Assembly: GCA_024654505.1 (NCBI GenBank)
Contig: JANLHN010000003.1
Location: 167,037-231,036 of the forward strand
Source of the DNA: Nanobdellota archaeon
GTDB taxonomy: Archaea; Nanobdellota; Nanobdellia; Pacearchaeales; GW2011-AR1
DNA length: 64,000 nt
Direction of reading: 5' to 3'
In this document: positions 1 to 64,000 of the stretch, in pieces
Numbering within the stretch: position 1 is the stretch's first letter
How the letters are laid out: every line of letters begins with the position of its first letter
The notes under the pieces: model-generated
What the model saw: the letters and a program-made list of their open reading frames with translations, nothing else
Database searches by the model: none
Told to the model about the DNA's origin: nothing
Position numbers and translations under genes: made by a program

Positions 1-1
1 A

Positions 2-145
2 TTAAAATCCGAAGTTGAAGATTTAGAAGGAGAAAAGGAAAAGACAAGGGGGCGTTTGGTAAAAATAGAAGAAACCAGAGATGATTTGTTAAAAGAGATT
101 GGTGAAATGGTAAAAAATCTTGAGGGGAAGATTAAATGGGAATAA
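2..145 (+). CDS. 3' end of a coiled-coil protein (partial; N-terminus lies outside the window)
   Basis: Frame 2 is open from the window edge to TAA at 143-145 and translates to ...LKSEVEDLEGEKEKTRGRLVKIEETRDDLLKEIGEMVKNLEGKIKWE. The ORF track does not list it because it has no start codon inside the window. Confidence 0.3.
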   Translation, partial: LKSEVEDLEGEKEKTRGRLVKIEETRDDLLKEIGEMVKNLEGKIKWE

Positions 146-605
146 TTCTTTCTGGCCAAATCTCGGTTAACTCTTGACCGTTTAGTTCAAAAGTATTTAG
201 TTTTCCAAAGACTTCCACTTTTCTTCCAACGTAACTACTAAGGTCTAAATTTCCTAAATAAACTTTTGTTCCATCAATATCATAAGGTAGACATCTCATC
301 AAGGTGGAATAAGATTTATTAGATAGTTCACAAGAGTTGTAATTTAAGATTCCTTTGAAAGATTCTTCTACTAAGAGAAGAGTTTCATATGAATTTCTAT
401 AACCCTCATCTAGAGAGGTTATATAGAGCCATTCATAAATAATGCCTGTGTAATTTGAACTATTTATTTGGGGAGGAATTGTTTTTAGAATTTTTTCGTC
501 CGTTCCATTATTATTTTTCTCTTTTGTTAAACTTCCCAAAGATATAATCAAAGTTATTAGGAGGATTATAGATATTAAGAGAATATAGTTATCTTTATTT
601 TTCAT
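132..605 (-). CDS. Hypothetical secreted or membrane-anchored protein (N-terminal signal/TM segment)
   Basis: 157 aa ORF. The N-terminus is a hydrophobic stretch (ILLISIILLITLIISLGS). No recognisable catalytic motifs. Confidence 0.45.
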   Translation of the reverse strand: MKNKDNYILLISIILLITLIISLGSLTKEKNNNGTDEKILKTIPPQINSSNYTGIIYEWLYITSLDEGYRNSYETLLLVEESFKGILNYNSCELSNKSYSTLMRCLPYDIDGTKVYLGNLDLSSYVGRKVEVFGKLNTFELNGQELTEIWPERIIPI

Positions 606-673
606 AGTTACTTTTTCAAAAGGAAATATTTAAACTTTAGGGTTTTTTGTTAGTTTATTCTCCCTAATTGTTC

Positions 674-895
674 TTATTGGAAAATCCTCCGAACCATATT
701 CTCTAGTCTTTTGGGTGGTCTTTTTTTACTTTCTCTTGTAGGTGGTCTTTCTAATTCTCCTAAAACCTTATTAGCCCTACAAATTAGGTAAGTAGATGCC
801 TCGGAAGGGCTATAGCCAATTCTCCTCCTCTCATGATACAACTTCACATATTCTCTTACTCCAAAAACCATTAGAGGGTTGGCTCTTCCTTCCAT
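674..895 (-). CDS. Small basic hypothetical protein, translationally coupled to the upstream nuclease gene
   Basis: 73 aa with a basic C-terminus (RPPTRESKKRPPKRLEN). Its start codon lies 2 nt beyond the stop of the 897..1670 ORF. Confidence 0.35.
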   Translation of the reverse strand: MEGRANPLMVFGVREYVKLYHERRRIGYSPSEASTYLICRANKVLGELERPPTRESKKRPPKRLENMVRRIFQ

Positions 896-896
896 T

Positions 897-1670
897 TTAT
901 CTGTTTCCTTTAACTTTTTGAAAATAGGGACAGATGTTTTGATAGCCGCAGTAATTACATAGTTGGCTAATGCATGCAGGAAATTCTGTTGCGTTCTCTA
1001 TTCTCGCGATTTTAATCATAACTTCTTCTTGCAATTTGTGGAGCTTTTCTTCCGTTGGTTCAGCAATCACTTGTTGGTTGTGAGCCAGCATATTCCAAAC
1101 GAGTTTTATAGAATTGGCTTCTGGAAAATTATTCCTTGCCCAGATAGAATACATTGCAAGTTGTTTGTCATTTTCAATTTCCCATTGTTCTTTCATTTGG
1201 GAACTTGTTTTATGATCTATAATATAATAATTACCTTCAGAATCTTTAGCAAAAAGATCAATCCGAACATGCCATTCATTGCCATCTGGAAGAGTCATCA
1301 TGTCTCTAGTCTCTAGTCCAATAATTTTTAACTTGTCAAATGGTGTGTGTTTGTCATAATAATCTAATAAGAATTTTTCTCCTTTTTTTCTATAATCGTC
1401 TGGAGTCATATATTCTTTTACAATTAAAATGTCGTCGTTGTATTCATTATCCCATAAGTTATTGTAAAATCTTATAGTTTCTTCTTTAGATAGTTTAAAT
1501 AAAGTTTCAATGGTTTTGTAGAGTTTTTCTAGTGTTTGATGAACTAAATTTCCCATAAATCCTTCAATTGTTGTAGGGAAATCTGGTTTTAGCCAGTCTA
1601 TATACTTCAACTTATATTGATATGGGCACTGTTCAAAAGTGCTTATTTTAGAATGGGAATATCTCGCCAT
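897..1670 (-). CDS. PD-(D/E)XK nuclease with C-terminal Fe-S cysteine cluster (Cas4-like / RecB-family exonuclease)
   Basis: N-terminal SKISTFEQCPYQYKLKY carries the first Cys and the RecB-type motif. A QxxxY motif is present (DKQLAMYSIW). IIDHKTS is a D-x-K-like core. The C-terminus has three Cys (C-x5-C-x2-C: CISQLCNYCGYQNICPY). Together with the N-terminal Cys this is the 4-Cys pattern of Cas4/AddB nucleases. Confidence 0.6.
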   Translation of the reverse strand: MARYSHSKISTFEQCPYQYKLKYIDWLKPDFPTTIEGFMGNLVHQTLEKLYKTIETLFKLSKEETIRFYNNLWDNEYNDDILIVKEYMTPDDYRKKGEKFLLDYYDKHTPFDKLKIIGLETRDMMTLPDGNEWHVRIDLFAKDSEGNYYIIDHKTSSQMKEQWEIENDKQLAMYSIWARNNFPEANSIKLVWNMLAHNQQVIAEPTEEKLHKLQEEVMIKIARIENATEFPACISQLCNYCGYQNICPYFQKVKGNR

Positions 1671-1752
1671 GATTGTGAAAAAATCTAACCAGTATAAAAA
1701 GGTTTAGTGACCTATTTATAAAAAATAAAAAAATAAAAAAATAAAATTTTGT

Positions 1753-1989
1753 TTAGTTATGAGCTGTGCAGCATCCGTACCCTCTGTGCTTGCTCATCCT
1801 TCCGAAACCGAACAATAGTAGACCAATCAAATAGTACAATAATGCACCCCAGTTCCAAAAAAGGACCATACTTGCTAACTGGACTTGAAAACCTGCTACT
1901 AAAAAGTAGATTCCAGCTGTCATAAGGATTATCCCCAATAATCCGGCACCGTGGTTACATGAACATTCTTCTTTTTTTGCCATCTTCAC
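1753..1989 (-). CDS. Small membrane protein (two predicted TM helices)
   Basis: 78 aa with hydrophobic segments GLLGIILMTAGIYFLVAGF and LLYYLIGLLLFGFG. Confidence 0.4.
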   Translation of the reverse strand: MKMAKKEECSCNHGAGLLGIILMTAGIYFLVAGFQVQLASMVLFWNWGALLYYLIGLLLFGFGRMSKHRGYGCCTAHN

Positions 1990-2046
1990 CTCCTGATAAA
2001 ATTAGAATAATTAACTTTATATATATTCTGATTTGATAAGATTCAT

Positions 2047-2164
2047 GCGTGGGTAGTATAAAGTAACAAACAAGTTGCTTCGAGAATACAACCCACAAAT
2101 AAATCGCGTGGGTAGTATAAAGTAACGGCATAGCCGTTTCGAGAATACAACCCCCAAATAAATC
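2047..2164 (+). repeat. Two tandem 59-nt units (2047-2105, 2106-2164). Each unit is a copy of the first 14 nt of tRNA-Gly followed by a hairpin module
   Basis: GCGTGGGTAGTATA occurs at 2047, 2106 and 2165, where 2165 is the real tRNA 5' end. Unit 1 hairpin is AAGTAAC-AAACAA-GTTGCTT. Unit 2 hairpin is AAGTAACGGC-ATA-GCCGTTTC. Both units then share CGAGAATACAACCC(A/C)CAAATAAATC. Confidence 0.8.
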
Positions 2165-2236
2165 GCGTGGGTAGTATAGTGGTTATTATTCGACGTTGCC
2201 AACGTTGGGGCCCGGGTTCGATTCCCGGCCCGCGCA
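2165..2236 (+). tRNA. tRNA-Gly (anticodon GCC)
   Basis: Manual fold. Acceptor GCGTGGG/CCCGCGC (one GU pair), discriminator A. Anticodon stem CGACG/CGTTG, loop TTGCCAA. T-arm CCGGG-TTCGATT-CCCGG. 72 nt with no encoded CCA. Confidence 0.8.
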
Positions 2237-2309
2237 TATTGGGGAATCGAACCCTGTGAGAGATTGGCCTCTGAGAGGTCTGCAACTTGTTGCCGAGGCC
2301 CGCGCATAT
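2227..2309 (+). repeat. Direct repeat of the tRNA-Gly 3' end (GGCCCGCGCATAT at 2227-2239 and 2297-2309), flanking a 57-nt segment that contains an inverted T-loop fragment
   Basis: Exact 13-nt duplication spaced 70 nt. The intervening GGGGAATCGAACCC is the reverse complement of a T-arm. Confidence 0.7.
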
Positions 2310-2363
2310 CTATTTTTTATATGAAATCATTACATTTTTAAAGTTCTTTTATTTAGTTATTCA

Positions 2364-3089
2364 ATGAAAGGTGATGTTTTTTCAAAGAATAGTATTTTTT
2401 TATTAATGTTTATTCTTTTTGCTGCTGGTTATGTCATCGGAGGCCAAGTAGTTATAACAAAAGTTCCTGTTACTACTAATACACCTTTTCATAATTTAGT
2501 TAGTATCGCTGATTCTAGTGGTTTTTCTGTAGATAGTAATGCTGATAATAAAATTGATGCGGCGAATAATGCCGATTGGGCTACCAACGCTAGTAATGCT
2601 GAGAGTCTCGGTGGTGTAGTTGCTGCCAAATATGTTCGACGTGATTGTGTTTACTTAAAAGATAATACTGGAGGTAATGCTGGCACCAATATATACAATT
2701 CAGGTAATGCCCATATTGTACCTGTCAATATTCCCTCAGGTGTTTGTGGAAATGGTTATGGTGCTCCGACCAAGTGTACTATTGTTATGCTTACATCTAA
2801 TTATGGTGGGAGTTCTGATACTGCCGTAGCAGAGTATTTCCAAAATGATGGTCTCGGTACGTGGGGAGCTATTGTGGGTGGTACGATTCGTGGTAGTGTT
2901 GCAGCTACAGGCAATTCAGGTAATAATGGCGATGGGATCAGAGATGTTATTATGAGAGATTCTCAATCTACAAAGAAGATTTTCTTGTATGATGACGATT
3001 CTTCTGAGACGAGCACCAATACCCAATGGGTTTTATCTGATAGTGATGATAACTGGGCTGTGAGTTGGGTTATGTTATGTAACTATTAG
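2364..3089 (+). CDS. Secreted/surface Gly/Asn/Ser-rich protein with an N-terminal TM anchor and a possible phage tail-fibre-like motif
   Basis: N-terminal hydrophobic segment IFLLMFILFAAGYVIGG. G/N/S-rich sequence. The segment NADWATNASNAESLGGVVAAKYVRRD resembles the NA(D/E)xLxGxxAxx(F/Y) motif of tail-fibre proteins. Confidence 0.45.
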   Translation: MKGDVFSKNSIFLLMFILFAAGYVIGGQVVITKVPVTTNTPFHNLVSIADSSGFSVDSNADNKIDAANNADWATNASNAESLGGVVAAKYVRRDCVYLKDNTGGNAGTNIYNSGNAHIVPVNIPSGVCGNGYGAPTKCTIVMLTSNYGGSSDTAVAEYFQNDGLGTWGAIVGGTIRGSVAATGNSGNNGDGIRDVIMRDSQSTKKIFLYDDDSSETSTNTQWVLSDSDDNWAVSWVMLCNY

Positions 3090-3164
3090 TTGGGGCAGCC
3101 TTGTCTAAATGGCTTTGAAATTTACCACAATAATCCTTAATAACCTCTTATTTTTGTCTATTTT

Positions 3165-3830
3165 ATGATAGATGCTTTGATTCTCGCTGGAGAAAGAGCC
3201 ATGTTCAGGCGGGCCCAGGTTCCAAAAGCCTTGATGAGAGTTAATGGAAAAGAACTAATTGCTCATCAAATTGATTATTTAAAAGACAAGGTTTCTAGGA
3301 TAATTGTTTCAACAGGTATTGGAGATTCTGCTAAGGAAATTGAAGATTTTGTTTATGAGTCTTATCCCGAATTAGCTATTATTTGTGTCCCGGAAAATCA
3401 GCCTTTGGGGACTGCCGGAGCAATAAAAAACTGTGTGGGTGTAGTAGAAACTGATAGAGTCTTAGTTGTGAACTGTGATGATATTTGTGATATTGATTTG
3501 GTTGAACTTGACAAACTTTTTGGAGATATTATATGTGTCCGTTCACCCCAATTACAATTTGGAATTATTAAACAAAACTTCCCTGATGAAGAAAAGGTTC
3601 TTGGGAGATACTCTTTTGTGGAAAAGCCCATTCTTAAGGGATTATGGACTAGTTGTGGTTGGTATCTTTTGAAGAAAAAGACTATCAGGCAATTTCCAGT
3701 TAAGGGGAGTATAGAGTATAATGTATTTCCCAAACTTAATTTTAATGTTTACAAACACTTGGGAAAGTGGCACACATTTAATACGCAGAAAGATGTTGAG
3801 GTTTTTGAAATGAATGGTGGGAAGATTTAA
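3165..3830 (+). CDS. Sugar-phosphate nucleotidyltransferase-family protein (degenerate G-loop)
   Basis: N-terminal [12 protein letters not shown]...[12 protein letters not shown] matches the LxxAGGxGxRL NTP-transferase signature in degenerate form. The gene is thermosome-adjacent. Confidence 0.5.
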
Positions 3831-5416
3831 TCATACCCAGACATATTGCTGAGGGTGCCAGGTCTTCCTTGAGATTTTCTTGCTGCAATAACATCATCGA
3901 TTCGGAGAATCATTATTGCGACTTCGCTTGCAGAAGCTATTGCTTGTGTTTTGACTTTTAACGGCTCGATGATTCCTTTCATCATAGTATCTTCAATCTT
4001 CCCTGTGAAGAGGTTTAATCCTGCATTTCGATTATTTGCGTCATGACTTGCCCTTAGTTCTGTTAAAACGTCAATAGGGTCCATTCCTGCGTTTTCTGCA
4101 AGGGTTCTTGGGATAAACTCCATAGCCGAAGCAAATTCTTCAACAGCCAATCTTTCTCTTCCCCTGAGGGTATTTGCAAATTCTTTTAGTCTTTTACATA
4201 ATTCTATTTCAACCGCCCCCCCACCAGCAACAACTTTTGAATCTTCCATTGTAGATGCAACATCTCCCAAGGCATCACGAATGGCTCTTTCTACTTCGTC
4301 AATAACGTGGTCTGTTCCCCCACGGATTAGAATTGTTAGTGCTTTTGGATTTTTACAACCCATAATATATGTCATTCCCTCTCCACCCTCTTTTCTTTCC
4401 TCAACATATGCGGCAAACCCTAAATCTTCCTCCCTTAGTTCAGTTAATTTAGAAACCACTCTAGCTCCTGTGGCTTTTGAAAGGCTTTGCATATCTTTTT
4501 TTGAAACCCTTCTAACTACATAAATTCCTGCCCTTGCTAGATAAAATTGAACCAGCTCATCAATCCCTTTTTGAACAATTAGAACGTTTGCTCCAGAATT
4601 TTTTATTTTTTCTACTTTAGATTTAAGGAGGGAGTCTTCTTGATTCATGAAACTTTGTAATTGTTCTGGTGTGGAAATTGAGAGTCTTGTCTCTGTCTCG
4701 AGCCCTTTTATTTCTAGGGCCTCTTCTACAAGAGCAATTTTGGCATTTTCAACCCTTTTTGGCATTTCGAGATTAACTCTCTCGTTATCTAGAACAATTC
4801 CTTTTATTAATTCGGTATCTTCTAGAGATTTCCCTTTTTGTTTCTCAATCCTTATATCTTCTAAATCTACTTTCCCCTTTTCAGAGACCATCTTTACTGC
4901 TTCAACGATTATCTCGCTGAATTTTTCTCTTAAATACTCTGCCCCCTTTCCTGTCATTGCAGTTTGGGCGATTTTCATTAGTTCTTCTTCAGAATCTATC
5001 TCAACAGACAGCTCTTTTAGGATTATTTGTGCCTTTTCTTCAGCCCACCTATAGCCTCTAGTGATTATTGTAGGATGTATTCCTTGGTCAAGCAATTTTT
5101 CTGCATTCTCAAGGAACTTTCCTGCTAACATTACAGCGGTTGTTGTTCCATCCCCCACCTCTAAATCTTGGGTCTTTGCAATATCTACAATCATTTTTGC
5201 TGCAGGATGTTCAATATCCATCTCTTTGAGAATAGTTACCCCATCATTTGTGATTATAATGTTTCCCACCTTGTCAACCAACATTTTATCCATTCCTTTT
5301 GGACCCAAAGTTGTTTTTACTGTTTCAGCGACGACTCTTGCAGCCAGAATATTGTTCCTTTGTGCATCTCTGCCTAGTATCCGACTACCTTCATTAGAAG
5401 TTATGTTCTCGACCAT
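3827..5416 (-). CDS. ths: Thermosome subunit (group II chaperonin)
   Basis: [33 protein letters not shown] and [13 protein letters not shown] are canonical group II chaperonin motifs. The start was trimmed from 5524 to the MVENITS methionine. A TTATAAA box lies ~25 nt upstream of that ATG, consistent with a leaderless transcript. Confidence 0.9.
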
Positions 5417-5442
5417 ATTTGAGGGAGAGTTGGTTTGTTTAT

Positions 5443-5573
5443 AAGAATTATTGTGGTGGGATTGGAGATTGGTTTGGGTAATTCTTTCCTTTGGAACTAC
5501 ATGCCGGAGGCATGAGTTAAGCACGTTCTCGCTATGCTCGCTTTCGCACTTAAAGAATTATTGTGGTGGGATT
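5443..5573. promoter_or_regulatory. 21-nt direct repeat AAGAATTATTGTGGTGGGATT (5443-5463 and 5553-5573) in the divergent thermosome/CBS promoter region
   Basis: Exact duplication spaced 110 nt. The first copy overlaps the BRE/TATA region of the thermosome promoter. A CATGCC-GGA-GGCATG hairpin and a GC-rich palindrome GCACGTTCTCGCTATGCTCGCTTTCGCAC lie between the copies. Confidence 0.5.
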
Positions 5574-5627
5574 TGTCACATTTGTGCAGTAAAAAAGATA
5601 TTTAAAGATGTTTTACCTTGTTTAAAT

Positions 5628-6185
5628 ATGGAATCTGGTGTTAAAGTGGGAGATATTATGACTCGAAATTTTGTTCATGTTACTCCTGAGACTGACCTCT
5701 TGAGTTGTGCAAGAACCATGATTAAAAAGAGGGTTGGAAGCTTAATCATCAAAGAAGGAGATAAATTAAAAGGAATTTTGACTGAAAAGGATATTATCTG
5801 GGCAATTGTTAAAAAGTCTAAGAGTGATTTAAAAGGGATTTTTGCAAAAGATTTAATGAAGAGGAAGGTGGTGACCATAAAACCTTCTGCTGATTTGGCC
5901 GAGGCAATGAGACGTCTTAGAAAGAAGAAAGTTCGAAGATTGCCAGTCGTTGAAAATGGATTGGTTATTGGGATGTTAACATATAAAGACATTCTTAGAA
6001 TTGATCCAGGGCTATATGACTTGATTTCTCAGAATTTTAGCATACGTGAGGAAGCTAAAAAACTAAAGAGGAGGTTTATGGCAATTTCTCGAGGCCATGG
6101 TACCTGTGAAGAATGTGGAGAGCATGGGGTTCTATTTAAAACAGATATGCAAAGCTTATGTGAAAGTTGTTATAATAACCGGTAA
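5628..6185 (+). CDS. CBS-domain pair protein with C-terminal zinc ribbon
   Basis: Two CBS-like segments (VKVGDIMTRNFVHVTPETDLL...; LMKRKVVTIKPSADLAEAMRRL...RLPVVENGLVIGMLTYKDIL). C-terminal CEECGEHG...CESC. The start was moved to the MESGVKVG methionine at 5628, with TATTTAAAG ~25 nt upstream. Confidence 0.7.
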   Translation: MESGVKVGDIMTRNFVHVTPETDLLSCARTMIKKRVGSLIIKEGDKLKGILTEKDIIWAIVKKSKSDLKGIFAKDLMKRKVVTIKPSADLAEAMRRLRKKKVRRLPVVENGLVIGMLTYKDILRIDPGLYDLISQNFSIREEAKKLKRRFMAISRGHGTCEECGEHGVLFKTDMQSLCESCYNNR

Positions 6186-6237
6186 TCTTGCTCTCCAAAA
6201 ACATTTATATACGCTTTTGTTCTTTTAAAAGACGAAG

Positions 6238-6732
6238 ATGGTACAGATAAAGAATGTATTGAAGCAAAATGTTAAACAGAAGGGTCATTGGAATTTTGTT
6301 GATTTGTATAATCTTGGTTTTGAATGGTTTAAGGATAATAGTTACCATTTAATGGAGAAAGAATACACAGAGAAAATATCTGCTCTTGGGAAGGAGATTG
6401 TGCTTATATGGGAAGCTGAAAAAAAGGTAACTGACTATTTTAAATATAAAATTAGTATAAAATGGCATATTCTTGGGATGAAGGATGTGGAAGCTGAAAA
6501 AGATGGACAGAAAATTGAGACTAATAAGGGAGATGTCAAAATGATATTTACGGCAGACCTTATTAAGGATTATGAGAAAAGGTGGGAAGATAAGCCCCTT
6601 TGGAAGTTCCTGAGAGGAACGTATGACCAGTATATTATTCGGACAACAGCCGAACAACATGAAAAGAAGCTAGAAGAGGATGCTCTAGAGCTCATATCCC
6701 AGGTAAAGGCGTTTTTGATGATGGGAAAATAG
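6238..6732 (+). CDS. Hypothetical protein
   Basis: 164 aa ORF in a coding-dense region, with no recognisable motif. Confidence 0.4.
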   Translation: MVQIKNVLKQNVKQKGHWNFVDLYNLGFEWFKDNSYHLMEKEYTEKISALGKEIVLIWEAEKKVTDYFKYKISIKWHILGMKDVEAEKDGQKIETNKGDVKMIFTADLIKDYEKRWEDKPLWKFLRGTYDQYIIRTTAEQHEKKLEEDALELISQVKAFLMMGK

Positions 6733-6741
6733 AAACAGGCG

Positions 6742-8145
6742 TTGAATCACAATAATCTTTATAAAATAATCTTGGCGTGTTTTCCTATGAGTAAATTGAT
6801 GTTTTTAGTTGTGATGATGTTTTGTTTGGGAACTGTTTCTGCATTGGAAATTTCAGCTACTTCTGACACAAATGTAATAGTTAAGGATGTTGGAAGTGTA
6901 ATAAAATTAACTCTTAAAATAAGTAACGCTACAAATGGGAGTTATAATGTATACACCCTCTCAGATATCGCATTGACTCCTTCAGAAGTTTTTGAAATTC
7001 CAGAAGGGTTTATTACCAAAGAGTTTATTTTGACTCCTTTAGACAATCTTGATGTAGAGGGGCCTTATACTTTTACCTATACTTTAAATCATCGTGATGT
7101 TGAAAAAATTGATAAAAAATTTACGGCCAATCTATTAAATCTTGAGGATGTAATTGAAATTGGTAGCGAGGAAATTAATTCTAGTTCTAATGAAATTTCT
7201 TTTTATGTAAAAAATAAAGAAGATGTGTATCTAAAAGGTTTATCTGCGAAATTTAGTTCTCTTCTCTTTGATGTTGAGAAAACATTTGATTTAGAGCCAT
7301 TCGAGAAAAAGATTATTAAAGTTGTTGTTGATGGTTTTAAATTGAAAAAAACAAAGGCAGGAGTATATATTATCTCGGGGGTATTTGATACTAACAAGGG
7401 TGGGAAAGAAATCAAAGGGAACCTTTATTTGGGAGAGAAAAAAGGTATTGTGGTTACGGAGGATTCTTCCGGTTTTTTAATTAAGACTTATACCATTAGT
7501 AAAATAAATACTGGAAATGTTTTTGAATCTGTGGAGATTGATATAGAAAAGAATATTATCTCGAGGCTATTTACTAATTTTAATATAGAACCAACTTTCA
7601 CTGAAAGATCTGGGTTTATTGTAAAATATGTTTGGACAAGGGATAGGCTTGGACCAACAGAGGTTTTGACAGTGAAATCTGAGACAAATTATATCCTCCC
7701 ATTATTCTTTATTATTGTTCTCTTAATTGTAATCTTTGGTTTTAAGAGGTTCAGAGAATCAAAATTGGTCTTAAATAAATCTGTGAAATATGTTAAAACT
7801 AAAGGAGGAGAATTTGCATTGAAAGTTACATTGTCATTAAAAGCTTCTAAGGCTATAAGTAATGTAACTTTAATTGATAAGATTCCAATTGCTGTTAAGG
7901 TTTATGAAAAGTTTGGGATGGTTAAACCTGACAAAATTGATCCAGAAAGTAGAAGATTACACTGGCATATTGGGAATTTAAATGCTGGAGAAGAAAGAAT
8001 ATTTAACTATATTGTCTATTCAAAAGTAGGTTTTGTTGGGAAGTTTGCTCTTCCAGAAGCCGTTGCCGTCTTTGAGAAAGAGGACAAAATCCATGAAGTT
8101 AATTCTAATCAGGTTTTCTTTATGAGTGACCAGGTTTCTGAATGA
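6742..8145 (+). CDS. Hypothetical surface/envelope protein (signal peptide, C-terminal TM anchor)
   Basis: N-terminal hydrophobic LMFLVVMMFCLGTVSA. C-proximal TM segment YILPLFFIIVLLIVIFGF. Beta-rich repetitive extracellular portion. Confidence 0.5.
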   Translation: MNHNNLYKIILACFPMSKLMFLVVMMFCLGTVSALEISATSDTNVIVKDVGSVIKLTLKISNATNGSYNVYTLSDIALTPSEVFEIPEGFITKEFILTPLDNLDVEGPYTFTYTLNHRDVEKIDKKFTANLLNLEDVIEIGSEEINSSSNEISFYVKNKEDVYLKGLSAKFSSLLFDVEKTFDLEPFEKKIIKVVVDGFKLKKTKAGVYIISGVFDTNKGGKEIKGNLYLGEKKGIVVTEDSSGFLIKTYTISKINTGNVFESVEIDIEKNIISRLFTNFNIEPTFTERSGFIVKYVWTRDRLGPTEVLTVKSETNYILPLFFIIVLLIVIFGFKRFRESKLVLNKSVKYVKTKGGEFALKVTLSLKASKAISNVTLIDKIPIAVKVYEKFGMVKPDKIDPESRRLHWHIGNLNAGEERIFNYIVYSKVGFVGKFALPEAVAVFEKEDKIHEVNSNQVFFMSDQVSE

Positions 8146-8182
8146 TTGTAATGTTTTTATACCCTATACATATCGATTTACT

Positions 8183-9340
8183 ATGGAAGAGAAGATTCAT
8201 GGAAAGCTGAAGTATCGGGTTGGAGATTTCATCGTTGAAGAAATTGGAGACAACTGGGTTTGTAAAGTAGGGGGAGAATCTAATTTAGTAGATAATTTAG
8301 AGGAAGAAAGAGATTTTCTTTGGTGTGAAATGGAAAAAGAGGATATAGATTTTTTTCAAGCAATTAAAGAACTTTCGCAAAAAATTGGTAAAGATATAAG
8401 GGATATTGGCTATGCTGGGACTAAAGATAAAAGAGCTTTGACTTCTCAAAGAATTTCAATATTTAAACCAGACTTAGAAAAAATCAAAAACTTTAAACAT
8501 CCGAATATCACTTTGAAAAATTTTCGATGGAATAAGAGGAAAATTAAACTGGGTTATCTTGAAGGAAACCATTTTAAGATTGTTATTCGGGATGTGGATA
8601 AAAAAGATGCAATGGTTGTTGGGAAGAAAATAAAGGGAATGGGTTGGTTTCCAAATTATTTTGGAGCACAGAGATTCGGTTCTCTTCGTGGAAATAATGT
8701 CCATATTGGAAAGTTAATATTAAAAAGAGATTTTGAGAAAGCTGTTTGGGCTATTTTAACAGATATTTCTGAAAATGAGAGGTCTGAAAGTAGATTTGCT
8801 CGAGAAAAATTGAAGAAAGAGAAGGATTTTTATTCTGCCGCAAGATATTTCCCACATCATTTGAGATTGGAAAAACAAATTTTGTTTTGTTTGTCTAAAA
8901 ATCCTGATGATTTTGTTGGAGCAATAAAAAGGGCAGATAGAAAAAATATGTTAATGTTTGTCAATGCTGTTCAAAGTAAGGTTTTTAATGAAATTTTAGA
9001 GAGAGCTTTAGAGAGAGGACTTGATTTTACTCAAAAAGGTCAGCAAAGTTGTCTTTTGCCAGGGTATAAAACAAGATTTTATGAGGGCCCACTTGGGGAA
9101 ATTGAAAAAGAAGTCTTGGCAGAGAATAATTTGGAGTTAAGTGATTTTGATGTTAGAGAGATTCCTTATTTAAGAATTAAAGGTTCTTTTAGGAAGGCGA
9201 TTACAGAGATTAAAGATTTAGTTGTTTCCGTCGAAGATGATAAGGATTTTCCAGGTTCAAAAAAGATTCTATTAGAGTTTAGCTTACCTTCAGGAGTTTA
9301 TGCTACAACTTTCTTAGATAATTTTTTTAAATTTGATTAA
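8183..9340 (+). CDS. truD: tRNA pseudouridine synthase TruD/Pus10-unrelated Pus7 family (tRNA Psi13 synthase)
   Basis: The conserved TruD motif YAGTKDKRALTSQ (GTKDKRA, containing the catalytic Asp) is present. The start was trimmed to MEEKIHGK at 8183. Confidence 0.7.
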   Translation: MEEKIHGKLKYRVGDFIVEEIGDNWVCKVGGESNLVDNLEEERDFLWCEMEKEDIDFFQAIKELSQKIGKDIRDIGYAGTKDKRALTSQRISIFKPDLEKIKNFKHPNITLKNFRWNKRKIKLGYLEGNHFKIVIRDVDKKDAMVVGKKIKGMGWFPNYFGAQRFGSLRGNNVHIGKLILKRDFEKAVWAILTDISENERSESRFAREKLKKEKDFYSAARYFPHHLRLEKQILFCLSKNPDDFVGAIKRADRKNMLMFVNAVQSKVFNEILERALERGLDFTQKGQQSCLLPGYKTRFYEGPLGEIEKEVLAENNLELSDFDVREIPYLRIKGSFRKAITEIKDLVVSVEDDKDFPGSKKILLEFSLPSGVYATTFLDNFFKFD

Positions 9341-9370
9341 TTTTATAAACTATGATTCCTTTTTTAGTTC

Positions 9371-9847
9371 ATGAAAGATTCTGTAAAGGTGGGACTAGGC
9401 TTTGGTTTGACCTCAGGTATTATTACAACACTTGGTGTGATGATTGGTCTTGATGTTGGGACTGGACTCAAACTAGCTGTTATTGGGGGTATTCTGACCG
9501 TCGCTATTGCGGATGCTTTCTCGGATGCTTTGGGGATTCATATCTCTGAAGAATCCAATAAGAAAAATAGTCACAAGGCAATTTGGGAATCTACTATTGC
9601 CACATTTTTTACGAAGTTAATTGTTGCTTTGACGTTTGTTATTCCAATCCTTTTCTTTAATTTGAAAAGTGCGATAGTTATTAATCTTGTTTGGGGATCT
9701 CTTCTTTTGATTGTTTTTAATTATTTTCTTGCTAAACAGCGAGGAGAAAGCCCTATGAAGATTATTATTTCTCATTTAGGAATTGCGATAGTAGTAATAA
9801 TTTCAACGTATTTTGTGGGTAGATTGATTGCAACATATTTTGGATGA
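9371..9847 (+). CDS. Integral membrane protein (possibly VIT1/CCC1-like C-terminal domain)
   Basis: 158 aa with 4-5 hydrophobic helices. GLTSGIITTLGVMIGL...AVIGGILTVAIADAFSDALG resembles VIT-family repeats. Followed by a GC hairpin CCGCGTC-CGAA-GACGCGG at 9870-9887. Confidence 0.45.
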   Translation: MKDSVKVGLGFGLTSGIITTLGVMIGLDVGTGLKLAVIGGILTVAIADAFSDALGIHISEESNKKNSHKAIWESTIATFFTKLIVALTFVIPILFFNLKSAIVINLVWGSLLLIVFNYFLAKQRGESPMKIIISHLGIAIVVIISTYFVGRLIATYFG

Positions 9848-10009
9848 TATTATAAAAAGGGATCGAACCGCGTCCGAAGACGCGGCCTGATACTCTTAAA
9901 AAATATAATGTGTTTTTAAACCTTGTGTTGAGAAAGATTAACCTAAAGATGTGAGGTGACGCACAAAAATAAAACGCCCCTCTAAAAGTTAAAATAATTT
10001 AAAGAAAAT

Positions 10010-10072
10010 TTACTTCTTTTTCTTCTTCACTACTTTTTTCTTTTTTACTGCTTTTTTCTTTTTTGCTGCCAT
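10010..10072 (-). CDS. Micro-ORF encoding a 20-aa lysine-rich peptide (MAAKKKKAVKKKKVVKKKKK)
   Basis: ATG is preceded by GGAGGTTGAAAA, a strong SD at ideal spacing. A second, similar micro-ORF lies 500 bp away. Confidence 0.25.
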   Translation of the reverse strand: MAAKKKKAVKKKKVVKKKKK

Positions 10073-10254
10073 TTTTCAACCTCCTTTTGTTTTAATTATT
10101 AGAATAATTATCACTTGTAATCAATGTATCTTTAATTTATAAACTTTGTTAAAAAAATAATTTAGAAAATATTTTATAAATAATGCAAAAAATTAATCTC
10201 CGTCGGTGAATTCTTAATTATCAAATTTGCCTAAATTATACACTAAATATTTTT

Positions 10255-10413
10255 TTATTTTTTTATTTTTCCTCTCCAAATTAAAAAAATTGTTGCAATT
10301 AAAAAAATTCCTGATCTAATAAACCAGAGAGAATTTGTTGTTAAAAATCCTATAACGGCAAAGATTAGTGAAATAATCATAAAGGCAATTGAAAGTCCCA
10401 TTTCTCTTTCCAT
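10255..10413 (-). CDS. Small membrane protein (52 aa, two hydrophobic segments)
   Basis: Hand-translated sequence MEREMGLSIAFMIISLIFAVIGFLTTNSLWFIRSGIFLIATIFLIWRGKIKK. It falls below the 60-aa cutoff of the ORF track. Confidence 0.3.
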   Translation of the reverse strand: MEREMGLSIAFMIISLIFAVIGFLTTNSLWFIRSGIFLIATIFLIWRGKIKK

Positions 10414-10534
10414 ATTTTTCTTAATGTGATTGATTATAAAAATTTAATGTTTTTAGATTAAATTGTGGAGAAGCGATAATAAATAAAAAATAAATGGTTC
10501 AAGGATGAGCTTGATAAGGTGGTAACAAGAGAGA

Positions 10535-10573
10535 TTACTTCTTCTTTTTCTTGGCCTTCTTTTTTGCTGGCAT
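10535..10573 (-). CDS. Micro-ORF encoding a 12-aa lysine-rich peptide (MPAKKKAKKKKK)
   Basis: ATG is preceded by GGAGGTGTTTAAA. It is paralogous in style to the 10010..10072 micro-ORF. Confidence 0.2.
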   Translation of the reverse strand: MPAKKKAKKKKK

Positions 10574-10743
10574 TTTAAACACCTCCAAAGTTTTTAAATA
10601 GGGTCGCAAAACCTTTATCATTTTAAGTATTAAAAGATTATAAATGTATGTTTTATTTTGGTGTTTGGAAAATTTGGATTGGTTTGGGTTATTACATACA
10701 TTTCAAGACAGCGACGGAGAATTTGTTTTTTTGTTTTTTGGAT

Positions 10744-10829
10744 AAATCCCCGGCCGGCTCACAATTGGTGTACTTCTGCTGAAGCAAATCGAAAGTTCGA
10801 TTCCGATATATTAGAATCCCCCCGGCCAG
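10744..10829. repeat. Imperfect direct repeat of the tRNA-Tyr 3' end region (AATCCCCGGCCGG at 10744 and AATCCCCCCGGCCAG at 10814), with an inverted T-loop-like fragment (AAGTTCGATTCCG) between the copies
   Basis: Same architecture as downstream of tRNA-Gly and tRNA-Val. Confidence 0.5.
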
Positions 10830-10887
10830 AATCGAACTGGCACATATCGGGCTACAGCCGAATGTTCTACCATTGAACTACGGAGGG
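10817..10887 (-). tRNA. tRNA-Tyr (anticodon GTA)
   Basis: Reverse-complement fold. Acceptor CCCTCCG/CGGGGGG (one GU pair), discriminator A. D-stem GTTC/GAAC. Anticodon loop CTGTAGC. T-arm GCCAG-TTCGATT-CTGGC. 71 nt. Confidence 0.75.
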
Positions 10888-10945
10888 TTTGTCACCTACG
10901 GAATTCTCATGAAACGGCTATGCCGTTACTTTGAACTACGAAGGG
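10888..10945 (-). repeat. 58-nt unit upstream of tRNA-Tyr. It consists of a copy of the tRNA 5' 15 nt (one mismatch) plus the conserved hairpin module
   Basis: On the minus strand the unit reads CCCTTCGTAGTTCAA + AGTAACGGC-ATA-GCCGTTTC + ATGAGAATTCCGTAGGTGACAAA, then the real tRNA 5' end CCCTCCGTAGTTCAA. The 22-nt core GAAACGGCTATGCCGTTACTT is identical to the one in Gly unit 2. Confidence 0.8.
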
Positions 10946-11021
10946 TTATAATTTAACCTAGAATAGGGGATTTTTAAGGGTTGTGGGTTAGATTATTAAA
11001 CCTACTTCTTCTTTCCTAATT

Positions 11022-11864
11022 ATGGTAAGAGTACGTTATAGCTTCGGTTCGAGACACACCGGACATATGGAGAATATTCAGAAGCAGAGGGTAAAATATC
11101 CTCGAGTGATGAAAGAAGTTATTGACATCTCGGAGATTGTTCTAGAGATTCTTGATGCACGTTATATAGATGAGACTAGGAATATTGATATTGAAGAAGA
11201 TTTGATTAAAAAGGGAAAGAAAATTATTTTTGTTTTAAATAAAGCAGATTTAGTTGATGTAAAAAAAATTGAAGCAGAACTTCCAAAAGATTTGAAGCCA
11301 TATGTTTTTGTTTCGGCTAAGACTAAACAAGGTTCTAGAGATTTAAGGGAGAGAATTAGAATTGAAGCTAAACGTGTTGAGTTGCCCGAGAACATGAAAA
11401 GGGTTCATGTAGGGATTATAGGCTACCCAAATGCTGGAAAGAGTTCTATAATTAACTTAGTTACTCGAAGGAGTGTTACTGGAATCTCTAAACAGGCGGG
11501 ATATACTAGAGGGATGCAAAAGGTTAGGATGACAGATAAGATATTAATATTAGACACTCCAGGAGTTATTCCGGACTCAAAATATTCTTCCTCGGCAAAG
11601 GCTGCTTCTTCTCAAGATGCAAAGGTTGGAGCAAGAACCTATAGTCATGTTAAAGATCCTGAAGATGTTATTAATTACTTAATGAAAGATTATAGCAAGA
11701 CAATTGAAAAATTTTATAAAATTGATGCTGAGGGTGATGTCGAGATTTTAATTGAAAAGTTGGGAAAGAAAATGAATTATCTAAAGAAAGGCGGACAGAT
11801 TGATTCGGATAGAACTGCTAGATTAATTTTGAAGGATTGGCAGGAAGGCAAAATAAGAATTTAG
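11022..11864 (+). CDS. Circularly permuted GTPase of the YlqF/RbgA (MMR1/HSR1) family, ribosome-biogenesis GTPase
   Basis: G4 (FVLNKADL) precedes G1 (GYPNAGKSSIIN), then G3 (DTPG), which is the permuted order. The N-terminal HTGHM...LDARYI matches the RbgA PGHM...DAR motif. Confidence 0.8.
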   Translation: MVRVRYSFGSRHTGHMENIQKQRVKYPRVMKEVIDISEIVLEILDARYIDETRNIDIEEDLIKKGKKIIFVLNKADLVDVKKIEAELPKDLKPYVFVSAKTKQGSRDLRERIRIEAKRVELPENMKRVHVGIIGYPNAGKSSIINLVTRRSVTGISKQAGYTRGMQKVRMTDKILILDTPGVIPDSKYSSSAKAASSQDAKVGARTYSHVKDPEDVINYLMKDYSKTIEKFYKIDAEGDVEILIEKLGKKMNYLKKGGQIDSDRTARLILKDWQEGKIRI

Positions 11865-11902
11865 TGGGCCTTCCTAATTGACCTCTAAGAAGTTGTTTTA
11901 AA

Positions 11903-12046
11903 TCATCTCCTAGCAATCCAACCCCCACCATGAGCTTCCCAATCGGCTCCACCCATAACAGCATCTACCGCCCTTACTACTTCATCTCCGGTTCGTCTCC
12001 CCGAAGTGCTCATGTCGTCATATAACACCTCTATTTTTACTATCAT
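11903..12046 (-). CDS. Small GC-rich ORF (47 aa) with strong SD
   Basis: GGAGGTAAAA lies upstream of ATG. Hand translation gives MIVKIEVLYDDMSTSGRRTGDEVVRAVDAVMGGADWEAHGGGWIARR. GC is ~47% against a ~33% background. Not in the ORF track because it is under 60 aa. Confidence 0.3.
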   Translation of the reverse strand: MIVKIEVLYDDMSTSGRRTGDEVVRAVDAVMGGADWEAHGGGWIARR

Positions 12047-12193
12047 TTTTACCTCCTTAACGATGGGAAGTCTTTTTTCTTTATATAGAATCGTAGATTT
12101 GAAAGTATATTTGAGAGGATAATTTCCTTTATATAGCGATTTACTTTCAAGGAGTACAGAGTTATTTGAAAGTGGTAAATGGATTATTTGGAC

Positions 12194-13006
12194 TTATTTG
12201 AAGCTCTTGCTTATCCCTTCTTTCCAGAAACTTGGGAGAGGATTAGAAATAAATCCCCTGAATTCTCCCGAATAAATGTAGGCAAGACCCCTGTCGGGGT
12301 TATATTTTTCAAACTTTTCTTGAGCATCTGAGTACATTTTCTGTATAATCTTCCTCTCAAACTCTTTTTGGAGAAGGGATGACTTCTTTAGCACTAAAAA
12401 ATCTGCTTGTCTTAAGATATTAACTTCTAAATTTGAAGAATTTTGGGAAATAAAGAGAATGTTGAGATTTTTATGTCGAGATATTAAGATAAGTTGGCTG
12501 AGCATTTTGTTCGCATTACTCATTGAACTTCTTGAATTAAAGGTTATTCCCCCCTCATCAATAAGTACCCAAGAATCATTTTCTAGTTCTGAAATGTCTG
12601 AAACTATTTTTATCCAGGATGGAAATTCTTCTGATTTAAATCCCAGAGCAAAACACTTTTTTTTAGATTTTGTGTAGATATTTTCTAAAAACTTTACTCC
12701 AATTGCTGTTTTTCCAGAGCCCCTGGCCCCCAAGATAAGTCCTATTTGGCTATCTGATTTTGTAATTTTATCAAAGAAAGTTTTGTAATCCCCATCAATA
12801 GTTTCAATAATCTTGAAGGGAGAATATTTATATCCTATAGAATCTCTTTTTCTTTTTATCTCCTTCTCTTGAGAATCTTTTGATTCTTTTTCAATTTGTC
12901 TTATTTTTCCTTTAATAGCATAATAAGGGAGTTTTATAGTAAATAAGGCTCCTTTTCCTAAGTATTTCCAGAATATTGAATGTTTTTTCTTTTTTCTTTT
13001 TTCCAT
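12194..13006 (-). CDS. P-loop NTPase (Walker A GARGSGKT, Walker B LIDEGG), possibly a Zot/packaging-like or KaiC-like ATPase
   Basis: Walker A and Walker B motifs are clearly present. Lys-rich N-terminus. No further family-specific motifs recognised. Confidence 0.5.
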   Translation of the reverse strand: MEKRKKKKHSIFWKYLGKGALFTIKLPYYAIKGKIRQIEKESKDSQEKEIKRKRDSIGYKYSPFKIIETIDGDYKTFFDKITKSDSQIGLILGARGSGKTAIGVKFLENIYTKSKKKCFALGFKSEEFPSWIKIVSDISELENDSWVLIDEGGITFNSRSSMSNANKMLSQLILISRHKNLNILFISQNSSNLEVNILRQADFLVLKKSSLLQKEFERKIIQKMYSDAQEKFEKYNPDRGLAYIYSGEFRGFISNPLPSFWKEGISKSFK

Positions 13007-13028
13007 GGTTTTGGTAGAAGATTATTTG

Positions 13029-13955
13029 CTAGGATTTATTCTGAATATATTGGTAGGCAAAGTAAGATGCGGTGACACCTTCGGCTACGCCAGTTATTGC
13101 TTGTTTGAATTCTGTGTCTATAACATCTCCGGCGGCGAAGAATCCAAGAATATTTGTTTCAGAGTTTCTATTAACTTTAACCTCTCCTTTCTCGTTTAAG
13201 TTTACCTTGAGTTGTTTTGCCAAATCACTAAGGGGGATGTGACCAATTTCAATGAAAACCCCATCAAGCTTAAACTCTTTACTTCCATTATAGGGTTTAT
13301 CCAGAACAACATGGTCGAGTTTTCCCTCTCCAACTATTTTTACAATGTTGGTGTTGTTTATAATTTTAATATTTTTAGATTCCTTAATTTTCTTTCCATT
13401 TACTGGTTCTGGTCGAATTGATTCTCCTCGATAGATTATATAGACTTTTTCTGCATGTCTTGAGAGAAGGAGTGCCTCTTTTGCTGCGCTGTCACTTCCC
13501 CCAACAACACCGAGGATTTTATTTTTATAGAAAGGAGCATCACAAAGAGCACAAGTATGGACTCCCCTCCCCATCAATTCTTTTTCTCCTGGAACTCCAA
13601 GTTCTTTTGCCTTTGTTCCTGTTGTGAGGATAACTGTTTTTGCTTCAAAGATAGATGTTGATGATTCTGCTTTGAAAACCTCTCCTTCTTTAGAGATTCT
13701 ATCAATAAATTCTCCTAAAATTGTTATGTCATACTCCATGGCGTGTTCTTTGATTTTGTTTGCCAATTCCGTCCCAGTTAGATTCTTGAATCCAGGATAG
13801 TTTGAGACCTCATCTGTTTGAGTTATTGTTCCTCCCTCTAAATCACCGACGACAATTGTCTTTAGATTGAATCTTGCAGAATACATCGCTGTTGCTAATC
13901 CCGTCACCCCAGTCCCAATGATTAAGACATCACAGGAATAATTTTTCTTTGCCAT
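13029..13955 (-). CDS. trxB: Thioredoxin-disulfide reductase
   Basis: FAD-binding N-terminus CDVLIIGTGVTGLATA. Redox-active CALCDAPF (CxxC). NAD(P)-binding GVVGGSDSAAKEAL. Confidence 0.85.
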   Translation of the reverse strand: MAKKNYSCDVLIIGTGVTGLATAMYSARFNLKTIVVGDLEGGTITQTDEVSNYPGFKNLTGTELANKIKEHAMEYDITILGEFIDRISKEGEVFKAESSTSIFEAKTVILTTGTKAKELGVPGEKELMGRGVHTCALCDAPFYKNKILGVVGGSDSAAKEALLLSRHAEKVYIIYRGESIRPEPVNGKKIKESKNIKIINNTNIVKIVGEGKLDHVVLDKPYNGSKEFKLDGVFIEIGHIPLSDLAKQLKVNLNEKGEVKVNRNSETNILGFFAAGDVIDTEFKQAITGVAEGVTASYFAYQYIQNKS

Positions 13956-14014
13956 TTTTTCTTTGAAGTTAGGTAATTCGCTAGATTTATAAGTTTTAGT
14001 GTATCTTGTGAACT

Positions 14015-14770
14015 ATGGGATTTTGGCCAGTTGTTCTAAATGTTCTTAGGAACTCAGATGTTGTGCTTTTATTAGTGGATGCTAGGATGCCAGAGCTAAC
14101 AAGGAATTCTGAGATAATCAAGAAGGTTGAAGCGATGAAGGGAAAACGATTGGTTTTGGTTTTTAATAAGTGTGATTTGGCTAGTAAAAAAGATTTAGAT
14201 AAATTGAGGGAAGATTATCATGGGGCCTTTTTTATTTCTTGTACTAAGAAGAAAAATGTAAAAGAATTAGGGGATTATTTAAGGAATTTGGCAGATAACT
14301 GGAATAGTTTAAGTCTTCGTGTTGGTCTTGTTGGTTATCCCAATGTTGGGAAGTCCGCTTTGATAAATATCTTGGCCCCTATGGCAAAAGCAAAGGTTTC
14401 TCCTGTTTCTGGAACGACAAAGAAGACACAATGGGCTCGAAATGGAAACATTAGGATAATGGATTCTCCGGGAGTTATTCCCTTTGGAGATAGGAAGGTT
14501 CAAGTTGGAATGTCCTCGGCGAAGGACCCTCATAGAATTAGAAACCCTGAAAAAGTTGCATTGAGAGTGGTTGAGTTTTTAGACGAAAGAAATGACGGAA
14601 CCCTTGGGAGATTTTATGGCGTTGATAAAAAGTTAAAAGGTTATGATTTATTTTTGGCTATTGGAAAGAAGATGGGGTACTTGGTTAAGGGTGGAGAAAT
14701 TGATGAACATCGAACAGCTATTAAGATTTTGATTGACTGGCAACAAGGGAAGATTAGTTTGAGGGGTTAG
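14015..14770 (+). CDS. Second circularly permuted GTPase (YlqF/RbgA family paralogue)
   Basis: G4 (VFNKCDL) then G1 (GYPNVGKSALIN) then G3 (DSPG). The C-terminus GGEIDEHRTAIKILIDWQQGKI parallels GGQIDSDRTARLILKDWQEGKI of the 11022 paralogue. Confidence 0.75.
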   Translation: MGFWPVVLNVLRNSDVVLLLVDARMPELTRNSEIIKKVEAMKGKRLVLVFNKCDLASKKDLDKLREDYHGAFFISCTKKKNVKELGDYLRNLADNWNSLSLRVGLVGYPNVGKSALINILAPMAKAKVSPVSGTTKKTQWARNGNIRIMDSPGVIPFGDRKVQVGMSSAKDPHRIRNPEKVALRVVEFLDERNDGTLGRFYGVDKKLKGYDLFLAIGKKMGYLVKGGEIDEHRTAIKILIDWQQGKISLRG

Positions 14771-14814
14771 TTTACTATATAAATAGATTTAAACCCTTTT
14801 TATTTTTAGATTTT

Positions 14815-15591
14815 ATGAATTTTAGTCTAATAGATTTGTCCCATATTCCTGGAAGGGAAGATTCCTTAAAAAGTATTCAGAGATATATGCACCACATCAC
14901 CCCTGTGATGTATTATAGGACCAATCTTCTAACCCACTCAAGGAGGGTTTCTGGACATCTTGAGGAGGCAGTAGAGGATATCCTTTCTGTCCATCCAGGA
15001 TTTGATGTGGAACTTGCTAGAACTTTGGCCCTTGTTCATGATGATGCAGAAATAATAACGGGAGATGTTCAACTTATTGATAAGGAGGGAATGACTAAAG
15101 AACAAAAAAGAGAACTCTGGGTGGCAGAAGAAGCGGCGGCGGCAGAATTGGTTAAAAGATATGGTCCTAAGATAAATGGGTTAGATTATGCTAAATTATT
15201 AGAGTTGGTTGGAACTAAAGAAGTTATAGAAGCTCAATTCGTTTCTTTTTTTGATAAATTCGATGGTGGGGGAGAGGCGTGGCATGAAGTTTGGGCTGGA
15301 AATGAAAGGTTCTTGCTTCCCGCCGGAGGACATCATGGGAGAAGTGGAGGATACGTCAGAAGATTAAACGCTTTTTTAGAGACATATCCGGCGATGAGAG
15401 CTTTTTTTAAAGAATTTCCAGGGTATCTCCCCGAACCTTTTGATTTTAAGTCTGCCGCAAAAACTGGGAAGCCACACACAGTTGATTCTTTAAAAGAAGA
15501 TAGTGGTTTTCCTCCTTATGAAAGATGGAAGAAAAGTGTTATCAAAAAAGAAGGAACTTCGAATCTTACAACCCGAGTAGAGTTTCCTTAA
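14815..15591 (+). CDS. HD-domain phosphohydrolase (YfbR-like 5'-deoxynucleotidase family)
   Basis: THSRRVSGHL ... LALVHDDAEIITGD matches the H...HD...D metal-binding pattern of YfbR. The gene is GC-richer than its neighbours. Confidence 0.6.
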   Translation: MNFSLIDLSHIPGREDSLKSIQRYMHHITPVMYYRTNLLTHSRRVSGHLEEAVEDILSVHPGFDVELARTLALVHDDAEIITGDVQLIDKEGMTKEQKRELWVAEEAAAAELVKRYGPKINGLDYAKLLELVGTKEVIEAQFVSFFDKFDGGGEAWHEVWAGNERFLLPAGGHHGRSGGYVRRLNAFLETYPAMRAFFKEFPGYLPEPFDFKSAAKTGKPHTVDSLKEDSGFPPYERWKKSVIKKEGTSNLTTRVEFP

Positions 15592-16967
15592 CGTCTTCCT
15601 CTTCTGTTAGAAGTGTTTCTTCCACCACCCCTGAATCCTGTTCTTGGTTTTGAATCTCTATTTCTATTATGACTTGGTCTTCGATTATCCGAGTCTGAGC
15701 TTCTTCTTGGAGGACCTCTTGGTCCTCTGCCATCTTGTGTAGGTCTTCTTGGGGGGCCTCTACTTCCTCCAGATCTTGGTGGTCCTCGAGATCCGCCCCT
15801 TCCACCCCTCATAGGTCTTCCCCTTTCTCTTGGGGCTTCCCATTTGACAAAGATTCTTGGAAATTGTGGAGTCATTTCTCTCTTGATTATAACTTCTGGA
15901 TTATGTCTTTGAAAATTTGCAAAGTTATCATAGTCTCTACTAGTAATTATGTTAATAGCTATCCCTTCTTTTCCTGCCCTTGCTGTCCTACCTATTCTGT
16001 GGATATAATCTTTTGAGTCTGATGGAATGTCATAATTATATATATGTGAAACTCCTTCAATATCTAAACCTCTTGCGGCAACATCTGTACAAACCAAAAT
16101 ATTTACTTTAGAACTATCAAATCCTTTCATAACCCTATTCCTTTTTGATTGTTCCATCCCTCCATGAATTACTTGTGCACTTATTCCATTATCGTTGAGA
16201 TTCTTTGCAACAAAATCCGCATTTCTCCTAGTGTTACAGAAAATCATAACTAGGTGTGCTTTTTCATGGTTTAGTAAATGAACTAAAAGAGAGAATTTTT
16301 CGTTGTCTCGAGCATCATAATAAATTTGTTTTAATTTTGTTGCATCAACATAATGTTTTACTGCTACTTCTGTGGGAGATTTCATATATTTTGAGGAGAA
16401 ATCTGCTAACTCTGAAGATATAGTCGCTGAAAAAAGCATTGTTTGTCTTTTTACTGGGCAGGCCTTTACTATTTTCCCCACATCATCTTTGAAACCCATA
16501 TCCCACATCCTATCTGCCTCATCCAAAACAAGGAAATCTACGTGGCTGAGGTCAATTGACTTCTGACTCATATGGTCTAAAAGTCTTCCTGGTGTGGCCA
16601 CAACGACTTCGGCAGTAGTCAACCGTTTTATTTGATGGTTTATTGAAACTCCACCATACACTGGAAGAACTTCTAATCCCTTATGGTAAGCAAATTCTTC
16701 AATTGCCTGAGCTACTTGTTCTGCTAATTCTCTTGTAGGTGTTAAAATTAATGCTTGGACTCCTTTTCCTTTCTGAACGTTTTTGATTATTCCAACAGCG
16801 AAAGCAAGAGTTTTTCCAGAACCCGTTGCCGAACCGGCTATAATATCTTTTCCCTCTAAAATTATTGGAATTGCTCTCTCTTGAATCTCGCTTGGCTTCT
16901 CAAATTTCTTCGCAGAGATTACTCTAATAATATCTTCGCTTATTCCTAACTTCTTGAAACTTTCCAT
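15588..16967 (-). CDS. DEAD-box ATP-dependent RNA helicase with C-terminal RGG/RG-rich tail
   Basis: Q-motif region, AGSATGSGKT (motif I), PTRELA, LDEADRM (DEAD), SAT, ARGLD and HRIGRTAR are all present. The C-terminus is RGRPMRGGRGGSRGPPRSGGSRGPPRR. Confidence 0.9.
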   Translation of the reverse strand: MESFKKLGISEDIIRVISAKKFEKPSEIQERAIPIILEGKDIIAGSATGSGKTLAFAVGIIKNVQKGKGVQALILTPTRELAEQVAQAIEEFAYHKGLEVLPVYGGVSINHQIKRLTTAEVVVATPGRLLDHMSQKSIDLSHVDFLVLDEADRMWDMGFKDDVGKIVKACPVKRQTMLFSATISSELADFSSKYMKSPTEVAVKHYVDATKLKQIYYDARDNEKFSLLVHLLNHEKAHLVMIFCNTRRNADFVAKNLNDNGISAQVIHGGMEQSKRNRVMKGFDSSKVNILVCTDVAARGLDIEGVSHIYNYDIPSDSKDYIHRIGRTARAGKEGIAINIITSRDYDNFANFQRHNPEVIIKREMTPQFPRIFVKWEAPRERGRPMRGGRGGSRGPPRSGGSRGPPRRPTQDGRGPRGPPRRSSDSDNRRPSHNRNRDSKPRTGFRGGGRNTSNRRGRR

Positions 16968-17080
16968 TTTATTATTCTAGAAAAATCTTGAACGCGAATC
17001 CTCACGACTTACGTCCAAGGACTCTGACCGATTTATCTATCTGTATATAATTCATCCTAGAAGTGGCTTTATAAAACCTC

Positions 17081-18076
17081 CTAATCTTCTTTTAGAGATT
17101 CTGATTCGTCTTCTTTTTTATCTTCTGCTTGTTCCTTTAGAAATTTAAGTTCTTCTTCTTTTTTATCTAATTTTGCTTTTGCTTCTTCATGATTCTCTAC
17201 ACTCTTTAGGGCTTTTAGTTCTTTTTCTTCCTCGGCTAATTTTGCTTTTGCTTTTCTTACTTCTTCTTCTTGTTTATCGTCTCCCCTTAGAGTTCTTAGT
17301 TCTTTTTCTTCCTCGGCTAATTTTGCTTTTGCTTTTCTTACTTCTTCTATTTGTTTCTTCCCTTCTTTTATAATCTTTATTTCAAGTTCTTTTTTTCTTA
17401 TTTGTTCTTGAATCTTTTTTAATTCTCTGTTGCTTGCAGGAGTTGCTACATCTATAACACTTGAACCTTTGTAAAACATCTTTACTAAAAGGAAAACAAA
17501 AACAAGTGCAAAGATTATGCCTATAAACCAGATATATCCCTTTAGTGAACCATCATTATTTGTAAAAATTGCTTTGCCAGTTATTGGGAGAATCTCTTCT
17601 TCAACTACATCTGCTGGAACATCAGTGGTATTTTCTACAACAGATTCTTCCTCGGTTATGTTCTCTGGAACCTCGGTGACCTCTTCGACAATTGGTTTTT
17701 CCGCCACTTTTTTTGCTAACTCTTCCATTGCTATAGCATCAATATTCATAATACACTCTCCATTGGAAACACACTCAAAGAGTAATGGATTGGCAGTGCT
17801 TCCCTCAAGGCTTGCATCATTTACCTTACTGGTTCCCTTCCAGATTCTTATTTTATACTTGACATCTGGTTCATTCAAGGAAAAGAATGTTTTTGATATA
17901 CGCCCCTCTCCATCTGCAGTGCCCCTTAACTCATTTAAATAGGTCCCTCCATCAGAAGAGAATATTTCAAAGACAACATAATTGCTTGGTTCTGTTATTA
18001 TGGTTATTGGACCATTCATGGCAAAGACGCTGCTAAAAAACATTAGGAAGAGGAATGCTATCAACAGCTTTTTCAT
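17081..18076 (-). CDS. Secreted/membrane-anchored coiled-coil protein with internal 27-aa tandem repeat
   Basis: Signal peptide LLIAFLFLMFFSSVFA. Mid-protein TM segment IWFIGIIFALVFVFLLV. C-terminal EEVRKAKAKLAEEEKEL repeated. Confidence 0.5.
   Translation of the reverse strand: MKKLLIAFLFLMFFSSVFAMNGPITIITEPSNYVVFEIFSSDGGTYLNELRGTADGEGRISKTFFSLNEPDVKYKIRIWKGTSKVNDASLEGSTANPLLFECVSNGECIMNIDAIAMEELAKKVAEKPIVEEVTEVPENITEEESVVENTTDVPADVVEEEILPITGKAIFTNNDGSLKGYIWFIGIIFALVFVFLLVKMFYKGSSVIDVATPASNRELKKIQEQIRKKELEIKIIKEGKKQIEEVRKAKAKLAEEEKELRTLRGDDKQEEEVRKAKAKLAEEEKELKALKSVENHEEAKAKLDKKEEELKFLKEQAEDKKEDESESLKED
17217..17378. repeat. Two copies of an 81-bp in-frame tandem repeat inside the 17081..18076 gene
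   Basis: AGTTCTTTTTCTTCCTCGGCTAATTTTGCTTTTGCTTTTCTTACTTCTTC recurs at 17217 and 17298. Confidence 0.7.
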
Positions 18077-18152
18077 GTTTGGGAGAGGCTTTTGTTATTT
18101 AAAAAGATTTCGTGAGTGGAAAGTATAAAAAGAAGGCTAGATTTGATGAAAA

Positions 18153-18290
18153 ATGAAAAAATGTCCAGTGTGTAATTCATCTCGATATGAGGTTGTTGAA
18201 GGTAATCATTGTTGTGCGAGGTGTGGTTATGTTAATAAGTCTGTGAAGAATGTTAATAAGGAACTTAAAGAAAAAGATTATCCATCCTGA
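18153..18290 (+). CDS. Small zinc-ribbon protein (45 aa)
   Basis: Hand translation MKKCPVCNSSRYEVVEGNHCCARCGYVNKSV... with CPxC ... CxxC. Below the ORF-track cutoff. Overlaps the 3' end of the convergent 18278..18907 gene by 13 nt. Confidence 0.35.
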   Translation: MKKCPVCNSSRYEVVEGNHCCARCGYVNKSVKNVNKELKEKDYPS

Positions 18291-18907
18291 AGGTTAAATA
18301 GGGCCTCGTGGGCCCGCACTAAATCTATTTTATTTATATAGACTACAAACTCTGGAGGAGATACTACGATTTCCTCGATGTTCACATCACAAAGACTTAT
18401 TTCCCCAGAGATTCTTGCGAGAACACCTTTTGTTTTTATGGCTTTTGGATCAAGAATTAAACTTATTTCTGAAAGCCCATCCCTAAAGGAAATAATGTGT
18501 TTTTTACTAAAGAAATTCTTGGCCAAGTCTATTAGAGAATTATATAAAATAATCTTTGTGGAATTCTCCCCTGTAATGACTTTTAGCTCGTGTGTCTTAA
18601 CTTCTGGAAGAGAATACCATTCAAAGAGCGGAGCAGATTTTTTTAGAACAATACAGGCAATATTACTTCTTGTCTTTATCATCCCTGCTTTAAAAATTTC
18701 CCTTAGGTTTTTCTCTTTTAGAGATTTTTCAGATTCAGAGTCGTACCTTCTTATGGCGCTGAGAACAGAATCAAGGGATGTCTTAAGATTGTATTTTTTT
18801 ATTAAATATACGGCGAGAGCTCTTGAATTGAGAACCCCCCTCAAGATATTTTTTTGTATGCTTAAGTCTTTGTCTATAATATTTTGAACTAGTTGATTCA
18901 TATTCAT
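18278..18907 (-). CDS. Hypothetical protein (possible ACT-like regulatory fold)
   Basis: 209 aa ORF with no diagnostic motif. Call is based on coding density. Confidence 0.4.
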   Translation of the reverse strand: MNMNQLVQNIIDKDLSIQKNILRGVLNSRALAVYLIKKYNLKTSLDSVLSAIRRYDSESEKSLKEKNLREIFKAGMIKTRSNIACIVLKKSAPLFEWYSLPEVKTHELKVITGENSTKIILYNSLIDLAKNFFSKKHIISFRDGLSEISLILDPKAIKTKGVLARISGEISLCDVNIEEIVVSPPEFVVYINKIDLVRAHEALFNLQDG

Positions 18908-19043
18908 AGTTAATTAAAGTAGAAGAACTATATAAATCTTCTGAAATATGTCAAGATTATAGTTTTTTGGTCAAAATAGGTATTTTTTTGTTATTTAGGT
19001 CAATAAGTATTTAATACTCTTTGTATTAATATTATAGAATAAC

Positions 19044-19415
19044 ATGGAAGAAACAACAGACTTAAGGGTTGCGGGGCCCCAACTTACTCGGGAGAGTGTT
19101 CCCCTTAGAAAACTTGAGGGTTTAGCAGGTTCTGATGATGACGGAGCTCTTGATAAATTTGCAAGAAGAATAGTTAATGATGGAGGGATTCATTGTGATG
19201 GTTGTGGAGGGCGTACGAGGAAGGTAGATATGACAATGGTCTACGCTGGAATAGTTGTTGTTGCCTTTGAAGATTGTGTACATATTAGAGAATATGTTGT
19301 TCCTGGTTCAGAAGTTAGAAATAATGTTCATTTTGTCCGAGTCCCGGGAGGGTTTAGAGCCGTTTATGGAGAGAAACCTAAAGAAAAGTTACCCCCTTAT
19401 ATGACTCGGGGATGA
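19044..19415 (+). CDS. GC-rich hypothetical protein (compositional outlier) adjacent to tRNA-Val repeat scars
   Basis: 123 aa. GC is ~50% against a ~33% background. Contains HCDGCGG. No family recognised. Confidence 0.3.
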   Translation: MEETTDLRVAGPQLTRESVPLRKLEGLAGSDDDGALDKFARRIVNDGGIHCDGCGGRTRKVDMTMVYAGIVVVAFEDCVHIREYVVPGSEVRNNVHFVRVPGGFRAVYGEKPKEKLPPYMTRG

Positions 19416-19431
19416 TTATTTTATTTGGATA

Positions 19432-19556
19432 GAGAATGGCCCCACCAAGAATCTTCTCACAAAATGCATTTCACAATTAATATTTTTCTGTTTGATTGTT
19501 CAAAGCGTTTTGTTCGCCTTGGGCACCCAAGTTCGAGAATGGCCCCACCAAGAATC
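19432..19556. repeat. 22-nt direct repeat GAGAATGGCCCCACCAAGAATC (19432-19453 and 19535-19556). It comprises the last 17 nt of tRNA-Val plus 5 flanking nt, duplicated 103 nt downstream
   Basis: Exact match. The intervening segment carries an inverted copy of the tRNA T-arm 5' side (TCGAACTTGGG) inside the hairpin CTTGGGTGCCCAAG. Confidence 0.75.
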
Positions 19557-19614
19557 GAACTTGGGCATTCTCGGTGTAAACGAGATGTTCTGCCATTAGA
19601 CTATGGGGCCATAG
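19544..19614 (-). tRNA. tRNA-Val (anticodon TAC)
   Basis: Reverse-complement fold. Acceptor GGCCCCA/TGGGGCC, discriminator A. Anticodon stem TCTCG/CGAGA, loop TTTACAC. T-arm CCAAG-TTCGATT-CTTGG. 71 nt. Confidence 0.75.
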
Positions 19615-19664
19615 CTCCGTTGTCTTCATGAAACATCTATGATGTTCCTTTAGACTATGGGGCC
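19615..19664 (-). repeat. 50-nt unit upstream of tRNA-Val: a copy of the tRNA 5' 15 nt plus a variant of the conserved hairpin module
   Basis: The minus strand reads GGCCCCATAGTCTAA + AGGAACATC-ATA-GATGTTTCATGAAGACAACGGAGCTAT, then the real tRNA. Here the hairpin stem is AACATC/GATGTT, replacing AACGGC/GCCGTT while keeping pairing. Confidence 0.8.
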
Positions 19665-19734
19665 GTTTAGAGGAGAACAAATTCTTTGCTTTTAAAACTT
19701 ATGATTGGGGAATAGTGATAACATTTAAATAAGA

Positions 19735-21615
19735 TTGATTCAAAATATAGATATGGACAAAAGCCATAAGAAATTATCTGAGAGTGGTTCTGTAGAGCAA
19801 AATTTGGCTAAAGATTATGTTCCCAAATCTAAACTTGGAAGTCTTCCAATGTCTGAGAGTATTGATGAAACATTAAAAAAGAAAATGGATGCTACCCAGA
19901 AAGGAATTATAAAATTTAAGGATGAGCTCACAAAAAAATACAAATTTATTGAAGTGGTTGGAATAATTCCTGCTCAGGCTGCTCAAAAGATAGAAGAGGA
20001 GTATGAAATTTCTGAAGCAGATACTAAAAGGGGCCTTATCCACTTATTGATTGTAATCCCTGAAAAACATTTTAAGAACATTGGGAAAATTCGGCTTGAT
20101 GCTATTGATATGGCTAAGAAGATTAACGATAAGTTTTGGGCCCATATAATGACCCCTGTTGATATTTGGAATTTAGGTCTTGACTCTAAATTTGATGTTA
20201 TGGAAGCTATTTCTATGTCTTATCCTGTTTTAGATAAGAATGGATTACTTGGTTCACTTAGAGTTACACAAATCCATAAATCTTTGGTATTAAGGAAATT
20301 TGAAAAGTATGTAACAAGTTATGTTATTGGGGGTTCAATTGTCCGTGGAGAAACTACAAAAACTTCGGATGTGGATGTGTTTGTTATAATTGATGACACG
20401 GATGTTAAACGAATGCCTCGACTCGAATTAAAAGAGAAGCTTAGGGGGATAATTTATTCTTATATCCAAGAAGCAGAAACAATGTCTGGGGTGAAAAATA
20501 AACTGTCTCCTCAAATTTATTTGATGACTGATTTTTGGGATGCTGTAAAAGATGCTCACCCAGTTATGTTTACTTTTATCAGGGACGGGATTCCATTATA
20601 TGACCGGGGGGCATTTTTGCCTTGGAAATCTCTCCTTAGAATGGGAAAGATTAGACCTTCTCCCGAAGCAATGGATATGTTTATGTCCTCAGGAGATAAG
20701 TTAAAAGAAACTGTTGAACGAAGAGTCTTTGATATTGCAACATTAGATTTATTCTATGGAATTTTTACACCAACCCAAGGCCTTTTGATGCTTTATGGAC
20801 AAGCACCCAAAAACCATAGAGAAACTGTTAAGGCATTTAGAGAAACTTTTGTAGATAAAGAAAAAATGATAGAGAAGCGATATGCAGATATTCTTGAAGA
20901 AATTGTAATTGAGTATTTTAAGGGAATGGAACATGGAAAGTTAAAACCGGGAGATGTTAGTGGAGCAAAGTTAGATGAATTGACAAAAAATTCTTTGGAT
21001 TATATAAAAAGACTTAAGGAACTCAGAGAACAAATTGAGAAGAGGGTCCAGGAAAAATCTATTGAGCAAGTCTATGACGATGTTTTTGGAATGCTTGGTG
21101 CGCTTTTAAAGAAGAGTGGAGAGGCTGCAATAATAAAAGCTTTTGATGAAAAACTAGTCAAGGAAGGAAAATTCCCTCCAAAATTCTTGAATAGTTTAAG
21201 GTTGATTTCCCAAACAAAAAAGACAGTGGTTAAAACCTGTGGAGAAACTGGAAAAAAGAAGGATCGTAGTTTAACTGCTAAGCAGAGTCGACATGTAGAT
21301 AATGCAAGAAAGTTAGGATTAGAAATTACAAATGCTTTGGTAGAATATACTCAAAGAAAGGAGATTGCATCTTTTAATAAAGTCCGATTTTTACTGAAAG
21401 GAAGAAATTCTGATGCAGAAATTCTCTTTTTAAAAGAGACTTTTATTACCCAGGGTGGGAAAATTCAAAAGATTTCTAATGGAAATGTGGTTGATTCTAC
21501 TCCAGAAGAGCTTGAAGAACAGATTGATTCTCAAAAGGGAACGGGAGTCAAGATTGATTTTAAGGCAATGGACGTCTTAAAGAAGATGTTTGGGGAATTT
21601 GAGTTGATTCAATAA
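19735..21615 (+). CDS. Large nucleotidyltransferase-domain protein (Pol beta superfamily NTase core with extended helical C-terminus)
   Basis: IGGSIVRGETTKTSDVDVFVIIDD is the GS-x(9-13)-DxD minimal nucleotidyltransferase signature. It is flanked by ~250 aa N-terminal and ~300 aa C-terminal helical regions. Confidence 0.55.
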   Translation: MIQNIDMDKSHKKLSESGSVEQNLAKDYVPKSKLGSLPMSESIDETLKKKMDATQKGIIKFKDELTKKYKFIEVVGIIPAQAAQKIEEEYEISEADTKRGLIHLLIVIPEKHFKNIGKIRLDAIDMAKKINDKFWAHIMTPVDIWNLGLDSKFDVMEAISMSYPVLDKNGLLGSLRVTQIHKSLVLRKFEKYVTSYVIGGSIVRGETTKTSDVDVFVIIDDTDVKRMPRLELKEKLRGIIYSYIQEAETMSGVKNKLSPQIYLMTDFWDAVKDAHPVMFTFIRDGIPLYDRGAFLPWKSLLRMGKIRPSPEAMDMFMSSGDKLKETVERRVFDIATLDLFYGIFTPTQGLLMLYGQAPKNHRETVKAFRETFVDKEKMIEKRYADILEEIVIEYFKGMEHGKLKPGDVSGAKLDELTKNSLDYIKRLKELREQIEKRVQEKSIEQVYDDVFGMLGALLKKSGEAAIIKAFDEKLVKEGKFPPKFLNSLRLISQTKKTVVKTCGETGKKKDRSLTAKQSRHVDNARKLGLEITNALVEYTQRKEIASFNKVRFLLKGRNSDAEILFLKETFITQGGKIQKISNGNVVDSTPEELEEQIDSQKGTGVKIDFKAMDVLKKMFGEFELIQ

Positions 21616-21645
21616 GTTTTTAAATGAATTTCTCACATAATAAAC

Positions 21646-21912
21646 ATGGTCACTGGACGAGTTATACAATTTAGGCGAGGAAGAAAAAATTATACTCCTA
21701 GACATTTCCTCATAGAAGTTGAGGGAACAGATACTCGGGAGAAGGCGGCAAAGTTCGTCGGAAAATCTGTTTCTTGGAAGAGTCCGGGAAAAGAACCAAA
21801 AGTGATTAATGGGAAGGTTTCTTCAGCTCATGGAGGGAATGGGGTTATTCGTGCAATTTTTGAAAGAGGTTTACCTGGTCAAGCAATTGGAACGGAGGTT
21901 GTGATTAATTAA
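21646..21912 (+). CDS. rpl35ae: Ribosomal protein L35Ae
   Basis: GRVIQFRRGRKNYTPRHFLIEVEG...GKSV.W....K.I.GKV...HGGNGVIRAIFERGLPGQAIGTEV matches the conserved L35Ae pattern. Typical length of 88 aa. Confidence 0.8.
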   Translation: MVTGRVIQFRRGRKNYTPRHFLIEVEGTDTREKAAKFVGKSVSWKSPGKEPKVINGKVSSAHGGNGVIRAIFERGLPGQAIGTEVVIN

Positions 21913-21913
21913 T

Positions 21914-22453
21914 ATGGCATTAAGAAAGGCTTCTGCTTATAGTAAAAATTATGCTTTGCCTTATACTCGTAAGTCTAAAACAAAGTCGAAATCATATATT
22001 AAGACTATCCCAAACTCTAAGATTGTGAGATTTAAAATGGGAGATATAATTGGTTTTGATGGGGGGAAGTATTCTACCATAATTAAGATTAAATCTAAAG
22101 AGAGATGCCAGATTAGAGATAATTCAATTGAGGCTGTTCGACAGTATTTGAATAGATTTCTCCAAACAAAGATGGGTAAGGACTTTTATTTAGAAGTAAA
22201 AATTTATCCACACCATGTTTTAAGGGAAAATAAAATGATTACTGGTGCAGGTGCTGACCGTATGCAGACAGGTATGGCTCGTTCTTTTGGTAAGACTGTA
22301 GGGAGAGCTGCTTTAGTTGTTCCCGAACAAGTATTATTTATTGTTGGAGTGAAGCTCCTAAAGCATGAAATTGAAGCAAGAAAACTCATTAGTGCAATCA
22401 AAGCCCGATTGCCTTGTAAAGTTGGAACTGAGACTTTTCGAGCTAAACCTTAA
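21914..22453 (+). CDS. rpl10e: Ribosomal protein L10e (uL16)
   Basis: ENKMITGAGADRMQTGMARSFGKTVGRAALV is the conserved L10e core. N-terminal YSKNYALPYTRKSK. 179 aa. Confidence 0.8.
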   Translation: MALRKASAYSKNYALPYTRKSKTKSKSYIKTIPNSKIVRFKMGDIIGFDGGKYSTIIKIKSKERCQIRDNSIEAVRQYLNRFLQTKMGKDFYLEVKIYPHHVLRENKMITGAGADRMQTGMARSFGKTVGRAALVVPEQVLFIVGVKLLKHEIEARKLISAIKARLPCKVGTETFRAKP

Positions 22454-22477
22454 AAACTTCTAATCTTAGTTATTTTT

Positions 22478-23557
22478 ATGAAAAAATTCTTTGTTTTGGG
22501 TCGTAATCCTACACTCTCGCGTTTGGAAGTTTTATCTTTTTTGGAAGCTAGGAAGAGGGAGTATAAAGAAATTTTATTCGATGAGAATCTTTTGGTCTTG
22601 GAATTTCCTGGTGAGGAGAAGGTGAATGTTCAGGAGTTTGGAGGTGTTTTAAAAATTGGAGATATATTATTTGAGGGTGAAGAGAAAGATTTTAGAAATT
22701 ATTTAGATGGTGAAGAGATTATACCTTCAGATAAATTTTCTTATTCTATTTTTGGGAATGGAGACGAAGATTTAATTAAACAGAAGTTTAAATCTGAAAA
22801 GAAAAAGGCTGTATTAAGGCGTGGCCGTAATCGTATGAAAATGCAAGAGGGTTCTTTTTTGAATGTGGGAAATGCTGATTTTTCTTTGTTTTACTATAAA
22901 AAAAATGATATGGTCCTATTTGGTTTAGTTAATCAAGACTATAATTACGAGCCCGTTAAGGACCGTGATATGAACAAACCCGTTCGAAGAGAGGAATTGG
23001 CTATTTCCCCAAGATTGGCTAAAATTCTAATTAATCTTGCAGGTTCTAAACCAGGTTCTTTGCTTTTAGACCCCTTTTGTGGGATTGGAGGGATATTGCA
23101 GGAATCTTTAGTTAAGGGCATTAAGTGTTATGGTATAGACCACAATCAGGAGGCAATAAAGGATGCCGAGAAGAATCTTAAATGGTTATGTGGAAAGTAT
23201 AATATTAGGGGAGATTACCGGCTAGAAAATATTGATTCTCGTAAGGCCCCCGATCTACAGTTTGGTTCTATTGCAACAGAGACCCCCTTAGGGGTTGTTT
23301 TACGTAAGAAACCTAATGATAACCATGCCAAGAAGATAATCCTTGATTTTGAGGCTTTAATGATACCTATCCTTTTGAGACTTAAGAAAGTTAAGAAGCC
23401 GGGTGCTAAAATATCAATTACTTTTCCTGTGGTTAGGGGTTTCCATGTTAATGCCGGGAAGGTTGCCGGGAAGGTTGGATTAAGGATACTTAACGGACCT
23501 ATTTTAGAATCTCGTGAGGACCAGTTCATTTCTAGAGATATTGTAGTTTTTGTTTAG
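22478..23557 (+). CDS. SAM-dependent RNA methyltransferase (Trm11/Trm14/UPF0020-like, putative tRNA guanine-N2 methyltransferase)
   Basis: Motif I LLLDPFCGIGGILQES and downstream YGIDHNQEAIKDA (motif II region) match the UPF0020/Trm11 class. The N-terminal ~150 aa could be a THUMP-like domain. Confidence 0.55.
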   Translation: MKKFFVLGRNPTLSRLEVLSFLEARKREYKEILFDENLLVLEFPGEEKVNVQEFGGVLKIGDILFEGEEKDFRNYLDGEEIIPSDKFSYSIFGNGDEDLIKQKFKSEKKKAVLRRGRNRMKMQEGSFLNVGNADFSLFYYKKNDMVLFGLVNQDYNYEPVKDRDMNKPVRREELAISPRLAKILINLAGSKPGSLLLDPFCGIGGILQESLVKGIKCYGIDHNQEAIKDAEKNLKWLCGKYNIRGDYRLENIDSRKAPDLQFGSIATETPLGVVLRKKPNDNHAKKIILDFEALMIPILLRLKKVKKPGAKISITFPVVRGFHVNAGKVAGKVGLRILNGPILESREDQFISRDIVVFV

Positions 23558-23604
23558 ATTATTAAAAGCGAAACCTTTATATACTTATTTCTCCAAGGTA
23601 TTTC

Positions 23605-24021
23605 ATGGAAAAAACACCTATTTCACAAGGAAATACCTGGAATACCTCAGGAGATATTGAAGCTATGGGGACTGGAGGAGTAGACTCTCTTAAAGAAGCT
23701 ATTGAGGAGGTAGATGAGTTAATTAGAAAGAGAGAAATTCTAAGTCAGAGGTTTCTTGCTGAGGGAGAAAAAATGAAGACAAAGATTAATAATTTCTTGT
23801 CTGAAAGTGCTCCTAAGGGAGATGATGATTCTGAATTTGCTCGTGAACGGGCAGAGCTTAGAAAAAAACAGATTGAAATTTCTGAGATGCAATTGAATGA
23901 AACTGTTGGTGCCTGGAGAGATATCGCCCTTTTGAAAAAGGAATTAAGAGATAGAACCAAGGAATTACATGAAAAAACTAGTAGGGCTGAAGCTCTTGGA
24001 AGGATTATGGAGGGAGAATGA
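23605..24021 (+). CDS. Coiled-coil hypothetical protein, translationally coupled (ATGA overlap) to the downstream ATPase
   Basis: 138 aa, highly charged and helical. Its stop overlaps the start of the 24018 ORF by 4 nt. Confidence 0.45.
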   Translation: MEKTPISQGNTWNTSGDIEAMGTGGVDSLKEAIEEVDELIRKREILSQRFLAEGEKMKTKINNFLSESAPKGDDDSEFARERAELRKKQIEISEMQLNETVGAWRDIALLKKELRDRTKELHEKTSRAEALGRIMEGE

Positions 24022-25925
24022 CATTTCAACACCCATTAACTGTTGAAGAAATTTGTAATAAACTTCGTCCTGTTTATGGAGATAAAGTAGATAAGATTTA
24101 TTTTCAGTATACCGTAGCAGAAAGTAAAGAAGAAAAGGAAGAAATATTCCATTTTTTGAATGCATTATATCAAAAGAACCTAAGTAAACTTCTTGACACT
24201 GGTGTTTTGTTAGAACCTCCTAGAGAAGAGATGATTGATGGAACTTATGAACTAGGGACGGTAAGTTATGCTAATAGGAGACTTTTTCCATTTAAATTGA
24301 GGGAAAAAGATTGGCCTAGGCATGTTTGTATTACTGGGATGTCGGGTTCTGGAAAAACGACTTTGGCTTTTAGTATTGTAGATGCTCTAAAGAAAAATGG
24401 TAAGCCTTTTTTGATTTTTGACTGGAAAAAATCTTTTAGGCCGTTGTTAAAAGAAGACCATTCTTTATTATGTTTTACTGTTGGAAATGATTTAGTTAGT
24501 AACTTGTTTAAAACAAATATAAATCAGCCACCAAGAGGGGTTGCTCCAAAAGAGTGGATTAATGTTTTGGCGGATTTATTGACTGAATGTTTCTACGCAT
24601 CTTTTGGTGTTCATAAAGTTATTTTGGAAACTCTTGATGAGGCATTTAAGGAATGGGGAATTTATAATGGATCTCTTAATTATCCTACCTGGAATCATAT
24701 TAAGTGGAGGTTAGAAGAAAAACTAAAGAAACAGACGGGTAGAGAAGGTGGTTGGTTAGAGTCTGCCCTAAGAATTGCTACAGTACTAACTTTCGGAGAA
24801 TTTGGAAAGACGGTTAATTATAAGGGAGAGAATAGTGTTTCCGTAGAGGACCTATTGAACCAAAGAGTAATTTTAGAACTTAATTCGTTAGGGAATATTG
24901 AAAAAACTTTCTTTTGTGATTTTGTTTTAATGTATATTTACAAATTGAAAAAAGTTACACAAACAGAAGTTAATCACAGTTTTGATCATGCAATTATTGT
25001 TGATGAGGCCCATAATATCTTTCTTAAAAGAGAGACTAATTTTGCTAATGAATCTGTAACTGATATGATTTATAGGGAAATGAGAGAGTATGGGACAAGT
25101 CTTATTTGTTTAGACCAACATATTTCTAAAATATCGGATACAGTTAAGGGAAATAGTGCTTGCCATATGGCTTTTCAACAGCAATTACCTGCAGATGTTT
25201 CAGACATTAGTGATTTGATGCAACTTTGGGAGAAAAAACATTACTTCTCTCAGCTACCTGTTGGAAGTGCGATTGTAAAACTTTCTGAAAGATATACAAA
25301 ACCCTTCTTAGTAGAGGTTCCATTGGCAAATGTTAGGAATTTTGATGTAAATGATGTAGAAGTAAGGAGTAGAATGAATGCAATGAGTTTGACTAAAGAT
25401 TTCGAGAAGAATATCGACGAGGAATTTAATGAAGAAATAATTCAACCAAGGCCTGTCTTTGAAGAATCTGAAAAAGTTATTAGTGATGAAGAAACAAAAC
25501 CAAGAAATATTGGAGATATTTTATATAATTTTGTTATTGGTTACTTAAATAAAGGTGTTGAACTCCATGAAGTTGAGAAGATTTTAGAAGAAAGTAAGTC
25601 TCAAGGTGGGTATACTTCTGAAGATATAATTAAGGTCATCAATCGTGTCTTTGAGGAACAAGGAAAAGTAAAGTTTAAAAAAGAGGAGTCCCCTAATAAT
25701 CTTGGCGATGGATTAAATCAAAATCCCGATAGGCAAGAATTCCTTGAATTTTTGCAAAAGAACCCGAACCATAATTTTAGTACAGTTGAACTGTACAAAC
25801 AAATTGGTCTTTCCCCTAGGAAAGGCACTAAAATAAAAAAGGAGCTCGAAGCCGAAGAGCTCATTCGGGTTGAAGAAGAAAAGAATGAGAAAGGTTGGAA
25901 GAAATATATCCGCCTCGCTCGTTAA
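24018..25925 (+). CDS. HerA/FtsK-superfamily P-loop ATPase (DUF87 'AAA-like' domain) with C-terminal winged-helix domain
   Basis: Walker A CITGMSGSGKTTLA. Walker B AIIVDEAHNIF. Domain order and length are typical of HerA/VirB4/TraC-like DUF87 ATPases. The C-terminus ELYKQIGLSPRKGTKIKKELEAEELI is HTH-like. Confidence 0.65.
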   Translation: MTFQHPLTVEEICNKLRPVYGDKVDKIYFQYTVAESKEEKEEIFHFLNALYQKNLSKLLDTGVLLEPPREEMIDGTYELGTVSYANRRLFPFKLREKDWPRHVCITGMSGSGKTTLAFSIVDALKKNGKPFLIFDWKKSFRPLLKEDHSLLCFTVGNDLVSNLFKTNINQPPRGVAPKEWINVLADLLTECFYASFGVHKVILETLDEAFKEWGIYNGSLNYPTWNHIKWRLEEKLKKQTGREGGWLESALRIATVLTFGEFGKTVNYKGENSVSVEDLLNQRVILELNSLGNIEKTFFCDFVLMYIYKLKKVTQTEVNHSFDHAIIVDEAHNIFLKRETNFANESVTDMIYREMREYGTSLICLDQHISKISDTVKGNSACHMAFQQQLPADVSDISDLMQLWEKKHYFSQLPVGSAIVKLSERYTKPFLVEVPLANVRNFDVNDVEVRSRMNAMSLTKDFEKNIDEEFNEEIIQPRPVFEESEKVISDEETKPRNIGDILYNFVIGYLNKGVELHEVEKILEESKSQGGYTSEDIIKVINRVFEEQGKVKFKKEESPNNLGDGLNQNPDRQEFLEFLQKNPNHNFSTVELYKQIGLSPRKGTKIKKELEAEELIRVEEEKNEKGWKKYIRLAR

Positions 25926-27200
25926 TCATACTTTCACACATCACGACATCCACACACAAAACCAGTAACGACATGAGCTTTACCGCCCATCTCAACACTC
26001 CAGAAACTCGTGGATAAGCAAGATACTTTCAAATGGAAACTTTTGAGAGAATCTATGTGCTAGTCGTGACTGTGTTTCTGAAACAAATGCGTCGGAATAT
26101 CTTAGAAATAAGTGTCTGACGTATGCTCTGATGGTGAAATACGTGTCTTAAGTCACTTAGCTTATACAAAGCGCTGGATGTCTCCTTGAGGGAGGGCTTC
26201 CAGAGAAACGGGGTGTTCCTGTAGTGGCTGTTTTTTGTCGCCCTGATGGTCGGGGTGATTCTTTTTATCGGCTGAGACGAAGGCGTCTCGGGAAGGAGTT
26301 CGCGTGATTAGGATGGGCAACGGACATAGGAGTTCGGAGAAGAAGGAGGGGAAGGTGAAGATAGTGAGGACACCTGCTCCCCCTTCTGATGAGGCACTGC
26401 TTCAGGAGCGGCTGCGCCAGATGGATGTGGCTTCCGGGAAGCTGCCCAGGATGGGGCGGAAGAAGGGGAACAACGGCTTCAACGGGGAGTCGAACGGCCA
26501 GCAGCTAGATGACCCGCTCCGTTCGATGATCCTCCCCAACCACCTCTAGAAGGGAGGGGTGATGGGACGGAAGAAGCAGTGCTATGGGAGAGAGGGAGTC
26601 TGTTTGACTCCTAATTGTCCCTACGCCCTGGGTTGTATCCAGATCTGGGGCAGAGACCGACTCCTTAAGAAGAGGGGAGTTGGGGTAGAACAAAGCGTGC
26701 CGAGGGGCTCGGTGCGTTCCAAGGGCCCGCAGGGCAAAGTGTCCCGGGAAAGAAGAATTGGAGGGAGGATAGTAAGTGAGCAGACCGATTTTCTCAACAC
26801 CATCTCAGATGATGGTGGGACTCCCAGAAGTTAGTGGGGGGAGGAAGGTCTCGGTGGACCGCGCCCTGGAAGTCCTGGGGTTGACGGCATCCACCTTCAG
26901 AGACAAGATACAGAGGGAGGAAGGTTTCGACATGGATAACCTCGTTGCTGGGGGGAAGAAGTTCTCTGCGAAGGGGGCGCCTCTGGCTGGGGGGGAATTC
27001 CTCCTCCGGGTCTTCATCGGAGGAAACATCGAGGCCAGAGTTCTCCTGGACCCTGAACGACAGAGGGTACTCTCAACTCAGGAAGTCCAGATGACTAGAG
27101 AGGGGGTAGTGGCCCTGTAAGAGGTCATGGGCTCCTAGACGGGACGATGCTGGGGGTGTGGGCTAGGGAGGAAGTTCTGCCTACACCCCCAGACAGGCTG
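25926..27200. other. GC-rich (~55%) compositional island with sharp boundaries. It contains 3 short overlapping ORFs in different frames and ends in a hairpin GGGGGTGTGGGC...GCCTACACCCCC
   Basis: Visible base-composition shift relative to the ~33% GC flanks. Candidate ORFs are 26304..26549, 26559..26834 and 26776..27120. Confidence 0.6.
26776..27120 (+). CDS. Possible excisionase/MerR-type HTH DNA-binding protein inside the GC-rich island
   Basis: VSVDRALEVLGLTASTFRDKIQREEGF resembles the excisionase-family helix-turn-helix. The reading frame overlaps the upstream ORF, which suggests possible frameshift decay. Confidence 0.3.
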   Translation: MSRPIFSTPSQMMVGLPEVSGGRKVSVDRALEVLGLTASTFRDKIQREEGFDMDNLVAGGKKFSAKGAPLAGGEFLLRVFIGGNIEARVLLDPERQRVLSTQEVQMTREGVVAL

Positions 27201-27446
27201 ATTTTTTTAGTAATAGGGTCAAGAAAGAAAGGAGAATCTCATGAGTAACAATCTTTGGACCACGTTTGTTTTTTTGTTTTTTTGTTTTTTTTTGCCTTTA
27301 TCTATATACTTTAATATATATGTTGAAGAATATAGGTTGAAAATTGTTTTTTGTTTGAGTTTTTGGGGCTGGCCGCCCCGAATAAAGAATTTGAAGTTTG
27401 TTGGAACCACAACAAACTTTATATAATCCTTGAGATAATCTTTGTT

Positions 27447-29897
27447 ATGGGTGATAAATATGTTCGGTGGTTGTCTTCTCTTTCTAAAAAAGACTTAAAC
27501 CTTGCTGGAGGAAAGGGTGCAAACTTGGGAGAGATGTATAATAATAAATTTCCTGTTCCACAAGCATTTGTTGTGACGACTGATGCCTTTTTTTATTTTC
27601 TTAAGGAAACAAAAATCAAGGATGAAATAAGGGCGTTGTTAAACCGAATTGATGTAGATGATTCGGATAAATTGGCAAAGATAGCTGAAGAAATTCGAGA
27701 AACTATCACTAATGCTAAAATGCCAGAAGTTTTAGAAAGAGAAATTATTGAAGCATATGACCATTTTAATGTTGATTTGGATGGTTTAAAGAGTTCTCCA
27801 GGGGCGCTTTCTATTTTGAGGTCTTCGAGAGAACCTGTTTTTGTTTCTGTGAGGTCTTCGGCAACAGCAGAGGATTTGGAGGGAGCAAGTTTTGCAGGAC
27901 AGCAAGAGAGTTTTATTAATGTTCGAGGAAATAAAGAATTAATTGAAAAGGTAAAACGTTGTCTCGCATCTATATTTACTGCTCGGTCTCTATTTTATCG
28001 TAAGAAGAAGGGCTTTGAAGATTTTGTAGGGATTGCAGCTGTCGTTCAGCGAATGGTTAACTCTGAAAAATCTGGTGTTATGTTTTCTAGACATCCTGTA
28101 AAAAATAATGACGAAATTTTAATTGAGGCTGTTTTTGGTCAGGGAGAGGGAATTGTTTCTGGACAAATTAAACCAGACCAACACACAGTTAGTAGGGATT
28201 TTAAGATTCTTGATGAAAAAATATCTGATAAAAAAATTGAAATTATCCGAACCTCTGGAGGACAAACAAAAACTAAAGAGTTAGGACCAGAGAAATCTAA
28301 GGGCCGTGTTTTGAAAACTTATGAGATTAAACAATTAGCAGAGTTTGCAATTAAACTTGAGAACCATTATAAGAAGCCGCAAGATATTGAGTTTGCTATT
28401 GAAAATGGAGAAATATATATTTTACAAACTCGCCCAATGACTGCACTGAAAAAAGATTATAAGGAAATGGAAGAACTTGAAGGTCATCTTTTAACGAGTG
28501 GTTTGGCTGCATCTCCAGGGGTTGCTTCTGGTCCTGTGAGAATTGTTAATTCTATGGAGGATTTGGGAAAGGTTCGTGATGGAGATATTCTAGTTACTAC
28601 AATGACTAATCCTGATATGGTTGTTACTATGCAAAAGGCTGCTGCGATTGTAACTAGTGAGGGAGGTGTTACTGCCCACGCCGCGATTGTGTCAAGAGAA
28701 ATGGGAATTCCTGCCGTCGTCGGAACAAGTGATGCGATGGATGTTTTGACTGATGGAATGGAAGTAACAGTTGATGGTTTTAATGGAAGAGTTTTTGCTG
28801 GAAAAGCTGAAAATAAAAGTGTGAAGATTCTTCCAATAGTGCATACAAAAACCAAAATTAAAGTTTTGGTCGATTTACCTCAATTTGCAGAGAGGGCAGC
28901 AAAGACCGAAGCTGATGGTGTTGGTTTGGTGAGGCTTGAAGGCTTAATTGCTAGCTCAGGTAAACATCCCTTGGCCTATGAAGGAGAAAACAAATTAGAA
29001 GAATATCAGGAAATGTTGAAAAAAGGGCTTCTTAAAATTGCAGAGGTCTTTATCGGAAAACCTATTTGGGTTAGAACATCAGATATACGAAGTGATGAGT
29101 ACTCAAATCTTGAAGGAGCACCTAAAGAAATTGAAAAAAATCCTATGCTTGGAGATCATGGAATTCATTTTTCGTTGAAACATCCAGAAATTTTAAAAGC
29201 CGAACTTAAGGCAATTAATGAACTTACGAAAAAAGGACATAAATTTGGTGTAATGTTTCCTCAGATAATCTCTGTCGAGGAAGTGAGGGCGGCACGAAAA
29301 ATATTTAATGAAGTTGGAATGGATAAAGTGGCTTTTGGTTTGATGATTGAAACTCCCGCTGCAACAATTTTAATTAAAGACCTTTGTGAAGAAGGAATTG
29401 ATTTTATTTCTTTTGGAACAAATGACTTGACGCAATATACTCTTGCTATTGATAGGGGAAATGAACATGTTCAAGATATTTATAATGAAATGAATTGGGC
29501 TGTTTTAAAACAAATTGCTAGGGTAATTAGAGAATGTAAAAAACAAAAGGTTGAAACTTCTATCTGTGGGCAAGCCGGTTCAAATAAGGAGATGGTTGAA
29601 TTTTTAGTTAAGCAGGGGATTGATTCCATTTCTGTTAATGCAGATGTTGCGAGAGAAATTTCTGAATTAGTTAGAGATTTAGAGGGTGGGACAAAGGTTG
29701 AAGAAAAAGTTGTTGAGAAGAGTGAAGAAAAAAAGGTTGAAGAAAAGAATATTCTTGATGAAGAAATTGTTGGTGAAAGAGAGATTGAGGAAAAAAATGA
29801 TTTAGGAACCGAAGAGGAATTAGTTGAGGCTGAGGAAGTTGAGCATCACCAAGGGCATTCAGATATTCATGTTGCTAAAGAAGACATTTTTGATTAA
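27447..29897 (+). CDS. ppsA: Phosphoenolpyruvate synthase (pyruvate, water dikinase)
   Basis: N-terminal KYVRWLSSLSKKDLNLAGGKGANLGEM. Phospho-His domain GGVTAHAAIVSREMGIPAVVG. PEP-utilising C-terminal TIM barrel including NDLTQYTLAIDRGN. The start was trimmed to MGDKYV at 27447. The C-terminus has an acidic low-complexity extension. Confidence 0.9.
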   Translation: MGDKYVRWLSSLSKKDLNLAGGKGANLGEMYNNKFPVPQAFVVTTDAFFYFLKETKIKDEIRALLNRIDVDDSDKLAKIAEEIRETITNAKMPEVLEREIIEAYDHFNVDLDGLKSSPGALSILRSSREPVFVSVRSSATAEDLEGASFAGQQESFINVRGNKELIEKVKRCLASIFTARSLFYRKKKGFEDFVGIAAVVQRMVNSEKSGVMFSRHPVKNNDEILIEAVFGQGEGIVSGQIKPDQHTVSRDFKILDEKISDKKIEIIRTSGGQTKTKELGPEKSKGRVLKTYEIKQLAEFAIKLENHYKKPQDIEFAIENGEIYILQTRPMTALKKDYKEMEELEGHLLTSGLAASPGVASGPVRIVNSMEDLGKVRDGDILVTTMTNPDMVVTMQKAAAIVTSEGGVTAHAAIVSREMGIPAVVGTSDAMDVLTDGMEVTVDGFNGRVFAGKAENKSVKILPIVHTKTKIKVLVDLPQFAERAAKTEADGVGLVRLEGLIASSGKHPLAYEGENKLEEYQEMLKKGLLKIAEVFIGKPIWVRTSDIRSDEYSNLEGAPKEIEKNPMLGDHGIHFSLKHPEILKAELKAINELTKKGHKFGVMFPQIISVEEVRAARKIFNEVGMDKVAFGLMIETPAATILIKDLCEEGIDFISFGTNDLTQYTLAIDRGNEHVQDIYNEMNWAVLKQIARVIRECKKQKVETSICGQAGSNKEMVEFLVKQGIDSISVNADVAREISELVRDLEGGTKVEEKVVEKSEEKKVEEKNILDEEIVGEREIEEKNDLGTEEELVEAEEVEHHQGHSDIHVAKEDIFD

Positions 29898-29898
29898 A

Positions 29899-30744
29899 TT
29901 ACTTTTTTTCTGTTATTTCGTCGACTAAACGAGCCATTTCTCCCAGAAATTTATCGGCTTTCACAAACCAATCATCAATTTGTTTTCCTTCAATAGAAGT
30001 CAATTCTCCATGAATCACCCTCTTTGCTGCATTATGAATCTCAACATAACTATCTACATATTTTTTGTCTAACCTTTTTGTAGAAACAAATTGTTCTAAT
30101 AAATCTTCAGGTACTTTTTCTGGAGATGCTGGAGTAGTTCCTGAAGAGATTAAAGCTGCGTGTGCAGAATCTACCATAGTCCAATAAAGACCATCAACTA
30201 CAGAGAGCATTGCTTGTTTTGCTCTAGTCATATGGTGTGGGGCCCTTTGCAAAAGTGTATAAATTGATTCTGGGGTTGCCTTTATCTTTCCTTCTTTTAA
30301 AAGAACCCTTAAAGGATTAAAAAATCCCCCAATGTCTATTAGAGAGTCACCATATCTTAATACATTCATGACAACTGGGTCTCCTCTTAGTAAATCCTCC
30401 CACCAAGTAGAAAGTTTTACGGTATTTACATGAAGAGGTTTTACGTAAGGATTTATTTGTATAATGTTTCCTAGTTCCTCTCTATACCATGAGATAAGCT
30501 CTTGGTCCCATTTAACAGAAACATCATCTATAATAATCACAATATCAATATCTGATTTTGGAGTGGATGTTTTTTTTGCAGAGGAGCCGAATAGCACTAT
30601 AGATTTTATTAATTGGTCAAATTCTTTGTACACTTTTGTAGCGAAATCTGATGCAATGTCTCTCTCCCTTGCAATAAGAAGAGTTTTGGGTTTCTCTAAA
30701 CTTATGGACTTTCCTCTTTTAGGTTTATCTTTTTTCTTCACCAT
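29899..30744 (-). CDS. Nucleotidyltransferase-domain protein (Pol beta superfamily, kanamycin-NTase-like with helical C-terminal domain)
   Basis: LFGSSAKKTSTPKSDIDIVIIIDD carries the GS...DxD NTase motif. It is a second, shorter paralogue of the 19735 family. Confidence 0.55.
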   Translation of the reverse strand: MVKKKDKPKRGKSISLEKPKTLLIARERDIASDFATKVYKEFDQLIKSIVLFGSSAKKTSTPKSDIDIVIIIDDVSVKWDQELISWYREELGNIIQINPYVKPLHVNTVKLSTWWEDLLRGDPVVMNVLRYGDSLIDIGGFFNPLRVLLKEGKIKATPESIYTLLQRAPHHMTRAKQAMLSVVDGLYWTMVDSAHAALISSGTTPASPEKVPEDLLEQFVSTKRLDKKYVDSYVEIHNAAKRVIHGELTSIEGKQIDDWFVKADKFLGEMARLVDEITEKK

Positions 30745-30784
30745 CTTTTCATTAGTAGTTAGTAATTATATTTTATAAAGGTTG

Positions 30785-32671
30785 TTAGGACATTGGGGCT
30801 CCTCCAAAACGGGACCTACCCCCAGGCATTTGTCCACCAAGGTCAATTGGCATTGTGGTAAATCCTGCACCATATATAGAGTGGTGTAGTTCTGGATTGA
30901 TTGTCCCATATCCTCCGAAATAACTTCCTTGACCACCTTGGATTTGAGACCAGGCAGGGCCAGCCTTCATTCCATAAATACCACTCCCCATAATCCCAAG
31001 ATTGTGGTGCATAGGGTTACTTTTAAATTGGGCAATGTACCTCCCTCCCCCTTCAATAATTTTCCTCATCTCCTTTAGTCTTCCAGTCTTTTCAAGTTCC
31101 TTTAACATTTCTTTTATAGGTGCTGTTCCCATCCCTGGTGGAAGCTCTGAATCCGAATACCCAAAATTATCTGACAGATGAACATGCTTGACCATGCTCT
31201 TATCTTTAGTCATCACTTTTGTTTGTTCAATTATATCCTTTTCAGAATAACCATGTTTTCTCAAAGTGTTAATATGTCCTACATCCCATGTTGCCCCAAT
31301 ATGTTTTTCAGCTATCTTTATTGCCGCACCCTTACTCATCTTTTTTCCGTTTACCATGTTTTCAACAAAGACTTTTCTTGATTCATTAATCAAATCCCTC
31401 AAACCTTCAGCATCGCTGAAAGCCATGTGTTCTGGAAGATTTTCTATTGTTATAACTGGCGCATTTTTCCCATAATTTTTATAGGCACTAGTAGCCATGT
31501 TCCCAAAAGTTTCTGCAGCTTTTTTTGTTGCATAACTTTGAGCATCAACAAAGATTTTTGGAGCTTCTCCTTTTCTAGTTATATTGTTTAATTTTTCTAT
31601 TGCTCTTTCATGAATTTCTTTTTTTGCAAGAGTATTTGCAACATAGACTCCTCCATTTACATCATGGACATTTTTCATTTGGTTGGAATACTCTATTGAG
31701 AGATTTTTCAATTCTTTTTGTTGTTCTGGAGTTCCATATTTATATGCCTTATCAAAGGCTCCTACAAAATTTAATCTTATATTGTCTAGAAAGATGTCTG
31801 CTTTTTTCAGTTTATTTGCTGCAGCCATTTTATTTTCATCAAAATTTTCGATTGGTTTGTTATTCCTTACATCAAAAACTTTTCCATCACTTCTTATAAA
31901 TGCATTTTCAGATCCCCTTAGGTCTTCTCTAGCCGTTCCTATGACCTCCCCAATTTGTTTGTCTACACTAGCTAATTCTGTCATTTTAGATTCCCAATTT
32001 GTTACATTAACAGCATCTAATTGGTCCTTTGCATAATAGGGTTTTCCTCCCTTGTCTAAAAGGTCTGGGCGTTCTGGTCTAAATTTATTTTCTGTTTCAA
32101 GGGCTGTTGCCTGACCTGTTTCAAGATTTATTGCAGTAGACTTTTCTAGGATTTTGATTCTATTCCCTTTCTCGTCTTCCCTAAATCCATATCTTCTTCC
32201 AGGAACAGAACTAGATGCATGAAATACTACTGGAGTATTTCCTTTAGGGTCTAAATCATGAGCTTTCTCGATAGACTGAAACATTCTTCTCTCATTTGAT
32301 TTTCTTTCAGATTCTCCTCCAGTCCAGCCTGCCTGCCCAAAGCCGGAAGGGTCTACCATAATATTACCATGAACAGAAGGTTTGACTCCAGACAATCTCA
32401 TTAAAGCACGCATTTCAGCAAAATGTTGTTTTGGGATAGATTGGTCCAAGTCATTCATCCCAAGAATACTAACCTCAAAAGTTTTTGTTCCTGATTTTAT
32501 GGCATTAACTGTGTCCATAAGCTGATTTGCAGTTTGTGCCGAACCTGGAAAACCAACATTGACTGGAGAGATTCCATATCCTTCACTTTGTTCTCCGAAT
32601 CCCCCAAAATAAGAGGGGTTAAATGAAGACCCACCCCCACCATAAAACGACTCGTAACTTTCTTTTCCCAT
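30785..32671 (-). CDS. Xylose-isomerase-like TIM-barrel (AP-endonuclease-2 / sugar-phosphate isomerase-epimerase fold) protein. It has a ~250-aa central insertion and Gly/Tyr-rich low-complexity termini
   Basis: N-proximal FEVSILGMNDLD...VVFHAS and C-proximal WDVGHINTL...VKHVHLSDNFGYSDSELPPGMGTAPIKEMLKELEKTG match the conserved first and last strands of the AP_endonuc_2 barrel. Termini are SFYGGGGSSFNPSYFGGFG and GSYFGGYG...GGRSRFGGAPMS. Confidence 0.5.
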   Translation of the reverse strand: MGKESYESFYGGGGSSFNPSYFGGFGEQSEGYGISPVNVGFPGSAQTANQLMDTVNAIKSGTKTFEVSILGMNDLDQSIPKQHFAEMRALMRLSGVKPSVHGNIMVDPSGFGQAGWTGGESERKSNERRMFQSIEKAHDLDPKGNTPVVFHASSSVPGRRYGFREDEKGNRIKILEKSTAINLETGQATALETENKFRPERPDLLDKGGKPYYAKDQLDAVNVTNWESKMTELASVDKQIGEVIGTAREDLRGSENAFIRSDGKVFDVRNNKPIENFDENKMAAANKLKKADIFLDNIRLNFVGAFDKAYKYGTPEQQKELKNLSIEYSNQMKNVHDVNGGVYVANTLAKKEIHERAIEKLNNITRKGEAPKIFVDAQSYATKKAAETFGNMATSAYKNYGKNAPVITIENLPEHMAFSDAEGLRDLINESRKVFVENMVNGKKMSKGAAIKIAEKHIGATWDVGHINTLRKHGYSEKDIIEQTKVMTKDKSMVKHVHLSDNFGYSDSELPPGMGTAPIKEMLKELEKTGRLKEMRKIIEGGGRYIAQFKSNPMHHNLGIMGSGIYGMKAGPAWSQIQGGQGSYFGGYGTINPELHHSIYGAGFTTMPIDLGGQMPGGRSRFGGAPMS

Positions 32672-32716
32672 ATATCACCTGTTAAATTGAAGAGAGAAGA
32701 TTATATAAAACTAGTG

Positions 32717-33379
32717 TTAAACTGTTCTCTCCCCAGAATATTTATTATCAAATTCACTCTCAGAAGAGATTTTAAGAGATTTTGCGGACCGTAACCCCTT
32801 AACCTCTAAACTAGAATGTCTTTTAGACATGATAAAATCATTCTCTAGAGGATTGGGTTGATTTAATTTCGGAACATAAAAATCGCTCCCTATCTTAGGA
32901 CCACTATAAACGTCTTGTCCATCTCCTTGACCAGAGTTATATTGATTTGTTTTTCCATCCCGCTTATTAGGCGTAGCCCCATAAGAAGAATCCCTTTGAT
33001 TGGAGGAATTTGAATAAAAATCTGTGGGGTCTCTTTTTCCTGAGTAGAAGTCTCTACCTCCTTGCCCCCCATTTTCTACTAATCTCTCAAATGAATCGTA
33101 GGGTTGTTCCTCTTTTTCTTTTTCTTCCTCTTCTTCTTGTGGCCCTTCTTTTATTATTTCTTCTACAATAACTTCTTCAAGATTCTTTAGTTTTGGCCCT
33201 TTATAATTGGGGATTACTGAAAGTATTGAATCGCTAAAAGAAAAATCTTTTTCTTGCGAAGAATCTTCTTGTTTTTTTTGTTCTTTTGGTGGTTCTTTTT
33301 GTTTTTCTTGTTTTTTTTCTTTATCCTTTTCGTTCTTCTTTTTAACAATTATTTTGTCCTTCTTATTTGCATTCTTCAT
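32717..33379 (-). CDS. Low-complexity protein. The N-terminal half is KE-rich and the C-terminal half carries G/S/D-rich DFYS repeats
   Basis: KKDKIIVKKKNEKDKEKKQEKQKEPPKEQKKQED followed by GGQGGRDFYSGKRDPTDFYSNSS...GQGDGQDVYSGPKIGSDFYV. Confidence 0.4.
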   Translation of the reverse strand: MKNANKKDKIIVKKKNEKDKEKKQEKQKEPPKEQKKQEDSSQEKDFSFSDSILSVIPNYKGPKLKNLEEVIVEEIIKEGPQEEEEEKEKEEQPYDSFERLVENGGQGGRDFYSGKRDPTDFYSNSSNQRDSSYGATPNKRDGKTNQYNSGQGDGQDVYSGPKIGSDFYVPKLNQPNPLENDFIMSKRHSSLEVKGLRSAKSLKISSESEFDNKYSGERTV

Positions 33380-33452
33380 GAAGATTAAATAGAACTATAG
33401 TTTATCTATTTTATTATTCAAGGATTAACCTTTCTTTCAATGGACAGAGAGA

Positions 33453-35012
33453 TTATACGTTCGGTTCTTTGGTTTTCTCTTCATCCGCATTTTCAAATGG
33501 TTCTGCAGAAGATGCCATCCCATGGGCTTTTTTATAGATATCATAAACATTGTATAACCAATCTGATGCGGCTAGTGCTGCATCTGCACGAACCGATTTT
33601 TCTACAAAATTATCTTTTTTCACATTCTTTATATCTATAATGTTTTTCTTCTTTCCATCACTCTTTTTTTCTTTTTTCTTGAATAACCCAAACAAAGCAG
33701 TGAAAGGATTGATATCATCTTCGGCTTTTTTCTTTTCTTCTTTGTCTTCCTTTTTTTCTAAGAAATGTTCAAGGTCTTCTCTTAGTTCCTCTAGAGCCTC
33801 TGCTGCAACATCTCCAGAAAACTTTAAACTATCTAAGGCGTCTTGGTTCTTTAGTTTGTCCATAATTATCTTAACTTCTTCTTCATTGAGAGAATAAGCA
33901 TCAAAGTCCATATCTACTCTCCCACCCATAGCAAAACCATAATCTCCCTTTTGGGTTACTCTTTGAGAAACATGACCTCTATATTTAAGGTTTATAACAA
34001 TACATTGATAGTACTTCCTCTTCAATTTATAATCTCCAAATTTTGGGTCTGGCTTTACTTCTTTCTTTCCAAAAAGGGTTAACTCAAACATAGAAGTACT
34101 GAATGCATTTACCAGGGCGGCATTTCCATCAAATCCTTTCTGTCTTAGTTCTTCTGCGGCCTTAAGGTAAGGCTTCATCCAAGATGAATAAAGTTTTATT
34201 GTTTCTATTTGGCTTTTTAAATAACTCTTTTCTATACTAAATCTTTTTCTCATTTCTTTTTCAGAATAGTCCATCCATTTGAGAAATTCACTTAAACGAG
34301 GAACTAAAATTCTGTATACTTGGTCATTAATTACTGCTCCCCCCTTTTCGCTTTTCATGTTCTCTAAATCTTTCTGATTGTTTGCAACCATGAATGCTTC
34401 TCTTAGAGTTGTGTAACCCATTTCCATAGTGGCTAATTGATGTATTGCTCCACGTCCCCTTTTCATATCAACGTTATCAAGCCAAATTTGTTTTAATGCC
34501 AATATTCCTGACTCTCTTTTCTTTGGGTCTTTGGATTTGGCGTCGTCATAATGTTCTAACCTTATCTCAAATTCTTTTAAGTCATATATTAGGTTTAAGA
34601 CAGATTTTATTACAGTATTCACATCTGCCAAAATTTTTATTCCTTTGTCTTGCATGAGAGCTACTTTTTGGCCCATCTCAGAAAAATGTCCGGAACCGGG
34701 ACTAGAAACAAAATTATCTGTTAGTTTTTCCATAGTCCAACCAGCATCTTGAACAAAATCTAGGAGCCAATAGTAAATAGGTTCTAGTTGGGATTGTTGA
34801 GAATCAAAATGAATCTTGTAATTCGCGATGGAGTTTGCTGGAAATGTATATCCCCCGTCTTTTTGTTTGTCTTCTTTATATTTTTTTAAAATACCTTCTA
34901 CACCCTCAGAATCTACAAGTTTTTTGAATTTTGATAAATCACTCCCCCCTTTACTGTAGTACATTTCGGGATTAACTGCTGTTATTGCGACTTTTACCTC
35001 TTCTGCGCTCAT
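33453..35012 (-). CDS. Hypothetical protein (519 aa) with acidic/Lys-rich C-terminal tail
   Basis: The start was trimmed to MSAEEVKV at 35012. The upstream part of the tracked ORF reads through the promoter, and TTTATATAT lies 22-30 nt upstream of this ATG. No recognisable family. Confidence 0.5.
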   Translation of the reverse strand: MSAEEVKVAITAVNPEMYYSKGGSDLSKFKKLVDSEGVEGILKKYKEDKQKDGGYTFPANSIANYKIHFDSQQSQLEPIYYWLLDFVQDAGWTMEKLTDNFVSSPGSGHFSEMGQKVALMQDKGIKILADVNTVIKSVLNLIYDLKEFEIRLEHYDDAKSKDPKKRESGILALKQIWLDNVDMKRGRGAIHQLATMEMGYTTLREAFMVANNQKDLENMKSEKGGAVINDQVYRILVPRLSEFLKWMDYSEKEMRKRFSIEKSYLKSQIETIKLYSSWMKPYLKAAEELRQKGFDGNAALVNAFSTSMFELTLFGKKEVKPDPKFGDYKLKRKYYQCIVINLKYRGHVSQRVTQKGDYGFAMGGRVDMDFDAYSLNEEEVKIIMDKLKNQDALDSLKFSGDVAAEALEELREDLEHFLEKKEDKEEKKKAEDDINPFTALFGLFKKKEKKSDGKKKNIIDIKNVKKDNFVEKSVRADAALAASDWLYNVYDIYKKAHGMASSAEPFENADEEKTKEPNV

Positions 35013-35033
35013 AATCAATAAGAGAATAACGAA

Positions 35034-35042
35034 TATATAAAC
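35034..35042 (-). promoter_or_regulatory. TATA box (TTTATATAT on the minus strand) for the 33453..35012 gene, leaderless spacing
   Basis: Centred ~26 nt upstream of the ATG at 35012. Confidence 0.5.
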
Positions 35043-35108
35043 GTTTTTAACAAACTTTAAATAAACCCTTTGCGTTTTTGTTTTATGATATTCGGGAAGA
35101 AAAAACGA

Positions 35109-35480
35109 ATGATTGATGTTAGAGAACTCCAGAGAAGAGGAGTTGTACATATTCCAAAAGAGGAAATTGTAATCCCTACAGATAAGGAGGGTTTTGTTGA
35201 ATTTGGGAGAGGAAGTAAGGCACAAATAGCAAGCCCATCAAAACAGAGTTCTTCTAGTTCGGGGAATTTTTTTGGGTTTATGGATTCTTCCTCTTCGAGT
35301 AGTTCTTCTTCAAATTCCTTTGGAACCGAAGCAGAGGGCTATAATAAAAGGGAGGTTGATTCTAAGATAATTGGGTTAGACAATAAGATTTACAAACTTG
35401 AACAGAGGATTGAGCTACTTGAGAGAAAACTAGATGTTAACCGTCCAACGGACTCTAATACAGGTGTTATGGGGTGGTAG
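35109..35480 (+). CDS. Hypothetical protein with Ser-rich linker and C-terminal coiled coil
   Basis: The tracked ORF begins at a TTG (35070). ATG candidates are at 35085 and 35109 (MIDVRELQRRGVVHIPKEE). Contains SSSSSGNFFGFMDSSSSSSSSSNSFG, then KIYKLEQRIELLERKL. Confidence 0.4.
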   Translation: MIDVRELQRRGVVHIPKEEIVIPTDKEGFVEFGRGSKAQIASPSKQSSSSSGNFFGFMDSSSSSSSSSNSFGTEAEGYNKREVDSKIIGLDNKIYKLEQRIELLERKLDVNRPTDSNTGVMGW

Positions 35481-35518
35481 TCCAACACATTTAAAATATA
35501 CTATATCTTAACTAAAAT

Positions 35519-37207
35519 ATGGTCGAAATATCAAAAGAAGTAATCAAGGCTTATGCCTTAGAAAATGCTTTGAAGTATGGGGGGAAGGCAAGCCAGGGAG
35601 CAGTTCTTTCTTGTTTGTTTGCTGAAGGCTTAGAAAAATCAGAGATTAAAGACCATATCCCAAAAATTCAAGAAGTTTTGAATGAAATTGGTTCTATGTC
35701 TTTTCTTGAGCAAAAAAAGGCATTTGAGCCATTGGAAGAGTTAGTTTCTAAAAGGGAACTTCGTGAAGGTTTACTTGAATTACCAAATGCTGAGAAGGGG
35801 AAGGTAGTTATGAGGCTTGCTCCGTTTCCTTCTGGACCCCTACATATCGGAAATGCTCGGGGTTTAATCTTGAATGATGAATATGTAAAAATGTATAAGG
35901 GAAAATTAATTTTGGTGATGGATGATACGATTGGGAGTGTAGATAAACCTATAGAAAAAGACGCTTACAAAATGATTGAAGAGGGTGTTAAGTGGTTGGG
36001 AGTAGATTATGATAAAAAGATTATTTACAAGTCAGATCGTATTGAGAAATATTATGCCTATGCTGAAGAGATGATTAAAAAGGGATATATTTATGTTTGT
36101 AATTGTTCTTCAGAAGAAATCCAGAATTTGAGGGCTAAGGGTATTGCCTGTTCTTGTCGACAATTTTCAAATGAAGAACAGGTTAAAAGATGGAAACAGA
36201 TGTTTACTGCTGAAGAGGGGTCTACATGTGCCCGTTTGAAGACTAATATGGATGACCCCGACCCTGCGTTTAGAGATAGGGTGATGTTTAGGATTAGTGA
36301 TAGGCCACATGCTAGAACTGGAAAAAAATATAGAGTTTATCCGCTTCTTGATTTTGCTTTTGCTATTGATGACCATTTACTTGGAGTTACTCATATTCTT
36401 AGGGGTATGGACCTTGTTATGGAGACACGTGTTGAAAAATTTATTTGGGATATTTTTAAGTGGAAACATCCTGAGGTGATTTACCATGGACATTTTGCAA
36501 TTAAGGGGGTTAAACTTTCAAAATCAAAAGGTGCACAGGAAGTTAAATCTGGGATTTATAATGGATGGAATGACCCGCGAACCTGGTCCCTACAATCCCT
36601 TAGGGACAGGGGAATTTCCCCCGAGGCAATAAGAGAGTTTATTTTAGGTATGGGAATTAAAAAAACAAAAATTGTTGTTCCTGTTGATGTAATCTACTCT
36701 CTTGATAGAAAAAGATTGGAAAATTCAAAAAGATATTTCTTCGTCGAAAATCCTGAAGGAATTCGAATAGGAGGTTGTCCTGAAATAAACGCTAAATTGC
36801 CTCTTCACCCAAGTGGGGAACAGGGATTCAGAGAGTATCTCACTACCCAAGAGTTTTATATTAGTAGAAGGGATTTTGAATCTATGGTAGAGGGGAACTA
36901 TAGACTCATGCATCTATTAAATTTTAAAGTAGACCACATCATAAAACTCAAACCAAAGACTTTTTCATTTATTTCTGAAAATCCTGAAAAAGAATTGAAA
37001 GCAAAATATATTCAATGGTTACCTGTAAATGTTGAGAACGTTGATGTAGAGGTTGTCATGCCGGATGGGAGTGTTGTTCGTGGTCTTGGAGAGCCAGAAC
37101 TCTCTAAATTAATTATTGGGACGGTTGTCCAATTTGAGAGGTTTGGTTTTGTTAGGTTACATAAAAAGGATGGAGATTGGCTAGAGTTTAGGTTTGCTCA
37201 TACTTAG
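35519..37207 (+). CDS. gltX: Glutamyl-tRNA synthetase, archaeal/eukaryotic type
   Basis: HIGH motif PSGPLHIGNARG. KMSKS-like VKLSKSKG. Overall layout of class I GluRS from archaea. Confidence 0.9.
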   Translation: MVEISKEVIKAYALENALKYGGKASQGAVLSCLFAEGLEKSEIKDHIPKIQEVLNEIGSMSFLEQKKAFEPLEELVSKRELREGLLELPNAEKGKVVMRLAPFPSGPLHIGNARGLILNDEYVKMYKGKLILVMDDTIGSVDKPIEKDAYKMIEEGVKWLGVDYDKKIIYKSDRIEKYYAYAEEMIKKGYIYVCNCSSEEIQNLRAKGIACSCRQFSNEEQVKRWKQMFTAEEGSTCARLKTNMDDPDPAFRDRVMFRISDRPHARTGKKYRVYPLLDFAFAIDDHLLGVTHILRGMDLVMETRVEKFIWDIFKWKHPEVIYHGHFAIKGVKLSKSKGAQEVKSGIYNGWNDPRTWSLQSLRDRGISPEAIREFILGMGIKKTKIVVPVDVIYSLDRKRLENSKRYFFVENPEGIRIGGCPEINAKLPLHPSGEQGFREYLTTQEFYISRRDFESMVEGNYRLMHLLNFKVDHIIKLKPKTFSFISENPEKELKAKYIQWLPVNVENVDVEVVMPDGSVVRGLGEPELSKLIIGTVVQFERFGFVRLHKKDGDWLEFRFAHT

Positions 37208-37208
37208 G

Positions 37209-37580
37209 ATGAAAGCACTTTCTTTAAAACAACCATTTGCCGAACTTATTCTTTCAGGCAAGAAAACTATCGAATTGAGAAATTGGAATACTAAATTTCG
37301 TGGGAATTTCTTAATCCATTCCTCAAGAGTTTCGGATAAGAAAGCTATGAAAAAATTTGGGTTTGATATTTTGCCTGTTGGAAAAATTCTAGGCATTGCA
37401 AACCTTGTAGATGTTAGAGAGTACAAAAATGATATTGAGCATGAAAAAGATAAGAAAAAACATCTAGCAGACACCTCTTGGGGGAATTTTGGTTTTGTTT
37501 TAGAAGATGTAACAAGAATTAAACCACTTGATGCTAAAGGAATGTTGGGCTTCTGGGAATTCGAATACCCTCCTGTTTAA
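37209..37580 (+). CDS. ASCH-domain protein
   Basis: MKALSLKQPFAELILSGKKTIELR matches the ASCH N-terminal beta-barrel signature. The start was trimmed to 37209. The stop overlaps the next gene (TAATG). Confidence 0.55.
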   Translation: MKALSLKQPFAELILSGKKTIELRNWNTKFRGNFLIHSSRVSDKKAMKKFGFDILPVGKILGIANLVDVREYKNDIEHEKDKKKHLADTSWGNFGFVLEDVTRIKPLDAKGMLGFWEFEYPPV

Positions 37581-38013
37581 AATGAATACAACTTTGATTT
37601 TTGTTTGGATTTGGGCTGCGATGATTGCAATGTCTTTTTGGGAAGCTTATGTGGAGGGTAGAAATGCTTGGGACAAGAAGAAGTATGGTTGGAAGTTTAA
37701 AATTGGGAAGTTTGTTTTTACAGGATATCATTTTTTTGTCTTTTGGGTTATGTTTCCTTTGTTATTAACGTTGCCTTTTGTTATGTTTGGTTGGAATGCC
37801 CACCTATTCTGGATGGTTGTTGCGGCTTTTATCTCTGGAATGATAATTGAGGATTTCTTTTGGTATATTGTTAATCCAGAAGTTAAGTTGAGAGAATTTT
37901 GGTCCTCATTTAGTGATTATTATCCTTGGATAAAGATTAATGGTAAAAAAATTATCCCGATAGGTTATGTTCTTGGAGTGATACTAACAATCCTTATAGT
38001 AATATATTTTTAG
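37580..38013 (+). CDS. Integral membrane protein (4 TM)
   Basis: The start was trimmed to MNTTLIFVWIW. Multiple aromatic-rich hydrophobic helices. Confidence 0.5.
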
Positions 38014-38369
38014 TCTTCTTTCTTCTGTTTTTTTTGACCAAACCTTTCCTCGTTGCTTTTGAGTCCTTTTCCTTTTAGGACCATTGCTTCTCTCACTGCA
38101 AGAATTGCTTCGTCTACATTAAGATTTAATGGACAGATATTTTTGCATGAGCCATCCATTGTTGATTTAAAGAAAGCCTCGTCGAGAACTTTGGCTTTTA
38201 AGAGTGCTGCGTAACCGCGGGGAGTTAAAGATTCTTCTTTAGTTACATTAAATGTAGCACAATCCGCCCGACAAATCCCACAACTTATACAGGGGGCCAT
38301 GATTTCACTTGCTTTTTCAATCAGATTGTTTGCTTCTATCTTGTCTTGTTCGGATATTTTGTGTTTCAT
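38010..38369 (-). CDS. Ferredoxin-like Fe-S subunit (GlcF/HdrC-like N-terminal half) of an FAD-linked oxidase complex
   Basis: CISCGICRADC (CxxCxxC) and a second cluster CKNICP. Confidence 0.6.
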   Translation of the reverse strand: MKHKISEQDKIEANNLIEKASEIMAPCISCGICRADCATFNVTKEESLTPRGYAALLKAKVLDEAFFKSTMDGSCKNICPLNLNVDEAILAVREAMVLKGKGLKSNEERFGQKKQKKED

Positions 38370-39484
38370 ATTATTTTGCCAACATTGAATTTATTTGAAG
38401 AGTCTGTACGCTTTTTTATGTTGTTTATTATTTTTTGGTCTATAGGGTCTACAAATTCTTTTTTTCTAATTCCAATTCCATATTTTCCAGAAATTTGTCC
38501 TCCCAATTTTTTTATTAAGTGAATCATCTCAGGAATATGTTTTTCTTGTGATTGATTAAAACAAGGATGGATTAATCCAACAGCAAGATGACCAAAATAA
38601 GGTATTTCTCTTTTTTCTAACCATGTGACAAGTTGGGGGAATCTATCAATGAGGATTTTGGGATCCTCAATTCTCGTATATCCTTTATTAAATAATGAGA
38701 GATATATTTTGTCTATCATTTCTATTTGTTTTTCATATTCTTGTCCTTTTAAAATTCCGGAATCGCTTTCATATTCTACTATTAAATGATAATTTGATGG
38801 AAGGCCCATTATTTCACTTAATCTTTTGTCTAAAAACTCTACTATTGAAACTGCGCTGTTCCGCCTAAGCCTTCTTGTTGCCTCAATTACTCCATCAATA
38901 GTCTCAAGTTTTATGAGGGAAGCTGTTCTTGCCTTTAGAGGGGTTAGTTTTAAGCAGGCTTTAACAATCACTCCAGTAATACCTTCTAGCCCGGCATAAT
39001 CTGTTAGCTCCGTTGCTCCTTTCCTATGGAGTGCCCCCATATCATCTACAACTTCAACCCAAGTTATCCAATTTGCCGTTTGTTTATATCTGAATGTTCT
39101 ACTTCCAAAAGCATTTGTTGCAATCATTCCTCCAATTGTTGCTATTTTTTTACTTGGGATATCTATAGGGAATTCTAGTCTATGTGGTTCAAGGAATTCT
39201 TGCAAATCTTCTAAAATTACTCCTGCCTCTACCTCTATAGTTCTTCTCTCTTTATCTAAGGTGCCAATAGCATTTAATTTGGATAAGTCAATCACGGTAT
39301 CTTTCCCTCCTTGTGGAATACACCCTCCTGCAAATCCAGTTCCTGCCCCCCTTGGAACAACCCTTGTCGCCCTTGAAACTATGTTCTTTACCTCCATAAT
39401 TGTTTTTGGGTGGAAGACTTCCAAGGCCTTTCCCCTTAGTTGAGAGGCATCTACCTCATAGGGTTTCATATTTTCTTCTTTCAT
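38366..39484 (-). CDS. FAD-binding oxidoreductase (PCMH-type; GlcD / D-lactate dehydrogenase-like)
   Basis: VVPRGAGTGFAGGCIP is the FAD-binding 4 signature. Length and layout are typical of FAD-linked oxidases. Confidence 0.8.
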   Translation of the reverse strand: MKEENMKPYEVDASQLRGKALEVFHPKTIMEVKNIVSRATRVVPRGAGTGFAGGCIPQGGKDTVIDLSKLNAIGTLDKERRTIEVEAGVILEDLQEFLEPHRLEFPIDIPSKKIATIGGMIATNAFGSRTFRYKQTANWITWVEVVDDMGALHRKGATELTDYAGLEGITGVIVKACLKLTPLKARTASLIKLETIDGVIEATRRLRRNSAVSIVEFLDKRLSEIMGLPSNYHLIVEYESDSGILKGQEYEKQIEMIDKIYLSLFNKGYTRIEDPKILIDRFPQLVTWLEKREIPYFGHLAVGLIHPCFNQSQEKHIPEMIHLIKKLGGQISGKYGIGIRKKEFVDPIDQKIINNIKKRTDSSNKFNVGKII

Positions 39485-40221
39485 ATTTTTAAATCATTCA
39501 ATTTATTTAAAACAAATGTTGAAAATTCTGTGCTTCTTTCGGTTACTTCCTTAAGATTTAAGTAACAGATGTCTGAGGGGATAATAATTTTTGCTTCTGC
39601 GGGGAATTGGGTTACTCTTTTTTCTGCCATCTTCTTTGCAAGTTTTGGGAAATTGTGATAAACTCCTCCGCAGGCCCCACAACAAATAGAACTTTCACGG
39701 TTTAGTTTTGGTTCCTTTATCTTCCCACCAAGAATTTGTATTGCTTCTCTTGGTTCTTCATAAATTCCTGAATGCCTCCCTAAGTAGCAAGGGTCTTGAT
39801 AAGTTACTTCTTCTCCTTCTGCCTCGTCTAACCAACCTTTTCTGATTCCTTTTTTCTTTAGTGCGTTTAAGATTGTAACGGTTACATGTTCTACCCCAAT
39901 ATCCCACTCAGGGATTAGTGTTGGGTAAATCTCCTTGAACATATAATAAGATTCTGGAGAATTGGTGATGATTTTATCTATAGAGTTATCTTTGAAAAGT
40001 TTGAAGTTCTTCTTTGCGATTTTCCTAGCTTCTTTTTTGTAACCCGCAATTAATTCGTCCATTCCACAACCAGTATCCTCTTTGGGTAATAATACAAAAT
40101 TAATATCTAATTTGTTAAAAATCTCTTTATAATTTTCAAATATCTGTGGTAACTCTTCTTTTGTCAATTTCCCTGGAAAATAGAGTGTTTTTCCCCCTTT
40201 TAGCCAATCTAACATACCCAT
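39481..40221 (-). CDS. CCG-domain cysteine-rich protein (GlcF/HdrD/LutA-like C-terminal half)
   Basis: YQDPCYLGRH ... SSICCGACGG is the CCG-domain motif (CX31-39CCX35-36CXXC class). Confidence 0.7.
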   Translation of the reverse strand: MGMLDWLKGGKTLYFPGKLTKEELPQIFENYKEIFNKLDINFVLLPKEDTGCGMDELIAGYKKEARKIAKKNFKLFKDNSIDKIITNSPESYYMFKEIYPTLIPEWDIGVEHVTVTILNALKKKGIRKGWLDEAEGEEVTYQDPCYLGRHSGIYEEPREAIQILGGKIKEPKLNRESSICCGACGGVYHNFPKLAKKMAEKRVTQFPAEAKIIIPSDICYLNLKEVTERSTEFSTFVLNKLNDLKI

Positions 40222-40305
40222 CTTAATAGGACTTAAGAAGGGGGATTTAAAATGATTATTGTGATGGAATTTAAGTTAAGGGGAGATATTTAATGTTTAA
40301 TGCTT

Positions 40306-40326
40306 TTTCTAAAAAGCCTTAAAAAC
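40306..40326 (+). promoter_or_regulatory. Promoter motif TTCTAAAAAGCCTTAAAAAC ~20 nt upstream of the aIF5B ATG. It is shared with the aIF2-gamma gene
   Basis: An identical 17-mer CTAAAAAGCCTTAAAAAC is at 43700-43720 at the same distance from the start codon. It contains a TATA-like CTTAAAAA. Confidence 0.5.
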
Positions 40327-40346
40327 ACATTTTCTGTCTGTTTAAT

Positions 40347-42077
40347 ATGAAACAAATAAGGCAACCAATCGTAACGGTCTGCGGACATGTGGACCATGGG
40401 AAGACGTCCATTCTAGATAGGATTAGGGACACCTCTGTCCAAGAGGGGGAGGAGGGGGGAATAACTCAGAAAATTTCCTTTACTTTAATGGATTCTGCAA
40501 CTATTAAGAAAAGGTCTTCTGTAACTCTTGAGAGATTTAAGATTCCTTTAGATATTCCGGGGATTCTGTTCATAGATACCCCTGGGCATGCAGCGTTTAC
40601 TAATCTTAGGAAACGTGGAGGGAGTTTGGCCGATATTGCAGTTCTTGTTATTGATATTAATGATGGGATAAAACCCCAGACTGCAGAGGTTCTTCAGATT
40701 TTAAAGGCAAATAAAACCCCATTTATTATTGCCTTGAATAAAATTGATAATATTTCTGGTTGGAAGTCAGCCGAGTCTTTATTGTCTATTGATTCTGTTG
40801 ATAAACAGGCTTCTAATGTTAAGATGAATTATGAAGAAAAGTTTTATACAATAATTGGGGCGCTTAATTCATACGGGATAAATGCTGAGATGTATTCTAA
40901 GATTGATGATTTTACTAAAAATGTTGCGATTGTACCCTGCTCTGCAAGAACTGGGGAGGGAATAACTGAAATTCTTGCAATGATTACTGCACTTTCACAA
41001 AAGTTTTTGAAAGAAAGGATTGAAGTTCGTGAAGAAGGAAAGGGGGTTATATTGGAAGTTAAGAAAGAAAAGGCAGGAAATTATTTAGAATGTATTCTTT
41101 ATGATGGGAGGTTGAATGTTAAAGATGAAATTGTGATTGCTTCTTTTGATGAACCAATTGTTACAAAGATTAGGAATATTAGTGAGGCTAAACAATTGAA
41201 TAATGGTTTTGAAACTAAAGAAGAAGTGAAAGCCGCAACGGGTGTTCGGTTGAGTATAATCTCTAAAGAAGAAGTTTTACCTGGGATGCCATTTAAGGTT
41301 GTTAAAAATAATCTTGAAGAGATAAAAACCGAGTTTAGGAAAGAACTTTCTGAGGAGATTGTAACTGATGATTTTGGAATAGTTGTTAAGGCGGATTCTC
41401 TAGGAAGTCTAGAGGCTTTGTTAGTTTTGTTAAAACAAAAACAAATTAGTGTTCTAAAGGCGGGAATTGGACCTATTACTAAGAAAGACGTTTATACAGC
41501 GAATACTCTACCTGTAGAAGAAAGAGTTATTCTTGGTTTTAATATTGGGCTCTCTGCTGATGCAGATGTTGAAGAATTAAAGGAAGTCAAAGTTATAACA
41601 GACCCTGTGGTTTACAAATTGATTGAAAATTTTGAAAAGTGGAAAGAAGAGAAAATCAGGGGAATTGAAAGAGAGAAGTTAGACTCTTTACCCTCAATTT
41701 GTAAGATTACTATACTTGATTTTGTATTTAGGAATTCTAATCCTGCTGTTTTTGGGGTTAGGATTGATGGAGGGAAATTGAAAAAAGGTGAGAGGTTTAT
41801 TAATAATCTTGATGAAAAGGTTGGGCAGATAAAAGAAATTCAACATGATAAGAATGGTGTTCAAGAAGCAACGAAGGGACAAGAGGTTGCGATTTCCGTT
41901 CCAGGTGTTAATTTTGAAAGGCAATTAGACGTTGGACAGGCACTCTACACAAATCTTTCAGAGACAGAATTTAGGAAGTTTAAAGAGAGTAAAGATTTAT
42001 TGACTCCTGAAGAGAAAAGCGTGTTGCAAGAAATTGCCCAAGTCAAGCGGAGAGATAATGCAACTTGGGGAGTATGA
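40347..42077 (+). CDS. infB: Translation initiation factor aIF5B (IF-2 homologue)
   Basis: G1 CGHVDHGKTS. DTPGH. NKID. Domain layout with C-terminal beta-barrels. 576 aa. Confidence 0.9.
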   Translation: MKQIRQPIVTVCGHVDHGKTSILDRIRDTSVQEGEEGGITQKISFTLMDSATIKKRSSVTLERFKIPLDIPGILFIDTPGHAAFTNLRKRGGSLADIAVLVIDINDGIKPQTAEVLQILKANKTPFIIALNKIDNISGWKSAESLLSIDSVDKQASNVKMNYEEKFYTIIGALNSYGINAEMYSKIDDFTKNVAIVPCSARTGEGITEILAMITALSQKFLKERIEVREEGKGVILEVKKEKAGNYLECILYDGRLNVKDEIVIASFDEPIVTKIRNISEAKQLNNGFETKEEVKAATGVRLSIISKEEVLPGMPFKVVKNNLEEIKTEFRKELSEEIVTDDFGIVVKADSLGSLEALLVLLKQKQISVLKAGIGPITKKDVYTANTLPVEERVILGFNIGLSADADVEELKEVKVITDPVVYKLIENFEKWKEEKIRGIEREKLDSLPSICKITILDFVFRNSNPAVFGVRIDGGKLKKGERFINNLDEKVGQIKEIQHDKNGVQEATKGQEVAISVPGVNFERQLDVGQALYTNLSETEFRKFKESKDLLTPEEKSVLQEIAQVKRRDNATWGV

Positions 42078-42282
42078 TTTTTGGCGACTTTGTCGCAGAT
42101 AATTTTTGATTTCGCCTTCGGCGATTTGGTAATGGGATACAGTTTTTTGTTAATCAAGTATAATTGTAATTATATTTCTGAGTTTAAAGTATTACTAAAT
42201 ATTCTCTAAAAGCGAGCGCCCTGCCTTGGGCGGGTGCGAGTGGTGAATCAAAACTCTTTTAGGGGAAGTTCGAAGAAATTTC

Positions 42283-42313
42283 ACTAAAAACTTTTCTTCA
42301 ATAAGTTTTTAAA
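42283..42313. repeat. Intergenic hairpin repeat CACTAAAAACTTTTCTTCAATAAGTTTTTAAACC. Copies 2 and 3 are at 63466 and 63518
   Basis: Inverted repeat AAAAACTT / AAGTTTTT with a 7-8 nt loop. Three near-identical copies, all downstream of genes. Confidence 0.6.
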
Positions 42314-42409
42314 CCCCTCCAATCTTCTTAATTTAGAATTAAGCTGCGGGGAGTCATCGAATTGGTCGTTGAACAAAGATCCACGGAAAATTATTAACAC
42401 AAACAAAAC

Positions 42410-42838
42410 ATGGCGTTTAAAATAAATGTTTCGCATAAGGGGAAGACCTTCAAAGTTGAGACTGAAGATGAAAAGTTGGTTGGGAGTTCTATTGGAGATA
42501 AAATTAAAGGAGAAGAGATTTCTGAAGATTTGAAGGGTTATGAGCTTGAGATTACTGGCACTTCGGATAAGGCCGGTTTTGCAGGTTTCTTAAACATTAA
42601 TGGTCCAACTTTGAAGAAGGTTTTGCTTGACTATGGAAAAGGAATGCATAAAAAGCCGAAAGGTCTTAGAAAAAAAACGGGAATTAGAAGACCAAAAGGA
42701 CTTCGACTTCGAAAGACTGTTAGGGGAAAAGAAATATCTTTAGACACTGTTCAGATTAATACTATGGTCTTGAAGGAAGGCGGAAAGAAGTTTGAGGGGT
42801 TGTTTGTTAAGCCTGTTGAAGAAGAGAAGAAGGAATAA
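42410..42838 (+). CDS. rps6e: Ribosomal protein S6e
   Basis: KINVSHKGKTFKVE...LKGYELEITGTSDKAGFAG matches the S6e conserved core. Basic C-terminus. Confidence 0.8.
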   Translation: MAFKINVSHKGKTFKVETEDEKLVGSSIGDKIKGEEISEDLKGYELEITGTSDKAGFAGFLNINGPTLKKVLLDYGKGMHKKPKGLRKKTGIRRPKGLRLRKTVRGKEISLDTVQINTMVLKEGGKKFEGLFVKPVEEEKKE

Positions 42839-42998
42839 TTTTATCTCTTGAAGAGTTAATCACTCGCATCTTGCTTCACTGAGATGCTCGCTTTTGGGGA
42901 ATATTTGTAAATTCGGTGATTCTTTGACACGATTTGTTCAACTTAATTAATAGAACTCTGATAAATAATTTTATATACCTCCCTGTCTTTGGCTAAAC

Positions 42999-43652
42999 AT
43001 GGCAGGAGAGGTTGTAGACATTTTAGATAGGTTGCCAGCGATATTCTCTGGTGAAGCTAGTCTGACGATTACTTTGCTTTTCTTTACTGCAGTTATTGTG
43101 ATTTATTCTGTTTTTATTTATTATTTTTATACTTTTTTGGCCAAAAGGAACATTATTGAATTTAATTTGAAACAATATAATCTTTATGAAAACCCTATTT
43201 TAGTGAAATTTTTTGCTGTGGTTTTTTATATTATTGAATATATTGTCCTATTACCAATAATGACTTTCTTTTGGTTTGCTGTTTTAGCGATTTTAATTTT
43301 ACTCTTAGCTGATGGTCTCGACGCCGGAACAATTCTTTTAATTTCTGCTGCCCTAGTTGCTTCTGTAAGGGTTGCATCTTATGTAAGTGAAATTCTATCA
43401 AAAGATTTGGCTAAAATGATTCCGTTTACTTTGCTTGCAATAGCAATAACAAAACATGGATTTTTTGACGTAAGTGCTCTTTTATCAAGAATTGGAGAAA
43501 TTCCTTTACTGTTCTCTAATCTCCCATATTATCTTTTATTTATTGTTGCGGTTGAGATGATTATGAGGTTCTTTGAAATTATAAGTGAAGTTTTCAATTT
43601 AAGGAAGAAGAAAATATTGAAAGATGATGACGATGAAGAGGAAGAGGAATAA
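42999..43652 (+). CDS. Integral membrane protein with C-terminal acidic tail (KDDDDEEEEE)
   Basis: 5-6 hydrophobic helices. No family motif. Confidence 0.45.
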   Translation: MAGEVVDILDRLPAIFSGEASLTITLLFFTAVIVIYSVFIYYFYTFLAKRNIIEFNLKQYNLYENPILVKFFAVVFYIIEYIVLLPIMTFFWFAVLAILILLLADGLDAGTILLISAALVASVRVASYVSEILSKDLAKMIPFTLLAIAITKHGFFDVSALLSRIGEIPLLFSNLPYYLLFIVAVEMIMRFFEIISEVFNLRKKKILKDDDDEEEEE

Positions 43653-43699
43653 ACAAACCTTTTAAAGTAACATCAAAGATGTTTCATGTTTAAGGTTTT

Positions 43700-43720
43700 C
43701 CTAAAAAGCCTTAAAAACCC
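43700..43720 (+). promoter_or_regulatory. Promoter motif CCTAAAAAGCCTTAAAAACCC upstream of aIF2-gamma (second copy of the 40306 motif)
   Basis: See the 40306..40326 feature. ATG is at 43738. Confidence 0.5.
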
Positions 43721-43737
43721 ACACTCCAACTAATTCT

Positions 43738-44943
43738 ATGGAAGGAATAGATATCTCAAAAATTGACACAATAAATGTAGGAATAGTTGGGCATATTGAC
43801 CATGGAAAAACAACACTTCTGCAGAGACTTTCAGGAAAATGGGCAGATACACATTCTGAAGAATTAAAGAGAGGAATAACTATTAAGCTAGGTTATGCTG
43901 ATGCAATTGTGCGAGAAGAAGGGGGGAAATTGACAATAGACCCAAAATCTGAAGGAAAAATAGTTCGTTATATTACTTTTGTTGATGCTCCCGGTCATGA
44001 AATGCTTATGGCAACAATGCTTTCCGGAGCCGCAATTATAGACGCGGCTATTTTAGTTATTGCTGCAAATGAGGGAATTAAACCCCAGACACAAGAACAT
44101 CTTGTTGCTTTGAAGGCTAAAGGAATAAAAAATGTGATTATTGTCCAAAACAAGATTGATTTGGTTAACAGGGAAGGTGCAATTGCCAATTATGAGGAAA
44201 TAAAAAAATTTGTCAGGGGAACGGTTGCAGAGAATGCCCCAATAATCCCCATTTCTGCTCAGCAGAATGTTAACTTAGATATGATTGTTAAGGAACTATG
44301 TAATATTAAAATTGTTAAACCTTCTGTTGATGAAAAGCCAATTTTCTTAGTAGCCCGTAGTTTTGATATTAACAAACCCGGGACAAAAATTTCTGAACTT
44401 CATGGAGGTGTTCTTGGAGGAGCTTTAAAAAAGGGGCGGTTAAAGGTCGGAGATATTATTGAAATAAAACCTGGGTATTCTTTCAAAAAACATGACCAAT
44501 ATTTTTATACTCCCGTTAGGTCTAAAATTGTTTCAATGCAAAAGGGAGATTATCCAATAACAGAGGCTTTTCCTGGAGGAAGTTTAGCAATTGAAACCGA
44601 ACTGGACCCATCACTAACCAAAGCCGATGCACTTTCTGGGGGTGTTGTTTCTCTTGAAGGTGTTCTTCCAGAAATCACAGAGAAAATTGGTCTTAGATAT
44701 AATTTGTTTAAAGAAGTTTTTGGGACTGGGAAACATGAGATTGTTGGAGGATTAAAGGTAAATGAGATGTTGATGCTTAGTCTAAATACTTCTATAACTG
44801 TTGGAACAATTACTAAGATTTCAAAAGATTTTGCCGAACTAATATTAAAGATACCTGTAGTCCCATTAAAGGGAGAATCTGTGGGGATTGCAAGGAATCT
44901 TAATGGCCACTGGAGACTGATTGGTTTTGGGACTATCGAGTAA
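43738..44943 (+). CDS. eif2g: Translation initiation factor aIF2 gamma subunit
   Basis: GIVGHIDHGKTTL...HSEELKRGITIKLGYADA, DAPGHE, NKIDL. EF-Tu-like three-domain length of 401 aa. Confidence 0.85.
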   Translation: MEGIDISKIDTINVGIVGHIDHGKTTLLQRLSGKWADTHSEELKRGITIKLGYADAIVREEGGKLTIDPKSEGKIVRYITFVDAPGHEMLMATMLSGAAIIDAAILVIAANEGIKPQTQEHLVALKAKGIKNVIIVQNKIDLVNREGAIANYEEIKKFVRGTVAENAPIIPISAQQNVNLDMIVKELCNIKIVKPSVDEKPIFLVARSFDINKPGTKISELHGGVLGGALKKGRLKVGDIIEIKPGYSFKKHDQYFYTPVRSKIVSMQKGDYPITEAFPGGSLAIETELDPSLTKADALSGGVVSLEGVLPEITEKIGLRYNLFKEVFGTGKHEIVGGLKVNEMLMLSLNTSITVGTITKISKDFAELILKIPVVPLKGESVGIARNLNGHWRLIGFGTIE

Positions 44944-44973
44944 GTTTATAAAAACCAAATTCTTATACTAACT

Positions 44974-45441
44974 ATGGCAAATGTAAAAGATAATGGGGTG
45001 GAATACGCCCTTGCTGAGAAGAAATCTATTCTTCAAGGTCTGAGAGATTCTTTACCTGAAGGAGCCCATCCAACAAAAAGAACGGGATATATTCTATCAA
45101 TAATATTTGGATTAGTAGTTCTTATCGGTGCTCTTAATTTTCCCTTCTTCTCAGTTTTTAGCGGTAATACTAATATTGAAATAAATATTGGCTGGCCTTT
45201 AATTTTTCTTAATTTTCAATTAAACAATATTGATAGTTCTCCTATAAAGGTTGGGAATCTTATTGTGGATATTCTACTCTGGGTCTTCCTAGCTTATGCA
45301 ATAGATATCTTAATTAATATAATCATGAGTACTAAATTTACTAAGACTGAGGAAGAGAAAAAAGCAATTCCCCATATTTATGAAGATAAAAAATCCAAGA
45401 GTATTGCTGATAGGGTAACTAAGAAAGTTTTTAGTAAATAA
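44974..45441 (+). CDS. Membrane protein, hypothetical
   Basis: Hydrophobic segments ILSIIFGLVVLIGALNFPFF and LIVDILLWVFLAYAIDILINIIM. Confidence 0.4.
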   Translation: MANVKDNGVEYALAEKKSILQGLRDSLPEGAHPTKRTGYILSIIFGLVVLIGALNFPFFSVFSGNTNIEINIGWPLIFLNFQLNNIDSSPIKVGNLIVDILLWVFLAYAIDILINIIMSTKFTKTEEEKKAIPHIYEDKKSKSIADRVTKKVFSK

Positions 45442-45443
45442 TT

Positions 45444-48017
45444 TCATTCGCTCTCTTTGATTTCTTCTACAATATCTTCCTCTGTTGGAACTCTTGTTAA
45501 GTCGCTTACAGAATCTTTATCTTTGAGTTTGATTACTCTAACTCCTTGCGTTGCTCTCCCCATAATTCTTAAAGATTCTACAGGTGTTCTTATTACGATT
45601 CCCTTAACTGTTGAAACAATTATGTTGTCTTCATTCCTCACAGATTTTGATGTAACAATATCTCCAGTTTTATCAGTTACTTTCATATTAATAACTCCTT
45701 TTCCTGCCCGACCAGTTAGTCTATAATCTTCTATCTCGCTTCTTTTACCATAACCTTTTTTTGTTATTGTTAAAATTGAAAACTTTTGTCTTTCTTCTGT
45801 AGGAATTATTTCTAAAGATACTACACTGTCCCCTTTTCCGAGTTTTATTCCTGTTACACCATAAGAAGACCGCCCCATAGACCTTATGTCTTTGCTATTA
45901 AACCTAATTGCTTGGCCTTTTTTTGTTACTAGAAGTATCTCTTGTCCGTCGGTTAATGGTTTTACTTCTATTAGAGTGTCTTGAGTTTCCATAACTTTTA
46001 TTGCTTTAATTCCCCCCTTTCGAGGATTATTAAATTGGCTTAGCTCAATCTTTTTGACTATTCCTTTTTCAGTTGCCATCATGAGATAATCATCAAATTT
46101 CTTTACTGCTAAAACAGAAGTTACTTTTTCATCCTTTAATTCTAATAAATTGACCACTGCTTTCCCTTTGCTGCTCTTTGCAGAAGATGGGATTTTATAG
46201 GCCTTTAACCAATGAACTTTTCCCTTGTCAGTAAAGAAAAGCATGTAGTCGTGAGTATTACAAGTTAATAATTCTTTGACGAAATCGTCTTCGGTTAAAT
46301 CCGAACCAATCACTCCCTTTCCACCTCTCTTCTGTTCTTTGTACTGTTGCAAATCTATTCTTTTGATATATCCTTTATCGGTTATTGTTACTATAACATC
46401 TTTTTTATCAACCAAATCTTTTTCTTCTAGCTCCTTAACCACTCCAATAATCTTTGTTTTTCTATTATCCCCGTAGGTGCTTTTAAGTTCTTCTAATTCT
46501 TTCTTAATAATCTTAAGAATCTCTTTTTCGTCTCCAAGAATTTTCTTCAGTTTCATAATTAAATCTCTTAAATCTTTTTCTTCTTTCTTTAGTTTATCAA
46601 ATTCTAGAGAAGTTATTTGGTGTAACTTCATTTCTAAGATTGCTTCTGTTTGCTTGTCTGAGAGGTTATATTTTGCTTTAAGGCTTTGTGCTGCTTCTAT
46701 CTTTCCTTTTGCTGCCCTAATTAATTTAACAACGGCATCAATATTACTTTGGGCAATGAGGAGGCCTTCGACAATGTGTAATCTCTTTTCTGCCTTATCT
46801 AAATCAAATTCCTTTGTCTTTCTGACAACAACCCTTCGGTGATTCACATAAACTTTTGCGTATTCTCTAAGTGTGAGGAGCTTGGGGATTCCACCAACTA
46901 AAGCTAACATGTTTGCATTGAAGGTCGTTCTGAGGTTAGTGTATTTGTAGATTCTATTTAGGGTGAATTTTGGTTCTGCATCTTTTCTTAGTTCAATAAC
47001 TATTCTAACTTTCCCTTTAGAAGATTCGTCTCTTAAATCTGATAAGTCTGGTAACTTTTTATCCCTTGCCAAAAGGGCAATTTGTTCAACGAGATTTGCT
47101 TTATTTACTTGGTAAGGGATTTCGGTGATTATTATTTTTGTTTTGTCTGCTTTTCTTTTTGGTTCTTCTATTACTGTTTTTCCATCAATTACTAATCTAG
47201 CCCTTCCTTCTGTATAAAGATTTTTTATTTCTCCACTTACTGTTCCCCCGGTAGGAAAATCAGGCGCCTTAATTGCTTCAATAAGTTCTTTATCTTCACA
47301 TTCTGGGTTATCTATGTAAGTTAAAATAGCGTCGCATGTATTGTTTAAATTATGAGGTGGGATGTTTGTTGCCATTCCTACTGCAATACCACTTGCACCA
47401 TTGAGGAATAAATTTGGAAGCTTTCCAGGCATTACTGTTGGTTCAAGTAAAGTATTGTCATAATTTTGAATCATTGGGACGGTTTTTTTATCAATATCTT
47501 CTAAGATTGCATCACTAATCTTTTCCATCTTTGCCTCTGTATATCTTGAGGCTGCTGCAGAATCTCCATCCATAGAGCCAAAGTTTCCCTGACCAATGAC
47601 TAAAGGGTACCTTAAAGAGAAATCCTGGGCCATACGGACCATAGCATCATAGATTGCCATATCTCCATGGGGATGATATTTACCCATAGTGTCTCCAACA
47701 ATTCTACCAGATTTTTTTGTCTGTTTGTTGTGTTGAAGACCCATCTCATTCATTGCCCAAAGGATTCTTCGATGAACTGGCTTCAAACCATCTTCAGCTG
47801 CAGGAAGTGCTCTTGCAACAATAACCGACATGGCATAATTCAGATATGCTTCCCTCATTTCTGTAGAAATCTCTGCATCAATTAGTTCCTTGGCTTGAAC
47901 ATTCTTTTTCATCTCTTCCCTTCTACTTTCAAATTCTTCAGATTCTTTTACTGCATTATCCATTCCGTCTATTTCTTTGACGTTTTCATCTTCATCTATA
48001 TAGTCTGCTGCGTTCAT
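45444..48017 (-). CDS. gyrA: DNA gyrase subunit A
   Basis: N-terminal [29 protein letters not shown]. Active-site region [11 protein letters not shown]-terminal beta-pinwheel repeats. 857 aa. Confidence 0.95.
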
Positions 48018-48247
48018 TTTTTCTTCCTCGCTTTATTTTTGGCCTTCATTTGTTTGACCTTCTTTTTTAGCTCGCTTTCAGTTACTTCAAGTATGGGGAA
48101 GGCCATTGCCACCAGATTACAATCTAGGCATTGTTGTCTTGGAATTATTCCAAATATGTTCCCCAATCCATGGACATATTTCACATTAAAAGATTGGCAT
48201 TTAGGACAGAACATTACTCTAATCTTTTTGTCTTTTTTGTTTGCCAT
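48014..48247 (-). CDS. Small zinc-ribbon protein with Lys-rich tail
   Basis: CPKCQSF...CLDCN, C-terminus [17 protein letters not shown]. Overlaps the gyrA start by 4 nt. Confidence 0.45.
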
Positions 48248-48504
48248 TATATTCTCTTAAACCTTTTAACTTTAATTCCTGGAATAATCTCTTTATCTCC
48301 ACAAAAGTCATCCAAGGATCTTGTCCAAATAGTCCCTTCTGGAAAATCTACCGTAGGGTAAAGTTGTTTGTAAACCACTATTCTTTGGGTTGGATTGTCA
48401 CAATCTCTAGCCATAGCAACTACTTCATAAATTCTTTTACTACCTCTAAAGTGAACATATTTTTCTCCTGCCATTGGTTCTTCCATTATAACTCCACCCC
48501 CCAT
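48247..48504 (-). CDS. DUF1653-like small protein
   Basis: KYVHFRGSKRIYEVV...RIVVYKQLY...PEGTIWTRSLDDF resembles the DUF1653 pattern. Confidence 0.4.
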   Translation of the reverse strand: MGGGVIMEEPMAGEKYVHFRGSKRIYEVVAMARDCDNPTQRIVVYKQLYPTVDFPEGTIWTRSLDDFCGDKEIIPGIKVKRFKRI

Positions 48505-48835
48505 TCTTCTTTATCAAAATTGAAAACATAGTTTTCTTTTGAGCAGTTATATTCTGAACATCCTCTTGAAGGATTGGTATAACCACCCTTACTAATACAA
48601 ATTCCATCACTTAATTTAAAGTTGTCATTTGGACAATATAGTCTTTCTCTTTCAACACATTCACAATTATCAGACAACCAGCTTTCTAATTTTTCTTGTT
48701 CGGATAATTCCTTTGGTTTTGTTATGGGGGAATCTTTTGGAAGAATGCTGATTATAACAATTCCTAGAATAATCAAAATTCCTATTATTAAAATGATGTT
48801 GTTGTTTTTCTTTTTGTTCTTATTTTTCTTTGCCA

Positions 48836-48836
<1 letters not shown>
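48486..48836 (-). CDS. Membrane-anchored Cys-rich small protein
   Basis: Lys/Asn-rich N-terminus, then TM segment IILIIGILIILGIVIISIL, then a Cys-rich ectodomain (8 Cys). Confidence 0.4.
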
Positions 48837-50743
<1,907 letters not shown>

Positions 50744-50909
50744 TCAATTTATGAAAGGAATTGAAAACATGAAAGTTGTTCTCAACTTGCTTTTTCTACT
50801 CCAAAAAGCATATTGTCCTTTATAAAGGTTTGGTCGGCAAATGTATGTTTTGTCGTCGGTAAAATGAAAATTAAGAAAATTCTTTCTTAGAACGGTTTTG
50901 ATTAAAATA

Positions 50910-51140
50910 TCACTTCTTCTTGGCTTCTTGTTGAGTCTTATATGTTGCTTCTTTTTTTTCTTTTTCTGCCTTCATTACATCTGATTTTTTAATCCACTTA
51001 ACTTTTTTTGACCTTCTTCCCATTTCCGAATTCTTTCTGCATTTAGATGAGCAAAAATATTTCACAGAGGCATCTTTTTGAACAACAGTTGTTCCCCTTG
51101 GGAATTCATACTGGTTTTTACAAAATGAACAGGCCGGCAT
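50910..51140 (-). CDS. rpl24e: Ribosomal protein L24e
   Basis: CSFCKNQYEFPRGTTVVQKDASVKYFCSSKC is the L24e zinc-binding signature. Confidence 0.8.
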   Translation of the reverse strand: MPACSFCKNQYEFPRGTTVVQKDASVKYFCSSKCRKNSEMGRRSKKVKWIKKSDVMKAEKEKKEATYKTQQEAKKK

Positions 51141-51141
51141 T

Positions 51142-51444
51142 TTAATCCTTGCTCCCTCGATTTATACTTTTCATAACTCTTCTCGCCTCAATTTCAGTTT
51201 CTCTGAGCATTAAAATATCTCTTTTTTTTATTGGACCCCTTACGTTCCTTCTCATTGACTTTCCCCTATTTTTTCCTTGAAGAATTTTACATTTTACTTG
51301 AGTGATTTCTCCTCTTGTTCCTGTTCTTACCAATACTGCTTCAACAATTGCTGGAACTGCTCCCTCTTCTGTAAGTTTTTCGGAGCCTTTGCTTCCTCCA
51401 GATTTCTTTTCTTGCTTAGTTGGTTTGATTTCTTTTTTGGCCAT
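51142..51444 (-). CDS. rps28e: Ribosomal protein S28e
   Basis: AEVIEI..RTGMTGEVTQV-like core. Here it reads AIVEAVLVRTGTRGEITQVKCKILQG...RNVRGPIKKRDILMLRETEIEARR. Confidence 0.8.
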   Translation of the reverse strand: MAKKEIKPTKQEKKSGGSKGSEKLTEEGAVPAIVEAVLVRTGTRGEITQVKCKILQGKNRGKSMRRNVRGPIKKRDILMLRETEIEARRVMKSINRGSKD

Positions 51445-51458
51445 TTTATTGAATGGGT

Positions 51459-51755
51459 TTATTTAAGAGAGTCAAGTTTGGCTTCGCCTGCTTCTAAAAT
51501 TGCAACTGCTGCTGTTGGTCTATTAATTCCAACAGAGATTCCCAATTTCTCTTTTGAATCTACTTCTACAAATTTTATACCCTTTTCTTTTGCAAGAATT
51601 GGCAGGTGTTGTGTTAATTCTTTTGGATCGACGTCAGTTGCTACAATTACTAGCTTTGCGACTCCTCGCTCTATAGCTTTTGTAACTTCGTTGACTCCTT
51701 TATCGACCTTTCCAGTTTTAGCCGCTTTATCTACAATGTCGTATGCTGATACCAT
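51459..51755 (-). CDS. rpl7ae: Ribosomal protein L7Ae (K-turn binding; L7Ae/L30e family)
   Basis: KGVNEVTKAIERGVAKLVIVATDVDPKELTQHLPILAKEKGI matches L7Ae. It sits in the conserved archaeal L7Ae-S28e-L24e order. Confidence 0.85.
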   Translation of the reverse strand: MVSAYDIVDKAAKTGKVDKGVNEVTKAIERGVAKLVIVATDVDPKELTQHLPILAKEKGIKFVEVDSKEKLGISVGINRPTAAVAILEAGEAKLDSLK

Positions 51756-51913
51756 GTTTTTGTTTTTGTTTAGTTACCAAGAAAGCTTAACCCTCCGGCA
51801 ACGCCTTCATTGGTACAATTTAAGTGAGATTTTGGTTTATAAATCTTTCCGATGAAAGTTTATCTGTGTAACATCTTAGATGTTACCCTATAAATGTTTG
51901 AGGAACTAATTTT

Positions 51914-52207
51914 TTAATAAATGAATTCATGCATCCATGAAGGACCTAAACATATGTCTGGTCCGGGACCAAGAGTCATTTCATAAGCCTGACCGTCTTT
52001 TTCATAGACTCCCGGATTAAAACGAGGACGAGGAAGAGAGGTATTATTTAAATCTCTAACAGCCACCTCCAATTTTAAACGAAGTGTTTCTATTTGTTCT
52101 TTAGTTAATGTGGTTATATCTTCTGATTCACTTTCCCTTTGTTCACCCATAAATTCTCTAAGAATAAACATTATTAATATATTTCTACTTCCACTTAACT
52201 TCAACAT
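51914..52207 (-). CDS. Hypothetical small protein
   Basis: 97 aa with no motif. Low confidence in the true start. Confidence 0.3.
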   Translation of the reverse strand: MLKLSGSRNILIMFILREFMGEQRESESEDITTLTKEQIETLRLKLEVAVRDLNNTSLPRPRFNPGVYEKDGQAYEMTLGPGPDICLGPSWMHEFIY

Positions 52208-52243
52208 TGTCCTTTAGATTACACCTTGCGTGCACGGGGTAAC

Positions 52244-53227
52244 CTATTTCCAGGTTACTGTTACCTCGTCAGTTCTTTCTCTTGGCTTAATGTCTATAGA
52301 ATCTAAATCTTTTGTTCCAAGCCCTGCCTTATACATTTTAAGTCCCAGATATCCAATCATCGCAGCGTTGTCAACTAGAAGAGAATTTGGGGGACAGAAG
52401 AACTTGGCTCCCCTTTCTTCACACATTATTTTGCACATCTCTTGGAGGCGTTTGTTACAGGCTACGCCTCCCCCTAGCAAGAGTTCTTTTTTTCCTGTGT
52501 GTGCGAGTGCTCTTTCTGCAACTTCTACCAACATTGCGAAAACTGTTTCTTGCATTGAGAAAGAGAGGTCTTCTATCTTTTCTCCATTATCTAAAAGTTG
52601 TTTAAGTTTTGTTTGAAGTCCTGAGAATGCTACATCCATTCCTTTTACTGAATAAGGGAGTTCTATTAGGTTATTTGATTGTTCTGCCAGTTTCATTATT
52701 TTTGGTCCTCCAGGAAATCCAAGGCCAGCATATCTTGCGAAAGTGTCAATAAAATTCCCAACTCCCAAGTCTAGGGTTTCTCCAAAAACCCTATATTTTC
52801 CGGCTTCGTAAGCGATTACCTGTGTATTTGCTCCAGAAGCATAGAGAAGGACGGGATCTTTTGCTCCGGTTGTTTCTCCGATTTCTAAGTGTGCGATGCA
52901 GTGGTTAATTGGGATAATTGGAAGGTTAAGTCTTTTGGCGGTTTTTTTTACAAATTCCATTCCTTCTAGGAGACATGGGGCTAATCCTGGAGCGTTTGAG
53001 AAGGCGATTGCTTCAATTTGGTCTTCTTTGATTCCCGCTTCATCCAGAGCTTTTTGATAAACTTCTGGAGCGACTTTTTTATGGTGTTTTCTAACTTCTA
53101 GGGGGATCATTCCGCCAGATTCGGTTGTGTAACTATCTGTGATGTTTGATAGGATTTTACCATTAAAATCCAATACCGCCGCCCCAAATGTGTGTGCGGT
53201 GGTTTCTATTGCTAGGAGGTATTTCAT
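52244..53227 (-). CDS. kae1: tRNA N6-adenosine threonylcarbamoyltransferase Kae1 (KEOPS catalytic subunit)
   Basis: N-terminal LAIETTAHTFGAAV, HCIAHLEIG (metal-binding His pair region), GGGVACNKRLQEM. 327 aa. Confidence 0.9.
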   Translation of the reverse strand: MKYLLAIETTAHTFGAAVLDFNGKILSNITDSYTTESGGMIPLEVRKHHKKVAPEVYQKALDEAGIKEDQIEAIAFSNAPGLAPCLLEGMEFVKKTAKRLNLPIIPINHCIAHLEIGETTGAKDPVLLYASGANTQVIAYEAGKYRVFGETLDLGVGNFIDTFARYAGLGFPGGPKIMKLAEQSNNLIELPYSVKGMDVAFSGLQTKLKQLLDNGEKIEDLSFSMQETVFAMLVEVAERALAHTGKKELLLGGGVACNKRLQEMCKIMCEERGAKFFCPPNSLLVDNAAMIGYLGLKMYKAGLGTKDLDSIDIKPRERTDEVTVTWK

Positions 53228-53470
53228 GAAAGATTGAAGAAGGGGGGATTTTTAAGGATTGGCTAATGCCTTCGGCACCTTTGGCGACTTCTTCGCTTAA
53301 TCTAAGAGTCGCCTAGCGACTCCTGACTAATAAGTAACTTCTAAGATAAATATGACTTGCTCAACTCCAAATAAAAAATCCAACCAACACATCAAAGAGT
53401 TTGTAGCATTCACTAATGCCTCTTTGGAGCGAGCATCTTCGACTTGTCCAGATGCGAGCGATGAAAACTT

Positions 53471-53498
53471 AAGTTTGTGGTTAAGAGACCACAAACTT
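53471..53498 (+). promoter_or_regulatory. Perfect 11-bp inverted repeat AAGTTTGTGGT-TAAGAG-ACCACAAACTT abutting the TTATAAAT box of the dacZ promoter
   Basis: The palindrome ends at 53498. The TATA-like element is at 53497-53504 and the dacZ ATG at 53527. Confidence 0.5.
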
Positions 53499-53526
53499 AT
53501 AAATACCAGTTCATCTTTTTTTTATT

Positions 53527-54570
53527 ATGGTGACAGAAAAAGAGAAAACACTTCTTGATTTTATCAAATTGGTGTCTCCAGGAAAACCTTTGAGAGATGT
53601 TATTGATGATCTAATTCGATCCGGTCTTGGAGCGATGATAATTTTTGATGCTCCTACACTCCATAGCGAGAATATTTTAGAGGGTGGTTTTAGAATTAAT
53701 AGTAGATTTACTTCCCAAAAACTTTTTGAATTATGTAAGATGGATGGTGCAATAATTGTTTCGCCGGATTTGAAAAGAATTCTTTTTGCAAACGCCTTAA
53801 TGAACCCAAATGCTTCACTTTATACTGCTGAAACTGGGACGAGGCATAAGGCTGCTGAGAGGACGGCAAAACAGGCAAATACATTTGTTATTGCGGTCTC
53901 TGAAAGAAAGAAAAAAGTTACACTTTATCATGGAGAATCGAGATATTTTCTTAAAGAAACAGAAGAAATTTTGAGAGATTTAAGTTCTACTCTTCAGGTT
54001 CTTGAGAAACAGAGAGAGCTTCTTGATGCAAATATCACAGACCTTAATGTTTTGGAAATGTCTGATTTAGTTTCGGTTAGTGATGTTTGTAAGGTGATTC
54101 AAAGAGCAGAAATGATTCTCAAAATATCTGATTCTGTGAAGATAAATTTTACTGAACTTGGACGGGAAGGGAATGTTATGTATATGAGGTATAAAGAACT
54201 ATTAAAAGGAGTCTGGGATATTGAAAAAGAAATTCTTCGTGATTATGCTCACATCTCATTAAAGAAGTCTAGGACTATCCTAGCCAACCTAACTTTAGAA
54301 GGGTTATTAGATACTGACTCTATTGCCAGATTAATAATAGAAAAATCTCCAGAGAGCAGTCTTTCTCCTAGAGGTTTTAGGTTTTTATCCCACCTCTCCC
54401 TTTCAGAAAAAGAAGTTTCCCCAATAGTAAAGAAATTTGGAAATTTGAAAGCTCTTTTTGATAGCGACTCTGTTGGTCTTGAACCAATCCTAAAAAATAG
54501 GGCGAGTACAACTTATGAGGAGATTAGAAGTCTTCGAGAGCAAGTTTTAAGCGGGAAGGTTGTTAGTTAA
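53527..54570 (+). CDS. dacZ: Diadenylate cyclase (c-di-AMP synthase), archaeal DacZ-type
   Basis: DAC-domain motifs MDGAIIVS (DGA) and ETGTRHKAAERTA (GTRHRAA). N-terminal DAC domain plus a C-terminal helical extension. 347 aa. Confidence 0.8.
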   Translation: MVTEKEKTLLDFIKLVSPGKPLRDVIDDLIRSGLGAMIIFDAPTLHSENILEGGFRINSRFTSQKLFELCKMDGAIIVSPDLKRILFANALMNPNASLYTAETGTRHKAAERTAKQANTFVIAVSERKKKVTLYHGESRYFLKETEEILRDLSSTLQVLEKQRELLDANITDLNVLEMSDLVSVSDVCKVIQRAEMILKISDSVKINFTELGREGNVMYMRYKELLKGVWDIEKEILRDYAHISLKKSRTILANLTLEGLLDTDSIARLIIEKSPESSLSPRGFRFLSHLSLSEKEVSPIVKKFGNLKALFDSDSVGLEPILKNRASTTYEEIRSLREQVLSGKVVS

Positions 54571-54803
54571 AGGGTGAGCGAAGCGAAAACGTTTTTCTGT
54601 TTAATCTGCTGTTCCCAGACCCGAAGGGCAAGAGCTGAAACAAAAAGTTTCCTCGTGAGTTTAAAATTTCATTTTAGGGTGGGGGTGGAGGATGGTTGTT
54701 TCCGACGACTAAAAAATTAGAGAAAAAAGCCTGCCCTTTTTTGCTTCTTTTTTTCTAAAAAGAAAATGAGGGGTTCTTATTTTGGTTGTTTTGAGAAAAG
54801 AAG

Positions 54804-55109
54804 TCAGTTTGACAAATAAAAGAATATTTGTAATGTAAATCCAATAATGAGCAATATTAATCCAAAAAATTCCAATTTATATTTTGGAGGAATTATCCCT
54901 TCAACAACAGGTTTATGCTTCCACATAAAAACCCATTTTTTAGTTTGAGTATTTTTATAAAAAGGTCTCCATCCATTCCACCAATATCTTCTCTTATCCC
55001 ACCACTTCACATCTTCTCTCCTACCATGAAAAGGATTTATAATTTCAGTAAAAGTAATAATAAGAACTCCAACAATATCAAAAATTAATCCTAAAATTCC
55101 GAGATTCAT
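54804..55109 (-). CDS. Small membrane protein
   Basis: Two TM segments (ILGLIFDIVGVLIITF; LEFFGLILLIIGFTLQIFF). Confidence 0.4.
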   Translation of the reverse strand: MNLGILGLIFDIVGVLIITFTEIINPFHGRREDVKWWDKRRYWWNGWRPFYKNTQTKKWVFMWKHKPVVEGIIPPKYKLEFFGLILLIIGFTLQIFFYLSN

Positions 55110-55345
55110 TTTTCTTTGAGTTTTTTGTTAATGTTACTCCAAGTCCAAAGACCAAAAACTAAACCTGCAATTCCCCAAATGACTATATTAAGTCCAACAT
55201 AAAATTCTTCTTCAAGAATAAACTTTGTAAAAAACCAAAAGAGCAGAAACATACCAAGACCATACATACTTCCCTTTGATAAAACATAATTCCATTTTCC
55301 ACCATCAACAATTTCCTTGAGTTTTGCTTTTTGTGTTTTATCCAT
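55106..55345 (-). CDS. Small membrane protein (coupled to the 54804 gene)
   Basis: Two TM segments. 4-nt overlap with the downstream gene. Confidence 0.4.
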   Translation of the reverse strand: MDKTQKAKLKEIVDGGKWNYVLSKGSMYGLGMFLLFWFFTKFILEEEFYVGLNIVIWGIAGLVFGLWTWSNINKKLKEK

Positions 55346-55836
55346 TATGAGAAAACAATGAAAATATAGTTTATAACCATTTCGGCGTGAGCCGACTATT
55401 TGTCCGAAGGACTAAGAACCCCCTAAAATAAATAGAAAAATTTGAGTGTAACGAAGTGAAACCTTTTACCCTTTGTTAGAAAAAGTGCGAAGCATTTTTT
55501 GAGTTTTCGTTGGTCGGATAAAAGAAGTTTTTCTGCCTCGCTGAAAGCGAGAGTAAATGTGCGAAGCACCAAGGCGGCTCACTTTGTATTTACAACAATT
55601 TCTACATTTTAGGGGCGGGTGGTCGGGGGTTTTAAAGTGTCCTCTTTACTAACTTTTACATTTTAGTTTTGGCTCACGATTGAGTTGAACATCGCGATTA
55701 AAAAAAGTTCGCGAAGCGAATTTGGGAAAAATCTGCAAGATTTTTCTTTTTAATCGCTGTTCATTTTCCCGAGCGTAATGAAATGGAGCGAGAGCCTGCA
55801 AGGCGTGGCACGAGCGAAGCGAAGGAGTAGCGATTG

Positions 55837-56517
55837 CTATTTAGGGGTGGGAAAAGACGTGCGTTTCTTGTTTCTGTTTTCTAAAAGGAAAGCGAGCAAT
55901 ATCCACAATAAAATAAATGAAATCATAATATAAGGACTTTCAATCGCCGTTCTCAAGGGCTCTTTTATTGAATAGAAAAGATAACCTAAAGCGAGACCAT
56001 AGGGAATCATGATTAAAGGAACTAAGAGAACTTTCAAGAAATTCTGCTTTTTTATTCCGGAATTAAAAAAATAAAAGGCAAGAGCATTGGGGTGGAGAAA
56101 AGAAGCAAAAAAACCTTTAGAAAATACCGGCTTACTTTCTGCTAACAATTCTTTATTTAATTTGTTCGCCAGTATTTTCCTACCTAAAGTATAATTGATT
56201 AAAGAGGTTATGGTTAATGCGATTGCCACAACTAAACTAATAGAAAAAAGCGACTTGAAAGTTCCATCAGAAAGAATGACTGCAAGAGCGACAATAAAAG
56301 AGCCCGGGAAATATAAACCAAAATATACAATTCCTTCTAAAAATGAGGCGATGAAAAGTCCAGTTAATCCATAAGAAGTATAAAGATTTTCTAAAAATAA
56401 AAGGATATTGCTCGGACTTGGAATATATCCAAACCTCCATAAGATAACAACACTAACATAAAATATTAATGCAGATAAAGGAAGTTTGGGAATCTTTTGA
56501 AAAAATTGTTTTAACAT
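55837..56517 (-). CDS. DedA/TVP38-family membrane protein
   Basis: FIASFLEGIVYFGLYFPGSFIVALAVIL matches the DedA F/YxxxR...G...PG core. About 6 TM segments. Confidence 0.6.
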   Translation of the reverse strand: MLKQFFQKIPKLPLSALIFYVSVVILWRFGYIPSPSNILLFLENLYTSYGLTGLFIASFLEGIVYFGLYFPGSFIVALAVILSDGTFKSLFSISLVVAIALTITSLINYTLGRKILANKLNKELLAESKPVFSKGFFASFLHPNALAFYFFNSGIKKQNFLKVLLVPLIMIPYGLALGYLFYSIKEPLRTAIESPYIMISFILLWILLAFLLENRNKKRTSFPTPK

Positions 56518-56625
56518 TTTTGCCTCTTTTAGAAAACAAGAGATATTGATTTATTAAATTATCTATGTGAGCACGTCTTGGGAGGCATCCATTAAAAATA
56601 TAAAGTCTCCATTGGACATGTTGTA

Positions 56626-57663
56626 ATGATAAGTCTTACCGAATTACGTGAAATCAGGGTGTTATTAGAGAATTCTCAGAATCCCTTGTTCTTTTTTGAT
56701 AATGATGTTGATGGGCTTTGTGCCTTTCTTATTCTGCGACGGGCGATTGGTCGCGGTCGTGGGATTGCCATTAAATCTTTTCCAGATTTGAGGGAACAAT
56801 ATTTGAAGAAGATTGATGAATTAAATCCTGATGCGATTTTTGTTTTAGACAAAGCAGAAGTTAGTGAGGCTTTTCTTGAGGGTGTTATTGAGCGAAACCT
56901 TCCCATTACTTGGATTGACCATCATGAATCGAAGACCGAAGATATTTTGAGGGAGAAAACCAATTATTTTAACTCGATGCCTTCCGCTGAACCTACGACC
57001 TTCATTGCCCATAATGTTTTCAATCGAAAAGAAGACATGTGGCTGGCGATGATTGGCTGTATTGGAGATTCTTACATGCCAGACTTTGCTGAAGATTTTG
57101 AGAAGACGGCCCCAGAACTTTTTAATTCAAAAGTTTCTTCTTTGGAAGCGCTTCATTCTACAGAAATTGGTAAGATGGTTAGAATGTTAAATTTTGGATT
57201 AATGGATACTACAACCAATGTGGTTAGTTTAATAAAATTTTTATTCAAAGCAAATAATTCTTATGACCTCCTTGAGGAAAATCGTTCCACAAAACAATTT
57301 CATCAAAGGTATGCCGAACTTAATGAGATTTTTATAAAACAGGTTAATAAAGCTGAAGAAGACTATGATGGGAAATCGGGAGTCTTGTTTCATTCTTATT
57401 CAGGTAATGTTAGTATGTCTTCGGAAATTGCTAATAGACTTTATTTTAATCACCAAGATAAATTGGTTGTTGTTGTATTTAAGCGGCCCGAGAAGATTAA
57501 TGTCTCTCTTCGAGGGAAAAATGCTTTAAAGATCACTTTGAGAGTAACTAAGGAAATTGAAGGGGCTACTGGTGGGGGGCACGAAGTTGCTACTGGAGCC
57601 ATGATTCCTATTGATGAGTTTGAGAATTTTAAGAAAAAGATTTTGGAGGCTGTTAATGGTTAA
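56626..57663 (+). CDS. DHH-family phosphoesterase (RecJ-like / NrnA-like)
   Basis: Motif I FDNDVDGLCA. Motif III ITWIDHHE (DHH). Glycine-rich motif near the C-terminus GATGGGHEVATGA (DHHA1-like GGGH). Confidence 0.7.
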   Translation: MISLTELREIRVLLENSQNPLFFFDNDVDGLCAFLILRRAIGRGRGIAIKSFPDLREQYLKKIDELNPDAIFVLDKAEVSEAFLEGVIERNLPITWIDHHESKTEDILREKTNYFNSMPSAEPTTFIAHNVFNRKEDMWLAMIGCIGDSYMPDFAEDFEKTAPELFNSKVSSLEALHSTEIGKMVRMLNFGLMDTTTNVVSLIKFLFKANNSYDLLEENRSTKQFHQRYAELNEIFIKQVNKAEEDYDGKSGVLFHSYSGNVSMSSEIANRLYFNHQDKLVVVVFKRPEKINVSLRGKNALKITLRVTKEIEGATGGGHEVATGAMIPIDEFENFKKKILEAVNG

Positions 57664-58360
57664 AATAATCAAGGTTCCGGCAATAAATGGTCTTGGGATG
57701 ACTGAGGGGACAGAATTGGGTCCTGATAGGATTTCTGAAGAAGGAGAAGTCTTGAAAGTTGATAGGGGTAATGTTCATGAGCAAGAAAAAATAATTTATG
57801 AAAAAGCTAAGAGTTTAAACGAGAAAGTTATTTTTATTGGAGGAGACCACTCTATTAGCTATCCAATAACAAGGGCTTTTTTTGAAAAAAACCCTGCTTT
57901 GAAAATTATTGTTCTTGATGCTCATCCAGATTTGATGCCTCCCATGAAAAATCCAACGCATGAAGAGTGGTTGAGTGCTCTAATTGCGAAGGGGTTTAAG
58001 GCAGAAAATGTTCTGTTAATTGGAGCCAGGAATATTGATCCTAAAGAAAAGGATTATTCTGTTGAAACAATTGTAATTGAAGATATTGGGTTTTGCGATA
58101 AAAAGATTAATGATTTTGTTGGGAATGGTCCGATTTATTTATCTATAGATATTGATTTTTTTGATGCAGAGGTTGCTCCGGCAACTGGATATCCTGAGAA
58201 GAATGGTGCTGAAAGGGGAGAGGGGTTGAGTTTAATTAAGGAAATTGTTAGCTCGGGAAATATTATTGGAGCAGATATTGTAGAGGTTAATCCTACTAAG
58301 CGGGGAGCTGAAAAGACTATTGGATTGGCTAGGGAGATTATAGAAATACTTAAAAAGTGA
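57656..58360 (+). CDS. speB: Agmatinase / arginase-family ureohydrolase
   Basis: IGGDHSISY, VLDAHPDL and LSIDIDFFD are the three metal-binding signatures of the arginase fold. The start was trimmed to MVKIIKV. Confidence 0.8.
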   Translation: MVKIIKVPAINGLGMTEGTELGPDRISEEGEVLKVDRGNVHEQEKIIYEKAKSLNEKVIFIGGDHSISYPITRAFFEKNPALKIIVLDAHPDLMPPMKNPTHEEWLSALIAKGFKAENVLLIGARNIDPKEKDYSVETIVIEDIGFCDKKINDFVGNGPIYLSIDIDFFDAEVAPATGYPEKNGAERGEGLSLIKEIVSSGNIIGADIVEVNPTKRGAEKTIGLAREIIEILKK

Positions 58361-58444
58361 CTTTTGTCTTTTATCTTCATGAGTATGACACTGGCAATTC
58401 CGATTCCAATTTTTGATTAAATTAGTCTTTACTCTTTATATCTT

Positions 58445-59380
58445 ATGAAAAAAGTTAAGGATTTTTTGTGGCAGCCTAACATGACTGTTAGCGAAATGGT
58501 GAACTCTTTTGGTAGTCTTGGCTATCAATCTATTGAACTTCATGAAGCTATGAATGTTGTTCTCAAAATGAAGCGTTCAAATTCTAAAATTTTTTTGACT
58601 TTTACTTCGAACATGGTTACCTCTGGTCTTCGTGGTTTTTTTGCTCAGTTGTGTAAGATGAAGGTCCCGAATATTTTGGTTACCACTTCTGGTTCTATTG
58701 AAGAAGATTTGATGAAATCTTTGGGTGAAGAGTTTGAGTTGTCCAATTTTCATGCTGATGATACTGCCCTTCATGAGCGTGGGGAAAATCGTGTGGGTAA
58801 CCTTGTTATTCATAATGAATCATATATGAAATTTGAAGATAAGATGTCTGATTTATTATTAAAAGTTTATGAAAAGAAAAAAAGGATTTCTTCTTCGGAA
58901 CTTTTGAGAGAGATTGGTTTGATGTTGGATGATGAGAGTTCTATTTTGTACCAGGCTGCAAGGAATGATATTCCAATTTACTGCCCGGGTATTGCTGATT
59001 CTTCTTTTGGTTTTCAGTTGTTTATGTTTCAACAAAAGAATCCAGATTTTATTGTAGATACAATTTTAGATATGGGCCGTGTTGTTACTGATTTATCTTT
59101 TGATGATAAGAAAGGTTTAATTTCCTTGGGGGGGAGTATTTCAAAACACTATGCAATTTTTTCTGCTTTGTTATCTGGTGGTTTCGATTATGCGGTCTAT
59201 ATGACTACTTCTCATTCCACTTCTGGTTCTCTTTCGGGGGCCACAACTCAAGAGGCTAAGTCTTGGGGAAAATTGAAAGATGATTCCGAGGCTGCCACTG
59301 TTAATGGTGATGTTTCCATAACTTTTCCCTTAATGATGTCTGCTGCACTTGATCAAATGTCTAAGGAAGGTCTTGTTTAA
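58445..59380 (+). CDS. dys: Deoxyhypusine synthase
   Basis: FTSNMVTSGLRG and LVTTSGSIEEDLMK match the DHS NAD/spermidine-binding core. About 310 aa. Confidence 0.7.
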   Translation: MKKVKDFLWQPNMTVSEMVNSFGSLGYQSIELHEAMNVVLKMKRSNSKIFLTFTSNMVTSGLRGFFAQLCKMKVPNILVTTSGSIEEDLMKSLGEEFELSNFHADDTALHERGENRVGNLVIHNESYMKFEDKMSDLLLKVYEKKKRISSSELLREIGLMLDDESSILYQAARNDIPIYCPGIADSSFGFQLFMFQQKNPDFIVDTILDMGRVVTDLSFDDKKGLISLGGSISKHYAIFSALLSGGFDYAVYMTTSHSTSGSLSGATTQEAKSWGKLKDDSEAATVNGDVSITFPLMMSAALDQMSKEGLV

Positions 59381-60411
59381 TGGCGACCCCCCAGTTTGTT
59401 CTTTATAAATCAAAACTACTGAATCAAATTAAGATATTGGAAGATTTGGGTCTTAAAATAACTTATTCTTACAAAACAAATAGAGAAGTTGGGAAACTTA
59501 TACAAGATCTTTTTCCAAAAGTGAATTTTTCTATTCATTCTAGGGGAGAGATTAAGGAAATAAAAGATAAATCAAAAATAAGCTTTTTCACACAAGCGGA
59601 ATCTGTAGAAGAATTAAAAGAACTTTTGTTTCTTGGTGTAAAAGATTTTGTTGTAGATAATGAAATAGATTTACAAAGAATTCTTGGAGCAATACAAGAA
59701 ACGAAGATAAAAATCTCTTTATCTCTTAGAATGAAGTTTAAAGAACACCGGATTGGAAGTGGAAAATATTTTATTTACGGTCTTAGTTCAAAAAAAGTAA
59801 ATGAGTTGCTTTTGAATTTGAAAAAAAATGGATTTATTGAAAGGTTGGGGGTGCATACCCATCGAAAATCGCAAAATACAAGTGAGTGGGAAATTGTAGA
59901 AGAGTTGGATGATTCTCTAACCTCCGAATCTTTAGATGTTTTGGACTTTGTTAATTTGGGTGGGGGCCTTCCAGTGGAATATAGAGCCTACACTCCAAAA
60001 ATATTCCCCTATATATTCAATAAACTTAAATCTGCAAAAGAATTCTTAGAAAAGAGAAATATTTCTGTGATTATCGAGCCAGGGAGATTCTTAGCAGCTC
60101 CTTGTATTAATTTAGAGATGAGTATTATCCAAATCTATGGGAGAAATCTTATTGTGGATACCACAATTTATAATTGTGCTTTAGATACTATTCTTACGGG
60201 GACTAAAATGTTAGTTGAAGGAGAGTTAGAAAATGGGAACGATTATTTAATCAAAGGGAATTCTCCAACCAGAGATGATATTTTTCGTTATAATGTTAAA
60301 CTTGACAATCCACAAGTTGGAGATAAGATTATTTTTTTGAATGCTGGTGCTTATAACTACACTACAGATTTTTTTGGTTATACGAAGATTCCTACCTTGA
60401 TCACCAACTAA
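59380..60411 (+). CDS. PLP-dependent group IV decarboxylase (Orn/Arg/DAP decarboxylase family). It is a probable arginine or ornithine decarboxylase in a polyamine cluster
   Basis: YSYKTN (PLP-Lys motif like YAVKAN), GGG, EPGR (IIEPGRFLAAPC). Follows agmatinase and DHS. Confidence 0.7.
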   Translation: MATPQFVLYKSKLLNQIKILEDLGLKITYSYKTNREVGKLIQDLFPKVNFSIHSRGEIKEIKDKSKISFFTQAESVEELKELLFLGVKDFVVDNEIDLQRILGAIQETKIKISLSLRMKFKEHRIGSGKYFIYGLSSKKVNELLLNLKKNGFIERLGVHTHRKSQNTSEWEIVEELDDSLTSESLDVLDFVNLGGGLPVEYRAYTPKIFPYIFNKLKSAKEFLEKRNISVIIEPGRFLAAPCINLEMSIIQIYGRNLIVDTTIYNCALDTILTGTKMLVEGELENGNDYLIKGNSPTRDDIFRYNVKLDNPQVGDKIIFLNAGAYNYTTDFFGYTKIPTLITN

Positions 60412-60679
60412 TGGTCTTTGGTTCCCTTCTTGTATATTGGATTTCACCTTCCAATTCATAGACTTCTATACTAGTTTCAACTTGGTCGTCAAAATATCTT
60501 ATCTGGTATTCTCTATCGTTTTCTGGATTGAAGATTTCTATTATCATTTCATTGGTGTCTTTATGTGCTTGGAATAAGTAATGTTTGTCTACTTTCATTT
60601 CTTTCCCATTTATGAAAACCTTGTCTCCTTCCTTAATCTTCGCGATAGGCTTGGATTGTTTTTCAATTTTGATATCCAT
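60401..60679 (-). CDS. Hypothetical small protein
   Basis: 92 aa with no motif. Confidence 0.35.
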   Translation of the reverse strand: MDIKIEKQSKPIAKIKEGDKVFINGKEMKVDKHYLFQAHKDTNEMIIEIFNPENDREYQIRYFDDQVETSIEVYELEGEIQYTRREPKTISW

Positions 60680-60711
60680 GTTTTTAGAAGATGATTTTGG
60701 TTTTTAAAGAT

Positions 60712-62163
60712 TTAGTAACTCTTTCCAGCATAAACAACTGCTGTGGCTTTCTTCCCGCAGAAGGGGCATTTATCTTTTGGTTTTTCACTTTTATCTGCTC
60801 TTGTCCCCATAACTCTGGCCATTAATTCTTTTTCAATATAAGCTGCGCATTTTTCTCCGGCCTTGTCCGCGGAGCAAAAATCAAATCTGGCGATGTTTCC
60901 AGAATCTAGAGCTTTCTTTATGCTTAATTTATCAGAGCAATTTGCAATTCTCTTCTTAAAAAATTCATCTGCCTTTGCAATTAATCTTGCATCAAATTCT
61001 GCTCCCAAGTCTTTTATTTCTTCAATTAAGTCTTTTAGGTTCACTGAAACTTTCTGTTTTGTGTCCCTAATAAAAATTGTAGCCTTTCCAGATTTCATTT
61101 CATTTTCTCCTAGTTCAATTCTAAATGGAACACCCTTCATCTCCCAATGAAAGAATTTTTCTCCAGGTCTCTTATCTGAATCATCAACTTCTGCGTCGAT
61201 GTTTTCTAAGAAAAGTGTATTCTTTATTCTCCTTGCCTCATCGTTTATCTCGTCTTTGTTCTTAGCAGAATGAAATGGTATAATAACTACTTGGATAGGA
61301 GATAAAGTGTAAGGTAATATTAATCCATTATCATCTCCGTGAAGAGAAATTACTGAAGCCATAATTCTTGAAATTGCAGGTCCATAACATGTTTGCCAGA
61401 CGTATTGTTCTTTTTCTTTCTTGTCTATATATTTAACATTGAATGCTTTTGCGAATGATTGATTTAGCAAATGAGTTGAGGGTTGTTGGATTATCTTTCC
61501 ATCAGGTAACATTGAATCGCTCGCAACAGTATACTCTGCTCCTGGAAATTTATCCCATTCGGGTCTTCTCATTGGAAGGAAAGGGACTCCAAAAATTTTA
61601 TGCATAACTGCCTCAGTCATATCAATATCATCTTGAACTTGTGTTTCTGCTTCTTTTCTAGTTGCAAAACAATCATGTGCTTCAATCCAATAGAATTCTC
61701 TCGCCCTTATGAGGGGCCTTGTTGCCTTTGTTTCATATCTAAAAACATTCGCCCTTTGGTATATTTTCAATGGTAAATCTCTGTGACTTCTAATCCACAT
61801 AGAGTACATTTGATACATTGATGTTTCGCTAGTTGGTCTAAGTGCCACCCTCTCTTCTCCTTGTTTACTTTCTAACCAGAAAACATCTGGACTAAATCCT
61901 TCTACATGACTGGCTTCTTTCTTGAAATTCTCTTCGGGAATTACCACTGGGAAAAAAGTAGGGTCATGGCCCGTTGCTCTTAATGCCGATTCGTATATCT
62001 TGTACATCTTCTCGATAATTTTTGCACCCCACGGCCTTATTACAACAAATCCTTTCACACCATATCTCATGTCAGTGACTTCTGCCTTGTTTAGGATTTC
62101 GGTGTACCAATTAGAGAAATCTTTTTCCTTAGATATATTGAAGGTTGTTTTCTCCTTTGCCAT
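60712..62163 (-). CDS. proS: Prolyl-tRNA synthetase, archaeal/eukaryotic type
   Basis: Class II motifs: FVVIRPWG, motif 2 region RPTSETSMY...FRYE, motif 3 region, and a C-terminal Zn-binding domain ending ...CPFCGKKATAVVYAGKSY. Confidence 0.9.
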   Translation of the reverse strand: MAKEKTTFNISKEKDFSNWYTEILNKAEVTDMRYGVKGFVVIRPWGAKIIEKMYKIYESALRATGHDPTFFPVVIPEENFKKEASHVEGFSPDVFWLESKQGEERVALRPTSETSMYQMYSMWIRSHRDLPLKIYQRANVFRYETKATRPLIRAREFYWIEAHDCFATRKEAETQVQDDIDMTEAVMHKIFGVPFLPMRRPEWDKFPGAEYTVASDSMLPDGKIIQQPSTHLLNQSFAKAFNVKYIDKKEKEQYVWQTCYGPAISRIMASVISLHGDDNGLILPYTLSPIQVVIIPFHSAKNKDEINDEARRIKNTLFLENIDAEVDDSDKRPGEKFFHWEMKGVPFRIELGENEMKSGKATIFIRDTKQKVSVNLKDLIEEIKDLGAEFDARLIAKADEFFKKRIANCSDKLSIKKALDSGNIARFDFCSADKAGEKCAAYIEKELMARVMGTRADKSEKPKDKCPFCGKKATAVVYAGKSY

Positions 62164-62235
62164 GTTAGATACAGAGGATTAGTGTATATAAAATTAATGA
62201 AAAGGTTAAAAAACCTAGTCTTGGTTTGTAAAATA

Positions 62236-62307
62236 AGGACCCGTAGTTTAATGGATAGAATACCAGGTTTCGGCCCTGTTGATGGAGGTTCGATTCCTCC
62301 CGGGTTC
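62236..62307 (+). tRNA. tRNA-Arg (anticodon TCG)
   Basis: Acceptor GGACCCG/CGGGTTC (one GU pair), discriminator G. Anticodon stem CCAGG/CCTG(T), loop TTTCGGC. T-arm GGAGG-TTCGATT-CCTCC. It lacks the flanking repeat units present at the other three tRNAs. Confidence 0.75.
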
Positions 62308-62357
62308 GTCGAAAAACATATATAAAGTAAAAAAGATAAGTTATTCTTGAGGAGATT

Positions 62358-63467
62358 ATGGATAAAAAATTCTTGGCTACGGCAGCAACATTGGCAGGAA
62401 CCATTATTGGTGCGGGAATTCTTGGACTGCCTTATGTTTTTGCTCAATCTGGATTTCTTATTGGACTTTTCTGGTTGATCTGTCTTGGAGCAATTATGCT
62501 TTTTGTTAATTTGTGTTTAGGAGAAGTTACTCTTCGAACAAGAGGGAAACATCAACTTCCTGGTTATGCAGAGAAATATCTTGGAAAGTTCGCCAAAAAA
62601 GTGATGTTCTTTGCCCTAATCTTTGGTATATATTCTGCTCTTCTCGCTTATTTAGTTGGTGAAGGACAAAGTCTTTCTCAACTTCTTCCAGGGAATATAA
62701 ATCCCTTGTTCCTTGGTTTTGGTTTTTGGTTGGTTATGACTTTGTTGCTTCGGGAAGGATTAAAAGGTCTTAAAAAAGTTGAAACTTATGGTGTTCTTGC
62801 AATTATTTTAATTATTGTGGGGGCTTTTGTTTATTTCTTTTCGCAAATAATTCCCTCTAACCTCCTTGTGGTCAATTTTCCTGATTTTGCCGCACCATTT
62901 GGAATACTTTTATTTGCCCTTATGGGATTTACTTCTATTCCAGAATTAAGAAAGGAAATTTATGGAGAAGAGAAACTTTTTAAGAAAGCAATAATTTTGG
63001 GTAGTCTAATTCCTATTATTCTTTATGTTCTATTTGTGATTACATTCATGGGGGTTCTGGGGAATAGTGTAGAAGAGGTTTCCACCCTTTCTTTTGGTCC
63101 TTTAATGGTTATTTTGGGAGTGTTTACTATGTTCACTTCCTATTTCGTCCTGTCTTACTCTTTGAGGGATACTTTCAAATATGATATTAAATTATCTAAG
63201 AGGGTGAGATTTTTTTTAATTTCTATTGTCCCTTTGATATTATATTTTCTTGTCAATTATTTTCAGATTGTGGGTTTTTCCAAGATTTTAGGTATTGGAG
63301 GTGTAGTTTCTGGGGGTTTAATGGGAATTTTGATTTTATTAATCAATAAAAAGTCTAAAAAGATGGGGAAAAGAAAGCCCGAGATTAAAATTCCCCTTAA
63401 TTGGTTATCTATAATTCTTCTTATTATTGTGTTTACTGCAGGAGTCTTTTTAGAGTTTTTTCACTAA
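62358..63467 (+). CDS. Amino-acid permease (aromatic amino acid / HAAAP-like transporter family)
   Basis: N-terminal ATLAGTIIGAGILGLPYVFAQSGF is typical of Tyr/Trp-specific permease-family transporters. About 11 TM segments. Confidence 0.65.
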   Translation: MDKKFLATAATLAGTIIGAGILGLPYVFAQSGFLIGLFWLICLGAIMLFVNLCLGEVTLRTRGKHQLPGYAEKYLGKFAKKVMFFALIFGIYSALLAYLVGEGQSLSQLLPGNINPLFLGFGFWLVMTLLLREGLKGLKKVETYGVLAIILIIVGAFVYFFSQIIPSNLLVVNFPDFAAPFGILLFALMGFTSIPELRKEIYGEEKLFKKAIILGSLIPIILYVLFVITFMGVLGNSVEEVSTLSFGPLMVILGVFTMFTSYFVLSYSLRDTFKYDIKLSKRVRFFLISIVPLILYFLVNYFQIVGFSKILGIGGVVSGGLMGILILLINKKSKKMGKRKPEIKIPLNWLSIILLIIVFTAGVFLEFFH

Positions 63468-63548
63468 AAACTTCTTTCAATAAGTTTTTAAAGTAAGTTC
63501 AAAGAACTTTCATAGAAAAACTTCTTTCAATAAGTTTTTAAACCCATT
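63466..63548. repeat. Two tandem copies of the AAAAACTTCTTTCAATAAGTTTTTAAA hairpin repeat downstream of the permease gene
   Basis: Copies start at 63466 and 63518. Same family as 42283. Confidence 0.6.
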
Positions 63549-63628
63549 TTTCCCTGTTAAATTAAGGTAAGCCCAAGCATGAAAGAATTCTATTCAAAAT
63601 TATTAAATACGTCAGGAGGAAAGAAAGA

Positions 63629-63988
63629 ATGAAGTTATATGTAGGAAATCTACCATGGAGTATTGATGATGCTGGTTTGAAGGAACTTTTTGCGGCTTAT
63701 GGAGTCGAAGAAGCAAATCTTATCACAGATAAGTACTCTCACAGGTCTAAAGGTTTTGGTTTTGTAACAATTGCAGATGACGCAGAAGCTAAGAAGGCTA
63801 TGTCTGAAATGCATGAGAAAGAAGTTGAAGGTCGAAAATTGACAGTCAGTGAAGCTAAACCAATGGTTGCACGAGACTCACCAAGAGGAAATTTTAATAG
63901 ATCTGATTCTGGTTCAAACAAAGCACCTATTGCAAATTCGGAAGAGATTGAAGAAGATTTCGAAGATTCAATGGATGACGAAGATTAA
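63629..63988 (+). CDS. RRM-domain RNA-binding protein with acidic C-terminal tail
   Basis: RNP2 LYVGNL. RNP1 KGFGFVTI. Spacing is typical of a canonical RRM. C-terminus EEIEEDFEDSMDDED. Confidence 0.75.
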   Translation: MKLYVGNLPWSIDDAGLKELFAAYGVEEANLITDKYSHRSKGFGFVTIADDAEAKKAMSEMHEKEVEGRKLTVSEAKPMVARDSPRGNFNRSDSGSNKAPIANSEEIEEDFEDSMDDED

Positions 63989-64000
63989 ATAGACCACTAA

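Follow-up and report, generated by a model that had tools for sequence, protein, structure and literature searches.

The closest described relative of the protein considered here is MJ1311 of Methanocaldococcus jannaschii, a 'D-tagatose 3-epimerase-like protein' (PDB 3WQO) that consists of a plain single-domain barrel of ~290 aa. MJ1311 is said to retain nine ligands and to be without a DNA-binding groove, as Uechi et al. reportedly described in 2014. Endonuclease IV (E. coli Nfo, PDB 1QUM), with its nine Zn ligands, belongs to the same superfamily, as does classical xylose isomerase, in which a C-terminal arm embraces the neighbouring subunit and is ordered only through inter-subunit contacts. 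The ketose 3-epimerases acting on D-tagatose, D-psicose/allulose and L-ribulose have the same barrel fold and a Glu-Asp-His-Glu (E-D-H-E) set; they are proteins of ~290 aa with a single Mn or Co site and with neither a lid nor Gly/aromatic extensions. For one of the adjoining genes the comparison is with the kanamycin nucleotidyltransferase and MntA-type families, which have a Polβ-fold N-terminal domain and a GS...DxD motif.

In the 64,000-nucleotide stretch of archaeal DNA analysed here (the window), four ORFs lie at 30785-32671 (-), 32717-33379 (-), 33453-35012 (-) and 35070-35480 (+), as the first-pass annotation had described. Many related genomes encode homologues or positional equivalents of each protein of the cluster, and the four ORFs are therefore not chance. 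The gene at 30785..32671 on the minus strand (stop codon included; delimited by the ORF, Pfam, AlphaFold and homologues) encodes a protein of 628 aa. A Pfam search matched PF01261 (AP_endonuc_2) to residues 433-530 with an E value of 1e-8 and 35.6 bits, against a curated gathering cut-off of 31.1 bits, and the same family was matched by 34 of 34 aligned homologues (best E value 3.8e-16). In the AlphaFold model the core has pLDDT values of 80-98, falling below 50 in the conserved loop 501-516. The top Foldseek match to this model is MJ1311 (probability 1.00, target TM-score 0.60-0.63, ~510 columns); since the alignment spans the N- and C-terminal halves, both belong to a single barrel. No solved structure matches the N-terminal half (VVFHAS region) at the sequence level, and the family profile matches MJ1311 in the catalytic half (E value 6.1e-8, query 462-541 on chain 180-252), pairing GxTWDxGH and HxHxxDNxGYxDxHLxxGxGN. 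MJ1311 is archaeal like the present family, gives the best match by sequence as well as by fold, shares the motifs GxT(W/F)DxGH, HxHxxDNxGYxDxHL and xGxGN, and is the nearest solved relative of the 628-aa protein, which on the evidence of the model is a member of the PF01261 xylose-isomerase-like TIM-barrel superfamily with a (β/α)8 fold. A split barrel of this type had been proposed at the outset and is borne out by the Pfam match, by the model and by the alignment to 3WQO over both halves. Its placement in the first and last ~120 aa does not hold: strands β1-β3 occupy residues 65-154 (32210..32479, minus strand), as placed by secondary structure and fold match, and α3-β8 residues 377-540 (31052..31543, minus strand), as placed by the Pfam and MJ1311 profile matches.

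Compared with MJ1311, the 628-aa protein adds an insertion after β3 and terminal extensions of ~64 and ~88 aa. The insertion, which the model locates between β3 and helix α3 (residues 155-376; 31544..32209, minus strand), measures ~220 aa rather than the ~250 aa first estimated. It is modelled with pLDDT values of 80-95 as β-hairpins and long helices, and is mostly helical. No Pfam domain was found in it in any of the 34 members searched; its conservation (0.40) is the lowest of any segment in the family, and sub-insertions within it vary by lineage. From its site over the catalytic face, the insertion may act as a lid that would admit a small or end-type substrate but keep duplex DNA out.

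All 81 sequences compared, with identities as low as 34%, share the same ten His, Asp and Glu residues, which are placed where strands β1-β6 and β8 are predicted to end. E66, H101 and H151 come from the N-terminal part of the barrel; E410, D463, H466, H496, H498, D501 and E540 come from the C-terminal part, as does a D507-x-H509 pair. They include the xylose-isomerase-type set of Glu (β4), Asp (β5), His (β6) and Glu (β8), that is E410, D463, H496/H498 and E540, again in 81 of 81 sequences. The D507-x-H509 pair is swapped to H-T-E in 11 sequences of the family, so that one carboxylate and one imidazole are retained; the window copy reads D-S-E at 507-509, with Glu replacing His509, which is otherwise nearly invariant. 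When mapped by motif and predicted strand rather than by superposition, the family consensus agrees in residue type and strand order with the E. coli Nfo ligands H69, H109, E145, D179, H182, H216, D229, H231 and E261, the counterparts being H101, H151, E410, D463, H466, H498, D507, H509 and E540. By the same mapping the window copy has 8 of the 9 ligand types, with E509 at the position equivalent to H231. The local motifs IEN, DxxH and HLxD around the candidate ligands also resemble those of Nfo. Because the ten invariant residues and the D507-x-H509 pair reproduce the Nfo ligand types, a bi- or tri-nuclear metal site is expected, and this predicted site would activate water or a substrate hydroxyl. 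The invariance of residues of ligand type suggests that the 628-aa protein is probably an active enzyme.

Our best guess is that the barrel protein is a capped metal-dependent phosphoesterase or isomerase. With moderate confidence we regard it as a strongly constrained metalloenzyme, carrying a lid and tails that become ordered on contact, that works within a coupled gene array and is probably a phosphoester hydrolase. The most likely chemistry would be phosphoester hydrolysis, possibly on a nucleotidylated product of the neighbouring nucleotidyltransferase, and the products of the array would be functionally coupled with the barrel enzyme.

The genes of this array are co-directional, in the order p519, acidic Tyr-repeat protein, barrel and Polβ-type nucleotidyltransferase, with a coiled-coil gene divergent upstream. 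The p519 gene (33453..35012, minus strand; ATG start backed by homologues) encodes a protein of 519 aa that is without known domain and has the acidic tail noticed earlier. More than 1922 homologues were found at 53-73% identity, none of them with a Pfam domain; the protein has no sequence match in the PDB and no fold match in the PDB or BFVD. Its AlphaFold model (pLDDT 66) comprises a β-sheet with a long helical hairpin, a KE-rich linker that holds the conserved motif DINPFxALFGLF, a C-terminal helix and the acidic tail. p519 is very conserved and has no relative of a recognised kind. The nucleotidyltransferase gene (29899..30744, minus strand; 281 aa; PF01909 with an E value of 4.8e-10) follows the barrel gene on that strand after a gap of 40 nt and lies beyond the region covered by the first-pass annotation of the cluster. 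The N-terminal domain of its product is kanamycin-nucleotidyltransferase/MntA-like, with a GS...DID motif; matches to MntA and ANT(4') are sub-threshold, as are those to the kanamycin nucleotidyltransferase/MntA-type families generally, and the assignment covers the N-terminal domain, with the C-terminal 180 residues outside it. Unlike toxin-antitoxin or resistance genes, this gene is conserved as a core gene, with 52-74% identity across related loci.

Between p519 and the barrel gene lies the gene for a charged low-complexity protein of 220 aa (32717..33379, minus strand). As first described, it is rich in Lys and Glu, here in the N-terminus, and has repeats: six of these, of the form D/x-Φ-Y-[SGN], are centred on Tyr (RDFYSGK, TDFYSNS, DSSYGAT, TNQYNSG, QDVYSGP and SDFYVPK), and the protein has a C-terminal SSLEVKGL motif. 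A tblastn search at 1e-5 across 82 loci gave no match. In 68 related loci the position directly upstream of the barrel gene is nevertheless taken by an ORF of 155-334 aa; its product is charged and acidic in most, and an iterative HMM groups 27 of the 69 upstream acidic sequences, the window copy counted. These upstream proteins are enriched in Φ-Y-[GSND] (109 observed vs 29±5 in shuffled sequences) and in D-Φ-Y (63 vs 8±3). This protein alone in the cluster behaves as a true fast-evolving disordered protein.

The clustering of the barrel gene with low-complexity proteins, which the first-pass annotation had pointed out, is real, and the four-gene array belongs to the core features of DPANN archaea of the Pacearchaeota/Woesearchaeota type. 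Among loci with enough flank, 44 of 52 (85%) have p519 upstream of the barrel gene, and 48 of 53 (91%) have the nucleotidyltransferase downstream of it. GluRS is near the barrel gene in 35/52 loci (67%) and PEP synthase in 23/53 (43%). An explanation that we consider somewhat unlikely is that the cluster is an inherited gene order in related small genomes, in which the barrel works alone and the functions of the p519, acidic, nucleotidyltransferase and coiled-coil proteins are unrelated to it. Consistent with this, the clearly unrelated GluRS and PEP synthase genes are also syntenic in many loci, every gene of the array has a TATA-like AT-rich box of its own in front of it, and in some Woesearchaeota (L028, L029, L033) the barrel gene stands without the other array genes, behind proteasome-β and aCPSF1 genes, so that coupling is not obligatory. 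However, p519 and the nucleotidyltransferase are retained at higher rates than GluRS and PEP synthase, and they tend to come and go together: of 46 loci with both flanks, both genes are present in 38, neither in 5 and only one in 3. The array is moreover whole at one locus where both flanks differ (L084), persists at another despite an inserted gene (L017), and has intergenic gaps of 40-73 nt in the window, all of which argues for coupling.

A second alternative concerns the chemistry and is unlikely: that the barrel protein is a sugar or sugar-phosphate isomerase/epimerase with a single metal held by the E-D-H-E set, the insertion and tails serving just for oligomerisation. The likeness to the ketose 3-epimerases in barrel fold and E-D-H-E set accounts for the database annotation of the family, whose members are labelled solely 'sugar phosphate isomerase/epimerase' or 'TIM barrel protein', although fold alignments to these enzymes give 8-16% identity. 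The D-tagatose, D-allulose and L-ribulose 3-epimerases are the next fold matches after MJ1311, and isomerase chemistry therefore fits the fold equally; the invariance of E410, D463, H496/498 and E540, a weak NCBIfam match to fructoselysine 3-epimerase and the PEP synthase gene close by in 23 of 53 loci point in the same direction. On the other hand, the invariant H101, H151, H466 and D501 and the D-x-H pair would be superfluous in a single-metal epimerase site, and carbohydrate-pathway neighbours are absent, their place being taken by the Polβ nucleotidyltransferase, p519 and the disordered protein.

It is quite improbable that the barrel protein serves the lineage as its endonuclease IV, working on DNA as an AP endonuclease or 3'-repair diesterase and differing only by added segments. 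The nine Nfo metal-ligand types do occur in order in the family consensus, PF01261 takes in endonuclease IV, and 1QUM is among the fold matches (E value 0.044). Yet comparing the family with E. coli Nfo by hhalign gave a probability of 0.8% over 17 columns, and the endonuclease IV signature patterns were found in none of the 81 sequences (three patterns, of which Nfo itself fits two). The insertion, in addition, covers the DNA-binding face of endonuclease IV, the window copy has E509 at one ligand position, and MJ1311, the nearest relative, reportedly has no DNA-binding groove. The barrel protein is accordingly not a standard endonuclease IV.

The terminal extensions bear on an equally doubtful explanation, the one first put forward, in which the tails are disordered FG- or prion-like sequence and the barrel and its low-complexity neighbours form a condensate or scaffold module. 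The N-terminal extension comprises residues 1-64 (32480..32671, minus strand; 27% Gly) with the motif SYExFYxGG..SSLSPDYGN.TGYRMSAAQLGFPGSPQTANQL, and the C-terminal extension residues 541-628 (30788..31051, minus strand) with the motif GSPIYGMK.GP.WNQ...QG.YFGGYGTLNPQ.HHSYFGAGFTTMPVELGGQMPGGQSRFGGTPMA, both defined from the alignment. The description of these termini as Gly- and aromatic-rich is correct: both have 26-27% Gly, and Gly, Ser, Tyr and Phe together dominate. Their composition, pLDDT values below 50 in the AlphaFold model, the truly fast-evolving, charged and repeat-bearing 220-aa protein next door and the poly-Ser linker with FFGF motif in the product of the divergent gene would all suit a condensate. 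The low pLDDT of the tails is what true disorder would give. However, the termini are not free low-complexity or FG-like sequence. Position by position they match the catalytic barrel in conservation, down to 34% identity: mean majority-residue conservation over 81 sequences is 0.57 for the N-tail and 0.66 for the C-tail; the barrel halves score 0.62 and 0.66, and the insertion 0.40. Local sequence entropy in the tails (2.57 and 2.86 bits) is barely lower than in the core (2.99 bits). No repeat common to the N- and C-tails was found beyond composition; with a profile of the C-tail motif, 18.5% of N-tails scored above the 95th percentile of shuffled sequences. The invariance of the catalytic residues also speaks for an enzyme more than a scaffold.

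The tails are thus fixed sequence motifs about as conserved as the barrel, with many invariant positions in each, and they are retained in every homologue of the barrel protein examined. With the barrel predicted, the tails kept and a standard endonuclease IV rejected, neither outcome named beforehand as refuting the first-pass reading was observed. A C-tail profile matched 226 proteins in 1.84e9 representative proteins. The tail was at or a few residues from the protein end in all but one of the 150 matches listed, and the short matches among these were all collinear fragments of the barrel family; among the matches listed, the C-tail is exclusive to this family within the 1.84 billion representative proteins. 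For the metalloenzyme that we favour, the Gly/Tyr/Phe-rich tails might become ordered on contact, as inter-subunit arms or as partner-docking peptides. The arm of classical xylose isomerase offers a possible model from the same superfamily, although it has no sequence relation to these tails, and the present family is extended and Gly/aromatic-rich at both termini.

At least 586 species genomes carry the barrel gene, and almost all of these are labelled Pacearchaeota, Woesearchaeota or Nanoarchaeota. The gene is part of the strongly conserved core gene set in one group of DPANN archaea, which are tiny symbionts. Housekeeping genes neighbour it, and the GC content does not differ from that of the flanks. 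The early suggestion of a virus- or mobile-element-derived structural module, or of a cell-surface module, has nothing beyond the unusual composition in its favour and is effectively refuted by this chromosomal core distribution and GC content, by the lack of any relative of the barrel gene among 2.9 million IMG/VR viral contigs, of any phage-family or defence-family match to the four proteins in PHROG and PADLOC and of any viral fold match to p519 in BFVD, and by hydropathy, the top Kyte-Doolittle 19-residue average being just 1.24, with no hydrophobic stretch of transmembrane strength or signal-peptide type.

The divergent gene has its likely true start at the ATG at 35085, within the ORF 35070-35480, giving a protein of 131 aa (35085..35480, plus strand). 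A DivIVA assignment was rejected (NCBIfam DivIVA-related, 23 bits vs a cut-off of 55; Pfam DivIVA, 2 of 22 members, E value 0.007), and a PDB profile search returned generic coiled coils of the GCN4-pII type only. The poly-Ser linker and coiled coil reported for it are both present: a basic N-terminal motif, MxFKKKKxMIDxRELQKRGVVRIP, is accompanied by the Ser-rich linker, a short coiled coil and a C-terminal GxMGW, and homologues occur in 32 loci.

The TIM-barrel gene (30785-32671), the gene for an acidic 220-aa protein (32717-33379) and the gene for a 519-aa protein, p519 (33453-35012; a long ORF whose start was chosen from homologues), all lie on the minus strand and are separated by gaps of 45 and 73 nt, respectively. 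A small gene is divergent from them on the plus strand (35070-35480, with a probable start, judged from homologues, at ATG 35085). All of the ORFs described in the first-pass annotation were recovered in our ORF map. A fifth gene, just outside the interval covered by that annotation, is co-directional and lies 40 nt after the barrel gene; it encodes a 281-aa nucleotidyltransferase with a PF01909 match (29899-30744, minus strand). The GC fraction is 0.35-0.36 throughout the region and its flanks.

The 628-aa barrel protein is a member of the PF01261 family, in which its closest branch is that of MJ1311, the Methanocaldococcus jannaschii barrel protein. PF01261 matches residues 433-530 with a score above the Pfam gathering threshold, and the domain was found in all 34 aligned homologues. 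MJ1311 (PDB 3WQO) was the sole relevant solved protein matched by the family profile, with an E value of 6e-8 over the catalytic half, while the N-terminal half of the barrel had no sequence match among solved structures. The AlphaFold model, built on the 34-sequence alignment, has an overall pLDDT of 71, with values of 80-98 for the core, and it aligns with 3WQO over about 510 columns with a target TM-score of 0.60-0.63. Strands are predicted in this model at residues 64-68 (β1), 97-101 (β2), 148-151 (β3), 407-410 (β4), 458-463 (β5), 494-500 (β6) and 536-540 (β8), and residues 155-376 are confidently modelled as β-hairpins and long helices; the strand positions thus place this segment between β3 and α3, as an insertion on the catalytic face. 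The barrel is thus split, as had been proposed from the sequence and as Pfam, AlphaFold and the 3WQO match all indicate, although its two parts span residues 65-154 and 377-540, with about 220 aa inserted between them. Unlike MJ1311 and the other characterised PF01261 members, the family carries this insertion and two conserved terminal extensions, which set the protein apart from the architecture of every characterised member.

A homologue search returned 558 clusters. The best 120 of these are 599-668 aa long and share 43-52% identity over 92-100% coverage, and the only names found among them are "sugar phosphate isomerase/epimerase", "TIM barrel protein" or "hypothetical". The 80 loci listed are labelled Pacearchaeota, Woesearchaeota, Nanoarchaeota or simply "archaeon", with a single Patescibacteria. 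This exception (L038, JBNMFJ010000015.1, labelled 'Patescibacteria group bacterium') encodes a full-length member with 42% identity in an otherwise archaeal family, and is probably a mis-binned DPANN contig. A scan with one genome per GTDB species found relatives in at least 586 genomes. DPANN archaea of the Pacearchaeota/Woesearchaeota type have very small genomes and cannot yet be grown alone; a gene that at least 586 species genomes of such small size have kept, as they have the barrel gene, is therefore likely to be indispensable. A viral origin for the module is not supported: no relative of the barrel protein was found among 2.9 million viral contigs and none of the four proteins matched PHROG or PADLOC. 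The suggestion of a cell-surface location fares no better, since no hydrophobic stretch of transmembrane strength was found.

Conservation was assessed in 81 non-identical sequences from 82 related loci, with identities as low as 34%. No substitution occurs in any of the 81 sequences at E66, H101, H151, E410, D463, H466, H496, H498, D501 or E540. Positions 507-509 read D-x-H in 67 of the 81 and H-T-E in 11, a swap that retains one carboxylate and one imidazole. The copy in the window has D-S-E at these positions (31145-31153, minus strand), the sole such case among the 81, and may on this sequence evidence have a changed metal ligand. In the E. coli nfo sequence, the endonuclease IV (Endo IV, Nfo) positions H69, H109, E145, D179, H182, H216, D229, H231 and E261 hold the expected residue types, and the local Nfo motifs FHPG, IEN, DTCH, HLND, DRH and LILE parallel FHAS, IEN, DVGH, HLSD, D(S/T)H and IIEG of the family, the correspondence of ligands being a motif-level mapping. 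The MJ1311 structure of Uechi et al. (2014, Acta Cryst F) reportedly conserves the nine Endo IV zinc ligands and has no DNA groove. A search for MJ1311 orthologues with a 73-aa MJ1311 fragment yielded a single 117-aa fragment.

By any sequence test the barrel protein is not itself Endo IV: hhalign finds no relation between the family and Nfo, and the Endo IV signature patterns are absent from the family's sequences. It does look like an active enzyme with a putative metal site of the Endo IV/MJ1311 type. Isomerase or epimerase chemistry is a serious alternative that we nevertheless consider rather unlikely; ketose 3-epimerases are among the fold matches to the model and, like endonuclease IV, rank below 3WQO. 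If the site is of the Endo IV/MJ1311 type, a multi-metal centre would activate water as it does in both of those proteins. The insertion could serve as a lid, and such a lid would keep duplex DNA out, and a substrate of small size or of the end type would be favoured. The reaction might be coupled to the adjacent nucleotidyltransferase, with a phosphoester first made and then removed.

Both tails of the barrel protein (residues 1-64 and 541-628) are 26-27% Gly, together with Tyr, Phe and Ser, and have pLDDT values below 50. Their description as freely disordered, ordinary low-complexity sequence is not borne out. The tails show fixed motifs in the family alignment, and their mean majority-residue conservation (0.57 for the N-terminal tail and 0.66 for the C-terminal tail) equals that of the barrel halves (0.62 and 0.66), the value for the insertion being 0.40. 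The 88-residue C-terminal tail was searched exhaustively with HMMER against 1.84 billion representative proteins; it matched 226 of them, and in all but one of the 150 matches listed the tail is at the C-terminus or within a few residues of it. All 52 short matches are collinear fragments of the barrel family, so that the tail is a family-specific part rather than a portable module. The conservation of tails that are yet unplaced in the model is most simply explained if they become ordered only within an oligomer or complex, where they could act as inter-subunit arms or docking peptides. The two tails were also compared as possible copies of a single motif (ΩΩGG..NP..Y.G), but the score did not exceed that of composition-matched shuffles.

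The order of the neighbouring genes is widely kept. Counting loci that have 7 kb or more of flanking sequence, 44 of 52 have p519 upstream of the barrel gene and 48 of 53 have the nucleotidyltransferase downstream, which makes the latter the neighbour with the most constant linkage; the counts for glutamyl-tRNA synthetase (GluRS) and PEP synthase being present are 35 of 52 and 23 of 53, respectively. Where both flanks are available (46 loci), 38 have both neighbours, five have neither and three have one. Two further arrays were found from p519 homologues: a marine contig has wholly different flanks, yet the order p519, 196-aa ORF, barrel gene, nucleotidyltransferase is kept there, as it is in a hot-spring genome. 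In some Woesearchaeota the barrel gene lies outside the array, directly after genes for a proteasome β-subunit and a 629-aa aCPSF1-like protein on the same strand and without the other array members (L028, 7364-11872; L029, 7329-11947; L033, 7333-11881); the barrel proteins of these three loci retain both tails. A TATA-like AT-rich box is present in every intergenic gap of the array, but because the genome is 35% GC, operon structure is not readable from such boxes. On balance we favour an array that is functional, though not obligatory.

Several loci carry additional genes. In L017 a GC-rich gene on the opposite strand (8128-9273, minus strand) lies between the p519 and acidic-protein genes and does not disperse the array; its 381-aa product is hydrophobic at the N-terminus and carries repeats rich in Gly and Cys. 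The GC-rich island that it forms in the p519-barrel interval had suggested an RNA, a reading rejected because the island encodes this protein. Relatives often have an extra opposite-strand gene after the nucleotidyltransferase, as in L001 (10103-10738), L002, L084 and L085, encoding proteins of 199-330 aa with no Pfam domain, and in one relative a PF01168 (Ala_racemase_N) gene sits between the barrel gene and the nucleotidyltransferase. Neither of these is present in the window.

The p519 protein represents a new family, with no recognisable relative at the level of either sequence or fold. Its homologues fall into more than 1922 clusters (53-73% identity), and it is about as well conserved as glutamyl-tRNA synthetase (57-73% identity). 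No Pfam domain was found in the p519 homologues, no match to PDB sequences was obtained, and the predicted fold had no meaningful match in PDB or BFVD. The AlphaFold model, of moderate confidence (pLDDT 66), comprises a β-sheet and a long helical hairpin (residues 111-158 and 230-289), followed by a KE-rich linker and a conserved C-terminal helix. Within the otherwise variable Lys/Glu-rich linker there is a strictly conserved short hydrophobic motif, DINPFxALFGLF (residues ~434-445), which looks like an amphipathic or docking peptide.

Only one protein of the cluster, the 220-aa one, is truly disordered and fast-evolving. It had no tblastn match in any related locus, but in 68 such loci the position directly upstream of the barrel gene is taken by an ORF of 155-334 aa, charged and acidic in most cases, and iterative HMM searches join 27 of the 69 sequences of this type (the window counted). 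In their consensus the N-terminus is acidic, D-Φ-Y motifs recur and the C-terminal motif is R.S.LE..G[FL]. Across the 220-aa-type proteins there are 109 instances of Φ-Y-[GSND] (29±5 in shuffled sequences) and 63 of D-Φ-Y (8±3 in shuffled sequences). The nucleotidyltransferase has a Polβ-type domain and is 52-74% identical across loci; its sub-threshold matches are to MntA, ANT(4'), kanamycin nucleotidyltransferase and the PADLOC nucleotidyltransferase models, and its C-terminal 180 residues lie outside any assigned domain. The divergent small protein is conserved in 32 loci, with a basic N-terminal motif, an FFGF motif and a GxMGW end, and otherwise gives generic coiled-coil matches only. A DivIVA-like identity for it was rejected, since the signals were weak and below the cut-off and a PDB profile search returned only generic coiled coils.

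Overall, the architecture noted in the first-pass annotation is real and unusual, as seen in Pfam, AlphaFold and the alignment; its viral, surface and free-disorder readings are not supported. What has been established is a well-delimited gene array spread across the clade, and not a new mechanism. The barrel enzyme of the array joins a predicted Endo IV-like set of ligands and an inferred lid to tails seen in no other protein. As a long shot, the array could be an unrecognised DPANN-specific system that writes and erases nucleotidyl groups on tyrosines. The Polβ nucleotidyltransferase would add nucleotidyl groups to tyrosines and the Endo IV/MJ1311-type phosphoesterase barrel would remove them; the targets would lie in the D-Φ-Y-[GSN] repeats of the acidic disordered protein, in the Tyr-rich tails of the barrel enzyme itself, or in both, and p519, with its new fold and a conservation like that of an aminoacyl-tRNA synthetase, would organise the process. 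In a looser version of this long shot, the array would be a new cytoplasmic assembly or cytoskeletal system, which p519 and the motif-bearing proteins would build in these ultra-small cells. The literature searched contained no paper connecting DPANN archaea with the barrel family and none on the protein families of the array; a 2026 preprint on Nanobdellota notes only a few uncharacterised, unnamed, phylum-specific conserved orthologues. Once known, the substrate of the barrel would provide a function for the MJ1311-type branch of a much-studied superfamily, and it could also reveal a lineage-specific process in DPANN archaea.

Elsewhere in the window, an island of about 1 kb (26230-27210, plus strand), bounded on one side by a 635-aa ATPase-like ORF and on the other by the gene for PEP synthase, has 55-62% GC in this 35% GC genome. 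None of its ORFs exceeds 114 aa, a search of Rfam gave no match even with E ≤ 1 allowed, and nothing similar to it was found in 82 related loci. Its predicted folding is stronger on the plus strand (z = -4.2) than on the minus strand (z = -2.2), and the plus strand has at its end a strong hairpin and then U7, making the island a candidate for a large structured non-coding RNA.
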